The position numbers and the translations under genes are program-made. 64,000 nucleotides of DNA from Nanobdellati archaeon (GTDB taxonomy: Archaea > Nanobdellota > Nanobdellia > UBA10117): positions 6,953 to 70,952 of the forward strand of contig JACOYC010000009.1 in NCBI GenBank assembly GCA_016182015.1. Direction: 5' to 3'. The notes below the pieces were generated by a model, which worked only from the letters and a program-made list of their open reading frames with translations, searched no databases and was not told the origin of the DNA. Positions 1-64,000 of this stretch are shown here, in pieces. Each line of letters starts with the position of its first letter. Position 1 is the stretch's first letter.

Positions 1-689
1 CTAATTTCATAGAAAGTAACTTCCCCTTCCTTGTCCACGATGCCGACCAGCAGTTTCTTCCTCGTGGAATGGGCTACGCGGTTCATCGCTGCGAACTGTG
101 TCCATGTGTAGCCATCTGTCTCGTTTGTGCAGAACAGCACCCACTTCGCGTGGTCCTGGCCTGGCTTCATGCCGCGCGGGTAAACCCTATAATCTGCGCC
201 GAACTTTAAAGCGGTTTTGGTAATGTACCCCCTAGTTCTAATATCCCGGTAAACCTGATACTTTGTCCAGAAGTTTGCCTCAATTTTGTTTGCGAGTTTG
301 ACAAACTGCTCAAAATTAAGCTGCTTCTTGCCGTCCAGCACAACCAATTTCCCGCGCTCCATCAAGTAAAGCGCCTCATCCAGCGCGAACTCAATTCTTG
401 TTTCTTTTACGCCCTGCTGCTGGCCAAAAATCTCGCCGAAGTTCGAGCGGTCGAAGAACTGCTGCGCGTTCTGGAAGTCCTCCCTAACTGCAACCTTGTT
501 TCCAATCAAGTACCCGCGGACTGGCTCCTTGATTTTTATCTGTTCAATCGAAGTCGGTAACTGCTCTGCCGGCTGTTGGTTGCCCCCCATGCCTGCTTCA
601 GCTATCTCGCCGGCCTCTGCAACTTCAGGAGCCCCAAGGCTAGTCTCGTTAACACCTTCTTGTTTCTTATCTTTGTGCTTTTTAGACAT
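1..689 (-). CDS. endA: tRNA-splicing endonuclease (EndA), C-terminus cut by window edge
   Basis: Not in the ORF track because no stop lies in the window. Manual minus-strand translation from the ATG at 689-687 gives MSKKHKDKKQEG...YQVYRDIRTRGYITKTALKFGADYRVYPRGMKPGQDHAKWVLFC...RVAHSTRKKLLVGIVDKEGEVTFYEI. This matches the catalytic domain pattern of archaeal EndA (Y, H, K catalytic contexts). Confidence 0.7.
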   Translation of the reverse strand, partial: MSKKHKDKKQEGVNETSLGAPEVAEAGEIAEAGMGGNQQPAEQLPTSIEQIKIKEPVRGYLIGNKVAVREDFQNAQQFFDRSNFGEIFGQQQGVKETRIEFALDEALYLMERGKLVVLDGKKQLNFEQFVKLANKIEANFWTKYQVYRDIRTRGYITKTALKFGADYRVYPRGMKPGQDHAKWVLFCTNETDGYTWTQFAAMNRVAHSTRKKLLVGIVDKEGEVTFYEI

Positions 690-833
690 TCTAGAAGCCA
701 ATCTTATCGCCAAACGGCCTACGTCCCCGTTGGGCAAATTTAAGTGGCTGTCACCGAAATAAACTGTAGATTTGGGTTTAAAAACGTTTTCAGGCAGGCA
801 AAGTCTTTTAAGTCTTTTGTTAGACATTACACC

Positions 834-1112
834 ATGGCAGGAGAGAAAGCATCAGTTGAATTGTCGCATTTGGAGAGATTAGCTCTGGGCATAATGCTGA
901 CAGGTAGCGCGCCACCCCTAGACGGGGCAGACATAGTAGCTTTCACATTTAAAGCCGGCCTAAAAGAAGCAATTGGCGAAAATGGCTACAATGGTTTGCG
1001 AGACTTTGCAGACAGGCTTAGAAAAAAAGGGTTATTTGCTGGCAAGGGCGACACATATTTTTTGACTGCAGAAGGATACGAAGCTGGGCAAGCAATGCAT
1101 CCCACCACATAA
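834..1112 (+). CDS. hypothetical small protein (92 aa from internal ATG)
   Basis: ORF track 744..1112; the ATG at 834 gives MAGEKASVELSHLERLALG.... The upstream 30 codons lie in the endA-divergent spacer. No family recognised. Confidence 0.35.
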   Translation: MAGEKASVELSHLERLALGIMLTGSAPPLDGADIVAFTFKAGLKEAIGENGYNGLRDFADRLRKKGLFAGKGDTYFLTAEGYEAGQAMHPTT

Positions 1113-1158
1113 TTCGCGGTGCGAAACCTTTTAAGTTCTGAAATTTACAAGTAATAAT

Positions 1159-1203
1159 ATGAAACTAACAATTCTCGGAACCGGCGGCGCAACACCAATA
1201 CCA
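1159..1203 (+). repeat. decayed duplicate of the first ~45 nt of rnz (left copy of a direct repeat; right copy is 2276-2320)
   Basis: atgaaactaacaattctcggaaccggcggcgcaacaccaatacc compared with the rnz start atgaaactaacaattctaggaaccggcagtgcaatgccaacacc. The left copy reads MKLTILGTGGATPIP... and then stops after 23 codons. Confidence 0.7.
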
Positions 1204-1225
1204 CAAGCTTTAAATAGTTCTAAAA

Positions 1226-1241
1226 TGTAACATATGTTACA
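1226..1241. promoter_or_regulatory. perfect 16-bp palindrome TGTAACATATGTTACA, candidate operator of the MNT/HEPN cassette
   Basis: The perfect inverted repeat ends 2 nt before the ATG at 1244. The downstream protein has an N-terminal wHTH-like segment, so autoregulation is plausible but inferred. Confidence 0.4.
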
Positions 1242-1243
1242 AA

Positions 1244-1825
1244 ATGAAACCGTACGTTACAAAAAAGTACCTAAATATGCTAATGCAAAGTTCCTGCGAC
1301 CGCGTACTTGAAGTGCTTTTTCGCATGCCAGAAGCGGAGTTTAGCCTATCGGACCTCGCCAAAGAAGCAGGTGTAGCTAAGCCGCATATAGGCAGCATAC
1401 TTAAAAAGTTTGTAGGCTTAAATCTAATAACAATAATTAAGCTAACAAAAATCTGGCGCATAAGAGCAAACCAGCAAAATTGGAATTTTATCAGAAGCAA
1501 AATTGTCTACAACTTAAATTTCATATACCAAAGCGGTTTGGTAGAGTTCCTAAGCGAGTATTTCAAAAATCCAAAGGCAATCGTTCTATTCGGCAGCTTC
1601 AGGCGTGGCGAGGACATTTCTTCTTCAGATATAGATATTGCTATTGAAACCAGCGAAGAAACCGAATATAATGTTATTGGCCTGCGGGAACTTTCAGATT
1701 TCGAGAAAAATATAAGCAGGCGCATCCAAATACATAAATTTAACAAAAAAAATGTTGACATGCACGTCTTCAACAACATAGCAAACGGCGTCGTGCTGGC
1801 CGGCTTTCTAGAGGTGCAACCATGA
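1244..1825 (+). CDS. minimal nucleotidyltransferase (MNT-type antitoxin) with N-terminal wHTH-like domain
   Basis: 193 aa. The pol-beta-type NTase signature is present: VLFGSFRRGEDISSSDIDIAIE (GS...G...SDIDI). There is a 4-nt overlap with the downstream HEPN gene. Confidence 0.75.
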   Translation: MKPYVTKKYLNMLMQSSCDRVLEVLFRMPEAEFSLSDLAKEAGVAKPHIGSILKKFVGLNLITIIKLTKIWRIRANQQNWNFIRSKIVYNLNFIYQSGLVEFLSEYFKNPKAIVLFGSFRRGEDISSSDIDIAIETSEETEYNVIGLRELSDFEKNISRRIQIHKFNKKNVDMHVFNNIANGVVLAGFLEVQP

Positions 1826-2268
1826 GAAAAGAAATAATTGAGCAATTGGTAAGAAGCGATCAACTTCGCAAGCGTTTCCCGGATAAAGAAAAAATAAAAT
1901 CAATATTAGAATCTGCGGAAACAAATATGCGCATCGTAAAAGGAGTTCTGCCTACAGAAGATAGCGCAACTCTTATTTTCAGAGAGACTTACGAGTCAGT
2001 CCGCCAGCTTGGCGATGCTAAATGGTGGCTGCTCGGCTATGAGCCGCGCAACCACGAAGTCAGCTTAGAAATATTAAAAGATATGGATATAAAAGAAAGA
2101 ACAAAATTAAACCACGTTATGCGCTTTAAATCTATACGAAATGATGCAAATTATCGGGGCTTCAAAATAAGTCTGGTGCTGGCTAAGGAAATCCTGGAAT
2201 TCTGGGATTTATGTGCTGCGGATATAATATCAGAATTACTAAAAGAGTTAAAAACCAACACTTTATAA
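1822..2268 (+). CDS. HEPN domain protein (toxin partner of MNT)
   Basis: 148 aa and all-helical, with an IRNDANYRG motif typical of HEPN partners of MNT genes. It is translationally coupled to 1244..1825. Confidence 0.7.
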   Translation: MRKEIIEQLVRSDQLRKRFPDKEKIKSILESAETNMRIVKGVLPTEDSATLIFRETYESVRQLGDAKWWLLGYEPRNHEVSLEILKDMDIKERTKLNHVMRFKSIRNDANYRGFKISLVLAKEILEFWDLCAADIISELLKELKTNTL

Positions 2269-2275
2269 TGATACC

Positions 2276-3163
2276 ATGAAACTAACAATTCTAGGAACCG
2301 GCAGTGCAATGCCAACACCCAGCCGCAACCATAGCGCGACCGCGCTGGACATCGGCCCGGAAGTTTTGCTGTTTGACTGCGGCGAGGGCACGCAGCTGCA
2401 ATTAATGAAAGCTGGAATAAGCCACAACAAGATTTCAAAAATATTTATCACGCACTGGCACGGCGACCACGTGCTTGGCCTGCCGGGATTAATCCAGAGC
2501 ATGTCTTTAAACAAAAGGGCTAAGCCGCTGAATATTTACGGGCCGGCAAGGACAAAGGAAAACTTCAGAAAAATTTCCGAGGCGTTTGGAATCTTCCCAA
2601 CCTTCAAAATTTCAATAACTGAATTAAAGCCCGGCGCATTCAACGCAGAAAAATATTCCATCGCGGTTGCAAATGCAAAACACAACGCGCCTTGCCTGGC
2701 TTTTGCATTTCAGGAAAAGCCGAAAATAAAAATAAACATAATCTATTTGAAAAAGTTTGGCCTGGCAAACAATCCAGTAATCGGTGATTTGATAAAAGGA
2801 AAAGATATTGTCTGGAACAAAAAGAAAATCAAAGCAAGGGATGCAACATTTGTAGAAAAAGGAAAGAAAATTGTTTATCTGCTGGACTCGGCATACTCAA
2901 AACATTTGGAAAACTTCTGCAAAGGAGCAGATGTTTTGCTGTGCGAGGCGACATTTGCGGATGACATGAAGGAATTTGCAAAAGAGTTCGGCCACATGAC
3001 TGCAACGCAGGCCGCAACACTGGCAAAAAAAGCAAGCATAAAAAAATTAATTATAACACATTTCAGCCAGAGATACAAAGACACAAATATCCTGTTGAAA
3101 GAAGCAAAAAAAGTTTTTGCAGACACGATTGCGGCTAAGGATTTAATAACAATTGAAATTTAA
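2276..3163 (+). CDS. rnz: ribonuclease Z (tRNA 3' processing, metallo-beta-lactamase fold)
   Basis: 295 aa. MKLTILGTGSAMPT... with the HxHxDH motif ITHWHGDHVLGLPG and a C-terminal ITHFSQRY. Confidence 0.9.
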   Translation: MKLTILGTGSAMPTPSRNHSATALDIGPEVLLFDCGEGTQLQLMKAGISHNKISKIFITHWHGDHVLGLPGLIQSMSLNKRAKPLNIYGPARTKENFRKISEAFGIFPTFKISITELKPGAFNAEKYSIAVANAKHNAPCLAFAFQEKPKIKINIIYLKKFGLANNPVIGDLIKGKDIVWNKKKIKARDATFVEKGKKIVYLLDSAYSKHLENFCKGADVLLCEATFADDMKEFAKEFGHMTATQAATLAKKASIKKLIITHFSQRYKDTNILLKEAKKVFADTIAAKDLITIEI

Positions 3164-5451
3164 TTTTTGTCTTCCGGTTTCTTCTCTCCGTCCAGAAAAT
3201 CCTCGTCCTCTTCTTCCAACCAGTCCACGAATCGCTGCCATGTGCCTTTCTTCTGGGCCTGGCTGCTGGCTAGCTGGCTTGGCTGGGCTGGCTTTGGCTG
3301 CTCTTTTGCTTGGACAATTCGCGCCGGCATTGCAGGCCTTCTTGGCCAAGAACGCACACCGGCCAGCAAAACTGCCAAAACCATAACTGCTACAACACCA
3401 ATCTGCCAGTTTTTGTAACCGTAAGTTCTGCCACGAATTAAATCTCTGAGCCAGTCGCGGGCCTGCCTCAGCGGCCGTTTAACCGCTTCCGTATACGGGC
3501 CTGCCAGCTCGTTGGCTTTATTCCTTGCGCGCGCATCCAATGTACCAACAGCGCCTGCTGCACCGCTTATTTTATCGGACAGTTGCAAGCTTGGTTTGCT
3601 TATCTGAATTTTTGGAAAATGCAATTTCACTCCGCTACTGGAGTTTGCCTGCACGCTGACTGGTCTCGCGCCGTGAGTCAGGGAAACCGCCCTAGTCCAT
3701 AAACTAGATACAAAACCCTTGATTGCCCGTGTCTGTGCGGAAAAGTTTGGAAGCGCACGTTCCCCTTGAATTGCTCCCTGGCTGGCTGGCTTTTTTGGCG
3801 CTTCCGGCTCTTTAACCTCTGCAACATTAATATCTATGGTGGATGAGCTATACGTAGCGCCGCCCTGCAGCCTGGCTGAAAATGTAAGTTTGTAGTCTTG
3901 TTGCGGCGCATCTGCGGGGAGCGCGATATATGCGTACGCAGTGCCTGCCTCGGAGCCGCCCAGCGTAAGCGTGCTGGGATTTAGTTTTGCGTAAGCTGCA
4001 CCAGAGCCGGAGACTTCCAGATTATACACTGCAGCTTCGCGGCCAAGGTTTTCCACAACAATTGGGATCAATGCGCCCTGCCCGCGGGCAACACTGACGC
4101 GCTGTTCCGCTGGAGTTGTCCGAACGCCAAAACAAGAGTCGCGTGACGGAATTTTCAGCACAAGCTCGTCGGATGCACTTGTAATGCCTGCCTGCTCTGC
4201 CGATACTTTAACAACATATCCTCCAGATGTAACGTCCCTTGGGCTGGCAACTAAATTTACTACCGCGCTTTCGCCGGTTTTTAATTTAACCGCTTGCTTG
4301 TCAAGGGAAACAAAATCTGCGCCAGATGCAGAAAGCACAAAGTCTCCGTCGTACTTGCCCAAATTAGAAACCTGGACAGCATATGCCTTTTCAGTTCCGG
4401 AACAAACTGTATCCTGCTCTGCGGAAATGCGAACGTCAGTTGCATAGCATTTCAAAACATTTGCAACTATTTCTCGGGAAACTTTCTGCGCTCCCTTCTC
4501 AGATGAAGCTTCAACATTAATTCTGAAGTCGCCAGTTGTTCCAAGCCTCGGAAATAATATTAAGTTAGCAGACGCAGGCCTGCCGGCCGCAGCCTGCACG
4601 CTCGTAGATTCAAGGCTTGCCCAGCTCGGGCCGGAAACTTTTAGCTCGTAGCTGTTGCCAACAGTCCCCCTGTTCTGCAAATTTATTGGTATGCTTGCCT
4701 GCGCATTCTCGCAAAAGCTCAAGTAGTTTTTATCCGGGACAAAGTCAAAGTCATAACATGCCTCTGAGTTCAAAACGAGCGGGGCGCTTGTAACGGCGCT
4801 CGAGTCTTTTGAAATAGCTGAAACAGACAAATCAAAAGTTCCTACTGTTAAGCATGAAGTCAGGACTGAAACATCAAAATCTTTTTTTTCGTTTGGCGCC
4901 AGCCGCACCTCGGAAAGGCTTGGCGTTGCATACTGTGCGCCGGTGCCGCTAAGCTTGATTACAAACGTTTCAGAATATCTGCCAGTGTTCTCAAGCGAAA
5001 CTAGGTATTTTCCTGGCGCGCATGCACATGTGTTTAACGTGCCGGCCTGCGCGGTTAAAGCGCCTGCATGGCAATCATCAACAACTACGCTGTAACCTGC
5101 AGTTGTTTTGCCGGAAAGACCTGAATTCACAATCGCATCGAGAGAGTACATGCCTGGCTGTGCGCTCAGCGATGGCGTAACATAAATATAAACGGAATTC
5201 GACTGCCCGGGTTTCAGAACAAAACCAGATGGCGCAGCGACCGCCCATTTTGCTGCATCGCCGGCCAGCGAGATTGTGTATGAGTCGGAGTTAGCCAAAT
5301 TGTGGTTTGTAACGCCAAGCACAAATAAAATTGTGTCAGACGCACAGGCAGTGCCACTAGTATCGGTATTACTTAATGCGCCCGCAGACGCAAGTACTAG
5401 CAACAAAGCTGTTACAATCCACAAAACCCTAACTTGGCCATTGCTTACCAT
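3160..5451 (-). CDS. large surface protein: signal peptide, repeated beta-sandwich domains, C-terminal TM anchor with acidic cytoplasmic tail
   Basis: 763 aa. The N-terminus is LWIVTALLLVLASAGALS. Repeated segments of about 100 aa look CARDB/NEW3-like by eye. The TM segment is WQIGVVAVMVLAVLLAGV, followed by the tail ...WLEEEDEDFLDGEKKPEDKN. A GGAGG sits 10 nt upstream of the ATG. Confidence 0.6.
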   Translation of the reverse strand: MVSNGQVRVLWIVTALLLVLASAGALSNTDTSGTACASDTILFVLGVTNHNLANSDSYTISLAGDAAKWAVAAPSGFVLKPGQSNSVYIYVTPSLSAQPGMYSLDAIVNSGLSGKTTAGYSVVVDDCHAGALTAQAGTLNTCACAPGKYLVSLENTGRYSETFVIKLSGTGAQYATPSLSEVRLAPNEKKDFDVSVLTSCLTVGTFDLSVSAISKDSSAVTSAPLVLNSEACYDFDFVPDKNYLSFCENAQASIPINLQNRGTVGNSYELKVSGPSWASLESTSVQAAAGRPASANLILFPRLGTTGDFRINVEASSEKGAQKVSREIVANVLKCYATDVRISAEQDTVCSGTEKAYAVQVSNLGKYDGDFVLSASGADFVSLDKQAVKLKTGESAVVNLVASPRDVTSGGYVVKVSAEQAGITSASDELVLKIPSRDSCFGVRTTPAEQRVSVARGQGALIPIVVENLGREAAVYNLEVSGSGAAYAKLNPSTLTLGGSEAGTAYAYIALPADAPQQDYKLTFSARLQGGATYSSSTIDINVAEVKEPEAPKKPASQGAIQGERALPNFSAQTRAIKGFVSSLWTRAVSLTHGARPVSVQANSSSGVKLHFPKIQISKPSLQLSDKISGAAGAVGTLDARARNKANELAGPYTEAVKRPLRQARDWLRDLIRGRTYGYKNWQIGVVAVMVLAVLLAGVRSWPRRPAMPARIVQAKEQPKPAQPSQLASSQAQKKGTWQRFVDWLEEEDEDFLDGEKKPEDKN

Positions 5452-5663
5452 CTCAACTCAACCTCCAACTCGAACTCTCTTATCACTGAACATTAGCAAA
5501 TACAGAATTCGGAGTAGAAACCTGTTTAAAAATAATTGTTTTGGGGCTTATACATATATTTTGATAGAGTTTGATATTTAATGTAAAACATGAATAAAAA
5601 ATTTAGCTAATCATATGTGCCGGGCTTCAAAGTAGGATCGCTGGGCATAAAATTAGATGGCTT

Positions 5664-6269
5664 TTACTCTTCCTTTATTTCATCTATTGTTCTTAGCCTG
5701 CCTTCGTATTGAATGGTTAAAACTATGAACCTATCGCGATCGTAGTTGCTTTGATGGCCCTCAGTTCGCTTATTTAAAGTTAAAACAATTGTCGCTACTC
5801 CACGTTCATTTTCAACAATTTCCATGTAACCGCTCGGGATATGATCCTTACCAATGCGATTTCTTCCCAATGGCAGGCTTTCCAAAAGCCTCTTCAAATC
5901 TTTGCCAGAAACTTCTTTTCCAACCAACTGCTCGAGCTGTGTGACTGGCTGTGCAATATAAGCGCCAAGTGGCTTTCGGCGTTCATACTTAAAAACTTCG
6001 CCTGTCTTCGGTGTGTAAGAAAAACGTTCCCTGAACCATTGCCAGCCATCAACTTCAACATAGCCTTCAGATTCTAACGGAAATTGTGCAGCAATGCTCT
6101 CGGAAATAATTGGTTTCAAACCACTGCCTGCACCGTTTGAACTGAAAAACCTATTGCTATCCTCAACAAACACGTCTGGCAGCTCGTCGCCTTTCTCAAG
6201 CGTTGTTATAGTTACTAATGGGAAAGCCAAAATTCCTTCAACACCTTGCTCGCATACTGGACATTCCAT
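5664..6269 (-). CDS. hypothetical protein (N-terminal CxxC)
   Basis: 201-aa ORF with no competing frame. It starts MECPVCEQG. No family recognised. Confidence 0.45.
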   Translation of the reverse strand: MECPVCEQGVEGILAFPLVTITTLEKGDELPDVFVEDSNRFFSSNGAGSGLKPIISESIAAQFPLESEGYVEVDGWQWFRERFSYTPKTGEVFKYERRKPLGAYIAQPVTQLEQLVGKEVSGKDLKRLLESLPLGRNRIGKDHIPSGYMEIVENERGVATIVLTLNKRTEGHQSNYDRDRFIVLTIQYEGRLRTIDEIKEE

Positions 6270-6307
6270 AGTTTGCTCACGATTAAAAATTAATATTTAA
6301 ATAATTT

Positions 6308-6372
6308 GCGGCATCGAAGATGCCGCTCGGGGGTTTGGGCAATGCCAAAGAACTAAGGGGGCAGAGCCCCCC
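6308..6372 (-). other. two GC-rich stem-loops in the 116-nt spacer after the 394-aa gene (possible terminator or processing signals)
   Basis: gcggcatc-gaa-gatgccgc at 6308-6326 has an 8-bp stem. ggggg-cagag-ccccc lies at 6357-6371. No adjacent oligo-T run, so their function is uncertain. Confidence 0.25.
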
Positions 6373-6385
6373 TTGGGTCTTTGAA

Positions 6386-7570
6386 TTAGTAGTAAACCTG
6401 TCCCTTTCCGCTGCCCCTGCGTGTTGCCCAGAAGGCAGCAATCACTGCCAGCAGGACAACCACAACGACAAACACCAGGCCAAGCTGGTCCTTATCTGCC
6501 AGCCCGCTTGCAACTGATGGCGCAGAGCCGCTAACTTGAACATCAACAGGCACTGCTGAAACAGTTGTCGCCCCATCCTTCAAAAACAAAGTGAAGGAAT
6601 GCCTGCCAGCTACAGACGGAAGCAGGTAAACAAAAACAGATTCGGACTCGCCCGCGCCAAGTGTTACAGTTGTTGGGTCTACTCTTGCTGCGGATGCCCA
6701 ATCAACAGTCCCGCCAAGCTGCAGGTTGAAAGTCTTTTGCGAATCTTCGTTGTTCGAAACCGCCAGGCTCACAACCGCGCCTTTTCCGATTGGAACTTGA
6801 ACACTTACTGGAGTTTGTGTCTGCCTGTCTTGCGCCTGTGATGCAGGAATAAACTTCTGCACTTCAACAAGGCCTGAATTTGTGGCTGAAACATCTGCGT
6901 TGCTTGCTGTTACTTTCAAAACATACAGCCCGCTCTCTGCATCCCGCGGAACGCTCAGAGTCATATAAAGTGTTCTGTCATCTTCCTGCATAAGTGTATC
7001 AGTTACGCGGATTGTCTGTGATGCGCCGACCTCCGGCATCTCTGCTTTAATCTTCAAGCTATCTTCTGCATTTTTTCCGTTGTTAACCAAACGCACTGCC
7101 AAATCTATAGAATCGCCGGCGGTAACGGATGCTGAGCTTATCTGGATAGATTTGAAATATACTGAGTGGTCTTTCTGCTCAACAAAAAGATTTCCGGAAA
7201 ATTGCTGTGCCTTTACGATGCCGTTAGCCTTTCCTTCTGCATTTAAGGTCAGCCTGTAAGTGCCTTCCCTTAGGTCGTTTGGCACACTTACGGTTAGTTT
7301 AAGCTCGCGTTCATTTCCAGATAACATTTTGCTGACATGCAGTTCTGCCCTACTTTCCTTCTCACCTGCAATCTGGCCTGTAATTTTTATATCCTTGACA
7401 TCTGCACCTGCAGACAACACGAAGGAAACAGCAACAGATTCGCTGGGAGCAACTGTGTCTTCAAAATCAACTTCGCCTAAAGCCAGCGCTGACCGCGTTG
7501 TTGCAAAGGCTGGCGCAATCAAAAGCAGGCTTGCCAGCAAAGCGGCAATTAATTTAAACATGTTTTTCAT
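6386..7570 (-). CDS. surface protein: signal peptide, repeated beta-sandwich domains, C-terminal TM anchor
   Basis: 394 aa. The signal peptide is MKNMFKLIAALLASLLLIAPAFA. The C-terminal anchor is LGLVFVVVVVLLAVIAAFW followed by RRGSGKG. Confidence 0.6.
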   Translation of the reverse strand: MKNMFKLIAALLASLLLIAPAFATTRSALALGEVDFEDTVAPSESVAVSFVLSAGADVKDIKITGQIAGEKESRAELHVSKMLSGNERELKLTVSVPNDLREGTYRLTLNAEGKANGIVKAQQFSGNLFVEQKDHSVYFKSIQISSASVTAGDSIDLAVRLVNNGKNAEDSLKIKAEMPEVGASQTIRVTDTLMQEDDRTLYMTLSVPRDAESGLYVLKVTASNADVSATNSGLVEVQKFIPASQAQDRQTQTPVSVQVPIGKGAVVSLAVSNNEDSQKTFNLQLGGTVDWASAARVDPTTVTLGAGESESVFVYLLPSVAGRHSFTLFLKDGATTVSAVPVDVQVSGSAPSVASGLADKDQLGLVFVVVVVLLAVIAAFWATRRGSGKGQVYY

Positions 7571-7571
7571 C

Positions 7572-8834
7572 TTACTGCCCCCTCTTCTTGGAAGCCTGAG
7601 CGGTTTGCGTAGTCCTCATCAAGATTACTACCGCGACAATTATGACAACAAGCCCGCCGAACACTGCAAACAACACATTGTCGTCTAACTGCGGAGTTCT
7701 TGATTGAGTTTCTACATTTCCCGGCGCGGTAGAAACTGCGACCGGGGTGACTGTTACTGCTGGAAGTGTTTCAGCTTCGGCCCTTGCTGCGCCAACATTT
7801 ATAACTTGGCTGCCTGTTGCCGTGTCTTTTCCGTCATTGAATGTTACTGTGAAAAACACAACATGCCTGCCAGGCCTCGCGTCTTTTGAAACAGCAAATG
7901 GTATGTATTGTACTGTCTCTTCGCTCTGGCCAAGCTTGAAAACCGGGCTGAATTCCTGCACGCCCAAGTCGTCAGACTGAACCTTCACGCGGACAGACTC
8001 ATCTTTCTTTCCGATGTTTGACAGGGCGACTGCAACCTGTGATTGCTCGCCTGGCCTTACTGAATCAGAAGTGAACTGCGCTGATGTCAGCGTAACTTCG
8101 TGGCCTGCCCTCTCCACTTCAAGCACTTCAGACCTCTGGCCTGCCTGCGCGAACTGGTGAGAATCTTCATCCTGCCACTCGAACTTTACATTAACATCGT
8201 ATTTCTTTTCCTTTGCATCTATCGGGACAACAAAAGTTGCCGTAGCATCTTCAGTATCTTTATTATTTAGTCTGCCAAAGTCAAGCTCCTGCTCAAGGTC
8301 TTCGCCACTGTCAATACCAGCTATTGAAACTGTTGCTACCAAATCGAATGCATCATGTCCCCAGCTGTTCTTGACAGAGATTGCAACATCTACTGCGCTT
8401 GTTGGCTTTGCTGTATCAGCTGACAAGTCAAGTGATTTCAGTACTACTGTCTGGCCTGCTGGCGGGGTTGTTGTTCCGTCTGTTGGTGTTCCGCCATCGG
8501 CTGGAGGAGGCGGTGCTGTTGATGTCAAAACATAATATGCTGTCCAGTCGCTTGACAAACGAACTAAGGGAATGGGTTTTGTATCATAACCTGCTTTTGT
8601 TACGGTAATTTGATATGAGCCGTCCGGCAGGAAGCAGCTCTTAGAAGCTGCATTCACGCCCTGGCACACGACAGAAGAAGTTGCAGCGTCAGCAACAACT
8701 ATACTGTCTGGCACTGGCTGGCTGCCGCTCGGGGCAATATCCAGTACGTGTATTTCAGTTGCAAGTGTTCCGATTGGTGCGCCTAAAAGCGCTAGCATAA
8801 ACGTAAGCGCAACCAATATCTTTGTCATTTTCAT
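7572..8834 (-). CDS. surface protein: signal peptide, Pro/Thr-rich linker, beta-sandwich domains, C-terminal TM anchor
   Basis: The ORF track start is 8885. I prefer the ATG at 8834 (MKMTKILVALTFMLALLGAP...), which directly follows the stop of the upstream gene and a GGAGG. PT linker: APPPPADGGTPTDGTTTPPAG. C-terminal anchor: VLFAVFGGLVVIIVAVVILM. Confidence 0.55.
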   Translation of the reverse strand: MKMTKILVALTFMLALLGAPIGTLATEIHVLDIAPSGSQPVPDSIVVADAATSSVVCQGVNAASKSCFLPDGSYQITVTKAGYDTKPIPLVRLSSDWTAYYVLTSTAPPPPADGGTPTDGTTTPPAGQTVVLKSLDLSADTAKPTSAVDVAISVKNSWGHDAFDLVATVSIAGIDSGEDLEQELDFGRLNNKDTEDATATFVVPIDAKEKKYDVNVKFEWQDEDSHQFAQAGQRSEVLEVERAGHEVTLTSAQFTSDSVRPGEQSQVAVALSNIGKKDESVRVKVQSDDLGVQEFSPVFKLGQSEETVQYIPFAVSKDARPGRHVVFFTVTFNDGKDTATGSQVINVGAARAEAETLPAVTVTPVAVSTAPGNVETQSRTPQLDDNVLFAVFGGLVVIIVAVVILMRTTQTAQASKKRGQ

Positions 8835-8835
8835 T

Positions 8836-10932
8836 TTATTCATTCCTCCCCAAAATATCTGAGAGAGCGCTAAACTCGCGGTCATTTATCACGAAGCCCT
8901 TATCTGCCCGTACAAACTGGCCGTCAACCATCCATCCTCTTACTAGATAAGATGTGTTGCCAGTCGTGTTGTAAACGCGCACAGTCCAGTCTGTCTCGGC
9001 GTTTGCAAAATCAATTATGTAATCAACAGTCGAATTGCTTAATGTCCTGTTTGCACTGTATTTTTCATTTGCTATGTCGCGCAATGCCGAAGTGTTTGTT
9101 CCATTGTCAAACTTTACTGATTGCCACGGGTTTGACTCGTAGTTTGGCAGCAGACGCGCCTGGACTAAGCTGTCAATGCTGCGCTGTGCCTGCTCCCATG
9201 CACCCAGCTCGCGGCTGGCCTGCGCATTGTCGACCAGACCAACAAAGTAAGAAGCGTTCCTTTCCGTCAGATATAATATTTCATTTCTTGCCTGCACCGC
9301 ATCAGAAAATCCCTGATTGTATGCTGTCCTGTCAGAAGCATTGTTCCACTCCCATACCTTGCCAACCAAATCATCCAGGCTTGCCGGCGAGTCAAGGCCA
9401 AGTCTGCTGGCAAAGTCTCTGAAGCCCTGCAGGTATTTTGCTGAAATCAGGCCATCAACCTGCTGGCCAAGGTATGCTCTGTTTGCTTTCTGGTTTTCAG
9501 GGACAGCTACGCCATGCCCTTCTAAATAATCTACTAAGGCATCTGCCGGCAAGAGTGCTTCAAGCTGGCTTGCTGTCAAGCCTGTAACTGCAATATCATT
9601 TGCCCTGCCTAGCTCCTGCAGCTCCTGTAGTTTGTAAGTTGAAGCATTGCCTTGTTCGGAATCCCACTGCTGCAAAATCCCGGTTTTGTACGATAAGTTT
9701 ACCAAATCAGACGTGCTTCTGCTGTCAAGTGCTGCCCGCGAACCAACACCCAGTGCATTAAGATAAGCGCTGCGCGTGTTCCACAACGCGTCTTTGAATC
9801 CTGTCAGCGAGTCAGCCAGCAGGACAGAGTCATGGCCGAGCTGGTAGTCAACCTGCACTAAGTAGTTTACAACTTCGCGCTGCTTCTGTTCATTTGTTAA
9901 ATTAGCATTATTTCTTATTGCTGAAATGTTTGTTGATATGCCTGCAAGATCTGCGCCTTTTGCTACGAGGCTTGCCTTCATTAAATCAACCGCGCTCCAG
10001 CCGCCCTGCTGGAATGTATCGTTTCCGGCTATCCTGCCTGCGCTCATGTTAAATATTTCAGACGGCGTGTGGCCGAATACTTCTTCGAGCGTGAAATGAT
10101 ACGGCGCGCCCTGCGCAAACGCCAGAACATTTACATAATCTGCAAAATCCTGCGGCGTTCCGATGTTTAATTTGCCGGATACCCTTGCGTAAGAACCATC
10201 AACTCTTCCGTTATCGAAAGCATCATTAATTTTAGCAACCTGTGACGCATTCAATTGTCCAGATTTTCCATCAGCCATAAATGCGCCGCTTGCCTTTCCA
10301 TCGGCTACGTGTTCCAAAATACTTAGCGCGGAAACATTTCCAATTCCTGCTGCCTGGCCCGCTGCCCTGGCAGCATCGCCATGCAGTTCAATTAATCCTA
10401 ACTGGCCTGGCAGGACAGAAACCCTTGCAGGATCCCTGTGGTATAATTTTCCAAGTACCTGCTGCGCTTTTTCGGCTGGCACAAACTGCCCGCCCAAAAC
10501 AAAACTATGATTGCCAGAAACATTAACTTCATACTGGCCCGCAGAAACATTCACTCCTAATTTTTGAAGCTCTTTTGCAGTTTCATTTCCAACCGTAACT
10601 TTAATTGGATGTTCCGCGTGCAACACGACCTGCTCCAAATCTTTATCTGTTTTTTTCGGGAAGAGCGCGCCTGACATGCCTGCAAGGACAAGGCTTGCCG
10701 CAGGTAAGACTGTACCCAATGTGTAAGCAGCGGCCTTAATCTGCCTTGCGGCCCGGGCCGCAGCACCGCTTGCCGCAATTGCTGCGCGGTTGGCTGCGAC
10801 TGCGCCAACTACTGCGCCAACCAAGCCGGAACCAACTGAGCGTAAGCCAGGCCCTCCTAAAAACTGTGTGCCTAAACTATAACCAGTTACAAATCCGGAC
10901 ACTGCACCACCAGCAGCTGCTTGTCTTCCCAT
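8836..10932 (-). CDS. membrane-anchored protein with Gly-rich N-terminal TM region and a large, probably extracellular, sequon-rich domain
   Basis: 698 aa. The N-terminal ~90 aa are a Gly/Ala zipper (GGAVSGFVTGYSLG...GLVGAVVGAVAANRAAIAASGAA). The rest carries many N-x-S/T sequons (NETA, NVSA, NVSG, NHSF, NMSA, NISA, NLTN, NASD...). No family recognised. Confidence 0.5.
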   Translation of the reverse strand: MGRQAAAGGAVSGFVTGYSLGTQFLGGPGLRSVGSGLVGAVVGAVAANRAAIAASGAAARAARQIKAAAYTLGTVLPAASLVLAGMSGALFPKKTDKDLEQVVLHAEHPIKVTVGNETAKELQKLGVNVSAGQYEVNVSGNHSFVLGGQFVPAEKAQQVLGKLYHRDPARVSVLPGQLGLIELHGDAARAAGQAAGIGNVSALSILEHVADGKASGAFMADGKSGQLNASQVAKINDAFDNGRVDGSYARVSGKLNIGTPQDFADYVNVLAFAQGAPYHFTLEEVFGHTPSEIFNMSAGRIAGNDTFQQGGWSAVDLMKASLVAKGADLAGISTNISAIRNNANLTNEQKQREVVNYLVQVDYQLGHDSVLLADSLTGFKDALWNTRSAYLNALGVGSRAALDSRSTSDLVNLSYKTGILQQWDSEQGNASTYKLQELQELGRANDIAVTGLTASQLEALLPADALVDYLEGHGVAVPENQKANRAYLGQQVDGLISAKYLQGFRDFASRLGLDSPASLDDLVGKVWEWNNASDRTAYNQGFSDAVQARNEILYLTERNASYFVGLVDNAQASRELGAWEQAQRSIDSLVQARLLPNYESNPWQSVKFDNGTNTSALRDIANEKYSANRTLSNSTVDYIIDFANAETDWTVRVYNTTGNTSYLVRGWMVDGQFVRADKGFVINDREFSALSDILGRNE

Positions 10933-11006
10933 TTTAATTCTCCAATGAAATTACTGACTGATAAGTAACGAAAATCTTTTAAAGCTTTCTGTTGTTGTTT
11001 GCAATA

Positions 11007-11804
11007 TTACTTCTCAACGTATTTCAAATATGCTGCGAGGAAGGAATCAAATTTGCCACAATCAATCTGCTTGATTCCGCCGCGCGAAACCAGGTGCAGA
11101 GAAAATCTGTTCGGAATAGTTGTAGCGTATACTCCGCCAACTACGGGCAGTACAAACTGCCTCTCGGAATAATTCAGAACCATGCCTTCCGGGTGCGGCA
11201 GGCCAGCCAAAAATTCATCAAGCTTATTTTTTGCCCCGGTGGGCTGGCCGGCTTTAGCAGCTTCGCCCAGAAGCCTTGCCAGCTCATCTCCTTTGCCTGC
11301 CAGCCTTGCCCTTGCCATTTCATATGCCTGCAAAAATTCTTCCGCGCCAACGTAAAGCTGTTTCCTAACCCAGCTTGCCTCCAGAAAAAATCTTGCTGAG
11401 CGGCGCATCTCTTCTGTGTAGCAATAAAACCCGTCTCCGTCTGCAGGGTAACTCTGATTTTGCATGCCGAGCGTCCTGAGTGCGGCATCGGTAGTAATCA
11501 TTAGTTCAAGCTCGTTGGGCTGGTCGGTTTCTTCCATTTGTTTTCTGGAAGGCTCGCCTTTTGTTTCTCTTTCTAAATCTGAATATAATTTCAAAAGTTC
11601 AAATTGTTCTGTCAGCCTTTCCCCGCCGCACTCCAAAAGCTCAGCCAGATTTACTGCAACCCTATCCTCTATATCTTTATCTTTCCGTGCCGCGAGCCTG
11701 CAAATATTTCTGTAAAAATCTTTGGGGGAGAGCGGTTTAACTGTCACTCCGCCGTTTTGCGAGCCTGCTGCCTGAACTTCTTTTGCAATCATGGTTTCAC
11801 TCAA
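11007..11804 (-). CDS. hypothetical protein
   Basis: 265-aa ORF, co-directional with its neighbours. No motif recognised. Confidence 0.45.
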   Translation of the reverse strand: MSETMIAKEVQAAGSQNGGVTVKPLSPKDFYRNICRLAARKDKDIEDRVAVNLAELLECGGERLTEQFELLKLYSDLERETKGEPSRKQMEETDQPNELELMITTDAALRTLGMQNQSYPADGDGFYCYTEEMRRSARFFLEASWVRKQLYVGAEEFLQAYEMARARLAGKGDELARLLGEAAKAGQPTGAKNKLDEFLAGLPHPEGMVLNYSERQFVLPVVGGVYATTIPNRFSLHLVSRGGIKQIDCGKFDSFLAAYLKYVEK

Positions 11805-11851
11805 ATGTGAGAATTAGCCTGATTTTTAAGGCTTTGCACACAACGCTAAGG

Positions 11852-13435
11852 TTACGCTTCTTCAAATTCCACGCCGCACTTCGGACACTTTGTTTCCGCG
11901 GCGCTAACATTCCAGCCGCAGGCAGGGCATTCAAACTGTTCACCTTCATCATCTTTATCAGATTCGCCGCCTGCGCCACCTTCCTTAGAACCTTCATCGG
12001 CACTTTTATCTGCTGCCCTCTTCCTATCATCGGCTCCTTCCCCGCTGTCTGCTGGCGTTTGAGATTTGGGTTCTGGCTCGGCTGGCGGTAGGGATGGTGG
12101 TAATGGCCGCTCTTCCCTTACCGGTGGGGGCGCAGGCGCATATGATAATGGTGGAAGTGCTGGCGCTCTAGCCAATAGCGGTCTAGCTGGCGGTGGCGGT
12201 AGCCGTGCGCTGCCGCCATCTTTTTTATCTAGTTCACTATAATAAAATTCCTGCAATTGCCTCCTGTTCTTTTCTATTTCATGTGTGAGTATGCTGCTTT
12301 CTGCTTCTACAACTTTTATCCTGCCAAAAAGTCCTACCTTATATCTTATGACGCCACCGCTGTCCGGCATAACGTAAGTCGCGATTCTGGTATCGCGGTC
12401 AAAACTATTTTTCGGAACAAGACTTTCCAGGCCAGCGCCTGATCGCCCTGCCTCTCCAGCTCCTGCCGGCCTGCTAAATTGCGGTGGAAGTAGTGGTAAT
12501 GGCCGCTCTTCCCTTACCGGTGGGGGCGCAGGCGCATATGATAATGGTGGAAGTGCTGGCGCTCGCAGAGGTGGCGCAGATTCAAACGCCAAATCCAAAA
12601 CAATTTCTAACTCACCCGGCGCAATTTCTTTAGTAACAACATTTTCGTAAAACTCCGCGTGCCCGTCACCGGACTGAATATAAAACTCTCCGTCGAGTTC
12701 CGCGCCAGCAAGTTTTCCGAATCTATTTAAAACTTTTTGCGCCCTGCCTGATGAGGCTTGTAATTGCACGGGTGTTCCGAACGCATCACTTGCCCTTTCT
12801 TGCAGGTCTGGCATGTAAACTTCTAATTCTAAACTCGTTCCACCTTTAGTTATATATTCTAGTGGCGTATCACTTGGCCACCTCGGGGCACTACTTCTTT
12901 CGCCAGCAAGCGCAATTTTCAAATGCTGTATTTTTCCTGGCAAATTATCTTTATTCATCTCTTTGTAAACTCTCAAAACGTATTCGAGCGTGGCATCTGG
13001 ATTCAAATCTTTAATTTCAGCTGGCCACCTGCCGCCCTCGTATGAAACTCTGACTAAATATTTCACTGATGCCACTCCTGACTGTTCGGGCGTCTGTGCA
13101 TCTGGCGCTCTCCCTGGCGCAGGCGGTGCGGGCGGCGTAAATGACTCAAGCTGTCCAAGCCTTTCTTCAAGGCTGGCTTTCTCTGTTGACAGTGCTGTGA
13201 TGCGCGCACCTAACTCTGCCTGCTTCGCTTCTCCGACCGCAGAATAAAATTTTGAACAAAGCTGCGCAATATTAGTAACATCAAATGCAACATCTGGAAA
13301 GGCCTCCTCAAGTTTTCTGCCATCCTTTAGAACTATGCCCTTGTCAGCAGTAACTGTATATTCGATTGGCATTCCGCCAATTCTCGCAGCGACATAAATT
13401 TCATTTGAATTTTCAGCCTTTCCTTCTTCTGCCAT
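11852..13435 (-). CDS. Pro-rich repeat protein with acidic tail and C-terminal zinc ribbon
   Basis: 527 aa. It has two identical copies of APALPPLSYAPAPPPVREERPLP. The C-terminus is FECPACGWNVSAAETKCPKCGVEFEEA (CxxC-x10-CxxC). Confidence 0.6.
   Translation of the reverse strand: MAEEGKAENSNEIYVAARIGGMPIEYTVTADKGIVLKDGRKLEEAFPDVAFDVTNIAQLCSKFYSAVGEAKQAELGARITALSTEKASLEERLGQLESFTPPAPPAPGRAPDAQTPEQSGVASVKYLVRVSYEGGRWPAEIKDLNPDATLEYVLRVYKEMNKDNLPGKIQHLKIALAGERSSAPRWPSDTPLEYITKGGTSLELEVYMPDLQERASDAFGTPVQLQASSGRAQKVLNRFGKLAGAELDGEFYIQSGDGHAEFYENVVTKEIAPGELEIVLDLAFESAPPLRAPALPPLSYAPAPPPVREERPLPLLPPQFSRPAGAGEAGRSGAGLESLVPKNSFDRDTRIATYVMPDSGGVIRYKVGLFGRIKVVEAESSILTHEIEKNRRQLQEFYYSELDKKDGGSARLPPPPARPLLARAPALPPLSYAPAPPPVREERPLPPSLPPAEPEPKSQTPADSGEGADDRKRAADKSADEGSKEGGAGGESDKDDEGEQFECPACGWNVSAAETKCPKCGVEFEEA
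12097..12168 (-). repeat. 72-bp exact direct repeat, copy 1 (inside the 527-aa gene)
   Basis: gtggtaatggccgctcttcccttaccggtgggggcgcaggcgcatatgataatggtggaagtgctggcgctc is identical base for base to 12493-12564. The copies are 396 nt apart and in frame. Confidence 0.95.
12493..12564 (-). repeat. 72-bp exact direct repeat, copy 2
   Basis: Identical to 12097-12168. It encodes the second Pro-rich motif. Confidence 0.95.
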
Positions 13436-13436
13436 C

Positions 13437-14810
13437 TTATAATCTGACCTCTGCCTTTCTTCTCACTGGCGCTACGCCAGCAGCCTCTCGCACTTTTTTT
13501 AATTCTGCTCTGGCCTCAGCAACCTCGCCCCACAAGCCCACTGCTGCTTCGTACGCTGGCCTTGCCTGCTCCAATTTTTCTCTTGCTGTTTGCAGCAGTG
13601 CTGCCTGCTCTGTAATTCCGCTGTTAATGTCTGCCAAATCTGCGCCTGAAGCCGCGGCAGAACGCTCTGCAGCCTCAATTTTATCGCTTAGGGTTTGGAG
13701 TGCGGCGCTTAAACCATCAAACCTGACTTGTGCCTGTTCCTGCAATCCTTTAACAGTTTCCAGATACTCATCAACTATTACGCGATATCCATCAAACGCA
13801 CTCTTTGCCTCGCCTTCCTTGACTGTTAGATTATCATCAAATTCCTGCAGCCTGCCTAAAAGCCCCTGCACCTCTTCTGCCTTTTGGTACATCTGCTCCA
13901 GCGCTGTCTTTCGCTCAGCAAATCCGCGAAGTTCAGCTTCAAATCTATTAAATGTATCGCTGAGTTCGGCTGACTTTTCAACAAGACTTGCCTGCTGGCC
14001 ATCAGCATATGTTGTTAATTCATCAATCTTTGTAGCAAGCTGGCCTGCCGCCTCTTCCGCGTTTCCAACCTTTGTGGTAAGCCTGCCTAAGCTGGCTTCC
14101 AAATCAGCGCGCTGGCCTTTCAATGTTTTGGCACTTTCTGCGTGCTGCCCTAACTCTGCCTCTAACCCTGCCAGCTGTGTTTTCACCCGCTCGGCAGTCT
14201 GCGCAGCCACGTCTGCAACACTTGCGTAAGTAACAACCCTTTGCGATGCCTGCTGGAGTTGCTCTTGGTATTCTTCGGTCGCCGAAATAACGCGGCTCAC
14301 GCCCTCTCTGGCCTTTCTCATCTGCTCTGCAAGTTCTACGCGGCCGGCTGCTAAATCAGCAAACCCAGTTTCTGCATTCTGCAATGCCAGCATAGCGGCG
14401 GCAGTTTTTTTCTCTAAGTCTGCAGGCTCTGGTAGCGCGCGTATATCCTTAACTTTTTTCTGAACTTCGGAATAATAATTTATATCTATCCTTCTTGATT
14501 TTCGCGGTCCTGGCAACTCGTTAATTGCTTTTATTTTTGAGGCCAGCGCATCAACATCTGTGGCGTCTATTAGTCTAGCCAGCAACCCGTATTTTTCCAG
14601 CGCTCTAATCGGCGCGTAATGTGCGTCTAAATCTTCTTGGCTAACGCCTTGTGGCAATTCGACCACTAAGTCGCTGAATGCATTAATCAATCCACTTCCC
14701 AAATACTTAAAAATATCATTGCCAACTTTAACTTCCAAAAAGAAACTGCCATCGTCGCTCTTTCTTGGCGCGTATGTTGCTGTACTTCCAGCTTGCCTTT
14801 CGTCTGCCAT
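13437..14810 (-). CDS. coiled-coil protein with small N-terminal beta-rich domain
   Basis: 457 aa. After ~110 aa it consists of long heptad-like Ala/Glu/Gln/Leu helices (…LAGLEAELGQHAESAKTLKGQRADLEASLGRL…). The following gene's start codon lies 1 nt beyond this gene's stop. Confidence 0.55.
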   Translation of the reverse strand: MADERQAGSTATYAPRKSDDGSFFLEVKVGNDIFKYLGSGLINAFSDLVVELPQGVSQEDLDAHYAPIRALEKYGLLARLIDATDVDALASKIKAINELPGPRKSRRIDINYYSEVQKKVKDIRALPEPADLEKKTAAAMLALQNAETGFADLAAGRVELAEQMRKAREGVSRVISATEEYQEQLQQASQRVVTYASVADVAAQTAERVKTQLAGLEAELGQHAESAKTLKGQRADLEASLGRLTTKVGNAEEAAGQLATKIDELTTYADGQQASLVEKSAELSDTFNRFEAELRGFAERKTALEQMYQKAEEVQGLLGRLQEFDDNLTVKEGEAKSAFDGYRVIVDEYLETVKGLQEQAQVRFDGLSAALQTLSDKIEAAERSAAASGADLADINSGITEQAALLQTAREKLEQARPAYEAAVGLWGEVAEARAELKKVREAAGVAPVRRKAEVRL

Positions 14811-14924
14811 TTAATTTCACCAATTAGTGTATACTCCAACAAACGAAAGAGTTTTAAAACTTTCGGCATGCGGCGCCACAAGACAAAGCGAAAGATTTTA
14901 GTAATTATCATTGCAAATAAAACT

Positions 14925-15680
14925 ATGCCAAACATGCACGCAGACCGCGGCCAAAGCCTTGCAGGCAGGGCAATCCTCTGCGAGCGGCATGGGGATTTCC
15001 AGCTGGCCAGAACATTGTACTTGGATGCGGCCAGCGCGTACGCGCGCGCAACAAAATCCGCTGGCTCAAAGGAACTGCAAACAAGCTATCAAAGGCTGAC
15101 AGACATTTACCTTGGCAAGGCAAGACAGCTTCGCGGCAGGCAGAGCAACCAGATAACCCTGCATGACAGCGATAACTTTGGCATAATACTGAGCGAAAAA
15201 AGCTCGCCAAACCCATTCAGGCTGACGTCAGAAATGCAATCAATAGCTGACCGGTGCATCGCCGGCAAAGGCAAAACCGACCTCGAAGGCCGGGCAAATG
15301 CAATTTTTAACTGGCTAAATGATAATATCAAATACGGCGGCAAGAAGCGCGGCAGAGTAGGCTACAGACGGGCCGACGAAGTTATCAAAACCGGCGAAGG
15401 CGTGTGCGGCGAGGATGCATACCCATACATAGTCATGCTGCGCTATGCTGGCCTTGAGGCGCGTTTTATGCTTGTTTACACAGACTGTTATGGTGCGGAT
15501 GTTTTTCATGCCTGCGCGCGCGTTTTAATGCCAAGGGAATTTTCATCGGACGTTGCGTACCATATGTATGATGTTGGGGCTGCTGCCGGCAGCGACCACC
15601 AAAGAATTAAAGTTCTTCCGGACGAAGAGGTTCTTCAAAACGAAGATGCTGTAAAAGTCTTCAGAAGCTGGCGCGGCTAA
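14925..15680 (+). CDS. MIT-like domain fused to transglutaminase-like cysteine protease
   Basis: The ORF track start is 14793. I prefer the ATG at 14925 (MPNMHADRG...), outside the divergent neighbour. The N-terminus GDFQLARTLYLDAASAYARATKS...LTDIYLGKARQLRG resembles the N-domains of the two AAA ATPases. The core GEGVCGEDAYPYIVMLRYAGLEARF ... FHACARV ... YHMYDVG fits the Cys-His-Asp transglutaminase fold. Confidence 0.6.
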   Translation: MPNMHADRGQSLAGRAILCERHGDFQLARTLYLDAASAYARATKSAGSKELQTSYQRLTDIYLGKARQLRGRQSNQITLHDSDNFGIILSEKSSPNPFRLTSEMQSIADRCIAGKGKTDLEGRANAIFNWLNDNIKYGGKKRGRVGYRRADEVIKTGEGVCGEDAYPYIVMLRYAGLEARFMLVYTDCYGADVFHACARVLMPREFSSDVAYHMYDVGAAAGSDHQRIKVLPDEEVLQNEDAVKVFRSWRG

Positions 15681-17812
15681 ACTGCCGGCGGGCGCTGTTC
15701 GGTCTCCTCGAGCTCAATGTCCGGTATTTTTACATCTTTCGGGCCATCATCCGCTGGCTTTTCCGCTGCTGTAACTTCCCTAACTTTCTTAACAACTTTT
15801 CCGGTTCCCTTCTTTATTTTTTCTGCTGCAAGCTGGCGATTTAGATCGGCTATTTGTTGCCCAGCTTCATTTAAACGCGCCGCAGAAGTTTCGGCCTCTC
15901 TTGCCATGATAGCCAGCCGTTCCTCTGCGTTTTTTGCCAGTGCATCTTTTCCAGCAATAATTTGTTTATACATATCATCTTTTTCTTCCAGCATGCTTTC
16001 AAGCATCTTGCGGATTTCTGATTCCGGCGAAGCTGCCAGGCGGGCTTCCAATTGCCTGTCTTTTTCACTCGCCGCCCTTAAATCCCCTTCCAGCCGCAAA
16101 ATATTTTCTCTTGCTGCAATTAACGCAGCAGCATTTTCCCTGCCGGCCTGTGCATCGCTTGCAAGCCTTTCAATATCCATCGCAAATCTGCTCATACCTG
16201 CGCCAAGCTCTGCATTCTCTGGCAGGCCAGCTCGATAGCTCTCTGGAAACATTTCATAAAACTCATTTAATGCGCTAAGCTTCCAGGCCGTAAGTTTTTT
16301 CTTAACCGCTGAATTCAATAAATCCCGCAGGCTGCCCGTTCCGTCGTTAAGATTGCTAATATCAACTGGCGAGCCGGAAAGCTCTGAAATATAAGCTACT
16401 ATCATGCTTCTAAGTTCTGCGCTGCTCTCGCGAATCGCTGCTATATCTTTTTCCTTGCCGCGCACAACTTCGTCGACAGACTTCACAGCCAATTTTAATA
16501 AATCGTCAACTTTCAGATTTTCCATCTTACCTTTAAATTCGGGCTTAACGCGCTCGACAAGCAGTCTCAAAACGTCTGGGATACCATATTTCGAACTGCT
16601 GTTTGCTAAAGCAGTTTTATTTATTTCCTCAAAGACGTAGCGTACTGCGGCCAGCGAATCCGCGCCCCATTTTGAATTATAAGCTGCAACAACATCCTTG
16701 CTCAAACCAAAATCACTAGCTATTTTTTCCAAATGACTGTGCAAGCCAGCCATAAATTTTGCGCGGGCCTGCATCCTTGCGGTATTTTTGCTTTGTATTT
16801 TTTCAAGTAAGTCAAGCGTGGCATCAATGGGGCGCTCATATTTGCTAATATCAGCGTCACTATCTTTTGTCCCCATCGCCTTGAGGATTTCAGTTTCTTT
16901 CTTGATAATCGGCTCCAACTGTTCTAGAAAAATCTCCTCCTGCCGCGAAAACGCCGTATAATGCTTGCCGAAGATTTTGAATAATATATAATATCTGTCT
17001 GTTTCTGGCAGAAGTTCAGGCACATCGCCCGTTTCTATATATATTCCGGAATCATTTACCCGTAATATCCTTTCCCGTCCATCATGTTTTTGCTTTATAA
17101 AAAAACCATTCTTTCCGAGCTCGACGTTTGTTACTATGTTAAGCAAATCTTCAAGCTCTAGATTTTTCTGCTGTGCCGCGGTTGCATCGCGAAACTGCTG
17201 CTCCATTTTTTCATAATTTGCAATTTCGGCGGCTAATTTATTATTTGCTATTTTTTGTTGTTCTTCTGACTCCAAAGCACTGGCCGCGCGCGACTCGGCC
17301 TGCGCCAGCCGTTGCTCTAGCTGTCCCCTTTCGCTGCCAAATCTTGAAGCCTGAATTGTAATCTCCTGCTCCATTGCGGCGGGCCCAAGCAAGTGCTCGG
17401 CAACAGTCCTAAATATGTAACACAAAGTCGCAAGATTGTATTCAAGCTTGCTACCTTCTTTTTTACTTGCTAAATCATAATTAAATAAAGAAAAACCATC
17501 ATCACCGCACTTTGCTAAAATAGAGAGTTTCTTGCCAGTCCAGTCAGTTGTGTGCACTAACAAACTACTTTTATTATAAATATCTACGCCGGAAATGTCA
17601 GAAATTTGCAGCCTAAATCCTTCCTCAGCTAGTACGAGGGCCTGTGATTTTTCAGACAGCTGGCGCGACAAACTTTCCTTCTCGGCCGTAAGACGCGCAT
17701 TTTCAGCCACTACTTTTGGCAGAATTTCCGGCAGTCCTAGCTGTGCTGGCCTGCCAGTCTCTGCATGCGGTTTAACTCCTACTCCATCCAAAGTTTTACT
17801 CGGGGGCGGCAT
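15677..17812 (-). CDS. long coiled-coil protein
   Basis: 711 aa of extended helical heptad regions interrupted by two small beta-rich modules. Its start overlaps the TPR gene stop by 17 nt. Confidence 0.55.
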   Translation of the reverse strand: MPPPSKTLDGVGVKPHAETGRPAQLGLPEILPKVVAENARLTAEKESLSRQLSEKSQALVLAEEGFRLQISDISGVDIYNKSSLLVHTTDWTGKKLSILAKCGDDGFSLFNYDLASKKEGSKLEYNLATLCYIFRTVAEHLLGPAAMEQEITIQASRFGSERGQLEQRLAQAESRAASALESEEQQKIANNKLAAEIANYEKMEQQFRDATAAQQKNLELEDLLNIVTNVELGKNGFFIKQKHDGRERILRVNDSGIYIETGDVPELLPETDRYYILFKIFGKHYTAFSRQEEIFLEQLEPIIKKETEILKAMGTKDSDADISKYERPIDATLDLLEKIQSKNTARMQARAKFMAGLHSHLEKIASDFGLSKDVVAAYNSKWGADSLAAVRYVFEEINKTALANSSSKYGIPDVLRLLVERVKPEFKGKMENLKVDDLLKLAVKSVDEVVRGKEKDIAAIRESSAELRSMIVAYISELSGSPVDISNLNDGTGSLRDLLNSAVKKKLTAWKLSALNEFYEMFPESYRAGLPENAELGAGMSRFAMDIERLASDAQAGRENAAALIAARENILRLEGDLRAASEKDRQLEARLAASPESEIRKMLESMLEEKDDMYKQIIAGKDALAKNAEERLAIMAREAETSAARLNEAGQQIADLNRQLAAEKIKKGTGKVVKKVREVTAAEKPADDGPKDVKIPDIELEETEQRPPAV

Positions 17813-20800
17813 TTTCCATCTCCATTATAACTGCGGCTGCATCTGCAGGCCTGTTAAGCTTGTCTAAGATTCTAACTTTAACCCTGCTGTAATAATCTTC
17901 CTGCGGCTCTAATTTAATCGCCCGACTAATATAATCTAAAGCGGTGTCAAGCTCTCCGGCAAGCTCGTGCACTTCTGCTAGCCCGCCAATAGCGCAGTCC
18001 GAATTCCTGTTTAGTTTAAGCACGCGCTCATACGCGCGTCTGGCATCAGCCGTTCTTTTAAGCGCCAATAAACAATTTCCTTTGTTAGTTAAAACTATTT
18101 CTAATGTTTGCTCATCTGGTTTAAGTTTTAAACAGCCACTATAATAATTAACAGCTTCCGCGTAATTTGCCAAATTTTCATTCGCCAAGCCGGCTAAAAA
18201 CCAAGTACGTATGTGCGTGATATTGCGCCGGCAGGCGTCCATTGCTATAACTGATGCGCTTCTAACATCGCCGCTTTTAAACAGGGAATTAGCTTTTCCA
18301 TAATTTGCATTATCATTGTTCGGATCAGTGGCAAGCACTGTATCATAACATGCAATCGCCCCAGCATAATCATCTGATTCTAACAGCAAATCCCCCCTGT
18401 GCAATGCTGCGTTAGTGTCGCCCTCTGCCATAAGTGTTTCTAATGTGGCTAAAACCGGCCCGATTTTTTTTGCCCTTTCTTCTGCATTTGCTTTTTTATT
18501 TAATATATCTCTAGTCTGACCGGAACATCGCATAGCTTCATCAAAGCAGCGTATAGCTTCTTCGAAATTGTTTGACAGCATCGCTTCGTCTCCTTTTTTA
18601 TTCCAGTCACGGCCGTCCATTTTCATACCAATATCCTTTTCCAGCTGCAGCGACTCTTTTGAACCGAGGCCTTTAGCCCGCGCGCATGCAGCCAAGGCAG
18701 TTTCCAAATCCCCGTTATCTCTTAGGGCGGTTGCATACTTGTAAAACGCGCCCGGGCCAGGCGAGAGCTCTGTGGCTTTTCTGTAAAACTCTATCCTATC
18801 TCTTGTAGCAGATATATCGCCGAGAAGAACGTACGCCAAACTTTTTAAACCAGTAGAAACGCGTGGCTGTGATATTATCTCTCTGGCCAGCTTCGCAGCA
18901 TTGTCATTGTCTTTTAGATTTATGTGCGCATCCAATAATAATCTGGCCACTTCATCCTCGTGGCGCTGCGGATATTGCGATAGAACATCTATAACTTCAT
19001 CGTGCCTCGAAAGATCGTGTAAAAGCTGGGCAAGCTTTTTCCGAAGTTCAGGCTCGCCCAACTTTAGAACTGCTGGTTTTTTAACTCTGCTGGCCTGTGT
19101 AGGTTCGGACTGCAAATTTTCTATTTTATGAAGCGCTACATACAAATCCTTAACTGCTATGGCCTTTGCATCTGCAGAATAATTGCCTACGCCAAGTACG
19201 GCCTGAGCGTGCATTATATGCACATCGGGATTACTGCGATCAAGATTTACAAGTGCATCTAAACTATCTAACGCTTTCTGATTTTGCCCGAGCTGTAGCG
19301 CTACCTCTGCGCATCCTTCCAACCACTCGCCGTTAACTTCTTTATTCTTAGATATTATGTACTCGTAAATAGAGTACGCCTTTTCCAGACTTTTCTTATC
19401 GCCGGCCTTCTGAAAAAGCCTTGCTCGTATAAAGCAAAGATTGTCTGGTAACTTTTTGCCTTCTTTTGTGGCGCGGTCTATTACTGCTGCGATCTCATCG
19501 TACCTCTTTAATCTACCAAGAATTGCAACTTCATTGGACAATGTATCTGTGGAATCATCGCGCGCTTTGGCCATTCGTATATAATACAATGCCCTATCTA
19601 GCTCACCAGCATTATGATGTGCGCTAGATAAATTATTAATAACCGCTACGTCTGTTTGCGGATTAAATCTCATAAAATATTCATAAAGTTCAATTGCCTG
19701 TCTGTGCTCGCCGCTGGCCAATCTAATATTACCAAGCTCTTTAAGCGCAAATAGATTGTCTGGCGCGTGTTGCAGAATAGTTTCCAAAGTATCTGCCACA
19801 CCTGGCGAGCCTAGCTCTTTTTGCGCCAATGCTTTGTAATGTAATGCAAAAACATCACCGCGATTAATTTTGAGTATGCTATCTGCGTGCGATATGACTT
19901 CTGGCAAAACAGACCTATCTCCGCTTCCAGATTTTTGCCAAAGCACACCTAACATCTGCCTGTGAGGCTCGGCAGCGTTGCTTGGACTCGCAGTTATAGT
20001 ATCAGTCAACATCGTCCTTGCCCCATCAAAATCCTTCCGCTGTCTTGCGCGTTCTGCATTGCGCAGTACTGCGGTCTCTTTTATTTTGTTTATTTCTTCA
20101 TTTTGCGGCTGAACTGCCAAAGCACGGTTACAATAATCAATAAGCTCGCCATCTTTACTTTTCAATCTGTTTAGCACATCACAAATAAGCAAAAGTGCAT
20201 CTATGTTATTATTATTAGTCAAAACCAGCTGCAGCTGCTCACAAGCACGCTCGTTTGCCCCCAAGTTATAATGGCATTTTGCCGCATTAATAAGAGACTC
20301 TAACTTATTAAAATTAAGATCTGCGGCCTTTTCGAAATGCATAGCTGCAGTTTGCAAATCTTTTTTGCCCAATTCTATCTGCCCCATGCTAAAGTGTACA
20401 TCGCCGCTTGCCTGTATCCTGAGTGCACTGACATAATCTTTTCTGGCAAGGCCTGTCTTTTTCATCGCCATGTGCACGTGGCCACGATACCTGAGGCCCT
20501 GTAAGTCCTGTGGATTTTCTTTCAGCCAAGAGTCCAAGGCATTAAGAGCTTTGCCAAAATTACTTTCGCGATAATAAGCCATACCAAGCAGCAGCTTGCT
20601 GTCTCTAAATGATTTTTTCAGCCGCTTTAAGTGCGAAATTGTCTCATAAAACCAATCTATTTCAAATGCTATTCTGCCAAGCTCGTAAATGCACCTTTCG
20701 TTTTTCGGGGCAAGCCTGCTCGCCTTTAAAACAACCTTATATGCGCCATCAAAGTATGCTTTGTTTCCATTTGCTATTAGCAGATCGGCCACATCCATTA

Positions 20801-22283
20801 GTGCGTTTAGAGTTGGCCCGTCTGCTTCTATTCTGCCCAGCAGCGGCTTAAGATTTATGTTTGGATCTGCCAAAGCTTTTTCTAAAATTTCCTTCAAACT
20901 AAAATATTCGCGCTCCCACTTGCGTTTCAATGAATTCGCAGATACTGCGCACCGCCATGAATTAACGCTGTTGGCAAGGCGCGCCAGGCCTGTGCTTTTT
21001 CCTGCCAACGATTTTAGAATTATGCTTTTTTCTTCCAGAATTATTTTGGATTGTTTTACTCTCAAAAAAGAATTACACACGCCTAACGCTCGTCCAAAAT
21101 CTCCGTACGAGCACAGGAACTTTTCAAAATTTACCACGGCATATTCGTTAGTTGGATCGCTTTTAATCAAGTTTTCATAAAAAGTGCTTGCTTTGTCGTA
21201 GTCGCCCAGAAGGGCGCAAAGACTGGCTGTGTTTTGCAACCGGCGCAAGTCTGTTAGCTTGTCAGCACTGGCCGTATTGGGATCATAAAGGACCTCTTTA
21301 ATCTTTGTGTTTAAGTCATAATGCAAATTATAAATTTCAACATTCGGGCGCAAAAAAAAATCCAAGCCAAATTCAACGCCATTTAATCTTAAATATTCCA
21401 GAAGTTCATCTATAACCATGAGCTCTTTCAGCTCACCTAGTGTCGTAACACGTCGGATTAAAATCCGGCTGTTAGGATTGTTGAGCATAGCAATCAAAAC
21501 TGCTTCTGTTCTTTCTTCAATTGGCCCCTTTTCCAGTGGCCTGGCAGATTCTACACGGACATTATAAGACGAGTGGCGCGACACGTCCCGGTATATGTTA
21601 GGCATTGCATACGCCAAATATGCTGTTACATGACTAAGCGGTTCGCGAGTTAGCAAATTTTGTAACTGGTCTTGACTTGTAATATGTTGAACAAAAAAAT
21701 CTAAAACACATAAACGTTTTAGCAAGCCAAGATTATCTATATTTTTGCCTGCCAAAAAATTTGTCAGTGTGTTCTTCGGCGTGTTTGACACTAAGGCATT
21801 TAGTAGTGCGGCATACTCTGGTGATACGTCCACACCAAGTTCATAAGCAATTGAGTTTCTTATGCTGCTAAAATCAAAACTCACACTGCCAGTTGCTAAT
21901 ACAGAAACAATCTTTAAAACTCCGCGTAAAGTATCTTGAATTTCTAACTTAACACGCTCAGCTTTATCTGGCGCCGCTTCATCTCTCGGCAGCCCGCGCC
22001 TAATTACATCTTCTAAGCCGGCAATAGAATCGCGTTTGACCTGCGGGCCTGCTATTGGTACGTGCATTTGCGGCCTGCTTGCCATATCCAGAATTTTATC
22101 CTTTAGTGTTTGCGGCTGCGCGTCAGTTTTAGCATCCTCTGGTGCCTGTTCTCTCCCAGCTACTATGCGCATAACTTTATCTCTTACTGGATCAACCGCA
22201 GCTGCCGCGGGCGGCGGAGCGGGCTGTGCTTCCTGCCCATGCCGTCTCAAAATTTCATGTACTCTATCGCGTGCACTTGCCAT
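17796..22283 (-). CDS. giant TPR-repeat protein (1495 aa)
   Basis: After a ~370-aa unassigned N-terminal region there are dozens of 34-aa TPR-like units (e.g. GDYDKASTFYENLIKSDPTNEYAVVNF, GKALNALDSWLKENPQDLQGLRYRG). Its start codon abuts the E1-like gene stop. Confidence 0.7.
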   Translation of the reverse strand: MASARDRVHEILRRHGQEAQPAPPPAAAAVDPVRDKVMRIVAGREQAPEDAKTDAQPQTLKDKILDMASRPQMHVPIAGPQVKRDSIAGLEDVIRRGLPRDEAAPDKAERVKLEIQDTLRGVLKIVSVLATGSVSFDFSSIRNSIAYELGVDVSPEYAALLNALVSNTPKNTLTNFLAGKNIDNLGLLKRLCVLDFFVQHITSQDQLQNLLTREPLSHVTAYLAYAMPNIYRDVSRHSSYNVRVESARPLEKGPIEERTEAVLIAMLNNPNSRILIRRVTTLGELKELMVIDELLEYLRLNGVEFGLDFFLRPNVEIYNLHYDLNTKIKEVLYDPNTASADKLTDLRRLQNTASLCALLGDYDKASTFYENLIKSDPTNEYAVVNFEKFLCSYGDFGRALGVCNSFLRVKQSKIILEEKSIILKSLAGKSTGLARLANSVNSWRCAVSANSLKRKWEREYFSLKEILEKALADPNINLKPLLGRIEADGPTLNALMDVADLLIANGNKAYFDGAYKVVLKASRLAPKNERCIYELGRIAFEIDWFYETISHLKRLKKSFRDSKLLLGMAYYRESNFGKALNALDSWLKENPQDLQGLRYRGHVHMAMKKTGLARKDYVSALRIQASGDVHFSMGQIELGKKDLQTAAMHFEKAADLNFNKLESLINAAKCHYNLGANERACEQLQLVLTNNNNIDALLLICDVLNRLKSKDGELIDYCNRALAVQPQNEEINKIKETAVLRNAERARQRKDFDGARTMLTDTITASPSNAAEPHRQMLGVLWQKSGSGDRSVLPEVISHADSILKINRGDVFALHYKALAQKELGSPGVADTLETILQHAPDNLFALKELGNIRLASGEHRQAIELYEYFMRFNPQTDVAVINNLSSAHHNAGELDRALYYIRMAKARDDSTDTLSNEVAILGRLKRYDEIAAVIDRATKEGKKLPDNLCFIRARLFQKAGDKKSLEKAYSIYEYIISKNKEVNGEWLEGCAEVALQLGQNQKALDSLDALVNLDRSNPDVHIMHAQAVLGVGNYSADAKAIAVKDLYVALHKIENLQSEPTQASRVKKPAVLKLGEPELRKKLAQLLHDLSRHDEVIDVLSQYPQRHEDEVARLLLDAHINLKDNDNAAKLAREIISQPRVSTGLKSLAYVLLGDISATRDRIEFYRKATELSPGPGAFYKYATALRDNGDLETALAACARAKGLGSKESLQLEKDIGMKMDGRDWNKKGDEAMLSNNFEEAIRCFDEAMRCSGQTRDILNKKANAEERAKKIGPVLATLETLMAEGDTNAALHRGDLLLESDDYAGAIACYDTVLATDPNNDNANYGKANSLFKSGDVRSASVIAMDACRRNITHIRTWFLAGLANENLANYAEAVNYYSGCLKLKPDEQTLEIVLTNKGNCLLALKRTADARRAYERVLKLNRNSDCAIGGLAEVHELAGELDTALDYISRAIKLEPQEDYYSRVKVRILDKLNRPADAAAVIMEMENAAPE

Positions 22284-23846
22284 TCATACACCTAATACGC
22301 ATTTTGAAGTATAACAATTTTCGACGCCAGAAGCATCTGTGCCGGAGATTTGCAGTCTCCTCCTCGCTGACAGGTTATACATCAAGTAACCGGCAGGGAG
22401 TTTTGATGGATTTGTAAACACGTGCATGGCCTCTGCTACTGCCAGCCCGCCAACTACTAAGTTTGGCATTATGACACTTGGGTCAGCAGAGTAAGCACAC
22501 CCCTCTCTAGCTGCACGATTCGTTTTGCGGCGCTCTTCTGCCGCCTTTCTCTCGTCACTAATCATTTCTTTTAAATCAGTCCACGGACCCCATCGCTGAT
22601 AACGAATGCACTTTGTCCTGCCGGGATACGCAAAATATATTTCTCCCCCCCTAACGCCGGCAGATGCATCTATTATTGGCACATTCAATCCCGACATTAA
22701 AACTAAATTATTAATGTGAATCCTTGCTTCTACGCTGTCCACGCCAGATATTATTAAATCGGGCGAAATTTCTTTCAGCCATTTAGTAAAATTTTCGTCG
22801 ATGTAACCTATAACAAAACCAACATCGCGTCCAGTTATCTGACTTAATCTATTTGAAAGTGCTGACGCTTTCTTCTTGCCAATTGCGCCGTATGCCAATA
22901 TTTGTCTGTTTAAATTTGTGGGTTCAAAATTATCGCCGTCCGCTATTATAACTCTTGCACCGGTTAAACAAGACCACAATGATGTGTAATTGCCAATTGC
23001 GCCGCCGCCAATTATTAAAATGGTTTTGTTATAAAACAGACTATTTGCAGATTGCTTTGGCCCATCTAAACTAACACGTTTGCTGGATAGAGAATCATAA
23101 TCGATTGCTAACACCGGCCGTCCATCTGTTTCCATTGGCATAATTATGCTGCGCAATTCGCCGATGGCTATGCCTGCCGCTATGCCGCTGGTGGCATTGC
23201 CCTGCGGCAAATCTTCATAAATGCCTGGCATTATATCTGCTTCGTTTACATGTACCCATGCACTGTTAATAAGAGCTCTAATACGCTCTTCTAAAATCAT
23301 GGCTGGCCCGCTTTTCGCCTGCCGCCCGAATATTCTTACCGAACATTTAGTGGCGCTTGACATTGTGCTTATAAACGGAACATTTTGTTTTCTGCACCAT
23401 TCATAAGAATAAAATTTAGAAGTATAATTGTTTGTTGCATCTATAACTGTTGTTGGCATTCCAAAATTACTTGCAGCGTCTCTTCCAAGCGGCGCATCAA
23501 TGCCGCTAACCTGTATGTTCGGGTTAATCTGACGTAGCGATGCAGTCAACGCTTTAATTTTACTCTCGCCCTTGCGGGCTTCAAAAAGCAAAAATCCTTC
23601 GGATGCACTATCCAGATTGCGGCCGCCGTTCACATTTCCAGAACCAATTATCCTTACATGACCTACGCCGAGTGCCGCGCAGCCTGCCGAAACGCAGTTC
23701 GAAAGCTGGCCAGAACCCACCACAACAACTTTCGCGCTGTCAATCTTTCCTTGCATCCAGCCCTCAATCCGCCTCTGTCTGTCGTATACATCTGCTACTT
23801 CGTGCTCATCTTGTTCCTCTTGTCTTATTGGTATAACGCCCATCAT
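22284..23846 (-). CDS. E1-like (ThiF/MoeB family) enzyme with two tandem Rossmann-type domains
   Basis: 520 aa. The N-terminal domain is degenerate (VVVVGSGQLSNCVSAGCAALGVGHVRIIG). The second domain is canonical (ILIIGGGAIGNYTS...VIIADGDNFEPTNLNRQIL...ISGVDSVEARIHINN...). Confidence 0.7.
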   Translation of the reverse strand: MMGVIPIRQEEQDEHEVADVYDRQRRIEGWMQGKIDSAKVVVVGSGQLSNCVSAGCAALGVGHVRIIGSGNVNGGRNLDSASEGFLLFEARKGESKIKALTASLRQINPNIQVSGIDAPLGRDAASNFGMPTTVIDATNNYTSKFYSYEWCRKQNVPFISTMSSATKCSVRIFGRQAKSGPAMILEERIRALINSAWVHVNEADIMPGIYEDLPQGNATSGIAAGIAIGELRSIIMPMETDGRPVLAIDYDSLSSKRVSLDGPKQSANSLFYNKTILIIGGGAIGNYTSLWSCLTGARVIIADGDNFEPTNLNRQILAYGAIGKKKASALSNRLSQITGRDVGFVIGYIDENFTKWLKEISPDLIISGVDSVEARIHINNLVLMSGLNVPIIDASAGVRGGEIYFAYPGRTKCIRYQRWGPWTDLKEMISDERKAAEERRKTNRAAREGCAYSADPSVIMPNLVVGGLAVAEAMHVFTNPSKLPAGYLMYNLSARRRLQISGTDASGVENCYTSKCVLGV

Positions 23847-23861
23847 TTATGCACCACTATA

Positions 23862-24854
23862 TCATATATCTTTAATATCTAAATGATAACGCCCATCATC
23901 ACCCATTTTACCTGATTTGGGCGTTCCATCGTACGCGACTATAGCTTTAGCTTTGGCATCCCGTACTGCCTTAATCTCGGTCTGCGCAGCTCGTTGTAAG
24001 CCACTAACATTTTCACGTATTATTCTAATTAAATCATCCTCGGTAAAGGAAATGTCATTTTTTACGTGTGCTTGCTCAAATTGTATAATGTTATTTTCCA
24101 CCGCGCTTGTATCAATTTCAAATGTCGGCTTGCGCGGCGCGTAAACTATTTTTGCATGATAGTTACCCTTAAGATCAAGAACCAAACTCAAAGCAAACCC
24201 AAACTCCCTTAGCCTATCATATAAAAGATCAAATTCTGGCAATCTGTCTTCCAGGCCAGCTGCATCAAGTCTACAGCCGGGCAACCATATTTTAATTTCA
24301 CGCTTGCCGGGCGTTTCAGATATATTTAGAAGAACACCTTGCTCTGAATTTTCAGCTTGTATTTTAACCGGCAAGCTAAGCAAACGAATATCATCATGCG
24401 CATACAAAAAATTATGCGCAGCAATTTGCGGAAAAACTATTAAATTAAGATTAGTATCATCAGTATCTGAATGCTCGCAGCTAAAGTATGGATGGGTATG
24501 CCATGCACCCATTATTCTGTATGATTCTTTATGCACTTTAACGCCAGCTGCAAAATCATCGGCAGAACGTATGAAATTTTTTCCAGCTACCTGCCTCGTC
24601 AAACAAACATCGTGTATTGTAAAATCATCAACATCTTTTGAACCTAATAAAAGCCCGCCAACTTCTGATCCTTCGCCCAACTCCTCTTTTGTTATTTTAT
24701 GCGCAAGCTCGCCCAGCCGGTGCGCCTTTTCCCATGCTTTCTGCGTCATGACAAAGGTCTGCGGAATGCAAATCGGGTCCTGACGCTCGGTGCCGCGAAA
24801 CTTGCGATTAAGTTGCGCTTCAAAAGCCCTCTGCGACTTATTTTTTTCTGCCAT
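23862..24854 (-). CDS. JAB/MPN+ (JAMM) metallopeptidase with unassigned C-terminal domain
   Basis: 330 aa. The conserved Glu lies in SEVGGLLLGS, and the full JAMM motif is GAWHTHPYFSCEHSDTDD (HxH-x7-S-xx-D). Confidence 0.75.
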   Translation of the reverse strand: MAEKNKSQRAFEAQLNRKFRGTERQDPICIPQTFVMTQKAWEKAHRLGELAHKITKEELGEGSEVGGLLLGSKDVDDFTIHDVCLTRQVAGKNFIRSADDFAAGVKVHKESYRIMGAWHTHPYFSCEHSDTDDTNLNLIVFPQIAAHNFLYAHDDIRLLSLPVKIQAENSEQGVLLNISETPGKREIKIWLPGCRLDAAGLEDRLPEFDLLYDRLREFGFALSLVLDLKGNYHAKIVYAPRKPTFEIDTSAVENNIIQFEQAHVKNDISFTEDDLIRIIRENVSGLQRAAQTEIKAVRDAKAKAIVAYDGTPKSGKMGDDGRYHLDIKDI

Positions 24855-26287
24855 TATATTATCAAACCATTCCTGCGTGCTTCTTCTTCTAACATTTCCT
24901 GGCCAGCAAAATCAATTCTTCTGTGCCCATGGCCAGTTCCCTGCGAGTAAACCACAACGGGATATAGCTTTCTCGCTAAAATGTCCCGAATGCCCTTTTC
25001 TAAACCAGTTTTAACAAAATAATTCAGCGCGTCTTCCTCGTTTTTGAAGCCCTTTCCAGCCAGCTGATAGTGCCTAAACTCCAAAACGCAGAGGCCATCA
25101 TAAAAAATACTATGTTTTGATATGCTGTCAAATGCCTGATGGTTCGATAATCTTTGGATTACGCAGAGCGGTTTTAACACTATCCTGCCGCTTTCATGCG
25201 CCAGCGGGATGGCAGGCCGCATAGGTTTCATTTCATAAAAAACACCCGGAATTGTTATGAAGCCACCATCCTCTATTCTATCTGTAGCTTGAACCGCACA
25301 GCGTGGCGTAGAAACAAAAATATAATATTTTATGTTGCCTATGATATTTTTTTCCTGAACATGGATGCCATATTTTGTTTCTGGTATTACGTAGCTTTTT
25401 CCGTCCGCTTCTTCTACTGGATTTTTGAATACCTTTTGAAATACATTTTCTTCATATTTGTTTAACTTTAAAATTTTAGCATTAAGCTCCTTATCTTCTG
25501 CAAGCGAATTTGCGGCATACTTCATTTTAAGCGCCATCTGTATGTGCTCTTCTAAACTATCCGTTGTTTTGCTCGATATTTTCGGCACGTACCTACATCC
25601 GCTGATGCAAATATAATTCTGGCCTTCTGTGGGATTTTGAAAAACCAGTCTGTAAACCAAACCCTGCGTTAATAATAATCTACTATCCTGCAGCGCCCGA
25701 CGAAATGCGATCCGGCCGGCGCCAATAAATTCAGATAAATTTGAAAACTGCCCATCAAACATATCTCTCAGATATGCAATGCGCTCATCGCCAGAAAGCA
25801 CTTTTTCTTCTCTCTCTGCTGCTGGATCTAGAACGGCTGGCTTTTCTTCCCCAGCCACTTTTTTAATCCCAAGTATATCAAACACGCGCCCTTTTGCACT
25901 TCTAACAGAATCATCCTTTTCGCGCGTCAGGTATGGTATTAGTTCTTTAACCAGGTATCTTAAAACAGGATCTGCCTGCAGCTCTGGCGGGTCTGGCGCG
26001 ATTGGCTTAGCCAAAGGTATGCCTGCCAAAACACTGCTAATTAATTTTTGTTTCCATGCCGCTATGCTTGGCGCATTATCATCTTCATAAATTTGCTCCA
26101 GCGTTTCCAGGCTTTCTCCCGGAACTACGGTATAGTGCCTTCCAAAAAGTCTTGCAAAATTGCCTTTTGGTATTGTTTCACTCCCGATATGAAAAATCTG
26201 TCCGTCGCAAATAATAGCAGTTCTACTTGCCAAACTTTTTATTTGCGTTTGCGGCAGTAATTCTAATAAAAGCTCTTGGAGCTGCAT
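24854..26287 (-). CDS. hypothetical protein with possible UBC/E2-like C-terminal region
   Basis: 477 aa. Residues ~339-376, EDGGFITIPGVFYEMKPMRPAIPLAHESGRIVLKPLCVIQ, resemble the UBC core spacing (GG.F..I.F...YP.KPP...F...I.HPN...G.ICL). It shares a 1-nt stop/start overlap with the JAB gene. The E2 assignment is a pattern match by eye only. Confidence 0.35.
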   Translation of the reverse strand: MQLQELLLELLPQTQIKSLASRTAIICDGQIFHIGSETIPKGNFARLFGRHYTVVPGESLETLEQIYEDDNAPSIAAWKQKLISSVLAGIPLAKPIAPDPPELQADPVLRYLVKELIPYLTREKDDSVRSAKGRVFDILGIKKVAGEEKPAVLDPAAEREEKVLSGDERIAYLRDMFDGQFSNLSEFIGAGRIAFRRALQDSRLLLTQGLVYRLVFQNPTEGQNYICISGCRYVPKISSKTTDSLEEHIQMALKMKYAANSLAEDKELNAKILKLNKYEENVFQKVFKNPVEEADGKSYVIPETKYGIHVQEKNIIGNIKYYIFVSTPRCAVQATDRIEDGGFITIPGVFYEMKPMRPAIPLAHESGRIVLKPLCVIQRLSNHQAFDSISKHSIFYDGLCVLEFRHYQLAGKGFKNEEDALNYFVKTGLEKGIRDILARKLYPVVVYSQGTGHGHRRIDFAGQEMLEEEARRNGLII

Positions 26288-26322
26288 CGTGCCTCGTTTT
26301 ATGATATAGTTATAATATAAAT

Positions 26323-26790
26323 TTATACGCGATATGCTCCCTGAATAGTGCCTTCCACAATTTGCAGGTCATACACGATAACTTTTTTCTCTGGATCTTC
26401 TTTTACCCTGCCCAACTTACCTATCTGCTGGACATCTATTTTTTTTGTTGGCATTGGCCTGCCTGTTGCCCGATCTATTTGGCAGGGCGCCTTATTATTA
26501 TTAATATCCATGTGTATTCCCTTTGGCTTCTGCGCCAGCAGGCCTATGTCGCTCAAAACTTTTGCTTCCTCTGGAGACTGACCCGCACCAGTATACAGGA
26601 GCGTAGAGAGAGAATCCAAAGTCAAACCATGCCGCATTTCTATTGGGATTTCGCGAACTATAACATCTCCGCCTAATGCCGTGCTTAGGCTGCCGATCCA
26701 CGGCAACTGGTATACTTCTTCTTCAGACATTTTCCTTTTTTCTTCGCTCTGCGAGAAATCAAATAACGCTTCTATGCTATCCACACCCAT
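26323..26790 (-). CDS. hypothetical 155-aa protein (positional candidate for the modifier of the E1/JAB module)
   Basis: ORF 35 nt upstream of the 477-aa gene. It ends ...VIVYDLQIVEGTIQGAYRV with no GG terminus and no recognisable ubiquitin motif. Confidence 0.4.
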   Translation of the reverse strand: MGVDSIEALFDFSQSEEKRKMSEEEVYQLPWIGSLSTALGGDVIVREIPIEMRHGLTLDSLSTLLYTGAGQSPEEAKVLSDIGLLAQKPKGIHMDINNNKAPCQIDRATGRPMPTKKIDVQQIGKLGRVKEDPEKKVIVYDLQIVEGTIQGAYRV

Positions 26791-26836
26791 ATTATCACCA
26801 TAACTTTAAAATACGAAAGGATTAAAAACCTTTTGT

Positions 26837-28606
26837 TTACTGGGTGCGCCCGTAAACAATCTCTGCAACCCTTGCGCACGATTGGCTGGTTAAAACTGCC
26901 GTACAGAATCTGGCTTCTTTAAGCATCCCTGCCCGCAAGAACGCATTCAGCTTGTTAAGCCAAATTATTTTGTTTTTTGGTTCAATCTCCAAAGCTTTTG
27001 AGTAAAAATTTTGCGCTTCACTAAATTTTTTCTGTGCTACACAAACATCTCCAAGGGCAACATACGTATTTAAATCTACCTTACCAGAAAATAAAATAGA
27101 TTCTAGATGCTGTCTTGCACCATCAAGCTCGCCAACCATAATCTCGGCCATGGCAGTATTATATGCAACTAAATCATTATGCGGTTTTATTCCGCGCAGC
27201 AAGTCAAGCGCTTTGCTGTGCTGTCCAAAACTATAAAGTAAAACTGCTTTATTATTAGCTGCCTCTGTAAAACTTGGTTCTTTTACTATGGCTTTATCAT
27301 AACACATTAATGCATCATCCTTAGCGCCAATAGCATCAAATGTAGCACCAAGGTTGTTCCAGCCGACGGCGCTATTTTCATCAAGGCGTAAAAGCTTTTT
27401 GTACCAGCCTACAGCTTGTTGAAAGTTGCCTTTTCGGTATGCTACATTCCCAAGCTTCAGATACAGCTCCGGTAAAAGCTGGCCTGCCCGGCTTTCATAC
27501 TGTACAACTTTTTTCTCTATTTCTGGAAGCTCTGGCGATGCTATTCTCTTCAGCCCTTGCTCGGCGAGCAGCCTATTTAAAACAGAAACTAAATCATGTA
27601 TTGACTGATTTAGGTCCTGGCCTGCCTGAGGCACCACTATAGACTGTGGCCCCGGCTGCTTGGCCAGCAACAGCTCCCTATCTTTAAGCTCTATCTCTTT
27701 TTCGAGCACAGCAATTTTTTCTTTGTATTCTTGTACCATTACAGCAGCTTCGCGTTCAGTCCTTTCTAAGGCCAGCAACTGATCCTCGCGCCTTTCGCGC
27801 AGGTGTATTTCGCTCCGCTCTTTTTCTTCCTCTAATTCTAGATGCTGTTCTGCTCTTCTTTGTTCAAGCCACGTTTCAACTCTGGCGCGTTCTGCAGTTA
27901 GAAGTGCTTCCTGCATGCCTGCGCGCATTTCCAAAACTTTCTTTTTTTGCTCTAGTAAAATGAACTGCGCAGTTAGGTCCTTATGTGCAGCATCAAATTC
28001 CTGATCCCGCGCTTTTTGATGCAACTCGCTCAAAGCCATTTCTAATTTTTTATCAAGATAATTACCGCTCCAATCACACACAATATCACTTGCCTCAAGA
28101 CCGTATTCAGCCAGCTTCAAGTCTCTTTTAACGCACGCGTAAAAATCCCCGCGCCGGTTTAAACAAACATCATCAGCAGTAAACTCACTGGCGACGCTCA
28201 CAGCAGCTTCAGAAAGTCTGGGTGATAAAATTTCCTCCAGATCACTTTTCATAACTCCTGATTTGCCTTCAGTTGCAAACAAATTAACAAGCGCATGCGC
28301 AAGCTTGCCTGCGGCCAATTCATTTCTAATGATATATTTGAGTGTCAGGTCGCCTTCGAGTTTGTGGCCATCCTTTGTTGTCACGCCTAATTTAAAATGC
28401 AATAAGACTGGCCCATTATCCACAACAATATAATCCTGGTCGCCGAACCAGCGCCGTTTCCCGGGCTGTTCGCCTTTAAATAAATCTGCCAGATTTTCCG
28501 CTGGCATGCAGTAATCTTCTCCCGGCGCGTTGTCTCTGTGAAATATTCCGCGCTGTTGCGTCACCTTTCTTGCAACCTCATCCTCACTTTTTTTCCAGGG
28601 TTTCAT
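26837..28606 (-). CDS. SPFH/band-7-like N-domain, charged coiled coil, C-terminal TPR repeats
   Basis: 589 aa. The N-terminus DYIVVDNGPVLLHFKLGVTTKDGHKLEGDLTLKYIIRN looks SPFH-like by eye. The central region is an EQRRAEQHLELEEEKERSEIHLRERRED coil. The C-terminus has TPR units (GNFQQAVGWYKKLLRLDENSAVGWNNLG...). Confidence 0.45.
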   Translation of the reverse strand: MKPWKKSEDEVARKVTQQRGIFHRDNAPGEDYCMPAENLADLFKGEQPGKRRWFGDQDYIVVDNGPVLLHFKLGVTTKDGHKLEGDLTLKYIIRNELAAGKLAHALVNLFATEGKSGVMKSDLEEILSPRLSEAAVSVASEFTADDVCLNRRGDFYACVKRDLKLAEYGLEASDIVCDWSGNYLDKKLEMALSELHQKARDQEFDAAHKDLTAQFILLEQKKKVLEMRAGMQEALLTAERARVETWLEQRRAEQHLELEEEKERSEIHLRERREDQLLALERTEREAAVMVQEYKEKIAVLEKEIELKDRELLLAKQPGPQSIVVPQAGQDLNQSIHDLVSVLNRLLAEQGLKRIASPELPEIEKKVVQYESRAGQLLPELYLKLGNVAYRKGNFQQAVGWYKKLLRLDENSAVGWNNLGATFDAIGAKDDALMCYDKAIVKEPSFTEAANNKAVLLYSFGQHSKALDLLRGIKPHNDLVAYNTAMAEIMVGELDGARQHLESILFSGKVDLNTYVALGDVCVAQKKFSEAQNFYSKALEIEPKNKIIWLNKLNAFLRAGMLKEARFCTAVLTSQSCARVAEIVYGRTQ

Positions 28607-28629
28607 ATTATGTAAAAATGCTCAGTAAC

Positions 28630-29988
28630 TCAGCTAGCAACAATCTCATATCCCACACCTAAGCTGCCGAAGTCCAGCTCTCTCAAACTCCCCAATTTTA
28701 GTTTAGCTTTTACAAAATCGTCAATGAGATCTTCTCTGACAAAACTGCGCAAATCATCCGCTTCTATTCTTAAGCTACTGGCGGCCGGGTTTTTTTCACG
28801 CGCCACTTTTCTTAACATTCCGTCAGTTGTCATCGGTTTCTGATTGTCACCGGAAAAATAGGGCGCAAAATGTTTTGCAACCGGATTGTTCTCATCATAA
28901 ATCAGGCGCCTGCTGCTTAAGTCGTAACACATAACTGCAGAATCTGCCAGCTGCGTGTTTCTGAAAAATTTTGCCACATTTTCCCGCACCCCTTCCGCAA
29001 CAAAGACAAATACTTTCTGGCCTTCGCCTGCAACCTTATGTATAAAGTCGGTCATGTCTTTGTCGCTCTTTAGTTTGAATGATAGATAGGTCAGCGCCTC
29101 AGAGAAATAAACGCATTCTATGCCCAAACCTTTTTGCAATGTTCTGCCCTTAACTGTGCCGCGGATGCTACATGTTTTGTGTGTGTCATCTATTTTTTCA
29201 CAGAGCAGGTCATCCGGCGGGCCTGCCCACCAAGACCATCGCGCATCAAGTATTGGGACTTTTCCGTTTGGCCAGTAGTCCGGCACATAATTTTTCAGCA
29301 GGCTCATCGCGCTGGCCATGTAGCTCTTTGCGCCTACGCTCAGGCTTGATTGTGATGCTGCAATGCTTGTCCTGCGCGCGGCTTCCTGCGCGCCAAGGCG
29401 TTCTTCCAGGCTGTCATGCACGCGCGTGCCTGGCCAGCGGAATGTCTCGCGCAGGTGCTGGTCGGGATAAACATAATCATATTTTATTACATCGGAAGGA
29501 ACTCTTTCCCAGATATTATTTAATTGTACAGCTAACGCTGTTGTTGCTATAAAATTATTTTCATTAATCGCGCCCTTTGCTTTTTCATCGCGGAGCAGAA
29601 CAACCTGATAGTTAAGTACATTTGCATACTCGCGCATCTGGGCAAAAAAATCGCGCTGGCGTTCCTGTGCCTGCCTGTCAACACTTCTGTTTGCTCCCCT
29701 GCCCTTAAAATTTCTCAGCGTATAACCGCGGACATTTGCCGAAAGAATTTCAAGCTGTCTTTTCAGCTCAGGGTCACCGCGCAAAAGCTCTGCGACGCCA
29801 ATCGCACCATTAACACTATCCAAAACATCATCGCGCAGGCCTGTTGTTTCCCTTCTTGCCTGCATCTGCGGCGTGCCATGCATCACGCGATAGGCAAGCT
29901 TTATAACATACGCGCCAGGGCCGTCTGCATACTGTATATACTGCCAAAGCTGGCTAAGCCCCAGACCAGCGACAAGCGCGGCAACCAA
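28630..29988 (-). CDS. hypothetical protein
   Basis: 452-aa ORF between the SPFH/TPR gene and the AAA pair. No family recognised. Confidence 0.45.
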   Translation of the reverse strand: MVAALVAGLGLSQLWQYIQYADGPGAYVIKLAYRVMHGTPQMQARRETTGLRDDVLDSVNGAIGVAELLRGDPELKRQLEILSANVRGYTLRNFKGRGANRSVDRQAQERQRDFFAQMREYANVLNYQVVLLRDEKAKGAINENNFIATTALAVQLNNIWERVPSDVIKYDYVYPDQHLRETFRWPGTRVHDSLEERLGAQEAARRTSIAASQSSLSVGAKSYMASAMSLLKNYVPDYWPNGKVPILDARWSWWAGPPDDLLCEKIDDTHKTCSIRGTVKGRTLQKGLGIECVYFSEALTYLSFKLKSDKDMTDFIHKVAGEGQKVFVFVAEGVRENVAKFFRNTQLADSAVMCYDLSSRRLIYDENNPVAKHFAPYFSGDNQKPMTTDGMLRKVAREKNPAASSLRIEADDLRSFVREDLIDDFVKAKLKLGSLRELDFGSLGVGYEIVAS

Positions 29989-30055
29989 ATTACACCACGT
30001 AAAAATCCAAATAGTTAAAGATTTAAAGGTTTCGCTGTAAGATGATTTTTACAAA

Positions 30056-31345
30056 TTATTCGCTCGGCAATTCCCCGCCCGAGGACTTGCCTTCTATTTT
30101 AACCGGCGGCCTGGCCATGTCGCTTTTGTATCTTTCAATCATGTCAAGCAAATCCTTAAATTCATCTCTTTCGCCGCTTCTTTCTATCTGCTGTTCCGCG
30201 AGCGTGAACCACGGGCCAAGCGTTGATGGCTTTTGCGAAATTGCCTGCTGGAAATCCGCGAGCGTTACCTGCCTTGCCTGCCCGCCCGAGCTCAGCGCCT
30301 CTCTGAATGGAATATCTGCAGCTAATTTCACAACTTCAGCAATATCTGCCGCAGAATACCACTCTGTCATGCCTGCAAGCGCAATATAATTTACTGAAGT
30401 TTCAACTGGCCGCGAGCTGCACTCTTTCTCAAAAATTGCTGTGCGCATTTCCAGGTCTGGCGGCGAAACCAAAACGTGCTTGCTAAACCTTCCGCTTCTT
30501 CTTAGCGCAGGGGCGATCTCCCATGGCTTGTTTGTAGAAGCTAAAATCAGGGATTTTTCCGGCCGTTCCTGCAGGCCATCCATCTGGGCAAGCAGTGTGT
30601 TGACTGCCTTGACTCTTTTTTTGTTGGCCAGCGAGTCAAACTCATCAAAATACATAATCGACGGTGAATTTTCCCTCGCAAATTCAAATGCTGTCACTAT
30701 GTTGCGCTCTGTCTCGCCCTCGCCGCTTTTCAATAAATTGTACGGCATGACAAACAGAAATGTTGCATTGCCCTCGCCTGCTGCTGCCTTTGCAACAAAA
30801 GTCTTTCCGCAGCCTGGCGGGCCGTAGAGCAGGACGGCTTCTGAAGTCTGCTTTCCGTAAGCCTGATAAAGTTCCGGGCGCGTGAATGGATAAACCAAAA
30901 CCTCATTTATGATTTGCTTAACTACTGGCATGCCAACAACATCATCAAGCTTGACATTTGGCCTTTCAATTAAAAGGAAATCTGGAACATCTTCTTTCTT
31001 TTCATCTATTGTTGGTTTTTCCGGCGCGATTTTCTTTGGGTCCGGCGGCGGAACTGGCTTTGAAGGCGCAACCGGAATTGCTGGCACTGGCTGGGGCGGC
31101 GGTGGAATTACACTTTTTCCAACACCGGGCGCATACCTTTTTGCTATTTCGAGGCATTGCTGGCCTCGCTTGAGATGATCCCTGCTCTCACGATTCTGCT
31201 GAATCCTTGATGCCTGAACATAAAGGTCTGCAGCTTCCAGGTAGCATCTGCGGGCTTCAGAAAAATCCCGCGAACGTTCGTGCTTCATGGCCGATGTATA
31301 CAAACCGTCCGCCCTTCCTACTAGTTCTTCAAGTTTCTGTGACAT
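30056..31345 (-). CDS. MIT-AAA+ ATPase, Vps4/CdvC-like, paralog with degenerate pore loop
   Basis: 429 aa. The N-terminal three-helix segment is FSEARRCYLEAADLYVQASRI...CLEIAKRY, followed by a Pro-rich linker. Walker A is LLYGPPGCGKT and Walker B is IMYFDEFDSL. The SRH is TNKPWEIAPALRRSGRFSK. The pore-loop position reads LLKSGEGETE and lacks an aromatic residue. Confidence 0.75.
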   Translation of the reverse strand: MSQKLEELVGRADGLYTSAMKHERSRDFSEARRCYLEAADLYVQASRIQQNRESRDHLKRGQQCLEIAKRYAPGVGKSVIPPPPQPVPAIPVAPSKPVPPPDPKKIAPEKPTIDEKKEDVPDFLLIERPNVKLDDVVGMPVVKQIINEVLVYPFTRPELYQAYGKQTSEAVLLYGPPGCGKTFVAKAAAGEGNATFLFVMPYNLLKSGEGETERNIVTAFEFARENSPSIMYFDEFDSLANKKRVKAVNTLLAQMDGLQERPEKSLILASTNKPWEIAPALRRSGRFSKHVLVSPPDLEMRTAIFEKECSSRPVETSVNYIALAGMTEWYSAADIAEVVKLAADIPFREALSSGGQARQVTLADFQQAISQKPSTLGPWFTLAEQQIERSGERDEFKDLLDMIERYKSDMARPPVKIEGKSSGGELPSE

Positions 31346-31346
31346 T

Positions 31347-32579
31347 TTAGTTTTTTGGCAAATATCTTCTTATTAGATTTACTAAATCCGGATACTCTGA
31401 TGCTTCGCCGCTCCTTTCAATTTCGTTTTTTGCCTTAACAAGCCAAGGCACTAATGATTTTTTTGTCTGCGAAAGAGCTGTTTGAAAATCTCTAATAACT
31501 ACCGGCCTTTCTGACTTGCCTTCCAAAGACACTTCTTTTGCGATAATTTGCTTTGCACTTTTAGCGATATCAACGATATCCGCACTGGTGTAGCCTTCGG
31601 TATTCTGCGCCAGCCAGTCGTAATCTGCAGGATGAAGACTTACAAGTTCTGCCGTTGTATTTAACTGAAAAATTTTCTTTCTGGCGGGAGCATCTGGCAA
31701 GGGAACAAACACAGTTCTGTCAAGCCTGCCAGGCCTTCGGACTGCGGGATCAACTGCCCATGGCCTGTTTGTAGTTGCCATCCAAAATACCGGCTTCGCT
31801 GCATCTTTGCTTGAAAAGCCATCCATGCTGGACAGTATTTGATTCACGAGCCTTGCTGTATGTGATGCGTCTGCTGAGTCTCTGGAAACACCAAGCGCGT
31901 CAATCTCATCTAAGAATATTATGCTCGGCGCGTTTTTTATTGCGTCTTCAGTCATTCTTGAAAAATGCTGCTCCGACTCACCGACATATTTACTCAAAAT
32001 ATCGCTTATCTTTACGTTATAAAAATTTGCCTTGCACTGGCCTGCTGCTGCCCTGCCGATAAATGTTTTTCCGCAGCCTGGCGGGCCGTAAAGCAAAATG
32101 CCGCCGCCGGGTTTCAAGCCCAGCCGTTGGTAAAGCTGCGGCGACATCATCGGCTGTATTATACTAAGGCGTATCTCTTCTTTGACATCATCAAGGCCAG
32201 CCACCTGTTCAAAAGTCATGTCTGACTTCTCGGGCTTGATTTCAAATGTTTCTTCCAGAGAACTAGAATCGCCTCCACCACCCTGTCTGACTTGAATGCG
32301 CGGTGGTGGCTGCGGGGCGAGGGCTCTGCCTTTTTCCACGTACAACCTTGCTAAATTTTCCCAGCTTTTTCTGTCGGCTTCTGAGCTGGTTAGCCTTGCA
32401 GCATTAGCATACTCTTCTGCAGCTCTTAGATAAAGTTGCCGCGAACGTTCAAAGCCATATTGTGCGCGGCTAGTGTCAGCTGGCAAGAGAGACTTAGCCT
32501 CCTCCTCGAGTCTGCGTGCTTCATTAGAGTAGCCAAGCCCTCTGGCTGCTGTAACCCTGGGTTCATTGCCAGCTGACAT
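31347..32579 (-). CDS. MIT-AAA+ ATPase, Vps4/CdvC-like, paralog with canonical pore loop
   Basis: 410 aa. The N-terminus is FERSRQLYLRAAEEYANAARL...LARLYVEKGRAL. Walker A is LLYGPPGCGKT and Walker B is IIFLDEIDAL. The pore loop is SKYVGESE. The SRH is TNRPWAVDPAVRRPGRLDR. There is a 1-nt gap to the paralog downstream. Confidence 0.75.
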   Translation of the reverse strand: MSAGNEPRVTAARGLGYSNEARRLEEEAKSLLPADTSRAQYGFERSRQLYLRAAEEYANAARLTSSEADRKSWENLARLYVEKGRALAPQPPPRIQVRQGGGGDSSSLEETFEIKPEKSDMTFEQVAGLDDVKEEIRLSIIQPMMSPQLYQRLGLKPGGGILLYGPPGCGKTFIGRAAAGQCKANFYNVKISDILSKYVGESEQHFSRMTEDAIKNAPSIIFLDEIDALGVSRDSADASHTARLVNQILSSMDGFSSKDAAKPVFWMATTNRPWAVDPAVRRPGRLDRTVFVPLPDAPARKKIFQLNTTAELVSLHPADYDWLAQNTEGYTSADIVDIAKSAKQIIAKEVSLEGKSERPVVIRDFQTALSQTKKSLVPWLVKAKNEIERSGEASEYPDLVNLIRRYLPKN

Positions 32580-32588
32580 AGTTTGTAT

Positions 32589-33197
32589 TTACCTAGCACC
32601 TTGATTGCCTTCGTCCCTTTGCCTCTCTTTCGCAATCTCCTGTTCCACAGAAGTTACGCCCACAGTTTCCTGTGCGATTTCTGCTGAGGCCTGTGCCTTT
32701 AATCTTGCAACAAGGTCTTCTGTTGGCTCAGACTGGCCAATGTTTGAGAGGCCTTCAAGTGCAACCTCTACCTGCTGGCCACTGGTCTCTAAATCTCTCA
32801 GTGCTTGCTCTGCATCACCAAGCAGCGCATCTATGTTTCCTGTTTTGGCTTTTAGTTTTCCTGATACTTTTACTACACCTTTCATCGTGCCGAGCAAACC
32901 AACATATTGTTCGGCAAGGTCTACTAAACCAACAACATTTTGAGAATATTGTCTTATGTTGCCAGCTGCAAGTTCCATTCTGCCTGCACGGTCATACATA
33001 TTGGCGTGCATTGCTTCGGCCTTTTCACCAGCATTTGTTCTAACTGCTTCCTTAAATGCCTCATACGCTTTTTGTTTACTTCGCTTTGCTCCCAAAGCTG
33101 ACTTGTCGGCCTCTCGCTGCGCCCTGACCAGAGTTTGCTTCAACTGGTATGGCGTCTCGCTTCTAAATAAACCCTTTAACGTTTCTCCTAATGTCAT
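32589..33197 (-). CDS. ESCRT-III (Snf7/CHMP/CdvB)-like protein
   Basis: 202 aa and all-helical. The N-terminus ETLKGLFRSETPYQLKQTLVRAQREADKSALGAKRSKQKAYEAFKEAVRTNAGEKAEAM follows the CHMP pattern. The first half is basic and the C-terminus is acidic, with a TEDLVARLKAQ helix. It lies 9 nt upstream of the AAA gene. Confidence 0.6.
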   Translation of the reverse strand: MTLGETLKGLFRSETPYQLKQTLVRAQREADKSALGAKRSKQKAYEAFKEAVRTNAGEKAEAMHANMYDRAGRMELAAGNIRQYSQNVVGLVDLAEQYVGLLGTMKGVVKVSGKLKAKTGNIDALLGDAEQALRDLETSGQQVEVALEGLSNIGQSEPTEDLVARLKAQASAEIAQETVGVTSVEQEIAKERQRDEGNQGAR

Positions 33198-33207
33198 TTT
33201 TTCACCC

Positions 33208-33942
33208 CTAAATTTTTTCTACCTCTCTTTTCCCTTTTTGGGATTGAGCATCAACGTCCGGTGTGCTTGCCCTAGCAACTACCAGAAGTTCAGGCTGCCT
33301 GGCCGGTTGTGCTGGCTGCCTTTGCGGCTGGCCTGACAGCTCTCTTTTCAGCTGAGCATACAGCGCTGCATCCTCCGGCGTTGTTTCCAGTTGTGCGCCT
33401 AGCGCAGACTCGCTTGATTCGGCTATTCTCTCCAAGTCACTATTCACACGATCACTCTCTTCACCAAGCCGCTGTGCTGTTGCAGCGATTGCTTCAGACT
33501 GATAGCCTAGCTTTTCGCCCATTACTGTAAAAAGTTCTGAAACTTCTGCAACGTCCTGCAACCACGTTCCGTTCTTAACTGCAGTTATTGCATCTATTAC
33601 CTTTGAAGCGAGCAATGAAGCATTATCCGCGCGCTGGCGCGCATATCTGTGTGCCTTGACAAAAGACTGCGCTTGTATTTTATCACCCTTGCCTTCCCAC
33701 ACCGCAGCGCGTTGCCAAGCAGCCTCAGCTTCTGTAACACTTTTTTCTCTCAAGTTAAGCTGGTGCTGGTACTGCATATTAAGCCTCGTAACTAATTCCT
33801 GATCCGACATCCTCTGATACTCTGCAATCCTTTGCTGTGAGCCCGGCCGAAACTGTCCCGTATTGGGATTAATACCAATATGATCGCGGTTATTTCTGTA
33901 CCACCAATCTGCCAGCCTGTCAAGCATTCCTCTTTGTCCCAT
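33208..33942 (-). CDS. divergent ESCRT-III/PspA-superfamily-like helical protein
   Basis: 244 aa and predominantly helical, with the same basic-then-acidic polarity. The C-terminal helix is PEDAALYAQLKRELSG. It is adjacent to the 202-aa ESCRT-III-like gene (10-nt gap). Confidence 0.4.
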   Translation of the reverse strand: MGQRGMLDRLADWWYRNNRDHIGINPNTGQFRPGSQQRIAEYQRMSDQELVTRLNMQYQHQLNLREKSVTEAEAAWQRAAVWEGKGDKIQAQSFVKAHRYARQRADNASLLASKVIDAITAVKNGTWLQDVAEVSELFTVMGEKLGYQSEAIAATAQRLGEESDRVNSDLERIAESSESALGAQLETTPEDAALYAQLKRELSGQPQRQPAQPARQPELLVVARASTPDVDAQSQKGKREVEKI

Positions 33943-33946
33943 TTTA

Positions 33947-35092
33947 TCACCCGATTAGCGAGAGCGTATCGCCCTGCTTATCAACTTCCCTTCCATAAAC
34001 TTTCTTAAACAGTTTTACAACATCATCATTATTTAATCTGAGCGCAGTGCGCAGCCTTGGCAGGCCAAACATTTCACCGCCAGAGCCTAAAGACAAAAGC
34101 GAATCCGTCTGCGTCTCTCTAAATTCATCTAGGTAAGCCCGCAGTCCATCAGTCTCTGCAGTCGGGTCGAAATAATGCTTGAACAGCCTTGCCCGCGCAT
34201 CGCCCTGATTGTAGATTAATTCTTCATCCCTGAAATTCCAGCAGAAAGGCAGGTAATTTGGGTGCTCGAACTGCCTGAACAGAGTGCTTATTCCTGCGCG
34301 GGACATATTATCAACAACAAAACATTCAACTACAAACTGCTTGCGCCTGTGCGCCTCTTCCGCCCGGCTAATCAAGCTGTCCTTCCGCGCAGTTGGCGAA
34401 AGCGAAAGCTCAATTGAAAATAAAGAATATTCGCAGCGCACCGCGAGCGGCCTTGCAAGCAGGCCCGTCTTTACCTCGCCGGCAACAGCGATTCCGTCCT
34501 CGCGCAACAATTTAGGATCCCAACTGCCATCGCCCAAAAACGCGCCCGGCGCATAAAGCGGCATCTGGGCAGCCATCTTAGTTCTAACTGCTAAAACATA
34601 CATTGCACCGGGTATGCGCGTCGTTCCACTGCCAATTGCAGAAACATGCCCATGGAGCTGCTTAATCTGCTCAATATTTTCTTCATATGCCTGCATTCTT
34701 GCCGGCAGCTCTGCCTGTGCCCTGCCAACTAATGTATTCTTATCGAATTTAATATCTTGTAATTTCACGCCGCGCGCAGCTGCCTGCAAATATGTTTGGC
34801 TGTGCACGACATATCTGTTCAGCTCTCTGGCCTCAGTTTCAAAATCCAGCTCTTTGCCAGAAATCGCTGCAGCATATATAGAATCTAATGCTGACAAGAT
34901 TATCTCGCAATTATTTCTTTCAACTAAGTCATGCACGCTTTTTTCCAGCCCGTTACATACCAGAGAAAAATTTTGGAGTAGTTCCTGCGTCCTGGCAATT
35001 TGTTTCCACCAGTCCTGCCTGTTTTGCTTGGCGTGCTGCTGCAATATCTGCCGCAGATTTTCTGCTACCTGTAGCTTGCTTTCCAGTGTCAT
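33947..35092 (-). CDS. hypothetical protein, first gene of the minus-strand array
   Basis: 381 aa, 4 nt upstream of the 244-aa gene. It ends ...VDKQGDTLSLIG. No family recognised. Confidence 0.45.
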   Translation of the reverse strand: MTLESKLQVAENLRQILQQHAKQNRQDWWKQIARTQELLQNFSLVCNGLEKSVHDLVERNNCEIILSALDSIYAAAISGKELDFETEARELNRYVVHSQTYLQAAARGVKLQDIKFDKNTLVGRAQAELPARMQAYEENIEQIKQLHGHVSAIGSGTTRIPGAMYVLAVRTKMAAQMPLYAPGAFLGDGSWDPKLLREDGIAVAGEVKTGLLARPLAVRCEYSLFSIELSLSPTARKDSLISRAEEAHRRKQFVVECFVVDNMSRAGISTLFRQFEHPNYLPFCWNFRDEELIYNQGDARARLFKHYFDPTAETDGLRAYLDEFRETQTDSLLSLGSGGEMFGLPRLRTALRLNNDDVVKLFKKVYGREVDKQGDTLSLIG

Positions 35093-35114
35093 ACTACTAA
35101 ATGTCAGTTAAAAA

Positions 35115-35170
35115 AGCTTAAATAGCTTTCGCTTCGGCTGCTTTTAAGCCTTCCGAAAGCTTATTAAATT
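35115..35170. promoter_or_regulatory. compact divergent promoter region with two TATA-like boxes
   Basis: cttaaata at 35117-35124 (tatttaag on the minus strand) lies ~28 nt from the minus ATG at 35092. ttattaaa at 35161-35168 lies ~27 nt from the plus ATG at 35192. This spacing suggests leaderless or short-leader transcripts. An 8-bp inverted repeat agctttcg/cgaaagct lies between the boxes. Confidence 0.35.
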
Positions 35171-35191
35171 TTACGCATTAAGCGGCGGCAT

Positions 35192-36079
35192 ATGGCACTC
35201 AGCCAATGGAGAACTTCTGAACAGGTAATCGCAAGATATGCAAAACCGGGATTTCTGGAAGGCTTCGCGGTTGACTCCAGCGAATATGCAATTATTTTGA
35301 AAGGCGGCGCGCTGACAGGCTATGTAATCTCTGGCGGAATAGTCAAAAGAAGTTTTTGGGATATTTTTGGAAAAACAAGTTTCATTTTCGCGGATGGCCG
35401 GCCACGGCAAATCTACGCAGCAATTAGCGCAGTATCCGCGGATTCGCTTGAAATCGTTGCCGATATCGCACTGAACTATAAAATAGAACCTAACTTAATG
35501 CAAAATCTTGCCGGCATGATAAACAGCACAAAAACTATTCTGCTCGGCAGCGATTTAGAGAGTGTGCTGAGAAGCGAAGGCATTGAACAGAAAATTAAGG
35601 AAATCGCAGGCCAGCATAAGGGTTACGAACTGCAGACAAAAATTAAGGCGCTTGACGGCTTGCGGCAGCAATATATAAGATACGGAATCACAGTACAAAG
35701 CTGTACGATAAACTGGCGATACACGCAGGATGTTTTGACACAGATAGAAATTAAACGGCAGGATTTGCAAAGGCAACGCGACACGGCTACTACATTGACA
35801 GATATAAATCGCATCAGACAGCAAATGCAAATTTTAGACGAACAATTAAAATTTTATGACTTACAAATTCATGCGGCAAAAAAAGAAGCAGAGCTTGCAA
35901 GGGTGAAGGCAGCAGCAAGCCCTGAGCTTGCCCGCAGGGATGCAGAGCACGCCGCGCAAATTGAGCAGGAAAAAAGAGAGCTGGACATGTTAGTGGAACT
36001 GCAAAAGAAGCGCGGCGCAGGGGCAGGCCCGATGATTATCGGCGGGACGATTAATATTGGTGGGGAGAAAAAGCAGTAA
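35192..36079 (+). CDS. SPFH/band-7-like protein with C-terminal coiled coil
   Basis: 295 aa. ...SADSLEIVADIALNYKIEPNLMQNL... resembles the SPFH core by eye. The C-terminal region is a charged coil (QRQRDTATTLTDINRIRQQMQILDEQLKFYDLQIHAAKKEAELARVKAAA). Confidence 0.45.
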   Translation: MALSQWRTSEQVIARYAKPGFLEGFAVDSSEYAIILKGGALTGYVISGGIVKRSFWDIFGKTSFIFADGRPRQIYAAISAVSADSLEIVADIALNYKIEPNLMQNLAGMINSTKTILLGSDLESVLRSEGIEQKIKEIAGQHKGYELQTKIKALDGLRQQYIRYGITVQSCTINWRYTQDVLTQIEIKRQDLQRQRDTATTLTDINRIRQQMQILDEQLKFYDLQIHAAKKEAELARVKAAASPELARRDAEHAAQIEQEKRELDMLVELQKKRGAGAGPMIIGGTINIGGEKKQ

Positions 36080-36107
36080 AAACTAATTTGTGAAATTTTA
36101 GTTTTTT
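36078..36107. terminator. stem-loop plus T-run between convergent genes
   Basis: aaaaactaa at 36078-36086 pairs with ttagttttt at 36098-36106 (9 bp) and is followed by T residues. It starts at the stop codon of the plus-strand gene. Confidence 0.35.
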
Positions 36108-36249
36108 GACAAAGTCATACCGCCTGCCCAAAACATTCTTCACATCAAACGCGCCCGCACCTGCCGCATTGAGCTGTGCCAGCTGCGCCCATAGCACCAC
36201 AGTAGCGGCAATTAGAAGGTTGGGACTGCGGCATTTGTGGAATTTCTTG

Positions 36250-37959
36250 CTATCCCCCAGACTTTTTTTTCTGTTCCGCATACCCTGCCAGTCCCATAAG
36301 CGTAAGAACGCCGCCAAGCAAGCCTCCGCCAATCCCTCCCCAGCCCCAGCCAAAATATAAACTAAGTGGCCAGCCAACTGCGGCTGCGCCAATAAATGGA
36401 CTTAATATTGCCAAGCCGTCATTTTTTCCGAAATAAAGGAAAGGGGTGCCGATTAGTGTTCCAGTTACGCCGCCAAGCAACGCGCCGCGGAGGTGGTGTG
36501 TTAATACCCACTGATTCATCGCATTTAATATTAACTCTCTTAATTCATCATACGACTCCCAAGTGTGTATCTTGCTCATATAATCAGTCGCTACGTAGTG
36601 TTCCAAAACATCATTAGACAATGAGGATTTTAAATTTAAAATATTAGATAGAGGAGATAGTGGATCATAGCTTCCTCCCGACCACCACGGCGGATCCTGC
36701 GAATTCGCGCCAATCGCCCACCCAACCCCTGCGCCAAACAACCCCAACAACGTACCAGCGCCGTACCACAAAGCAGGCCATTCTTTATGATGCGCCAAAT
36801 GAAAAGGCAATGCAATGGCAGTCCCTAGCGCTCCGCCGGCAACCGTAGCAGCAGCCACGGTATTGGTCGGCTGCCCCAGCGCAGTTGCCAAGCCAATCAA
36901 GCCGCCAGTAACGCCGCCGGTAAATATGCTGGAAATCGCAGAAAGGGTTCTGCTGTTATGGTCTTTTATTAATTCCTCAAGCCCGCTGTCCTGGCCCGCA
37001 CCAAGCTGTTTTGCTTTTTTATAGCACTTTATTGCCTTTCTATTCTCCCACCACTGCCAGAATTTTTTATCCGCAATTTCTTTGTGCAGCCTTGCCTTCC
37101 CAAGCCAGATGTTCGGCTGGTTTGGATTTATCCGCAGCGCGGTTTCATAGGTTTCCGCTGCCTGTTCTGGCAGGCCTGCCTTTATCAGCAAGCTCCCGCG
37201 CCAAACCAGATATTCAAGATTTTCCGGATTCCTCTGCAGTTCACCGCCAAGAATGCCCGCGGCCTCTGCATGCCTGTTTAGCTTTTCGAGCGCGGAAACT
37301 TTTTCTTTAATTATGTCGTTATCGGGTTTTATTTTAAGTGCGTTGTCAAGGCAGCCAATCGCCTCTGCGTATTCGCCAAATCTATTTAGCATAAATCCGC
37401 GCAGGTACCAAGGCCACGCCTCTTTATAGTGCAGCTTTACCTGTTCATCGCAGAACTCTATCGCCTCTTGCTTTTTATTATTCTGCGCATAAAGTTCCAT
37501 CTTCTTAAAAAGTGTCGGCAAATGATTCTGCCAGACTTCCAATGCCCAATCGTAGTAAAAGTCTGTCGCCCTGAAGCTTCCGCCTGCTGCGTGGCCCATC
37601 AAAAACTGGTAAAATATATCTGAAGCGCCTTGGGTATCGCCCCACCCGCACATTTCCTGATAGAATCTATTTGCCTCGTCCTTCCGGTTTGTTTCACCAA
37701 ATCTACCGCCGCGCCGAGCGACAGCAGTCTCCACTAAAATATCAAGCTTGCTGTGCGCGGCCCGCCTGTGCTGCGGCGATAGTTCAAGAACTCGGTCGTA
37801 ACATTCCAGCTCGCCCTCGCGCTGGCCTGCATTGCTTAATACCTTCGCCTTGCCCAGCCACAAATCTACATCGTCCGGCCTAATCTGGAGCAGCGTGTCA
37901 TACTGCTGCAAAGCGAATGTACGGTCTTCAAGGGTTTGCGGCATTTTTGTAAAGCGCAT
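36250..37959 (-). CDS. TPR-repeat protein with C-terminal Gly-rich multi-TM region, ends in Gly-Gly
   Basis: 569 aa. The N-terminal ~330 aa are TPR-like units. The C-terminal ~230 aa contain several Gly-zipper hydrophobic segments (GGVTGGLIGLATALG, GTLLGLFGAGVGWAIG, GGIGGGLLGGVLTLMGLAG). The C-terminus is ...AEQKKKSGG. Confidence 0.55.
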   Translation of the reverse strand: MRFTKMPQTLEDRTFALQQYDTLLQIRPDDVDLWLGKAKVLSNAGQREGELECYDRVLELSPQHRRAAHSKLDILVETAVARRGGRFGETNRKDEANRFYQEMCGWGDTQGASDIFYQFLMGHAAGGSFRATDFYYDWALEVWQNHLPTLFKKMELYAQNNKKQEAIEFCDEQVKLHYKEAWPWYLRGFMLNRFGEYAEAIGCLDNALKIKPDNDIIKEKVSALEKLNRHAEAAGILGGELQRNPENLEYLVWRGSLLIKAGLPEQAAETYETALRINPNQPNIWLGKARLHKEIADKKFWQWWENRKAIKCYKKAKQLGAGQDSGLEELIKDHNSRTLSAISSIFTGGVTGGLIGLATALGQPTNTVAAATVAGGALGTAIALPFHLAHHKEWPALWYGAGTLLGLFGAGVGWAIGANSQDPPWWSGGSYDPLSPLSNILNLKSSLSNDVLEHYVATDYMSKIHTWESYDELRELILNAMNQWVLTHHLRGALLGGVTGTLIGTPFLYFGKNDGLAILSPFIGAAAVGWPLSLYFGWGWGGIGGGLLGGVLTLMGLAGYAEQKKKSGG

Positions 37960-38020
37960 CTAGCTCATTTTTCAATCCAATCTTATGTGTATATTCCGCG
38001 TAGATTCTACTCGGAATTAA

Positions 38021-39148
38021 CTATGACATATTTTTCAGCTGGTCCTTTAACTCCGCCAGTGTTGCGCCATCCTGTGGATTTCTGCGGAAGGCCTGTACAT
38101 TATACTCAATCGCTTTTCCCCGTATACCCAGCCCTCTTGCAAGCCTCGACCTATTTTTCCACATGTCCGGCGACTCCTTCTCTATTTCCTCCAGAAGGCA
38201 GAGCTTTTGCAGCCTTGTATTTGCATCTATGCCCAGAAGCGCGTCTTGAAGGTTTGTCCAGACTGGCAGACTGGGCCTGCGCCGAAGCGCTTCATATGTA
38301 AATTCAAATTCAAAACCTGGCAGGCCTGCGCGCTTTGCAACCGCCGCTTTGTATAAGTATGTTTGGGGTGAGAACGGCGCGATATGCCTGATTTCAGAGA
38401 GCCAATCGGCAGCATGCCCGCGGTGTTGTGCGGCAACATCACCTATTCTCCGCCAAATCAAATCTGCTTCTGGAAGCTTGCTTTGAACATTAAGATAGTA
38501 TCTCATTTTTCTTCCCGGTTCCTGCGCAAAATCCCCAAGTTTTAGTATTGTCTCGATATTATCAGCAACCTGCACTTCAGCAGGCTCGGCTACGCTAATA
38601 CTGCTAATCAAATCCCTAGCTATTTTGTGCAGCTCGAGTTTCGGTATGTCCAGTGGTTTTGTCACAATAACATCTATCGGAGCCGCCTCCGCCTGCGTAG
38701 CAGACATAATCTGTTCTTCCGCAAGCTCAGGGGCCATCTCCTGCACTTCTTTTTTGCCAAGGATTTCAACACTGCCACCGGGATATGTTGCGCTCCTTGA
38801 ATTTTGCGTGAGCCTTTCAGATAAGGGTTTGAGATTAGACTGGTTGCCGGTAAAACGCGTGTACTGTGCAGACCGCAATCTATCGCTGCTCAAAGCGTTT
38901 ATATCAGAAAGTTCGGTAGCAACCGGCAATCCATCGCCGGCTAGCACAAAAACATCGCCTCTGACATTCCACTGGCCGCGGTATTGCGTGGCGCCACGCA
39001 AATCAACAACTGTAACGTGGAGGGCATCGCTTGCCATTACTTTCCCAGGTTTGCCTCTGTCGCCTTTAATTCGCAGGACTGCCTGATGCGTTACGAGCCA
39101 CTTAGCCAACTCATCGCTAATCTCGCTGCCAGCCATGCCAAATAACAA
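38021..39148 (-). CDS. hypothetical protein
   Basis: 375-aa ORF with no family recognised. The start could be the internal MAGSEISDE. Confidence 0.4.
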   Translation of the reverse strand: MLFGMAGSEISDELAKWLVTHQAVLRIKGDRGKPGKVMASDALHVTVVDLRGATQYRGQWNVRGDVFVLAGDGLPVATELSDINALSSDRLRSAQYTRFTGNQSNLKPLSERLTQNSRSATYPGGSVEILGKKEVQEMAPELAEEQIMSATQAEAAPIDVIVTKPLDIPKLELHKIARDLISSISVAEPAEVQVADNIETILKLGDFAQEPGRKMRYYLNVQSKLPEADLIWRRIGDVAAQHRGHAADWLSEIRHIAPFSPQTYLYKAAVAKRAGLPGFEFEFTYEALRRRPSLPVWTNLQDALLGIDANTRLQKLCLLEEIEKESPDMWKNRSRLARGLGIRGKAIEYNVQAFRRNPQDGATLAELKDQLKNMS

Positions 39149-39243
39149 ACAAAAAGCGATTTAAGTCTTTCTATTGCGCTTAATTAAAACAGTAATTAAT
39201 TAAAAACAAACAAAATTAAAAAATACAAAACTAAAAATAAGCC

Positions 39244-41286
39244 TTAGTACTTCTCAATCTTCTTTCCGTTACCCTTGCCGTTCCTTGTCACGACAAGCAC
39301 GATTGCCAGTATCGCTACAAGTATCACGAGCGCGCCAAAGCCTATTGTCACCGTGTTTCCGCTCAGCTTCAGTGCTGATGCGCCTGTCGCAGGAGAAAAC
39401 TGCTCAACCGTTGTTGTGCCGGCCTTCACAAGCGTTGTCAAAACCTTGCTTGAAAGGACTGTAGTTCCGGAAACAACTGAAACTGTTGCGCTGTGGTCGC
39501 CGGCTGATGCATCGCGCCTCGGAGTCAGGTAAACAAACAATTGCGAGCTGGCCCCGGGAGCCAGAGTAAGTTCTGACGGCTCTGCGCTTGCAGTCGCCCA
39601 GTCCTGCGTTCCGCTCACGTCAACCCTAAAAGTTGCTGCCGTGGCCTGCGTGTTTGTAACAGTTATTGTATATTTTACTGCCTGGCCCCGCTCTGCAACT
39701 GCAGATGCCTGCTGGACAGCTATTGCCGCAACAGCAGATTCTGAAGTTGTGCCTGTGCCACTTGCAACTGCCTGCGCGCTGCAGCCAACTGTAAGTTTGA
39801 CCGGCTCGGTCTGCTCTGTCTTGCCGTCATTGTAGCTGGATGTAACATCAAGTGTATAGTCCTGCGCCTTAGCTGTGGCCGGCACACTGATGGCCAGCCT
39901 TGAAACCTTTTCAGCGTCAGAGCCTTCTTTCTTTAGCGTGAACTGGCCCGTACTTAGTGAAGTTCCGAGTGCATTATTTTTCACATTTACTGTTACGTCT
40001 TCCTCGGAATTTCCGATATTTATTGTTTTAACTGCTATCTCTGTGCTTCCGCCGCAGGTCGCTTCTGGCGGGTTGAATGCGATAGAATCAAATATTATTT
40101 TATGATCCTGCCGCGTTACCTTAAATTCTTTCACATAGTAGTCTGTAAATAAAGTCCCGTTCTCATCGCTGCCTTCTGCAACAATATTAAGCGCAAGGTA
40201 TGTTGTCAAATCAGTCGTGCTCTTTCTTGCACCAGTTGACAGCCTGAATTTTAATGTTATTTCGTCTTTCGTGTCGGCGGCAGAAAGGTCAAATTTATCT
40301 TCCTGCACCCTTTCGCTGTATCTTTTTACAGTGCTGTCCTTTACACCGGACACCCATGCCTTAACTTTTACTGATTCAAGGTCTTTATTGTGCAGGTTGG
40401 CAACATCAAGCGTGGCTTCGAAATCGTCGCCAGGCTCGTGTTCATCCTCGTCGCCCGAGACATCTGTAACGTCGATGTTTCTTACAAGGAGTTTTTCATT
40501 GTCTGAAGAATCTTTCACAAAATATCTCACCGCTTTTGAATTTGTTGCGCCCGAGCTGTCAGTCGCTGTCAGTGTAACATAATGATATCCGACGTCAGCA
40601 TCTGTCGGCGTGAAGGAAATTGTTCCATCGTCCTTCATAGTAAATGTTGTCCACTCTGTTGAGGATGAATATTTCAAAGAGTCGCCGCTCGGCAGGCCTG
40701 CATCAATCGGCTCGTTCGCATTCCTCTCTGCAATCTTGTCCTGATGCTGCGTATTTGCTGTCAGGACAATTGCATTGTTCGCTGAATTGCTTGAAACTGC
40801 TACAGTGTTTGTTGTCGAAAGTACCACGACATCCTTGCTCAGCTTCGCAAGATTAAGGTCTGGATCTGAATTCGCAACAGTGAGCCTGAAATCTTCTGTA
40901 TCGCTGTCGCCATTCGCATCAGTAACAGTAACAGTTACTGTGTAAGTGCCAATCTCGCTGTGCCTGCCGGTATAAGATATTTTCCCGGTATTTTTGTCTA
41001 TGCAGATGCCGGCCTGCCCTGCTGGACATGCGCCCTGTGCGTTTTGCGCGCCAACCTGAAGCTTTGGCTTTGCCTGATCTACATTGACATCGTCAACAAC
41101 ATATGCTAACGGGGCAACACCGCCGCTGACTACGACTGGCAAGCCATTCACGCCGCCGAGGGCCGAGCCTTCTAGAGCGGTCTGGTCAGTAAGCTCTGCA
41201 ACAACTGGCACTGCAGCAGAAACTGCCGAAAAGGATAACACTGCGGTTAGTATCGAAAACGCCAATAATAGCGCTCTGTAGTTCAT
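39244..41286 (-). CDS. surface protein with Ig/cadherin-like repeats, beta-sandwich domains and C-terminal TM anchor
   Basis: The ORF track start is 41325. The ATG at 41286 gives the signal peptide MNYRALLLAFSILTAVLSFSAVSA. There are two Ig-like units (GKISYTGRHSEIGTYTVTVTVTDANGDSDTEDFRLTV; GTISFTPTDADVGYHYVTLTATDSSG). The C-terminal anchor is IGFGALVILVAILAIVLVV. Confidence 0.6.
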   Translation of the reverse strand: MNYRALLLAFSILTAVLSFSAVSAAVPVVAELTDQTALEGSALGGVNGLPVVVSGGVAPLAYVVDDVNVDQAKPKLQVGAQNAQGACPAGQAGICIDKNTGKISYTGRHSEIGTYTVTVTVTDANGDSDTEDFRLTVANSDPDLNLAKLSKDVVVLSTTNTVAVSSNSANNAIVLTANTQHQDKIAERNANEPIDAGLPSGDSLKYSSSTEWTTFTMKDDGTISFTPTDADVGYHYVTLTATDSSGATNSKAVRYFVKDSSDNEKLLVRNIDVTDVSGDEDEHEPGDDFEATLDVANLHNKDLESVKVKAWVSGVKDSTVKRYSERVQEDKFDLSAADTKDEITLKFRLSTGARKSTTDLTTYLALNIVAEGSDENGTLFTDYYVKEFKVTRQDHKIIFDSIAFNPPEATCGGSTEIAVKTINIGNSEEDVTVNVKNNALGTSLSTGQFTLKKEGSDAEKVSRLAISVPATAKAQDYTLDVTSSYNDGKTEQTEPVKLTVGCSAQAVASGTGTTSESAVAAIAVQQASAVAERGQAVKYTITVTNTQATAATFRVDVSGTQDWATASAEPSELTLAPGASSQLFVYLTPRRDASAGDHSATVSVVSGTTVLSSKVLTTLVKAGTTTVEQFSPATGASALKLSGNTVTIGFGALVILVAILAIVLVVTRNGKGNGKKIEKY

Positions 41287-41356
41287 TTTACACCTCAATT
41301 GCGACTTTGTAGTAACGAAAGGCATTTAAATCTTTCGCCTTACTGTATGAAAACAA

Positions 41357-41917
41357 TTATTTTTCAAACTCAGGCCATGCAACATATTTAACAAAAAAAT
41401 ATCCCTTTAATTTGTCCGCCAAAGAACGCGCCGGTGGCGTCATTGAATATGCCCTTTGCGCGGCTCGATTTACACTAACTGCTTCTATAGCTGGCAGGTG
41501 CGCGCGGCTAACTATATCACACATACTGCAGGTACAAAATATTTTGCTGCTGCTTATTTCGAAATCCGAAAGTCCGCCGTGGCTTGCCTCAAAAACATAC
41601 AACGGATGCGCATAGGCATCATGGACATTCCTATCCTTGCGGGTTTGTAAGATGACTTTCGCAAAGCCAGCTACTTGCCCGTTAACGGCCTGTAAATATA
41701 TATCTATAAACTGTTGTTCACTCAATTGTCCGGCGCCGAGCACGCCGCCCAGTATACTTGATGTTCTGCCATTGCTTTTAATTGCTAAACTGATTTGCGC
41801 CTCTAAATTATATGGGCTTTTTTGCTCTCTCGGTTTGTCAGGCCTGCAGCCTACATGCCTGCCGCCTTTAGAATTATATACTGTTAGTAGCGCACCGCAA
41901 TCTGTACAGAATGCCAT
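41357..41917 (-). CDS. hypothetical protein with N-terminal zinc-ribbon-like CxxC
   Basis: 186 aa. It starts MAFCTDCGALL and has a later CTCSMC. No family recognised. Confidence 0.4.
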   Translation of the reverse strand: MAFCTDCGALLTVYNSKGGRHVGCRPDKPREQKSPYNLEAQISLAIKSNGRTSSILGGVLGAGQLSEQQFIDIYLQAVNGQVAGFAKVILQTRKDRNVHDAYAHPLYVFEASHGGLSDFEISSSKIFCTCSMCDIVSRAHLPAIEAVSVNRAAQRAYSMTPPARSLADKLKGYFFVKYVAWPEFEK

Positions 41918-41977
41918 CGGACTGTATGATTAGTAAGTAATATAATACTTACGTTATAATATGATACGTATGTTAAG

Positions 41978-42215
41978 CGCCCCGGCGAAGATATGTTATG
42001 TAGTATATATTTAGTAGAGTATATACTACCATTGAACTCCGGACCCCCTGCTAGCTTCTCGTGGCACCCAAAGTTTGTGCGATCGAAGATCGCACTGGTT
42101 CTTTCTTTAGATGCCCGGGAGCGTTTCTTTCTTCTCAAGAAAGAAAAGCTGCCGTTAGAAGGCAGGTGCTCTATTTACTCCTGCATTTCTGCAGTCCAAG
42201 CTGAGCTACCGGGGC
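41978..42215 (-). tRNA. tRNA-Arg(UCU) interrupted by three putative introns (D-loop, anticodon loop 37/38, T-loop 59/60)
   Basis: The minus strand reads GCCCCGG-TA-GCTC-AGCTTGGAC[~21 nt]AGAGC-A-CCTGC-CTTCTA[~100 nt]A-GCAGG-GGGTC-CGGAG-TTCAAT[~39 nt]-CTTCG-CCGGGGC-G. The acceptor (7 bp), anticodon stem (5 bp) and T stem (5 bp with one G-U) all pair. No CCA is encoded. Exact splice points were not resolved. Confidence 0.65.
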
Positions 42216-42223
42216 ACGATAAG

Positions 42224-42247
42224 TATTTTAAATCGGGTTTTATAAAG
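42224..42247. promoter_or_regulatory. candidate bidirectional promoter (two TATA-like boxes) between tRNA-Arg and leuS
   Basis: tattttaaat at 42224-42233 lies ~25 nt upstream of the leuS ATG at 42254. tttataaag at 42238-42247 (ctttataaa on the minus strand) lies ~28 nt upstream of the tRNA 5' end at 42215. Confidence 0.3.
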
Positions 42248-42253
42248 AATTCT

Positions 42254-50535: not shown

Positions 50536-51191
50536 TGGCGCCGATGCCAGCATCAATTAAAGTCGCAGTTGACGTCGATGGCGTTCTTGCTGATTTACAC
50601 CAAAGATTTTTGCATATGTTAAATAAAGATCATAAAACTGGATATATGCTTGAGGATATTGTTGACTGGAATGTGTGGGAAGTTCTCCCGCTATTTAAAG
50701 CGCACGGAGAAAAATGGGGCGTGTCTGCCGCGAAAAGTTTGTGCTGGCGATATTTTGATTTGGCTTGGCTTACTCCGCGCAAAATGCGGCCAGTCCGTGG
50801 TGCTGTTGAAACAATGCAGTATTTGCTGTCCAACAAGGATATTGAAGTACATATCGTTACCGCGAGGCAGCTTAAAACTGCCGGCAATATGATAGATTGG
50901 CTTGACTACGTTGGAATACATGCTCCGACAGTAACAATACTAGATGCACATACTCCGCATACAGATAAAGCCGAGCTCGGATTTCACACATATATTGATG
51001 ATTCGCCGAGGCTAGCAACCGCAATGGCAAATCATCCAGGGAGCACGCTGCTGTTGTTTGATGCGCCCTACAACCAAAAGGAATACTCGCCAAATGTTCG
51101 TCGCATGGGCAACTGGAGACAGCCGGAAACTCTCTGGCAAGCTGCGCGGGTACATCTCGATTCGCTGAGGCCTACGGCAGTAAATGAATAG
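50535..51191 (+). CDS. HAD-superfamily 5'(3')-deoxyribonucleotidase-like phosphatase
   Basis: 218 aa. HAD motif I is KVAVDVDGVLADL, with later IVTAR and YIDDSP motifs. Confidence 0.6.
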   Translation: MAPMPASIKVAVDVDGVLADLHQRFLHMLNKDHKTGYMLEDIVDWNVWEVLPLFKAHGEKWGVSAAKSLCWRYFDLAWLTPRKMRPVRGAVETMQYLLSNKDIEVHIVTARQLKTAGNMIDWLDYVGIHAPTVTILDAHTPHTDKAELGFHTYIDDSPRLATAMANHPGSTLLLFDAPYNQKEYSPNVRRMGNWRQPETLWQAARVHLDSLRPTAVNE

Positions 51192-51481
51192 ATTCGTGCG
51201 AAACACTTATAACTTAGATCATCTTTGCTAATTTGCGAATAACGCAAAACTGCTGTTTCACGGAATAGAAAATTGCCAGATTTTTCTATAAACCTTCTGC
51301 GAAGGTTTATAACCCAAACTTCGTTTGTGAATAACCATTACTACGTAATGCTTATAAACCCAAATACAGAGCTTCTGTTATAAAATAGAAACAATGCGTC
51401 GGCAGGCCATTCAGACCTGTACGAGCGCGCGTGTCTCTTTCTGAGACGCGCACCAAAACGCAACTTGTACTATTTAACAAA

Positions 51482-52732
51482 ATGAAACGATTCGAAGAAC
51501 TAAACATAAAACCCGAATTATTGAGGGCTATAAAAGAAATTGGTTTTGAAGAAACCACGGCAATACAAGAGCAGTCCATCCCGCTCATCAAAGCGGGCAA
51601 GGATGTTATTGGCCAGTCCGGAACAGGTTCCGGCAAGACCGCGGCCTTCGGGCTGCCGATGCTCGAGCTAGTCGAATCTGGGAAGGGCATACAAGCCTTA
51701 GTCCTTGTGCCAACGAGGGAGCTGGCGGAGCAGGTATCCAAAGAATTAATAAAATTCTCAAAATATACGCCGAAACACATACTCGCAGTTTACGGCGGCG
51801 TTGGAATCGAGCGCCAGATAAACGAGCTGAGGCGCGCAGAAATAGTTGTCGGCACTCCGGGCAGGATGCTCGACCACCTGGAAAGACGGACAATAGATTT
51901 AAGCAAAATAAAAATTCTAGTTTTGGACGAAGCAGACAAAATGTTTGAGATGGGATTTGTTGATGATGTCCGCGACATAATCAGGCAAACACCGCAATTC
52001 AGGCGAACGCTGCTTTTTAGCGCCACGATTTCTTCTGATGTTATAGATATTTCTGATAGATATATGAATGACCCGGAAGTGGTGCGCGTTGATGTTTATG
52101 TAGAAAAATCGCATTTAAAGCAAGGCTACTATAATGTGTCAACTCGCGATAAATTTTCTTTGCTCACGCACTTGATTAGAACGGAAAATCCGAAGCTAGC
52201 AATAATTTTCTGCGCAACGCGGCACAGAGTTGACATGGTTGCTAAAAACCTTGAGCGGCAGGGAATAAACGCTGAGCCAATACACGGCGGTCTGACGCAA
52301 GCAAGAAGAAATAAAATCATGGAAGAGTTCCACGCTGGAAAAATCCACGTGCTTGTCGCGTCAGATGTTGCCGCACGCGGCTTGGATATAAAGAATGTTA
52401 CACACATTATAAACTATGACATTCCAAAAACAGACAAGGAATATCTGCACAGAATCGGCAGGACTGCAAGAGCTGGAGAGATTGGAAAGGCAATCTCGCT
52501 GCTCTCTGAGCAGGACTATGACAACTTCCGCCACGTACAATCAAACAGAGATATTGACATTGAAAAGCTCGCTGCGCCGCAGTTCCAGAGATTACCGTTC
52601 GACTTCGGCAGCCGATCTGGATTTAGCGGCAGGCCATCTGGATTCCATGGCCATCGCGGATTAAGCCAGTTCAGCAGAAACCCACCGGCGCGGGGCCGTT
52701 TCGGGCGCAGGCCACAAAGCAGGGGATATTAA
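51482..52732 (+). CDS. DEAD-box ATP-dependent RNA helicase
   Basis: The ORF track starts at 51431, but the ATG at 51482 (MKRFEELNIKPELLRAIKEIGFEETTAIQ) fits the Q motif. GQSGTGSGKT, VLDEADKMF, SAT and HRIGRTARAG are present, followed by a C-terminal RG-rich tail. Confidence 0.9.
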   Translation: MKRFEELNIKPELLRAIKEIGFEETTAIQEQSIPLIKAGKDVIGQSGTGSGKTAAFGLPMLELVESGKGIQALVLVPTRELAEQVSKELIKFSKYTPKHILAVYGGVGIERQINELRRAEIVVGTPGRMLDHLERRTIDLSKIKILVLDEADKMFEMGFVDDVRDIIRQTPQFRRTLLFSATISSDVIDISDRYMNDPEVVRVDVYVEKSHLKQGYYNVSTRDKFSLLTHLIRTENPKLAIIFCATRHRVDMVAKNLERQGINAEPIHGGLTQARRNKIMEEFHAGKIHVLVASDVAARGLDIKNVTHIINYDIPKTDKEYLHRIGRTARAGEIGKAISLLSEQDYDNFRHVQSNRDIDIEKLAAPQFQRLPFDFGSRSGFSGRPSGFHGHRGLSQFSRNPPARGRFGRRPQSRGY

Positions 52733-52817
52733 ATTTTATTAGTAAATTACACTGCTTGCCGAAACGCTGTATTCGCAACGGCAATAGTAAGTTACGGATT
52801 GAAGCTATTTTAATACT

Positions 52818-52968
52818 GCTCTGTTGAAACCCAAGCGAAACGAGTTCCGCTTGGCCAACTTCGCGCAGCGAAGTCCGCAAACTTGTTTGCGTCATCTTGG
52901 ACGAAGCACTAATTTAAGCGAGCGTTCCGTCACATATGTTATGACAGACCCGAGACTTTCAACAGAGC
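52818..52968 (+). ncRNA. 151-nt structured intergenic element (unknown ncRNA or miniature repeat); strand uncertain
   Basis: A 12-bp closing helix pairs gctctgttgaaa (52818-52829) with tttcaacagagc (52957-52968). It encloses at least three hairpins (ccaagcg...cgcttgg, cttcgc-gca-gcgaag, gcaaac-tt-gtttgc) and is followed by cttttt. Confidence 0.3.
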
Positions 52969-53018
52969 CTTTTTAATACAATAACTTTTTTAACTTAAAT
53001 TTCTTAGTTATCTCGGCC

Positions 53019-53051
53019 ATGCTGAACTACGAAATAGCTAAGATTTTTTAT
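53019..53051 (+). repeat. duplicate of the first 33 nt of polX (left copy; right copy is 53099-53131)
   Basis: atgctgaactacgaaatagctaagattttttat compared with atgctgaatacagaaattgctaagattttttac. The left copy opens a 28-codon ORF, MLNYEIAKIFYYAAEARLPRKKSGECKC*. Confidence 0.7.
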
Positions 53052-53098
53052 TATGCAGCCGAAGCTCGGCTGCCACGTAAAAAATCTGGGGAGTGCAA

Positions 53099-54814
53099 AT
53101 GCTGAATACAGAAATTGCTAAGATTTTTTACGATGTAGCTGACATTTTCGAAATGCTTGGTGTTGCTTGGAAGCCTATTGCCTATAGAAAAGCTGCAAGA
53201 CAGCTGGAAAGTCTGAGCAAAGATGTCAAAGATATTTATGAAGATGGCGGCCTAGAATCCATTCAAGAAATACCGTCAATCGGTGAAGGGCTGGCCAAAA
53301 AAATCGTGCAGTACATAGAAACAGGAAAAATTTTGGAGTTTGAAAAGCTAAAAGCAAAGTTACCCAAAGGCCTGGCAAAACTTCTGGAAATAGAATCAAT
53401 CGGCCCAAAACGGGCAGCAATTTTGTACAGAAAACTGAAAATAAAATCAGTTGAAGATTTAAAAAATGCAATTGAAAAAAATAAAATCGTAAAACTTGCT
53501 GGCTTCGGCCAAAAATCCCAGCAAAACATCACTGCGGGCCTTGACATTTTTCAGAAAGGCAAGGAGCGCTTTTCACTTGGTGAAGTTATTCCAATTGCGA
53601 ACGAAATTATTTCTATTATAAAAAAAGTTCCGGGCGTCGAGCAGGCAATTCCTGCTGGCTCTGTCCGCAGATGGAAGGAAACAGTAGGTGATTTGGATAT
53701 TTTAGTAATATCAAAACACGCAGAACGGGTTATGGATATTTTTACAAAAATGCCGTCTGTAAAAAGAGTTTTGGCGAAAGGAAAAACAAAATCAACAGTA
53801 ATACTAAAAGATGGCCTGCAGGCAGATATCAGAGTCCTTGAAAAAAAATCATTTGGTGCAGCGCTGAATTACTTTACTGGAAATGTAGACCATAACGTTG
53901 CGCTGCGTAGAATCGCAATTGAAAAAGGCTACAAACTTTCTGAATATGGTTTGTTCAATAGAAAAACAAATAAATTTACTGCTGGGCGCACAGAGGAAGA
54001 GCTTTACAAAAAACTTGGCCTGTCTTATATCGAGCCAGAGATGCGTGAAAATCGTGGTGAGATAGCCGCCGCGATGGCAGGCAAGCTGCCAAAACTAATT
54101 AAATTAAATGACATTCGCGGCGATCTTCATACGCATACGCAACAAAGCGATGGTACAAACACAATTGAGCAGATGGCGCAGGCCGCACAAAATTTAGGCT
54201 ACGAATATGTGTGCGTTTCAGACCACTCAAAAACAACCGCAATAGCTCACGGTTTAGATATCGAACAAGTGAACAAACAAATTTTAGAAATAAAAAAATT
54301 GCAAAACAAATTCAAAATAAAAATTTTAACTGGCTCTGAGGTCGATATTCTTGGAAGTGGAGAATTAGACTTTCCGGATGATGTTCTGAAAAAATTAGAC
54401 ATAGTTATCGGTTCGGTGCACTCCGGCTTCAAAAGCCCGGGGGAAAAAATGACTGTGCGAATCGCGGCCGCGCTGCAAAACAAATACCTAACTATTCTTG
54501 GGCATCCTACTGGCCGGCTCGTCAACAAGCGCAATCCGTATGAAGTAGATTTGAAAAAAATCTTTGACGTCGCGGCGCAAAACAAAAAAATCGTGGAGAT
54601 TAGCGCACACCCGTCGCGGCTTGATTTAAAAGACGAACACATTCTGCTGGCAAGACAGTACGGCCTGAAATTTGCCATAAATTCCGATGCGCACTCGACC
54701 GAACAATTAAAACTCATGCAGTTTGGCGCCCATAATGCGAGGAGGGGCTGGCTCGAAGCGAATGATGTTATAAATACATACAAGTTTTCAGAACTAAAAA
54801 AATTCCTGCACTGA
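53099..54814 (+). CDS. polX: family X DNA polymerase with C-terminal PHP domain
   Basis: The track start at 53093 is a GTG; the ATG at 53099 gives MLNTEIAKIFYDVADIFEMLG. HhH motifs are present (GIGEGLAKKI, GIGPKRAA, GFGQKSQ), as is the NTase motif GSVRRWKETVGDLDILV. The PHP domain has GDLHTHTQQSDG and INSDAHS. Confidence 0.85.
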   Translation: MLNTEIAKIFYDVADIFEMLGVAWKPIAYRKAARQLESLSKDVKDIYEDGGLESIQEIPSIGEGLAKKIVQYIETGKILEFEKLKAKLPKGLAKLLEIESIGPKRAAILYRKLKIKSVEDLKNAIEKNKIVKLAGFGQKSQQNITAGLDIFQKGKERFSLGEVIPIANEIISIIKKVPGVEQAIPAGSVRRWKETVGDLDILVISKHAERVMDIFTKMPSVKRVLAKGKTKSTVILKDGLQADIRVLEKKSFGAALNYFTGNVDHNVALRRIAIEKGYKLSEYGLFNRKTNKFTAGRTEEELYKKLGLSYIEPEMRENRGEIAAAMAGKLPKLIKLNDIRGDLHTHTQQSDGTNTIEQMAQAAQNLGYEYVCVSDHSKTTAIAHGLDIEQVNKQILEIKKLQNKFKIKILTGSEVDILGSGELDFPDDVLKKLDIVIGSVHSGFKSPGEKMTVRIAAALQNKYLTILGHPTGRLVNKRNPYEVDLKKIFDVAAQNKKIVEISAHPSRLDLKDEHILLARQYGLKFAINSDAHSTEQLKLMQFGAHNARRGWLEANDVINTYKFSELKKFLH

Positions 54815-54850
54815 ACAAAGTTATTTAATACTTATCATTCAATTATTAGT

Positions 54851-56137
54851 ATGCGCCTCTCGGAAATTATAGGATATTATAAGAAAGTTGCGCCAGAAAT
54901 AGCGCGCATCTCAGCGGGCAGAGAAATTGCTGTCAAATTCGGGGCGGAAGCTGGGTATGGAAAACGGCCAGACATAGCGCAGTTTCCATCGGATATTTTG
55001 AACCACGTGAGGCGTGGCGCAACCTCTTTTCATATTTCAGAAGAAAGATGGAAAGACCCGCTCCAGCTTTCAACAGAATCAACAAAAACAGAATTAGACA
55101 ACCTGCGGAACGGCTGGGACTTGGTGTTCGATATTGACTGCCCGTGGGGATTTGAAATAGCTAAGTCAACTGCAAAACTAGTCGTGCAGGCATTACGCTG
55201 GCACGATATAAAAAATATCTTCGTAAAATTTTCCGGCTCAAAGGGTTTTCACATACTAGTACCTTACGAAGCGTTTCCAAAAGAGTTACATAAAGATGAA
55301 ATATCAAAATATTACCCCGAGATTCCACAGCTTTGCGCGCAGTATATTCTAGAATTCATCAAACCAAACCTGGAAAAGCAAATACTTGAATTGGCAAGCT
55401 ACGACATAAAAAAACTTATTGAAATTTTTGGTACAACAAAAGAAAAAATTTTCGATGAAAAAACGCAATCATTCCACACAAACATATTTGCGCAAATAGA
55501 TATTGGATTGATGTCATCGCGGCATTTGTTCCGCGCACCATACTCCCTAAACGAAAAGAGCTGGCTGGCCGCAGTACCAGTGCAGCCTGACAAAATAAAG
55601 GACTTTGAAAAAGATTTCGCTAAGCCGGAGAGCATAAATTTGGAGGAAGGCTTTATGAATTTCGAAGGCGTGCGGACTGGTGAAGCGTCCCAGCTTCTTA
55701 TGCAGACCCTCGACTGGCAGAAGCGGATGGAGGAAAAAGATGAAAAGAAATATTCTGGCAGGAAATTTGAATTTTCTGACAAAGTTCCCGAAGAAGCATT
55801 CCCGCCCTGCATGAAAATAATACTGAGCGGCCTGCAAGACGGCAGAAAACGCTCTCTTTTCGCACTACTAAATTTCATGAAATCAGCAAAATGGCCATGG
55901 AACGAGATAGAAGAACGAGTTTGGGAGTGGAATAAAAAAAATTCGCCCCCTTTGAAGACCGGTTATGTGAAGGCACAACTAGCATGGCATGCCCGCCAGT
56001 CTTTGAAAGTTCCGCCGCCCAACTGCAGACAATATTTCATAGAGCTCGGCGTATGCAAACCAGATGCAATCTGCGATAAAATTAAAAATCCCATAAGTTA
56101 TCCTAAATTCAAAATTGGCGGGATGACTAGCAAATAA
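54851..56137 (+). CDS. archaeo-eukaryotic DNA primase, PriS catalytic domain fused to a PriL-CTD-like Fe-S module
   Basis: 428 aa. The AEP motifs are WDLVFDIDCP (DxD) and FSGSKGFHILVPY. The C-terminal ~110 aa read EEAFPPCMKIILSGLQDGRKRSLFALLNFMK...PPPNCRQYFIELGVCKPDAICDK, with four Cys and a PriL FPPCM signature. Confidence 0.75.
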   Translation: MRLSEIIGYYKKVAPEIARISAGREIAVKFGAEAGYGKRPDIAQFPSDILNHVRRGATSFHISEERWKDPLQLSTESTKTELDNLRNGWDLVFDIDCPWGFEIAKSTAKLVVQALRWHDIKNIFVKFSGSKGFHILVPYEAFPKELHKDEISKYYPEIPQLCAQYILEFIKPNLEKQILELASYDIKKLIEIFGTTKEKIFDEKTQSFHTNIFAQIDIGLMSSRHLFRAPYSLNEKSWLAAVPVQPDKIKDFEKDFAKPESINLEEGFMNFEGVRTGEASQLLMQTLDWQKRMEEKDEKKYSGRKFEFSDKVPEEAFPPCMKIILSGLQDGRKRSLFALLNFMKSAKWPWNEIEERVWEWNKKNSPPLKTGYVKAQLAWHARQSLKVPPPNCRQYFIELGVCKPDAICDKIKNPISYPKFKIGGMTSK

Positions 56138-56203
56138 CTGTTTTCTGGCCAACCAAAATTCTTTTTAAACTAACTATAGCAAAAGAACCGGAGGGCTCGT
56201 GAT

Positions 56204-56926
56204 ATGACTGAATTTACTTTTGATGACATAGCTGAACTTGCCAGAATAGAAAAATATTCGACAGATCTGCAGCAAATCAAACCCGAAGATATGCAAAAAA
56301 TCCGTGAGTATTTTGAAGCTAAAAAAGCTATGCTTGCAAAACAGACAAAAAATTCTGAGTTTTACGACAAAGCCAAAAAGGAAAAGCTGAAGTTCGAAAT
56401 AGAAAATGCTCGCCGCGCGCTTAAAGATTTTTATGAACGGCGCGAAAAAAAAATTATAAGCCGCGCGCAGTTCGCGGCAAGGACAAACTTTAAACTTAAG
56501 GATACGACAAATATGCGTCCCGCAGAAGAAAAATTTTACAGCACAATACTGGCTGGCCTAGAAGTATTTGAAAAAGAGTTTTATGCCCAGTTTACAAAAA
56601 AGATCGGAGATGCAATACCCGCCTCAGATCCGCAAACTGCACCGGCACTCGCCACCGCTGATACGCAGCTAATTCTCAGAGTAATAAAATTTCTTGATAA
56701 CATACCTGAGCTTGTCGGGCCAGATCTCAAAACGTATGGGCCGTTTGCTGCGGAGCAAACAGCTTCTGTTCCGGAAGAAATCGCAGTTTTGCTGGTGAAA
56801 CAAGGAAAAGCGGTTGAAGCAGGCCAGCCAGCCGCGCCGCAAATAGCACAAACAGAAGTTGTTGCCAAAGTTGAAAATCATAATGAGCCTGCCCAAGCAT
56901 CCGAAACTCAAAAGCAAACATTTTAA
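56204..56926 (+). CDS. GINS-like (Gins51-type) replication factor
   Basis: 240 aa. The A-domain-like region reads DDIAELARIEKYSTDLQQIKPEDMQKIREYFEAKK...ENARRALKDFYERREKKIISRAQ. The B-domain-like region reads LRVIKFLDNIPELVGPDLKTYGPFAAEQTASVPEEIAVLLVKQGKAVEA. It lies directly downstream of the primase. Confidence 0.55.
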   Translation: MTEFTFDDIAELARIEKYSTDLQQIKPEDMQKIREYFEAKKAMLAKQTKNSEFYDKAKKEKLKFEIENARRALKDFYERREKKIISRAQFAARTNFKLKDTTNMRPAEEKFYSTILAGLEVFEKEFYAQFTKKIGDAIPASDPQTAPALATADTQLILRVIKFLDNIPELVGPDLKTYGPFAAEQTASVPEEIAVLLVKQGKAVEAGQPAAPQIAQTEVVAKVENHNEPAQASETQKQTF

Positions 56927-56949
56927 AACCCGCATCAGCGCCTAATTTT

Positions 56950-57240
56950 ATGAAAGTTCCAAAATTAACGAAAAGATACTGCCCATTCTGCAAGAAGCAC
57001 ACAGAGCAGGCCGTATCGCTTTTTAGAACAAAGGCCAGGCCGGCTACAAAGAAAACCGCCCTAAAGGCTGGCGTACGAAGGGTTGCATATACATTTGCGG
57101 GCTACCGCGGAACATCAAGAAGGACCGTGACACCAGTTAAAACAACCAAAAAAGCTGCCCTGAAATTCGAATGTAAAATATGCAAAAAAAATTACTTCCT
57201 ACGAAATCCGATAAGAATAAAAAAAGTGGAGTTTGTATAA
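56950..57240 (+). CDS. rpl44e: 50S ribosomal protein L44e (eL42)
   Basis: 96 aa. MKVPKLTKRYCPFCKKHTEQAV...KFECKICKKNYF carries the zinc-ribbon Cys pairs. Confidence 0.9.
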   Translation: MKVPKLTKRYCPFCKKHTEQAVSLFRTKARPATKKTALKAGVRRVAYTFAGYRGTSRRTVTPVKTTKKAALKFECKICKKNYFLRNPIRIKKVEFV

Positions 57241-57417
57241 ATGGCGCAAACAAGATCAAGATTTGTAAAAGTACGATGTGAAAAGTGCAAGAATGAGCAA
57301 ATAATATTCTCAAACGCTTCGACAAAAATCGCTTGCCTTGTGTGCAAGGAAATTCTTGCTGAGCCAGCCGGCGGAAAAGCAAAGATTAAGGCCGGCATTC
57401 TTGAAATTTTATCTTAA
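57241..57417 (+). CDS. rps27e: 30S ribosomal protein S27e (eS27)
   Basis: Below the ORF-track size cutoff. Manual translation gives MAQTRSRFVKVRCEKCKNEQIIFSNASTKIACLVCKEILAEPAGGKAKIKAGILEILS* (58 aa, CxxC...CxxC). It starts immediately after the L44e stop. Confidence 0.85.
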   Translation: MAQTRSRFVKVRCEKCKNEQIIFSNASTKIACLVCKEILAEPAGGKAKIKAGILEILS

Positions 57418-57549
57418 CGACAGCTGTGAACTTCTAATACACATTTCAGAAAGCAAAGTGTTTTAAACTTACTTGTTCGGTATCGTGCATGTACAAAAAA
57501 CAGGGCAAAAGCAAACGCGGTTTGCTAGTGTCTTGTTTTGAGGTGATGC

Positions 57550-58338
57550 ATGTATAAGAAACAAGGCCTGCCTGAGAAGAACGATTTAGTAATCTGCACA
57601 ATAAAAGAAGCCACGCCAAGCTCTGTTTTTGCAACATTGGACGAATACGAAAAAGTTGAAGGAATGATTCATGTCTCTGAAATAACGCGGAAGTGGGTGC
57701 GCGGCATGAAAACGTACCTAAAGGGAGGCATGAAACTTGTTTGCCAAGTTATGGCTGTTGACCTGCTGAAAAACTTTGTTAATCTTTCCTCGCGCAGGGT
57801 CGGCCCTGGTCAGCAGAGAAACAAAATGCAGGAATGGAATAACGAAAAAAAAGCGAATGATATGCTCGAGGTCTTCGCAAAACAGACTGGTTCAACACCA
57901 AAAGGCATTTACGAAAAAATTGGAAATAAAATACTTACAAAACACCGCCTAATTTATCCATTTTTGCAGGAAGTTGCAAAATATGGTGAAGCAAAATTAC
58001 TTGACATAGGTGCTGATAAACTACAGGCCCATGATTTTGCGGAATTCATACAAAAAAGAATAACTATGCCAAAAGCTGAGATTAATGCAGACATATCTAT
58101 GCAGTCCAGCTCGCCGGACGGCATAAATATAATAAAAAAAGTTATAGCTGAGGCGCAGGAAATAGCAAAAACAAAAAAATCAAAAATCGAAATAAAATAT
58201 CTCGGGGCGCCGCGATACAAATTTAAGCTTATTACTAACGATTTCAAGCTGGCAGAGGAAGCTTTTAAAGCTATAACTGAACAATTAGAAAAGTCTTTGA
58301 ACAAAAACGAAGGCATATTTGAAATAAAACGGGAATAA
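57550..58338 (+). CDS. translation initiation factor aIF2 alpha subunit
   Basis: 262 aa. The N-terminal S1 domain reads LPEKNDLVICTIKEATPSSVFATLDEYEKVEGMIHVSEITRKWV, followed by helical and alpha-beta domains. Confidence 0.85.
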   Translation: MYKKQGLPEKNDLVICTIKEATPSSVFATLDEYEKVEGMIHVSEITRKWVRGMKTYLKGGMKLVCQVMAVDLLKNFVNLSSRRVGPGQQRNKMQEWNNEKKANDMLEVFAKQTGSTPKGIYEKIGNKILTKHRLIYPFLQEVAKYGEAKLLDIGADKLQAHDFAEFIQKRITMPKAEINADISMQSSSPDGINIIKKVIAEAQEIAKTKKSKIEIKYLGAPRYKFKLITNDFKLAEEAFKAITEQLEKSLNKNEGIFEIKRE

Positions 58339-58340
58339 AA

Positions 58341-59141
58341 ATGACGAAATTCATAGTCCAGAAAAATTTTAAGAATCTGCCCAAGCTGCGCAGTCCTGTT
58401 CTCATAGAAGGCCTGCCAGGCATGGGCCAGGTCGCAAAAATAGCGGTGGATTTTTTAATAGACTCACTAAAACCAACGCTTTTGTATAAAATACACAGCT
58501 ACGATTTTTGGCACTCTGTTTATTTTAACGAAAACGGGCTGCTTGAGTTGCCAGCTGCCTGCATCTATTATAAAAAGGGCAAAAAGCAAGACATACTACT
58601 TCTGGCCGGCGATGACCAGCCAAACACGCCCCGTGCTTCATATGAGTTCGCCGAAAAAATTATTGACTTTGTAGATGAGCTGGGCTGCAAGGAAGTCATA
58701 ACGCTTGGCGGGCTTGGCCTGCCATCTGAGGTAAAAAAACCGAAAATTTTCGGAGCGGTGACATCAAAAGAAATCATGAAAAAATACTCAAAGCTTGGTG
58801 GCGTGAGCTTCAAACTAAATAATAAAATAGAAGCAATAGTTGGCGCATCTGGCCTGCTGCTTGGTCTAGCGCAGCTGCGCGGCATAAAGGGAATTGCACT
58901 GCTTGCCGAAACATACGGCCACCCGACACACCTCGGATTTGTGGAGGCAAAGGAACTGCTTGGCCAGCTGCAAAAAATCCTTGGCATCAGCCTGAATCTG
59001 AAAGAGCTTGACAAAGAGTCCGAAGAGTATAAAAAAGAACAGGCAATAATTGATGATGGCCAAGAACAAGACGTCGGCAGGCTGCAGAAACTAAAGACCC
59101 AGTTTCATGATACTAAACCGGATGCGAGATACATTGGCTAG
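58341..59141 (+). CDS. PAC2-family proteasome assembly chaperone-like protein
   Basis: 266 aa. PVLIEGLPGMGQVAKIAVDFLIDSL is typical of the PAC2/COG1938 family. There is a 2-nt gap after the aIF2-alpha gene. Confidence 0.65.
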   Translation: MTKFIVQKNFKNLPKLRSPVLIEGLPGMGQVAKIAVDFLIDSLKPTLLYKIHSYDFWHSVYFNENGLLELPAACIYYKKGKKQDILLLAGDDQPNTPRASYEFAEKIIDFVDELGCKEVITLGGLGLPSEVKKPKIFGAVTSKEIMKKYSKLGGVSFKLNNKIEAIVGASGLLLGLAQLRGIKGIALLAETYGHPTHLGFVEAKELLGQLQKILGISLNLKELDKESEEYKKEQAIIDDGQEQDVGRLQKLKTQFHDTKPDARYIG

Positions 59142-59146
59142 AAATA

Positions 59147-59473
59147 TTAAAACGCGAGCGACATTTTGACTAATTTTGTTAAGTCACTTGCTATTTTTTT
59201 TCCTCTGTGTGTTAGAGCAAATCTCCCATCGGCCAGCTCTGCAACTAGCCCCGATGCGGACAGCCTAACAGCTACGCCGGCAGTGGGTGGCAGCGTGCTC
59301 TCACCGCGAAGATGAGTTAAGATATTTTTTATGGCTAATACCTCGCGCCCCGTGTACCTAGCAATATCTTGCGGCGCAAGTGATTCATCGCGCACATCGC
59401 GTAATGTAGTAAGAACTTCATAAGCTAGCTGATTAACTAAGATACTATGGTCGTAAGTTAAACCACTTGGCAT
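59147..59473 (-). CDS. small winged-helix DNA-binding protein
   Basis: 108 aa. LAPQDIARYTGREVLAIKNILTHLRGE...SGLVAELADGRFALTHRG has a wHTH pattern. Confidence 0.4.
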   Translation of the reverse strand: MPSGLTYDHSILVNQLAYEVLTTLRDVRDESLAPQDIARYTGREVLAIKNILTHLRGESTLPPTAGVAVRLSASGLVAELADGRFALTHRGKKIASDLTKLVKMSLAF

Positions 59474-59524
59474 AATTGTGCTGATGGATCACAATATATA
59501 AGCTTTGTTGTTCTGCAAGAAATA

Positions 59525-60766
59525 TCAAAAATCAAAAAGCATCTTCTGCTGGCCGTCAAACATGTCAATCTTTGGCTGCTGGCCAGGCCTTACCAGCTTG
59601 CCGTACTCGCCAGCTCCCCCGGGAATATATTGTATTTTGCCATTCCTGAAATGTTCAACGTAAGTTGCAACGTCCCTGCTAACTGACTCGAGCTCGGCGA
59701 TTGGAACATTAATCAGCGCGTTTATTTCTGTCCCAAACTTGTCAATAAACTTATGCCACTCTGCCTGCACTTTTTCAGACCAAGAATTTTTCACGCCGGA
59801 CGAAAGAGCGATAATTTCAGAAAGTGGTATTGCGTGTACGCAGGCCGGCCTGTGCTCTGGATGCTTGCCCTCTGGTAAATCCGCTAGCTCAGAATAAATT
59901 CTGTAGTCAACTCCCTTTTTGATTTGACCGCGGCACTTCGGGCATCTCCAGCCAAATTTTTCTGCGGTTTTTGGCTCAAAAAACGTCAGGCAGCCGCGGC
60001 ATCTTGTCTTATGATAACGGCCTTCTAACGGATTGAATTTAACATTGAGCGAACATTTCCTGCCGGCTTCCCGCTTCAAAACTTTTCCAATTTCCTCAAA
60101 GCTTATTTCTTTCATTTCAAAAACATTAAATTCCCTTCCAAGCCTGTTCGGCCACGGGGAGTGCGCATCAGAGTTTGACGTAAATGTCAACTCGTGGAGC
60201 TCTGAAATGCGGTCTGCCATATCAGTGTCAGCGCTCATTCCCAATTCCATAAAATAAATATTTTTCCACTGCGAGCCATAGGCCTGCTTGTAACTATTGA
60301 ATCTTGCTAAAAGACCGAAGTAAGGCGTAAATGCATGGGCAAAACCAACCAAACAGCCGGCTTCATTGCATATTTCTGCAATCTCTTCTGCACTCAGGCG
60401 AATCCTTGGCCTGCCGTCCTTGTCCAAATCTGTTGAATATTTTTTGAATTTTTCCTTAACTTCTATTACTTTAGAAAAACTCGGGAATAAAATTAAATGA
60501 TGAATGCTATCCGCGGAGCAGACCTCAGTACTTAAAATAAATTTTGTTCTGTTGCCGGCTTCAAAAATTGCTTCATCTGCGGTTGGTTTTAGCTCCGCTT
60601 TCACAATATGTTGCCAGCCCTCGTGCAAAATATCTGCTGACGAAACAAGCTGCAGGCCCTTGAGCGGTGCATTATCTGCAATTATTTGCGGAGTCATCCT
60701 TTCTGAAACAGCGCCCGCATATTTGCCATGAATATGCAAATCCGTATTTATTTTTACTAAGTTCAT
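59525..60766 (-). CDS. PHP-domain protein of the endonuclease Q (TIGR00375-like) type
   Basis: 413 aa. The N-terminus is TDLHIHGKYAGAVSERMT...LKGLQLVSSADILHEGW. The zinc finger is CRGCLTFF...WRCPKCRG. The family call is by eye. Confidence 0.55.
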   Translation of the reverse strand: MNLVKINTDLHIHGKYAGAVSERMTPQIIADNAPLKGLQLVSSADILHEGWQHIVKAELKPTADEAIFEAGNRTKFILSTEVCSADSIHHLILFPSFSKVIEVKEKFKKYSTDLDKDGRPRIRLSAEEIAEICNEAGCLVGFAHAFTPYFGLLARFNSYKQAYGSQWKNIYFMELGMSADTDMADRISELHELTFTSNSDAHSPWPNRLGREFNVFEMKEISFEEIGKVLKREAGRKCSLNVKFNPLEGRYHKTRCRGCLTFFEPKTAEKFGWRCPKCRGQIKKGVDYRIYSELADLPEGKHPEHRPACVHAIPLSEIIALSSGVKNSWSEKVQAEWHKFIDKFGTEINALINVPIAELESVSRDVATYVEHFRNGKIQYIPGGAGEYGKLVRPGQQPKIDMFDGQQKMLFDF

Positions 60767-60806
60767 AAAAACAAAAATAAACGGGCTTATAAAAATTATA
60801 GTTTGC

Positions 60807-61751
60807 TCAACCCAATGCCTGTACGGTCAGCTTTTTCGCGGCTTTCTGATCGTAGTAATACAACAAATTTACGCTTGTTAAATCCTCAAACGTGCCTGCT
60901 GGGACATCTGCCTTGCAAAACACTGTTGCTTCGCCGTTAACCAGCTTTACTTCTTTAACGATGCCAATACCGGAACCGCAGTCAAATACTGCATCGCCGA
61001 GCAAAACACCGCTAATCATTACTTTATCTGTATCGCGGGCCTGCGGATTATCGCACGAGAAACCAACCGTTTTTCCGCTGCCGGCATTTTTAATTGTAAG
61101 CTTAAAGCCTAAGCGGTTTGGCCCGCTTGGAATCTGCTCGGCAGACGCCACGCGAATTGGCCCACCCGAATTCACAATGATCTTTGAGCCAGACGTCTTG
61201 CAGGCATTCGCGCCCACGGTCTGCTTTAGCAGATTTTCTGTTACGCAGGTTGTTACAAACGCATTTGTTTCATATTTATAGCACACATCTGCAATAACAT
61301 TAAAATCAAACTGGCCGGTCGTCACAGGGCCGGAATATCTTAATCCCGTGAAATCAACAGTTGCACTCTCACCTGGCACCGCCTTGTTTCCGATTTTCTG
61401 CACGGGGCCGAGTTCTGGAAGGACACCCTGCTCTAAAGTTGGATTGCCAAAAGACGCAGGATTTATTCCGGTGATTTTTATTTTTCCGGTGCCGTCAATT
61501 CTTGCTTCGCCCTTGTTCTCGAGCTGGACAGAAATTCCAAACTCTTCGCCGGCGGAAACAGTATCTGTTGGCGCGCCAGGCACGAAACTTACGGCCAGCC
61601 CTTGCGAGCCGCCTACAAAAGGAGATGACTTCTGCACGGCCTGCTTCTTGCCGCCGGTACAGCCGGAAAATGCAACTAATGCAACTAAAAGTAAAATTAT
61701 AAATATCCTGCTTTTATTCATGGCCATGTTTTGCAACGCGACGCTTCGCAA
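60807..61751 (-). CDS. secreted lipoprotein-like protein (paralog A)
   Basis: 314 aa. The probable start is the internal MNKSRIFIILLLVALVAFSGCTGG (lipobox-like Cys). It is similar in layout to the next gene. Confidence 0.5.
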   Translation of the reverse strand: MRSVALQNMAMNKSRIFIILLLVALVAFSGCTGGKKQAVQKSSPFVGGSQGLAVSFVPGAPTDTVSAGEEFGISVQLENKGEARIDGTGKIKITGINPASFGNPTLEQGVLPELGPVQKIGNKAVPGESATVDFTGLRYSGPVTTGQFDFNVIADVCYKYETNAFVTTCVTENLLKQTVGANACKTSGSKIIVNSGGPIRVASAEQIPSGPNRLGFKLTIKNAGSGKTVGFSCDNPQARDTDKVMISGVLLGDAVFDCGSGIGIVKEVKLVNGEATVFCKADVPAGTFEDLTSVNLLYYYDQKAAKKLTVQALG

Positions 61752-61817
61752 ACGGGCGCAGTGAAGTTGGCGTTGTTACCTCACCAAAATATGCTATTCA
61801 ACCTTTTAAATACTTTA

Positions 61818-62810
61818 CTACAACTGCACTGGAATTACTGAAATCTGCTTATCTGTTTGCTGCTCATAACTATAAACGATATCAACGAATACCAAATCCT
61901 GATAATCTCCGCCCGTTATTTTCTTATTGAATGTGCATGTTCCTTTGCCAACGCCGTCTTTGTCAAATGATATTACCCAGTTATCGCCTGCCGCTAGTTT
62001 ATTTGCTGTCTTGCAGGTTGGCAATAAATCCTCAGTTCCGAACTGCAGCGAATGTACTACGACTTCGCCCACGCCCAGCTTGCCACGCCCGCGGCATTCC
62101 GTGCTGAGTGCCTGCCCGCCGCCGGTATTTTCCAGCCTGAAGTCAAAACGAACAGTTATCTCGTCCCCGCTCACAGTGGCAAGCTCGCTGAATTCTGTAA
62201 ACTGCACTGGCGCGCCAGAGCTTTTTATCTCGCGCGGGGCCAGCGGATCACAAACACCATCGCCCTTCGCGATGCACAGCTTTGAAATTCCTTTTGTTTC
62301 GTACGGGTAGCAGGCCTGAATGGAAAAGCTGACTGGCGCTTTTTCTGTCGGCGGAAGTATGCCTGTGTATTTTGCATCATAGTAAATTACTGTCCTGCCG
62401 CCCCCGACAAGCTGGTTGCCAACTCTATATTTATTCTCGAGCTGGCCTTCTGCTTCTGTCGGTACATGCCTAATGACCTGCTCGGACGCTATTCCAAAAT
62501 TATTTGCGTTTCCAAAATTCAGCTCAACCTCACCAGGCTGCAGGGCTTTTTCGCCGACATTTTCCACAAACAGCGCGATCTCGAACGGAATATCCTTGAA
62601 AACCTTGTCTGGCGGCGTGTTGTTCAAAAATTCCATCTTCAGCCCTTCAGTGCCGCCGGCAAAGCCTTCTGCCTGCAGCTGCTGCTGGCCAACACATCCG
62701 CTGACAGCTATAAGCGCCGCAAACAGCAAAACCCAAGCCAAACGGCGTTTGGCTGGGCGCAGCGAATGACAGTCCGCTTGCGCAAATTTAATTTTTCCCG
62801 CCATTATCAT
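61818..62810 (-). CDS. secreted lipoprotein-like protein (paralog B)
   Basis: 330 aa. It has RLAWVLLFAALIAVSGCVGQ and shares motifs with paralog A (F.GG..GL...F......D.V.....F.I...L.N.G). It ends with a similar YYYDQ/YSYEQ...V segment. Confidence 0.5.
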   Translation of the reverse strand: MIMAGKIKFAQADCHSLRPAKRRLAWVLLFAALIAVSGCVGQQQLQAEGFAGGTEGLKMEFLNNTPPDKVFKDIPFEIALFVENVGEKALQPGEVELNFGNANNFGIASEQVIRHVPTEAEGQLENKYRVGNQLVGGGRTVIYYDAKYTGILPPTEKAPVSFSIQACYPYETKGISKLCIAKGDGVCDPLAPREIKSSGAPVQFTEFSELATVSGDEITVRFDFRLENTGGGQALSTECRGRGKLGVGEVVVHSLQFGTEDLLPTCKTANKLAAGDNWVISFDKDGVGKGTCTFNKKITGGDYQDLVFVDIVYSYEQQTDKQISVIPVQL

Positions 62811-62815
62811 GCACC

Positions 62816-64000
62816 TTAAAGTTTAGGATTGTAAACTGTAACTGTTGCTATTTTCTTATTTATATAATCATAGTCAAGAACAGCAAACATAAAAAAACTT
62901 CCGTACGGACCTGTCAGCTTGTCATTACTAATTTTAACTTTGAGGTAAAAAGTCTTTGAATCAACTGGCTCAAGCCTTATAACCGACCTTCCGCCGAGCG
63001 CGCTGTCTTTCAGCGTGCACTTTACAATCCCCTGTTCTGGCAGGTTATATGTTTCAACTTCATTTTTTGTTGGTGATTTTGGATTTCCATCGCTGTCAAA
63101 ACAGCTAAAATCCTCCTGATCGTTGTCAGGATAAATCGTAACTGGGTATGGGCTTGGCACAAATATTTTCACCCGGGGTTCTCTGGTGCTAGAATCCTTT
63201 ATCCTGATAAGTGCGTCGCCGCTGTGCGTGGCAGGATTAGAAATGCTTGCGCCAAGATAATATGCATTCTCGAACCTGCCTCCCAACACATCAGTCATAT
63301 CAGTTACTATTATTTCTTCATTTCCTGCCAGGCCAAGGCCAAGATTAACAGAATCATCGCCGTACTGCCAGGACTTCACCGCATCCTTGCTTATGCCGAT
63401 GCCGGCCAGCTTGTCATCACCGGCGTTTACAAAAGTATCTGCGTCAGTGTAATAATACTGCTTGCCTGCCCTGAGTTCTGTTCCAACAGATTGGACTTTA
63501 ACATCGACAGGAACATCGCGGGACTCGCCGGCATTTAACCCGCCGGTTGCGGCATCCGCATATGCGTGCGAACAGGAAAATTTCCTGTCCCGTATGTCAT
63601 CGCCCAGTATTACACCTGGGCTTGTCTCGCCTTCAATCTGACAGGCCCAACTGACTAATCGATTAGTAAAAAGGCTTTTGACTTTTTCATCTGCGCTCTC
63701 AAGCGTTTCTGCAGAAATTATTGCCTTGGCCTCTTTGCCCAGCAGGCCAACCGCGGAAACCCTGCCCCGAATAATTAAATTCTGGCCTGGCAAAAATGAT
63801 TCTCTCAGCGGCACAACATCGTCAATCTTAACGCCGACATCTTTTTGTTCAACATACTGTGACTCGACATTTTCAGAATTCCATACATCTGTCGGGTTAT
63901 AAGTGCCAGCCACAACCTGCTGAACTATGTTTATCGGGCCTTCAACGCCCCTGATGCCTTCGGTTGCGGCAATAGTAGAGCTTGTCCCAAGAGAACCGAA
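62816..64000 (-). CDS. hypothetical secreted protein, 5' end beyond the window
   Basis: The ORF track begins at a GTG (63913). The reading frame stays open to the window edge (29 further codons: FGSLGTSSTIAATEGIRGVEGPINIVQQV), so the gene is probably longer. Confidence 0.45.
   Translation of the reverse strand, partial: FGSLGTSSTIAATEGIRGVEGPINIVQQVVAGTYNPTDVWNSENVESQYVEQKDVGVKIDDVVPLRESFLPGQNLIIRGRVSAVGLLGKEAKAIISAETLESADEKVKSLFTNRLVSWACQIEGETSPGVILGDDIRDRKFSCSHAYADAATGGLNAGESRDVPVDVKVQSVGTELRAGKQYYYTDADTFVNAGDDKLAGIGISKDAVKSWQYGDDSVNLGLGLAGNEEIIVTDMTDVLGGRFENAYYLGASISNPATHSGDALIRIKDSSTREPRVKIFVPSPYPVTIYPDNDQEDFSCFDSDGNPKSPTKNEVETYNLPEQGIVKCTLKDSALGGRSVIRLEPVDSKTFYLKVKISNDKLTGPYGSFFMFAVLDYDYINKKIATVTVYNPKL

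Follow-up and report, generated by a model that had tools for sequence, protein, structure and literature searches.

Among the archaea, tRNA genes with several introns and with transposed bulge-helix-bulge (BHB) introns have been described in the Thermoproteales (Sugahara 2007/2008, Fujishima 2010), as covered by two reviews (PMC4090602, PMC4033280). Relaxed BHB motifs in the D and T loops are known from two members of the DPANN superphylum, N. equitans with its (alpha-beta)2 splicing endonuclease (EndA) and ARMAN-2 with an epsilon2 EndA (PMC3488258, PMC5829648). Multi-intron tRNA genes and transposed introns in the Thermoproteales as well as relaxed motifs in N. equitans and ARMAN-2 are already established (PMC4090602, PMC4033280, PMC3488258). 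DPANN genomes with an alpha4-type EndA contain disrupted tRNA genes too, and their incomplete predicted tRNA sets point to disrupted genes that escaped detection; in the current model it is loop insertions in EndA that set the breadth of its substrates (PMC5829648).

Here we analyzed a locus of 238 bases on the minus strand (41978-42215) of a 64-kb stretch of archaeal DNA, the whole of which is called the window in the following. The locus consists of four exons and three introns and very probably serves as the functional, and apparently the sole, gene for tRNA-Arg(UCU) in its host, a small DPANN archaeon that is Woesearchaeota/Pacearchaeota-like; the transcript would be cleaved at the exact bonds predicted below and ligated. 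The first-pass annotation had referred to Thermoproteota and to ARMAN/DPANN lineages as the context of such introns; the DPANN affiliation holds, while the host belongs neither to Thermoproteota nor to ARMAN. With the Thermoproteales the locus and its genome share the number of at most three introns per tRNA gene, located at the canonical site and at D-arm and T-arm sites (PMC4090602, PMC4033280), motifs of the BHB, hBH or HBh' type, the occurrence of similar introns at different positions in different tRNAs, and what appears to be recent, lineage-specific intron gain. They differ in that the present host is a DPANN archaeon with a 0.76-Mb genome, in that a single alpha-type EndA is found here instead of an (alpha-beta)2 enzyme with a Crenarchaea-specific loop, and in that intron 2 is highly structured and 103 nt long compared to a median of 12-25 nt (PMC4090602). 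Membership in the DPANN superphylum and relaxed BHB motifs in D and T loops are shared with N. equitans and ARMAN-2; in contrast to these, there is one EndA gene here, whose product has an N-terminal tail of about 55 aa instead of the Lys-rich loop of N. equitans. A eukaryotic nuclear tRNA gene with three introns is similar in carrying one intron in each of three arms and in BHB-like removal, but depends on a heteromeric Sen endonuclease and is unrelated by descent. Some aspects are less ordinary and are regarded here as leads rather than demonstrations: introns are dense in this clade, the intron 2 family is unusual in size and structure, intron 2 has a junction-type 5' site, the intron 1 module has shifted its site within a single gene lineage, and EndA has neither the N. 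equitans-type loop nor any insertion compared to the M. jannaschii enzyme.

Gene structure and conservation of the spliced tRNA

Removing the three segments listed in Table 1 yields a 75-nt tRNA-Arg(TCT) with an ARAGORN score of 121. The spliced 75-mer forms a cloverleaf with an acceptor stem of 7 bp, a D stem of 4 bp, and anticodon and T stems of 5 bp each, and its 7-nt anticodon loop holds UCU at positions 34-36; CCA is not encoded at the 3' end. All universal nucleotides examined are present (U8, A14, G18 G19, A21, U33, G53, U54 U55 C56, A58 and C61), and their columns are invariant in an alignment of ten orthologues. The tRNA-Arg(UCU) split by three introns that the first-pass annotation had seen on the minus strand is thus borne out, with all four stems and the conserved loops where it had placed them. 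Its D-loop intron of about 21 nt measures exactly that, and for the anticodon-loop intron the site 37/38 stands while the length of about 100 nt is refined to 103 nt. For the T-loop intron the length of about 39 nt was correct, but not the site: a cut at 59/60 would yield the loop UUCAAUU, and the invariant UUCAAAU, found in the mature loop of the nine other orthologues, places the intron at 58/59. In unspliced form no tRNA was detected in the whole window by ARAGORN, with or without its single-intron option, or by Rfam at the gathering threshold, and because neither tool models several introns this null result is uninformative for the locus.

Table 1. Positions of the exons and introns of the tRNA-Arg(UCU) gene, its TATA-like box, and two protein genes of the window
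Feature	Position	Strand	Length	Description
exon 1	42196..42215	-	20 nt	tRNA positions 1-19: acceptor 5' GCCCCGG, U8 A9, D-stem 5' GCUC, D-loop AGCUUGG
intron 1	42175..42195	-	21 nt	ACUGCAGAAAUGCAGGAGUAA; D-loop site 19/20 (cut between G19 and A20)
exon 2	42156..42174	-	19 nt	positions 20-37: AUA, D-stem 3' GAGC, A26, CCUGC, loop CUUCUA (anticodon UCU)
intron 2	42053..42155	-	103 nt	anticodon-loop site 37/38; body of two long hairpin arms
exon 3	42032..42052	-	21 nt	positions 38-58: A38, GCAGG, variable loop GGGUC, T-stem 5' CGGAG, UUCAA
intron 3	41993..42031	-	39 nt	T-loop site 58/59; 10-bp hairpin GUAGUAUAUA/UAUAUACUAC
exon 4	41978..41992	-	15 nt	positions 59-73: AU, T-stem 3' CUUCG, acceptor 3' CCGGGGC, discriminator G
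TATA-like box	42239..42246	-		TTTATAAA; ends about 24-31 nt 5' of tRNA position 1
leuS	42254..45202	+		bacterial-type leucyl-tRNA synthetase; divergent from tRNA-Arg(UCU)
endA	1..689	-		very start of the window, 3' end of the gene beyond it; Pfam N-terminal and catalytic domains

Independent support comes from genomes in which the gene is uninterrupted. When the spliced 75-mer was compared by BLAST to 40 related genomes, it matched over 75 of 75 nt without interruption in G006 (92% identity) and G013 (91%), which belong to the same family as the present genome (G000) but to a different genus. The G006 match (G006:C5:3404-3478) is intronless and scores 67.3 bits with the Rfam tRNA model RF00005. 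Used as query in a spliced aligner, this intact tRNA-Arg(UCU) reproduces introns of 21, 103 and 39 nt at bonds identical to those in Table 1. The same query was aligned to 6060 segments that together span the two strands of the 761-kb assembly: the locus scored 108, followed by tRNA-Arg(UCG) with 76 and tRNA-Arg(CCU) with 70, against a background of 31.6 +/- 6.1. A separate, intact tRNA-Arg(UCU) elsewhere had been named in the first-pass annotation as a possible refutation, and this whole-genome spliced alignment found no second such gene in the assembly, which is 88% complete. A regular-expression scan for further UCU anticodon arms, either contiguous or split at 37/38, had returned hundreds of chance matches when G-U pairs were allowed and was replaced by the spliced alignment. 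The AGA codon makes up 24% of the Arg codons and occurs 10.9 times per 1000 codons in 335 long ORFs, from which we conclude that a UCU tRNA is required.

For better evaluation of the spliced product we aligned ten orthologues, five of them intronless (G006, G013, G012, G040 and G028) and five spliced in silico (G000, G002, G007, G014 and G015), where spliced alignments were used only if their exons were clean. Each is 75 nt long and the D, anticodon and T loops are invariant, where it should be considered that the splice junctions were partly picked to yield a good tRNA, which affects the loop sequences but not the covariation of the stems. All 210 of 210 stem cells of the cloverleaf can pair, and at 11 of the 21 pairs the two partners have both changed in a compensatory manner. 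For the covariation score we obtained 0.545 compared to 0.18 +/- 0.03 for shuffled alignments, a value that none of 500 shuffles reached, and when the partners were slid by 1-3 columns as a control only 31-53% of the cells paired. Selection therefore acts on the spliced product. Comparing the exons with those of the congener G002, we observed that the sole differences are C-G to G-C flips at the acceptor pairs 2:71 and 3:70, the bases of which are contributed by exons 1 and 4 and are separated by about 230 nt in the gene. Judged from these flips, the four pieces clearly work as one RNA.

Upstream of the gene, a TATA-like motif starts at -28 to -31 at about 27 of the 42 tRNA loci of the genome including tRNA-Arg(UCU), and the box is also kept upstream of the G007 orthologue. 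On the other strand, the first-pass annotation had described the locus as antisense to a spurious N-terminal extension of the leuS ORF, which agrees with our results: the ORF 41993-45202 overlaps the tRNA only via an extension of 87 codons. Counting from the ATG at 42254, homology to other LeuRS proteins sets in at residues 13-26, and this ATG is likely the true start of leuS, with 41993-42253 being a spurious extension antisense to the tRNA. For annotation this means moving the leuS start to 42254 and adding the tRNA-Arg(UCU) gene. The best leuS matches are Woesearchaeota/Pacearchaeota MAGs (55-62% identity), followed by many bacterial phyla (50-57%). In the congener G002 leuS lies downstream of tRNA-Arg(UCU) on the same strand, while the two genes form a divergent pair in G000, so that either the tRNA or leuS has been inverted.

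Splice motifs and processing enzymes

According to the BHB rule, there is a central helix of 4 bp, which includes anticodon bases one and two, with a 3-nt bulge on either side, the two bulges being on opposite strands, and cleavage occurs after the second bulge nucleotide, i.e. two nt past the 4-nt helix strand (PMC4090602). The first-pass annotation had left the junctions to be checked for such motifs, and we found BHB or BHB-like motifs at all three introns, strict for intron 1 and relaxed for introns 2 and 3. Intron 1, read by hand from the sequence, is a strict hBHBh'. Its central helix H, GCUU/GAGU, consists of the pairs G15-U, C16-G, U17-A and U17a-G, two of them being G-U pairs, and the outer helix is the D stem extended by A14-U. 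The bulges are G18 G19 A, cut after G19, and A A A20, cut before A20, and the adjoining h' is a 5-bp helix CUGCA/UGCAG closed by a GAAA loop. Intron 2 is canonical at its 3' site, where C32 U33 U34 C35 pairs with GAAG, followed by the bulge C U A38 with the cut before A38 and by the anticodon stem. Its 5' site is relaxed: the bulge, (U36) A37 and an A with the cut after A37, leads into an intron-internal helix A (CGG.AGC.U10 / A10.GCU.CCG) within a multi-helix junction, and there is no helix with the 3' strand at this cut. In the intron body, H, helix A and the second long arm meet in a junction. We aligned 13 copies of the intron 2 family and observed that both partners of the three basal pairs of helix A have changed in 5, 7 and 2 sequences, and on this alignment the conserved helix A can be seen to occupy the usual place of the inner helix h' at the 5' site. 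A strict BHB at this site via the termini GGCA/UGCC was considered and rejected, as it yields a 4x4 internal loop and not a bulge, and it is helix A that covaries instead. We saw no C/D box motifs in intron 2.

In intron 3, H has 3 of 4 bp, G53 U54 U55 being paired with AAC and C56 facing a mismatched U. The 5' bulge A57 A58 U, cut after A58, is followed by a 1x1 mismatch and by a perfect 10-bp hairpin as h', and the 3' bulge is enlarged to about 5 nt. In the G007 orthologue, with a matching T-loop intron of 39 nt, all 4 bp of H can form (GUUC/GAAU) and the 5' bulge is strict, and in the T-loop intron of G002 H consists of a G-U pair, a U-A pair, a U-C mismatch and a C-G pair. For the T-loop intron of G014 no convincing H helix was found at any possible cut register. 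When the fold was forced into all three motifs, its energy was -89.1 kcal/mol compared to -95.2 for the MFE structure, a cost of 6; with only the motifs of introns 1 and 2 as constraints the cost was 1.5 kcal/mol.

Both enzymes expected for splicing at such motifs are encoded in the genome. EndA matches PF01974 (95.7 bits) as well as PF02778, and an RtcB gene is present (PF01139, 567 bits). One endA gene, coding for a single alpha-type subunit, was found in the 88% complete assembly. The protein probably has 234 aa and starts at M47 (MSKKHKDKKQ) of a 280-aa ORF; the full ORF, which would imply an extension of 100 aa, was rejected as relatives point to the M47 start and an extension of about 55 aa. 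This tail lies ahead of the N domain and is Lys-rich, then acidic. The best alignments of EndA are to the alpha subunit of N. equitans (3IEY_A), then to the alpha4 enzyme of M. jannaschii (1A79). In pairwise HMMER alignments, on which these comparisons are based, EndA has no counterpart of the Lys-rich insert, six residues long, in the N. equitans loop (residues 90-98; PMC3488258), and no insertion relative to M. jannaschii was found over residues 124-280. Compared to the broad-specificity classes, (alpha-beta)2 with CSL/L1, epsilon2 with ASL/L2 and DPANN alpha4 with L3, neither an L1, L2 or L3 loop insertion (pairwise HMMER) nor a second structural subunit (assembly 88% complete) was found. 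That such introns need an endonuclease of broad specificity, as the first-pass annotation put it, is something we infer for this EndA and not a property read from its sequence. Many relaxed, non-canonical introns together with a single alpha-type EndA in which the N. equitans-type loop is missing bear on the model in which loop insertions set substrate breadth (PMC5829648). The Lys-rich/acidic tail is about 55-65 aa long in G000, G002, G007, G009 and G008, i.e. where EndA was recovered among seven genomes with 3-6 detectable tRNAs. Tails of about 27-45 aa were read from the ORFs of G004, G005, G010, G018, G021 and G027, and in the intron-poor G006, G012 and G013 the tail is apparently near-absent as judged from match ranges and ORF lengths only. 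This trend is possibly a clade effect.

From these elements a processing route can be proposed. The gene would be transcribed from its own TATA-box promoter into a precursor of about 240-250 nt, which EndA would cut six times, each time after the second nucleotide of the bulge flanking a 4-bp exon-intron helix. RtcB would then ligate the four exons to the 75-nt tRNA, and CCA would be added post-transcriptionally.

Three other explanations have to be weighed against this reading. If the locus were a pseudogene in decay, which three inserted repeat elements have disrupted and from which no tRNA is made any more, it would be expected that ARAGORN and Rfam miss it, and intron 2 is indeed a member of a dispersed repeat family, for which nhmmer gave at least 15 matches in G000. 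However, decay is hard to reconcile with exons that are intact at 75 of 75 positions and with stem pairs that are all kept, including compensatory changes relative to the congener. Moreover, the assembly yielded no further UCU gene despite the AGA usage, each of the insertions sits in a splice-competent motif, the promoter is retained, and nearly all tRNA genes of G000 and of six related genomes are built in a similar way. A pseudogene is for these reasons highly improbable. That the inserts are instead chimeric joins in a metagenome-assembled genome is a thought suggested by the 31-contig, MAG-like assembly, but independent assemblies hold the homologous T-loop intron at 58/59 (G007, G002) and an orthologue with three introns (G014), and the intron ends are tailored to the flanking exons; the chance of an assembly or binning artefact is negligible.

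The remaining alternative accepts a functional tRNA but assumes that the inserts are removed outside the BHB endonuclease pathway or at other bonds, either by another joining route or with the D- or T-loop insert being retained as an expansion. The 5' site of intron 2 and the 3' site of intron 3, which are not strict BHBs, would fit such a view, and so would an EndA without the N. equitans loop tied to relaxed specificity and without insertion relative to M. jannaschii (PMC5829648, PMC3488258). On the other hand, an exon-intron helix lies exactly two nt upstream of both cuts in 3 of 3 introns, for which the rough chance is 0.02 x 0.02 x 0.15, and the G007 T-loop intron has the perfect 4-bp H and strict 5' bulge described above. 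The introns are also too small for self-splicing introns and are without their features. Every tRNA needs the contacts between D loop and T loop, and an insert kept at G19 or A58 would block them. We regard removal outside the BHB pathway as very unlikely, and a functional gene spliced at BHB and BHB-like motifs remains the reading that we follow.

Intron density and intron movement

The present genome comprises 761 kb in 31 contigs with a GC content of 44.8%. Rfam detects 5 tRNAs above threshold in it, compared to 42 in G006, 30 in G013 and 42 in G040. Intact tRNAs are similarly scarce in G001, G002, G007, G008, G009 and G014 (3-6 matches each), whereas other family members have 16-36. Taken at face value, the 4-5 tRNAs reported by standard tools would suggest a wildly incomplete translation system. 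The locus analyzed here explains this scarcity: the tRNA genes are present but interrupted by one to three introns, and they can be recovered when intact relatives serve as queries for spliced alignment. Using the 42 tRNAs of G006 as spliced-alignment queries on G000 we obtained about 42 loci, 37 of which are valid tRNAs for ARAGORN only after intron removal. Among the recovered genes only Trp(CCA) and Arg(UCG) are intron-free, and about five carry three introns (Arg UCU, one Met, two Leu CAA and Phe), where the intron counts per gene are approximate as the aligner sometimes splits a single intron. Judged from these alignments, tRNA-Arg(UCU) with its three introns is unexceptional within its genome, in which spliced tRNA genes are the rule.

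A further hidden gene in the window, missed by ARAGORN and Rfam as well, is tRNA-His(GUG) at 46905-47232 on the minus strand, which begins with GGCCGCCGUGGUCUAGUGG including the extra G-1. Two introns interrupt it: one at or close to 37/38, about 110 nt long, which within the intron 2 family belongs to the 'GUACAGCCCC' branch, and one in the T loop, about 150 nt long, which contains nested hairpin cassettes. In tRNA-Arg(CCU) of G000 (locus L033, G000:C3:27006-27145, plus strand) a 39-nt D-loop intron occupies the exact bond of intron 1, between GCUCAGCUUGG and AUAGAGC. D-loop introns at this bond are also found in the CCU genes of G001, G007 and G011, and the intron end GGAGCAA of the G011 gene resembles the end GGAGUAA of intron 1. 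The UCU and CCU isoacceptors have an identical D arm.

Comparing the tRNA-Arg(UCU) orthologues, we observed no introns in G006, G013, G012, G040 and G028. In G007 there are two, at 15/16 (103 nt, a member of the intron 2 family) and at 58/59 (39 nt), and G002, which belongs to the genus of G000, also has two, at 30/31 (23 nt) and 58/59 (44 nt). G015 carries introns at 30/31 (22 nt) and 53/54 (30 nt), and G014 has three, in the D loop (164 nt, intron 2 family), the anticodon loop (40 nt) and the T loop (45 nt), compared to 19/20, 37/38 and 58/59 in G000. This series from none over two at differing sites to three introns constitutes a natural experiment on gain, loss and movement of archaeal tRNA introns. 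Since the loop UACUAAAUA of intron 3 is common to the introns of G002 and G007 at 58/59, intron 3 is probably the oldest of the three. Intron 2 appears to have arrived after the split of G000 and G002, as the tRNA-Arg(UCU) of this congener has no intron at 37/38.

Intron 1 can be aligned over ACUGC-AGAAAUGCAGGAGUAA with the 30/31 introns of G015 (ACAGCUAGAAAUGCUGGGUGAA) and G002, a homology that rests on 21-23 nt. The introns differ by one compensatory U-A/A-U swap in the hairpin and by a different 4-nt segment before the terminal AA: in intron 1 this segment is GAGU, which pairs with exon GCUU, while in G002 and G015 it is GGUG, which pairs with exon CACC. A search of 39 genomes of the order with the pattern AGAAATN{0,2}GCWGGNNNAA revealed no such module beyond the three tRNA-Arg(UCU) genes; there were 34 matches, all others being located in coding sequence.

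The nhmmer matches of the intron 2 family in G000 are located in other tRNA genes, where they occupy D, anticodon and T loops. In BLAST searches multiple copies of the family were found in G000, G001, G002, G007, G009 and G014, and none in G006, G013 and most other genomes. The closest copies of intron 2 lie outside G000: tRNA-Ser(UGA) of G002 contains one with 94% identity over 85 nt, and tRNA-Ser(GGA) of G014 one with 95%. Relative to the G002 copy the first 60 nt or so are identical, and the last 20 nt or so vary with the host gene. The tRNA-Ser(GGA) gene of G014 (locus L178, G014:C72:6800-7400) holds two copies of the family, at about 20/21 and at 37/38, of which the second is the one with 95% identity to intron 2.

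We tentatively consider that the three introns could be recent arrivals of actively mobile, splice-competent RNA modules, each composed of a conserved body and a short, exchangeable 3' adaptor that pairs with the exon, although we regard this as doubtful. Such modules would be retargeted at the RNA level through reverse splicing by EndA and RtcB and then be copied back into DNA, and the enzyme involved would be the alpha-type EndA described above, without the N. equitans-type loop and without insertion relative to that of M. jannaschii.

As a minor observation, the second arm in the intron 2 family contains a single-stranded purine tract (AAAGAAAGAA in intron 2) that mirrors the purine strand found in helix A, so that it cannot serve as an alternative Watson-Crick partner. 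In the family copy at 46923-47003 (minus strand) the tract AAAAGAG compared to the helix strand GAGAAAA is likewise a mirror and not a direct repeat, and the tract of intron 2 is itself mirror-symmetric.
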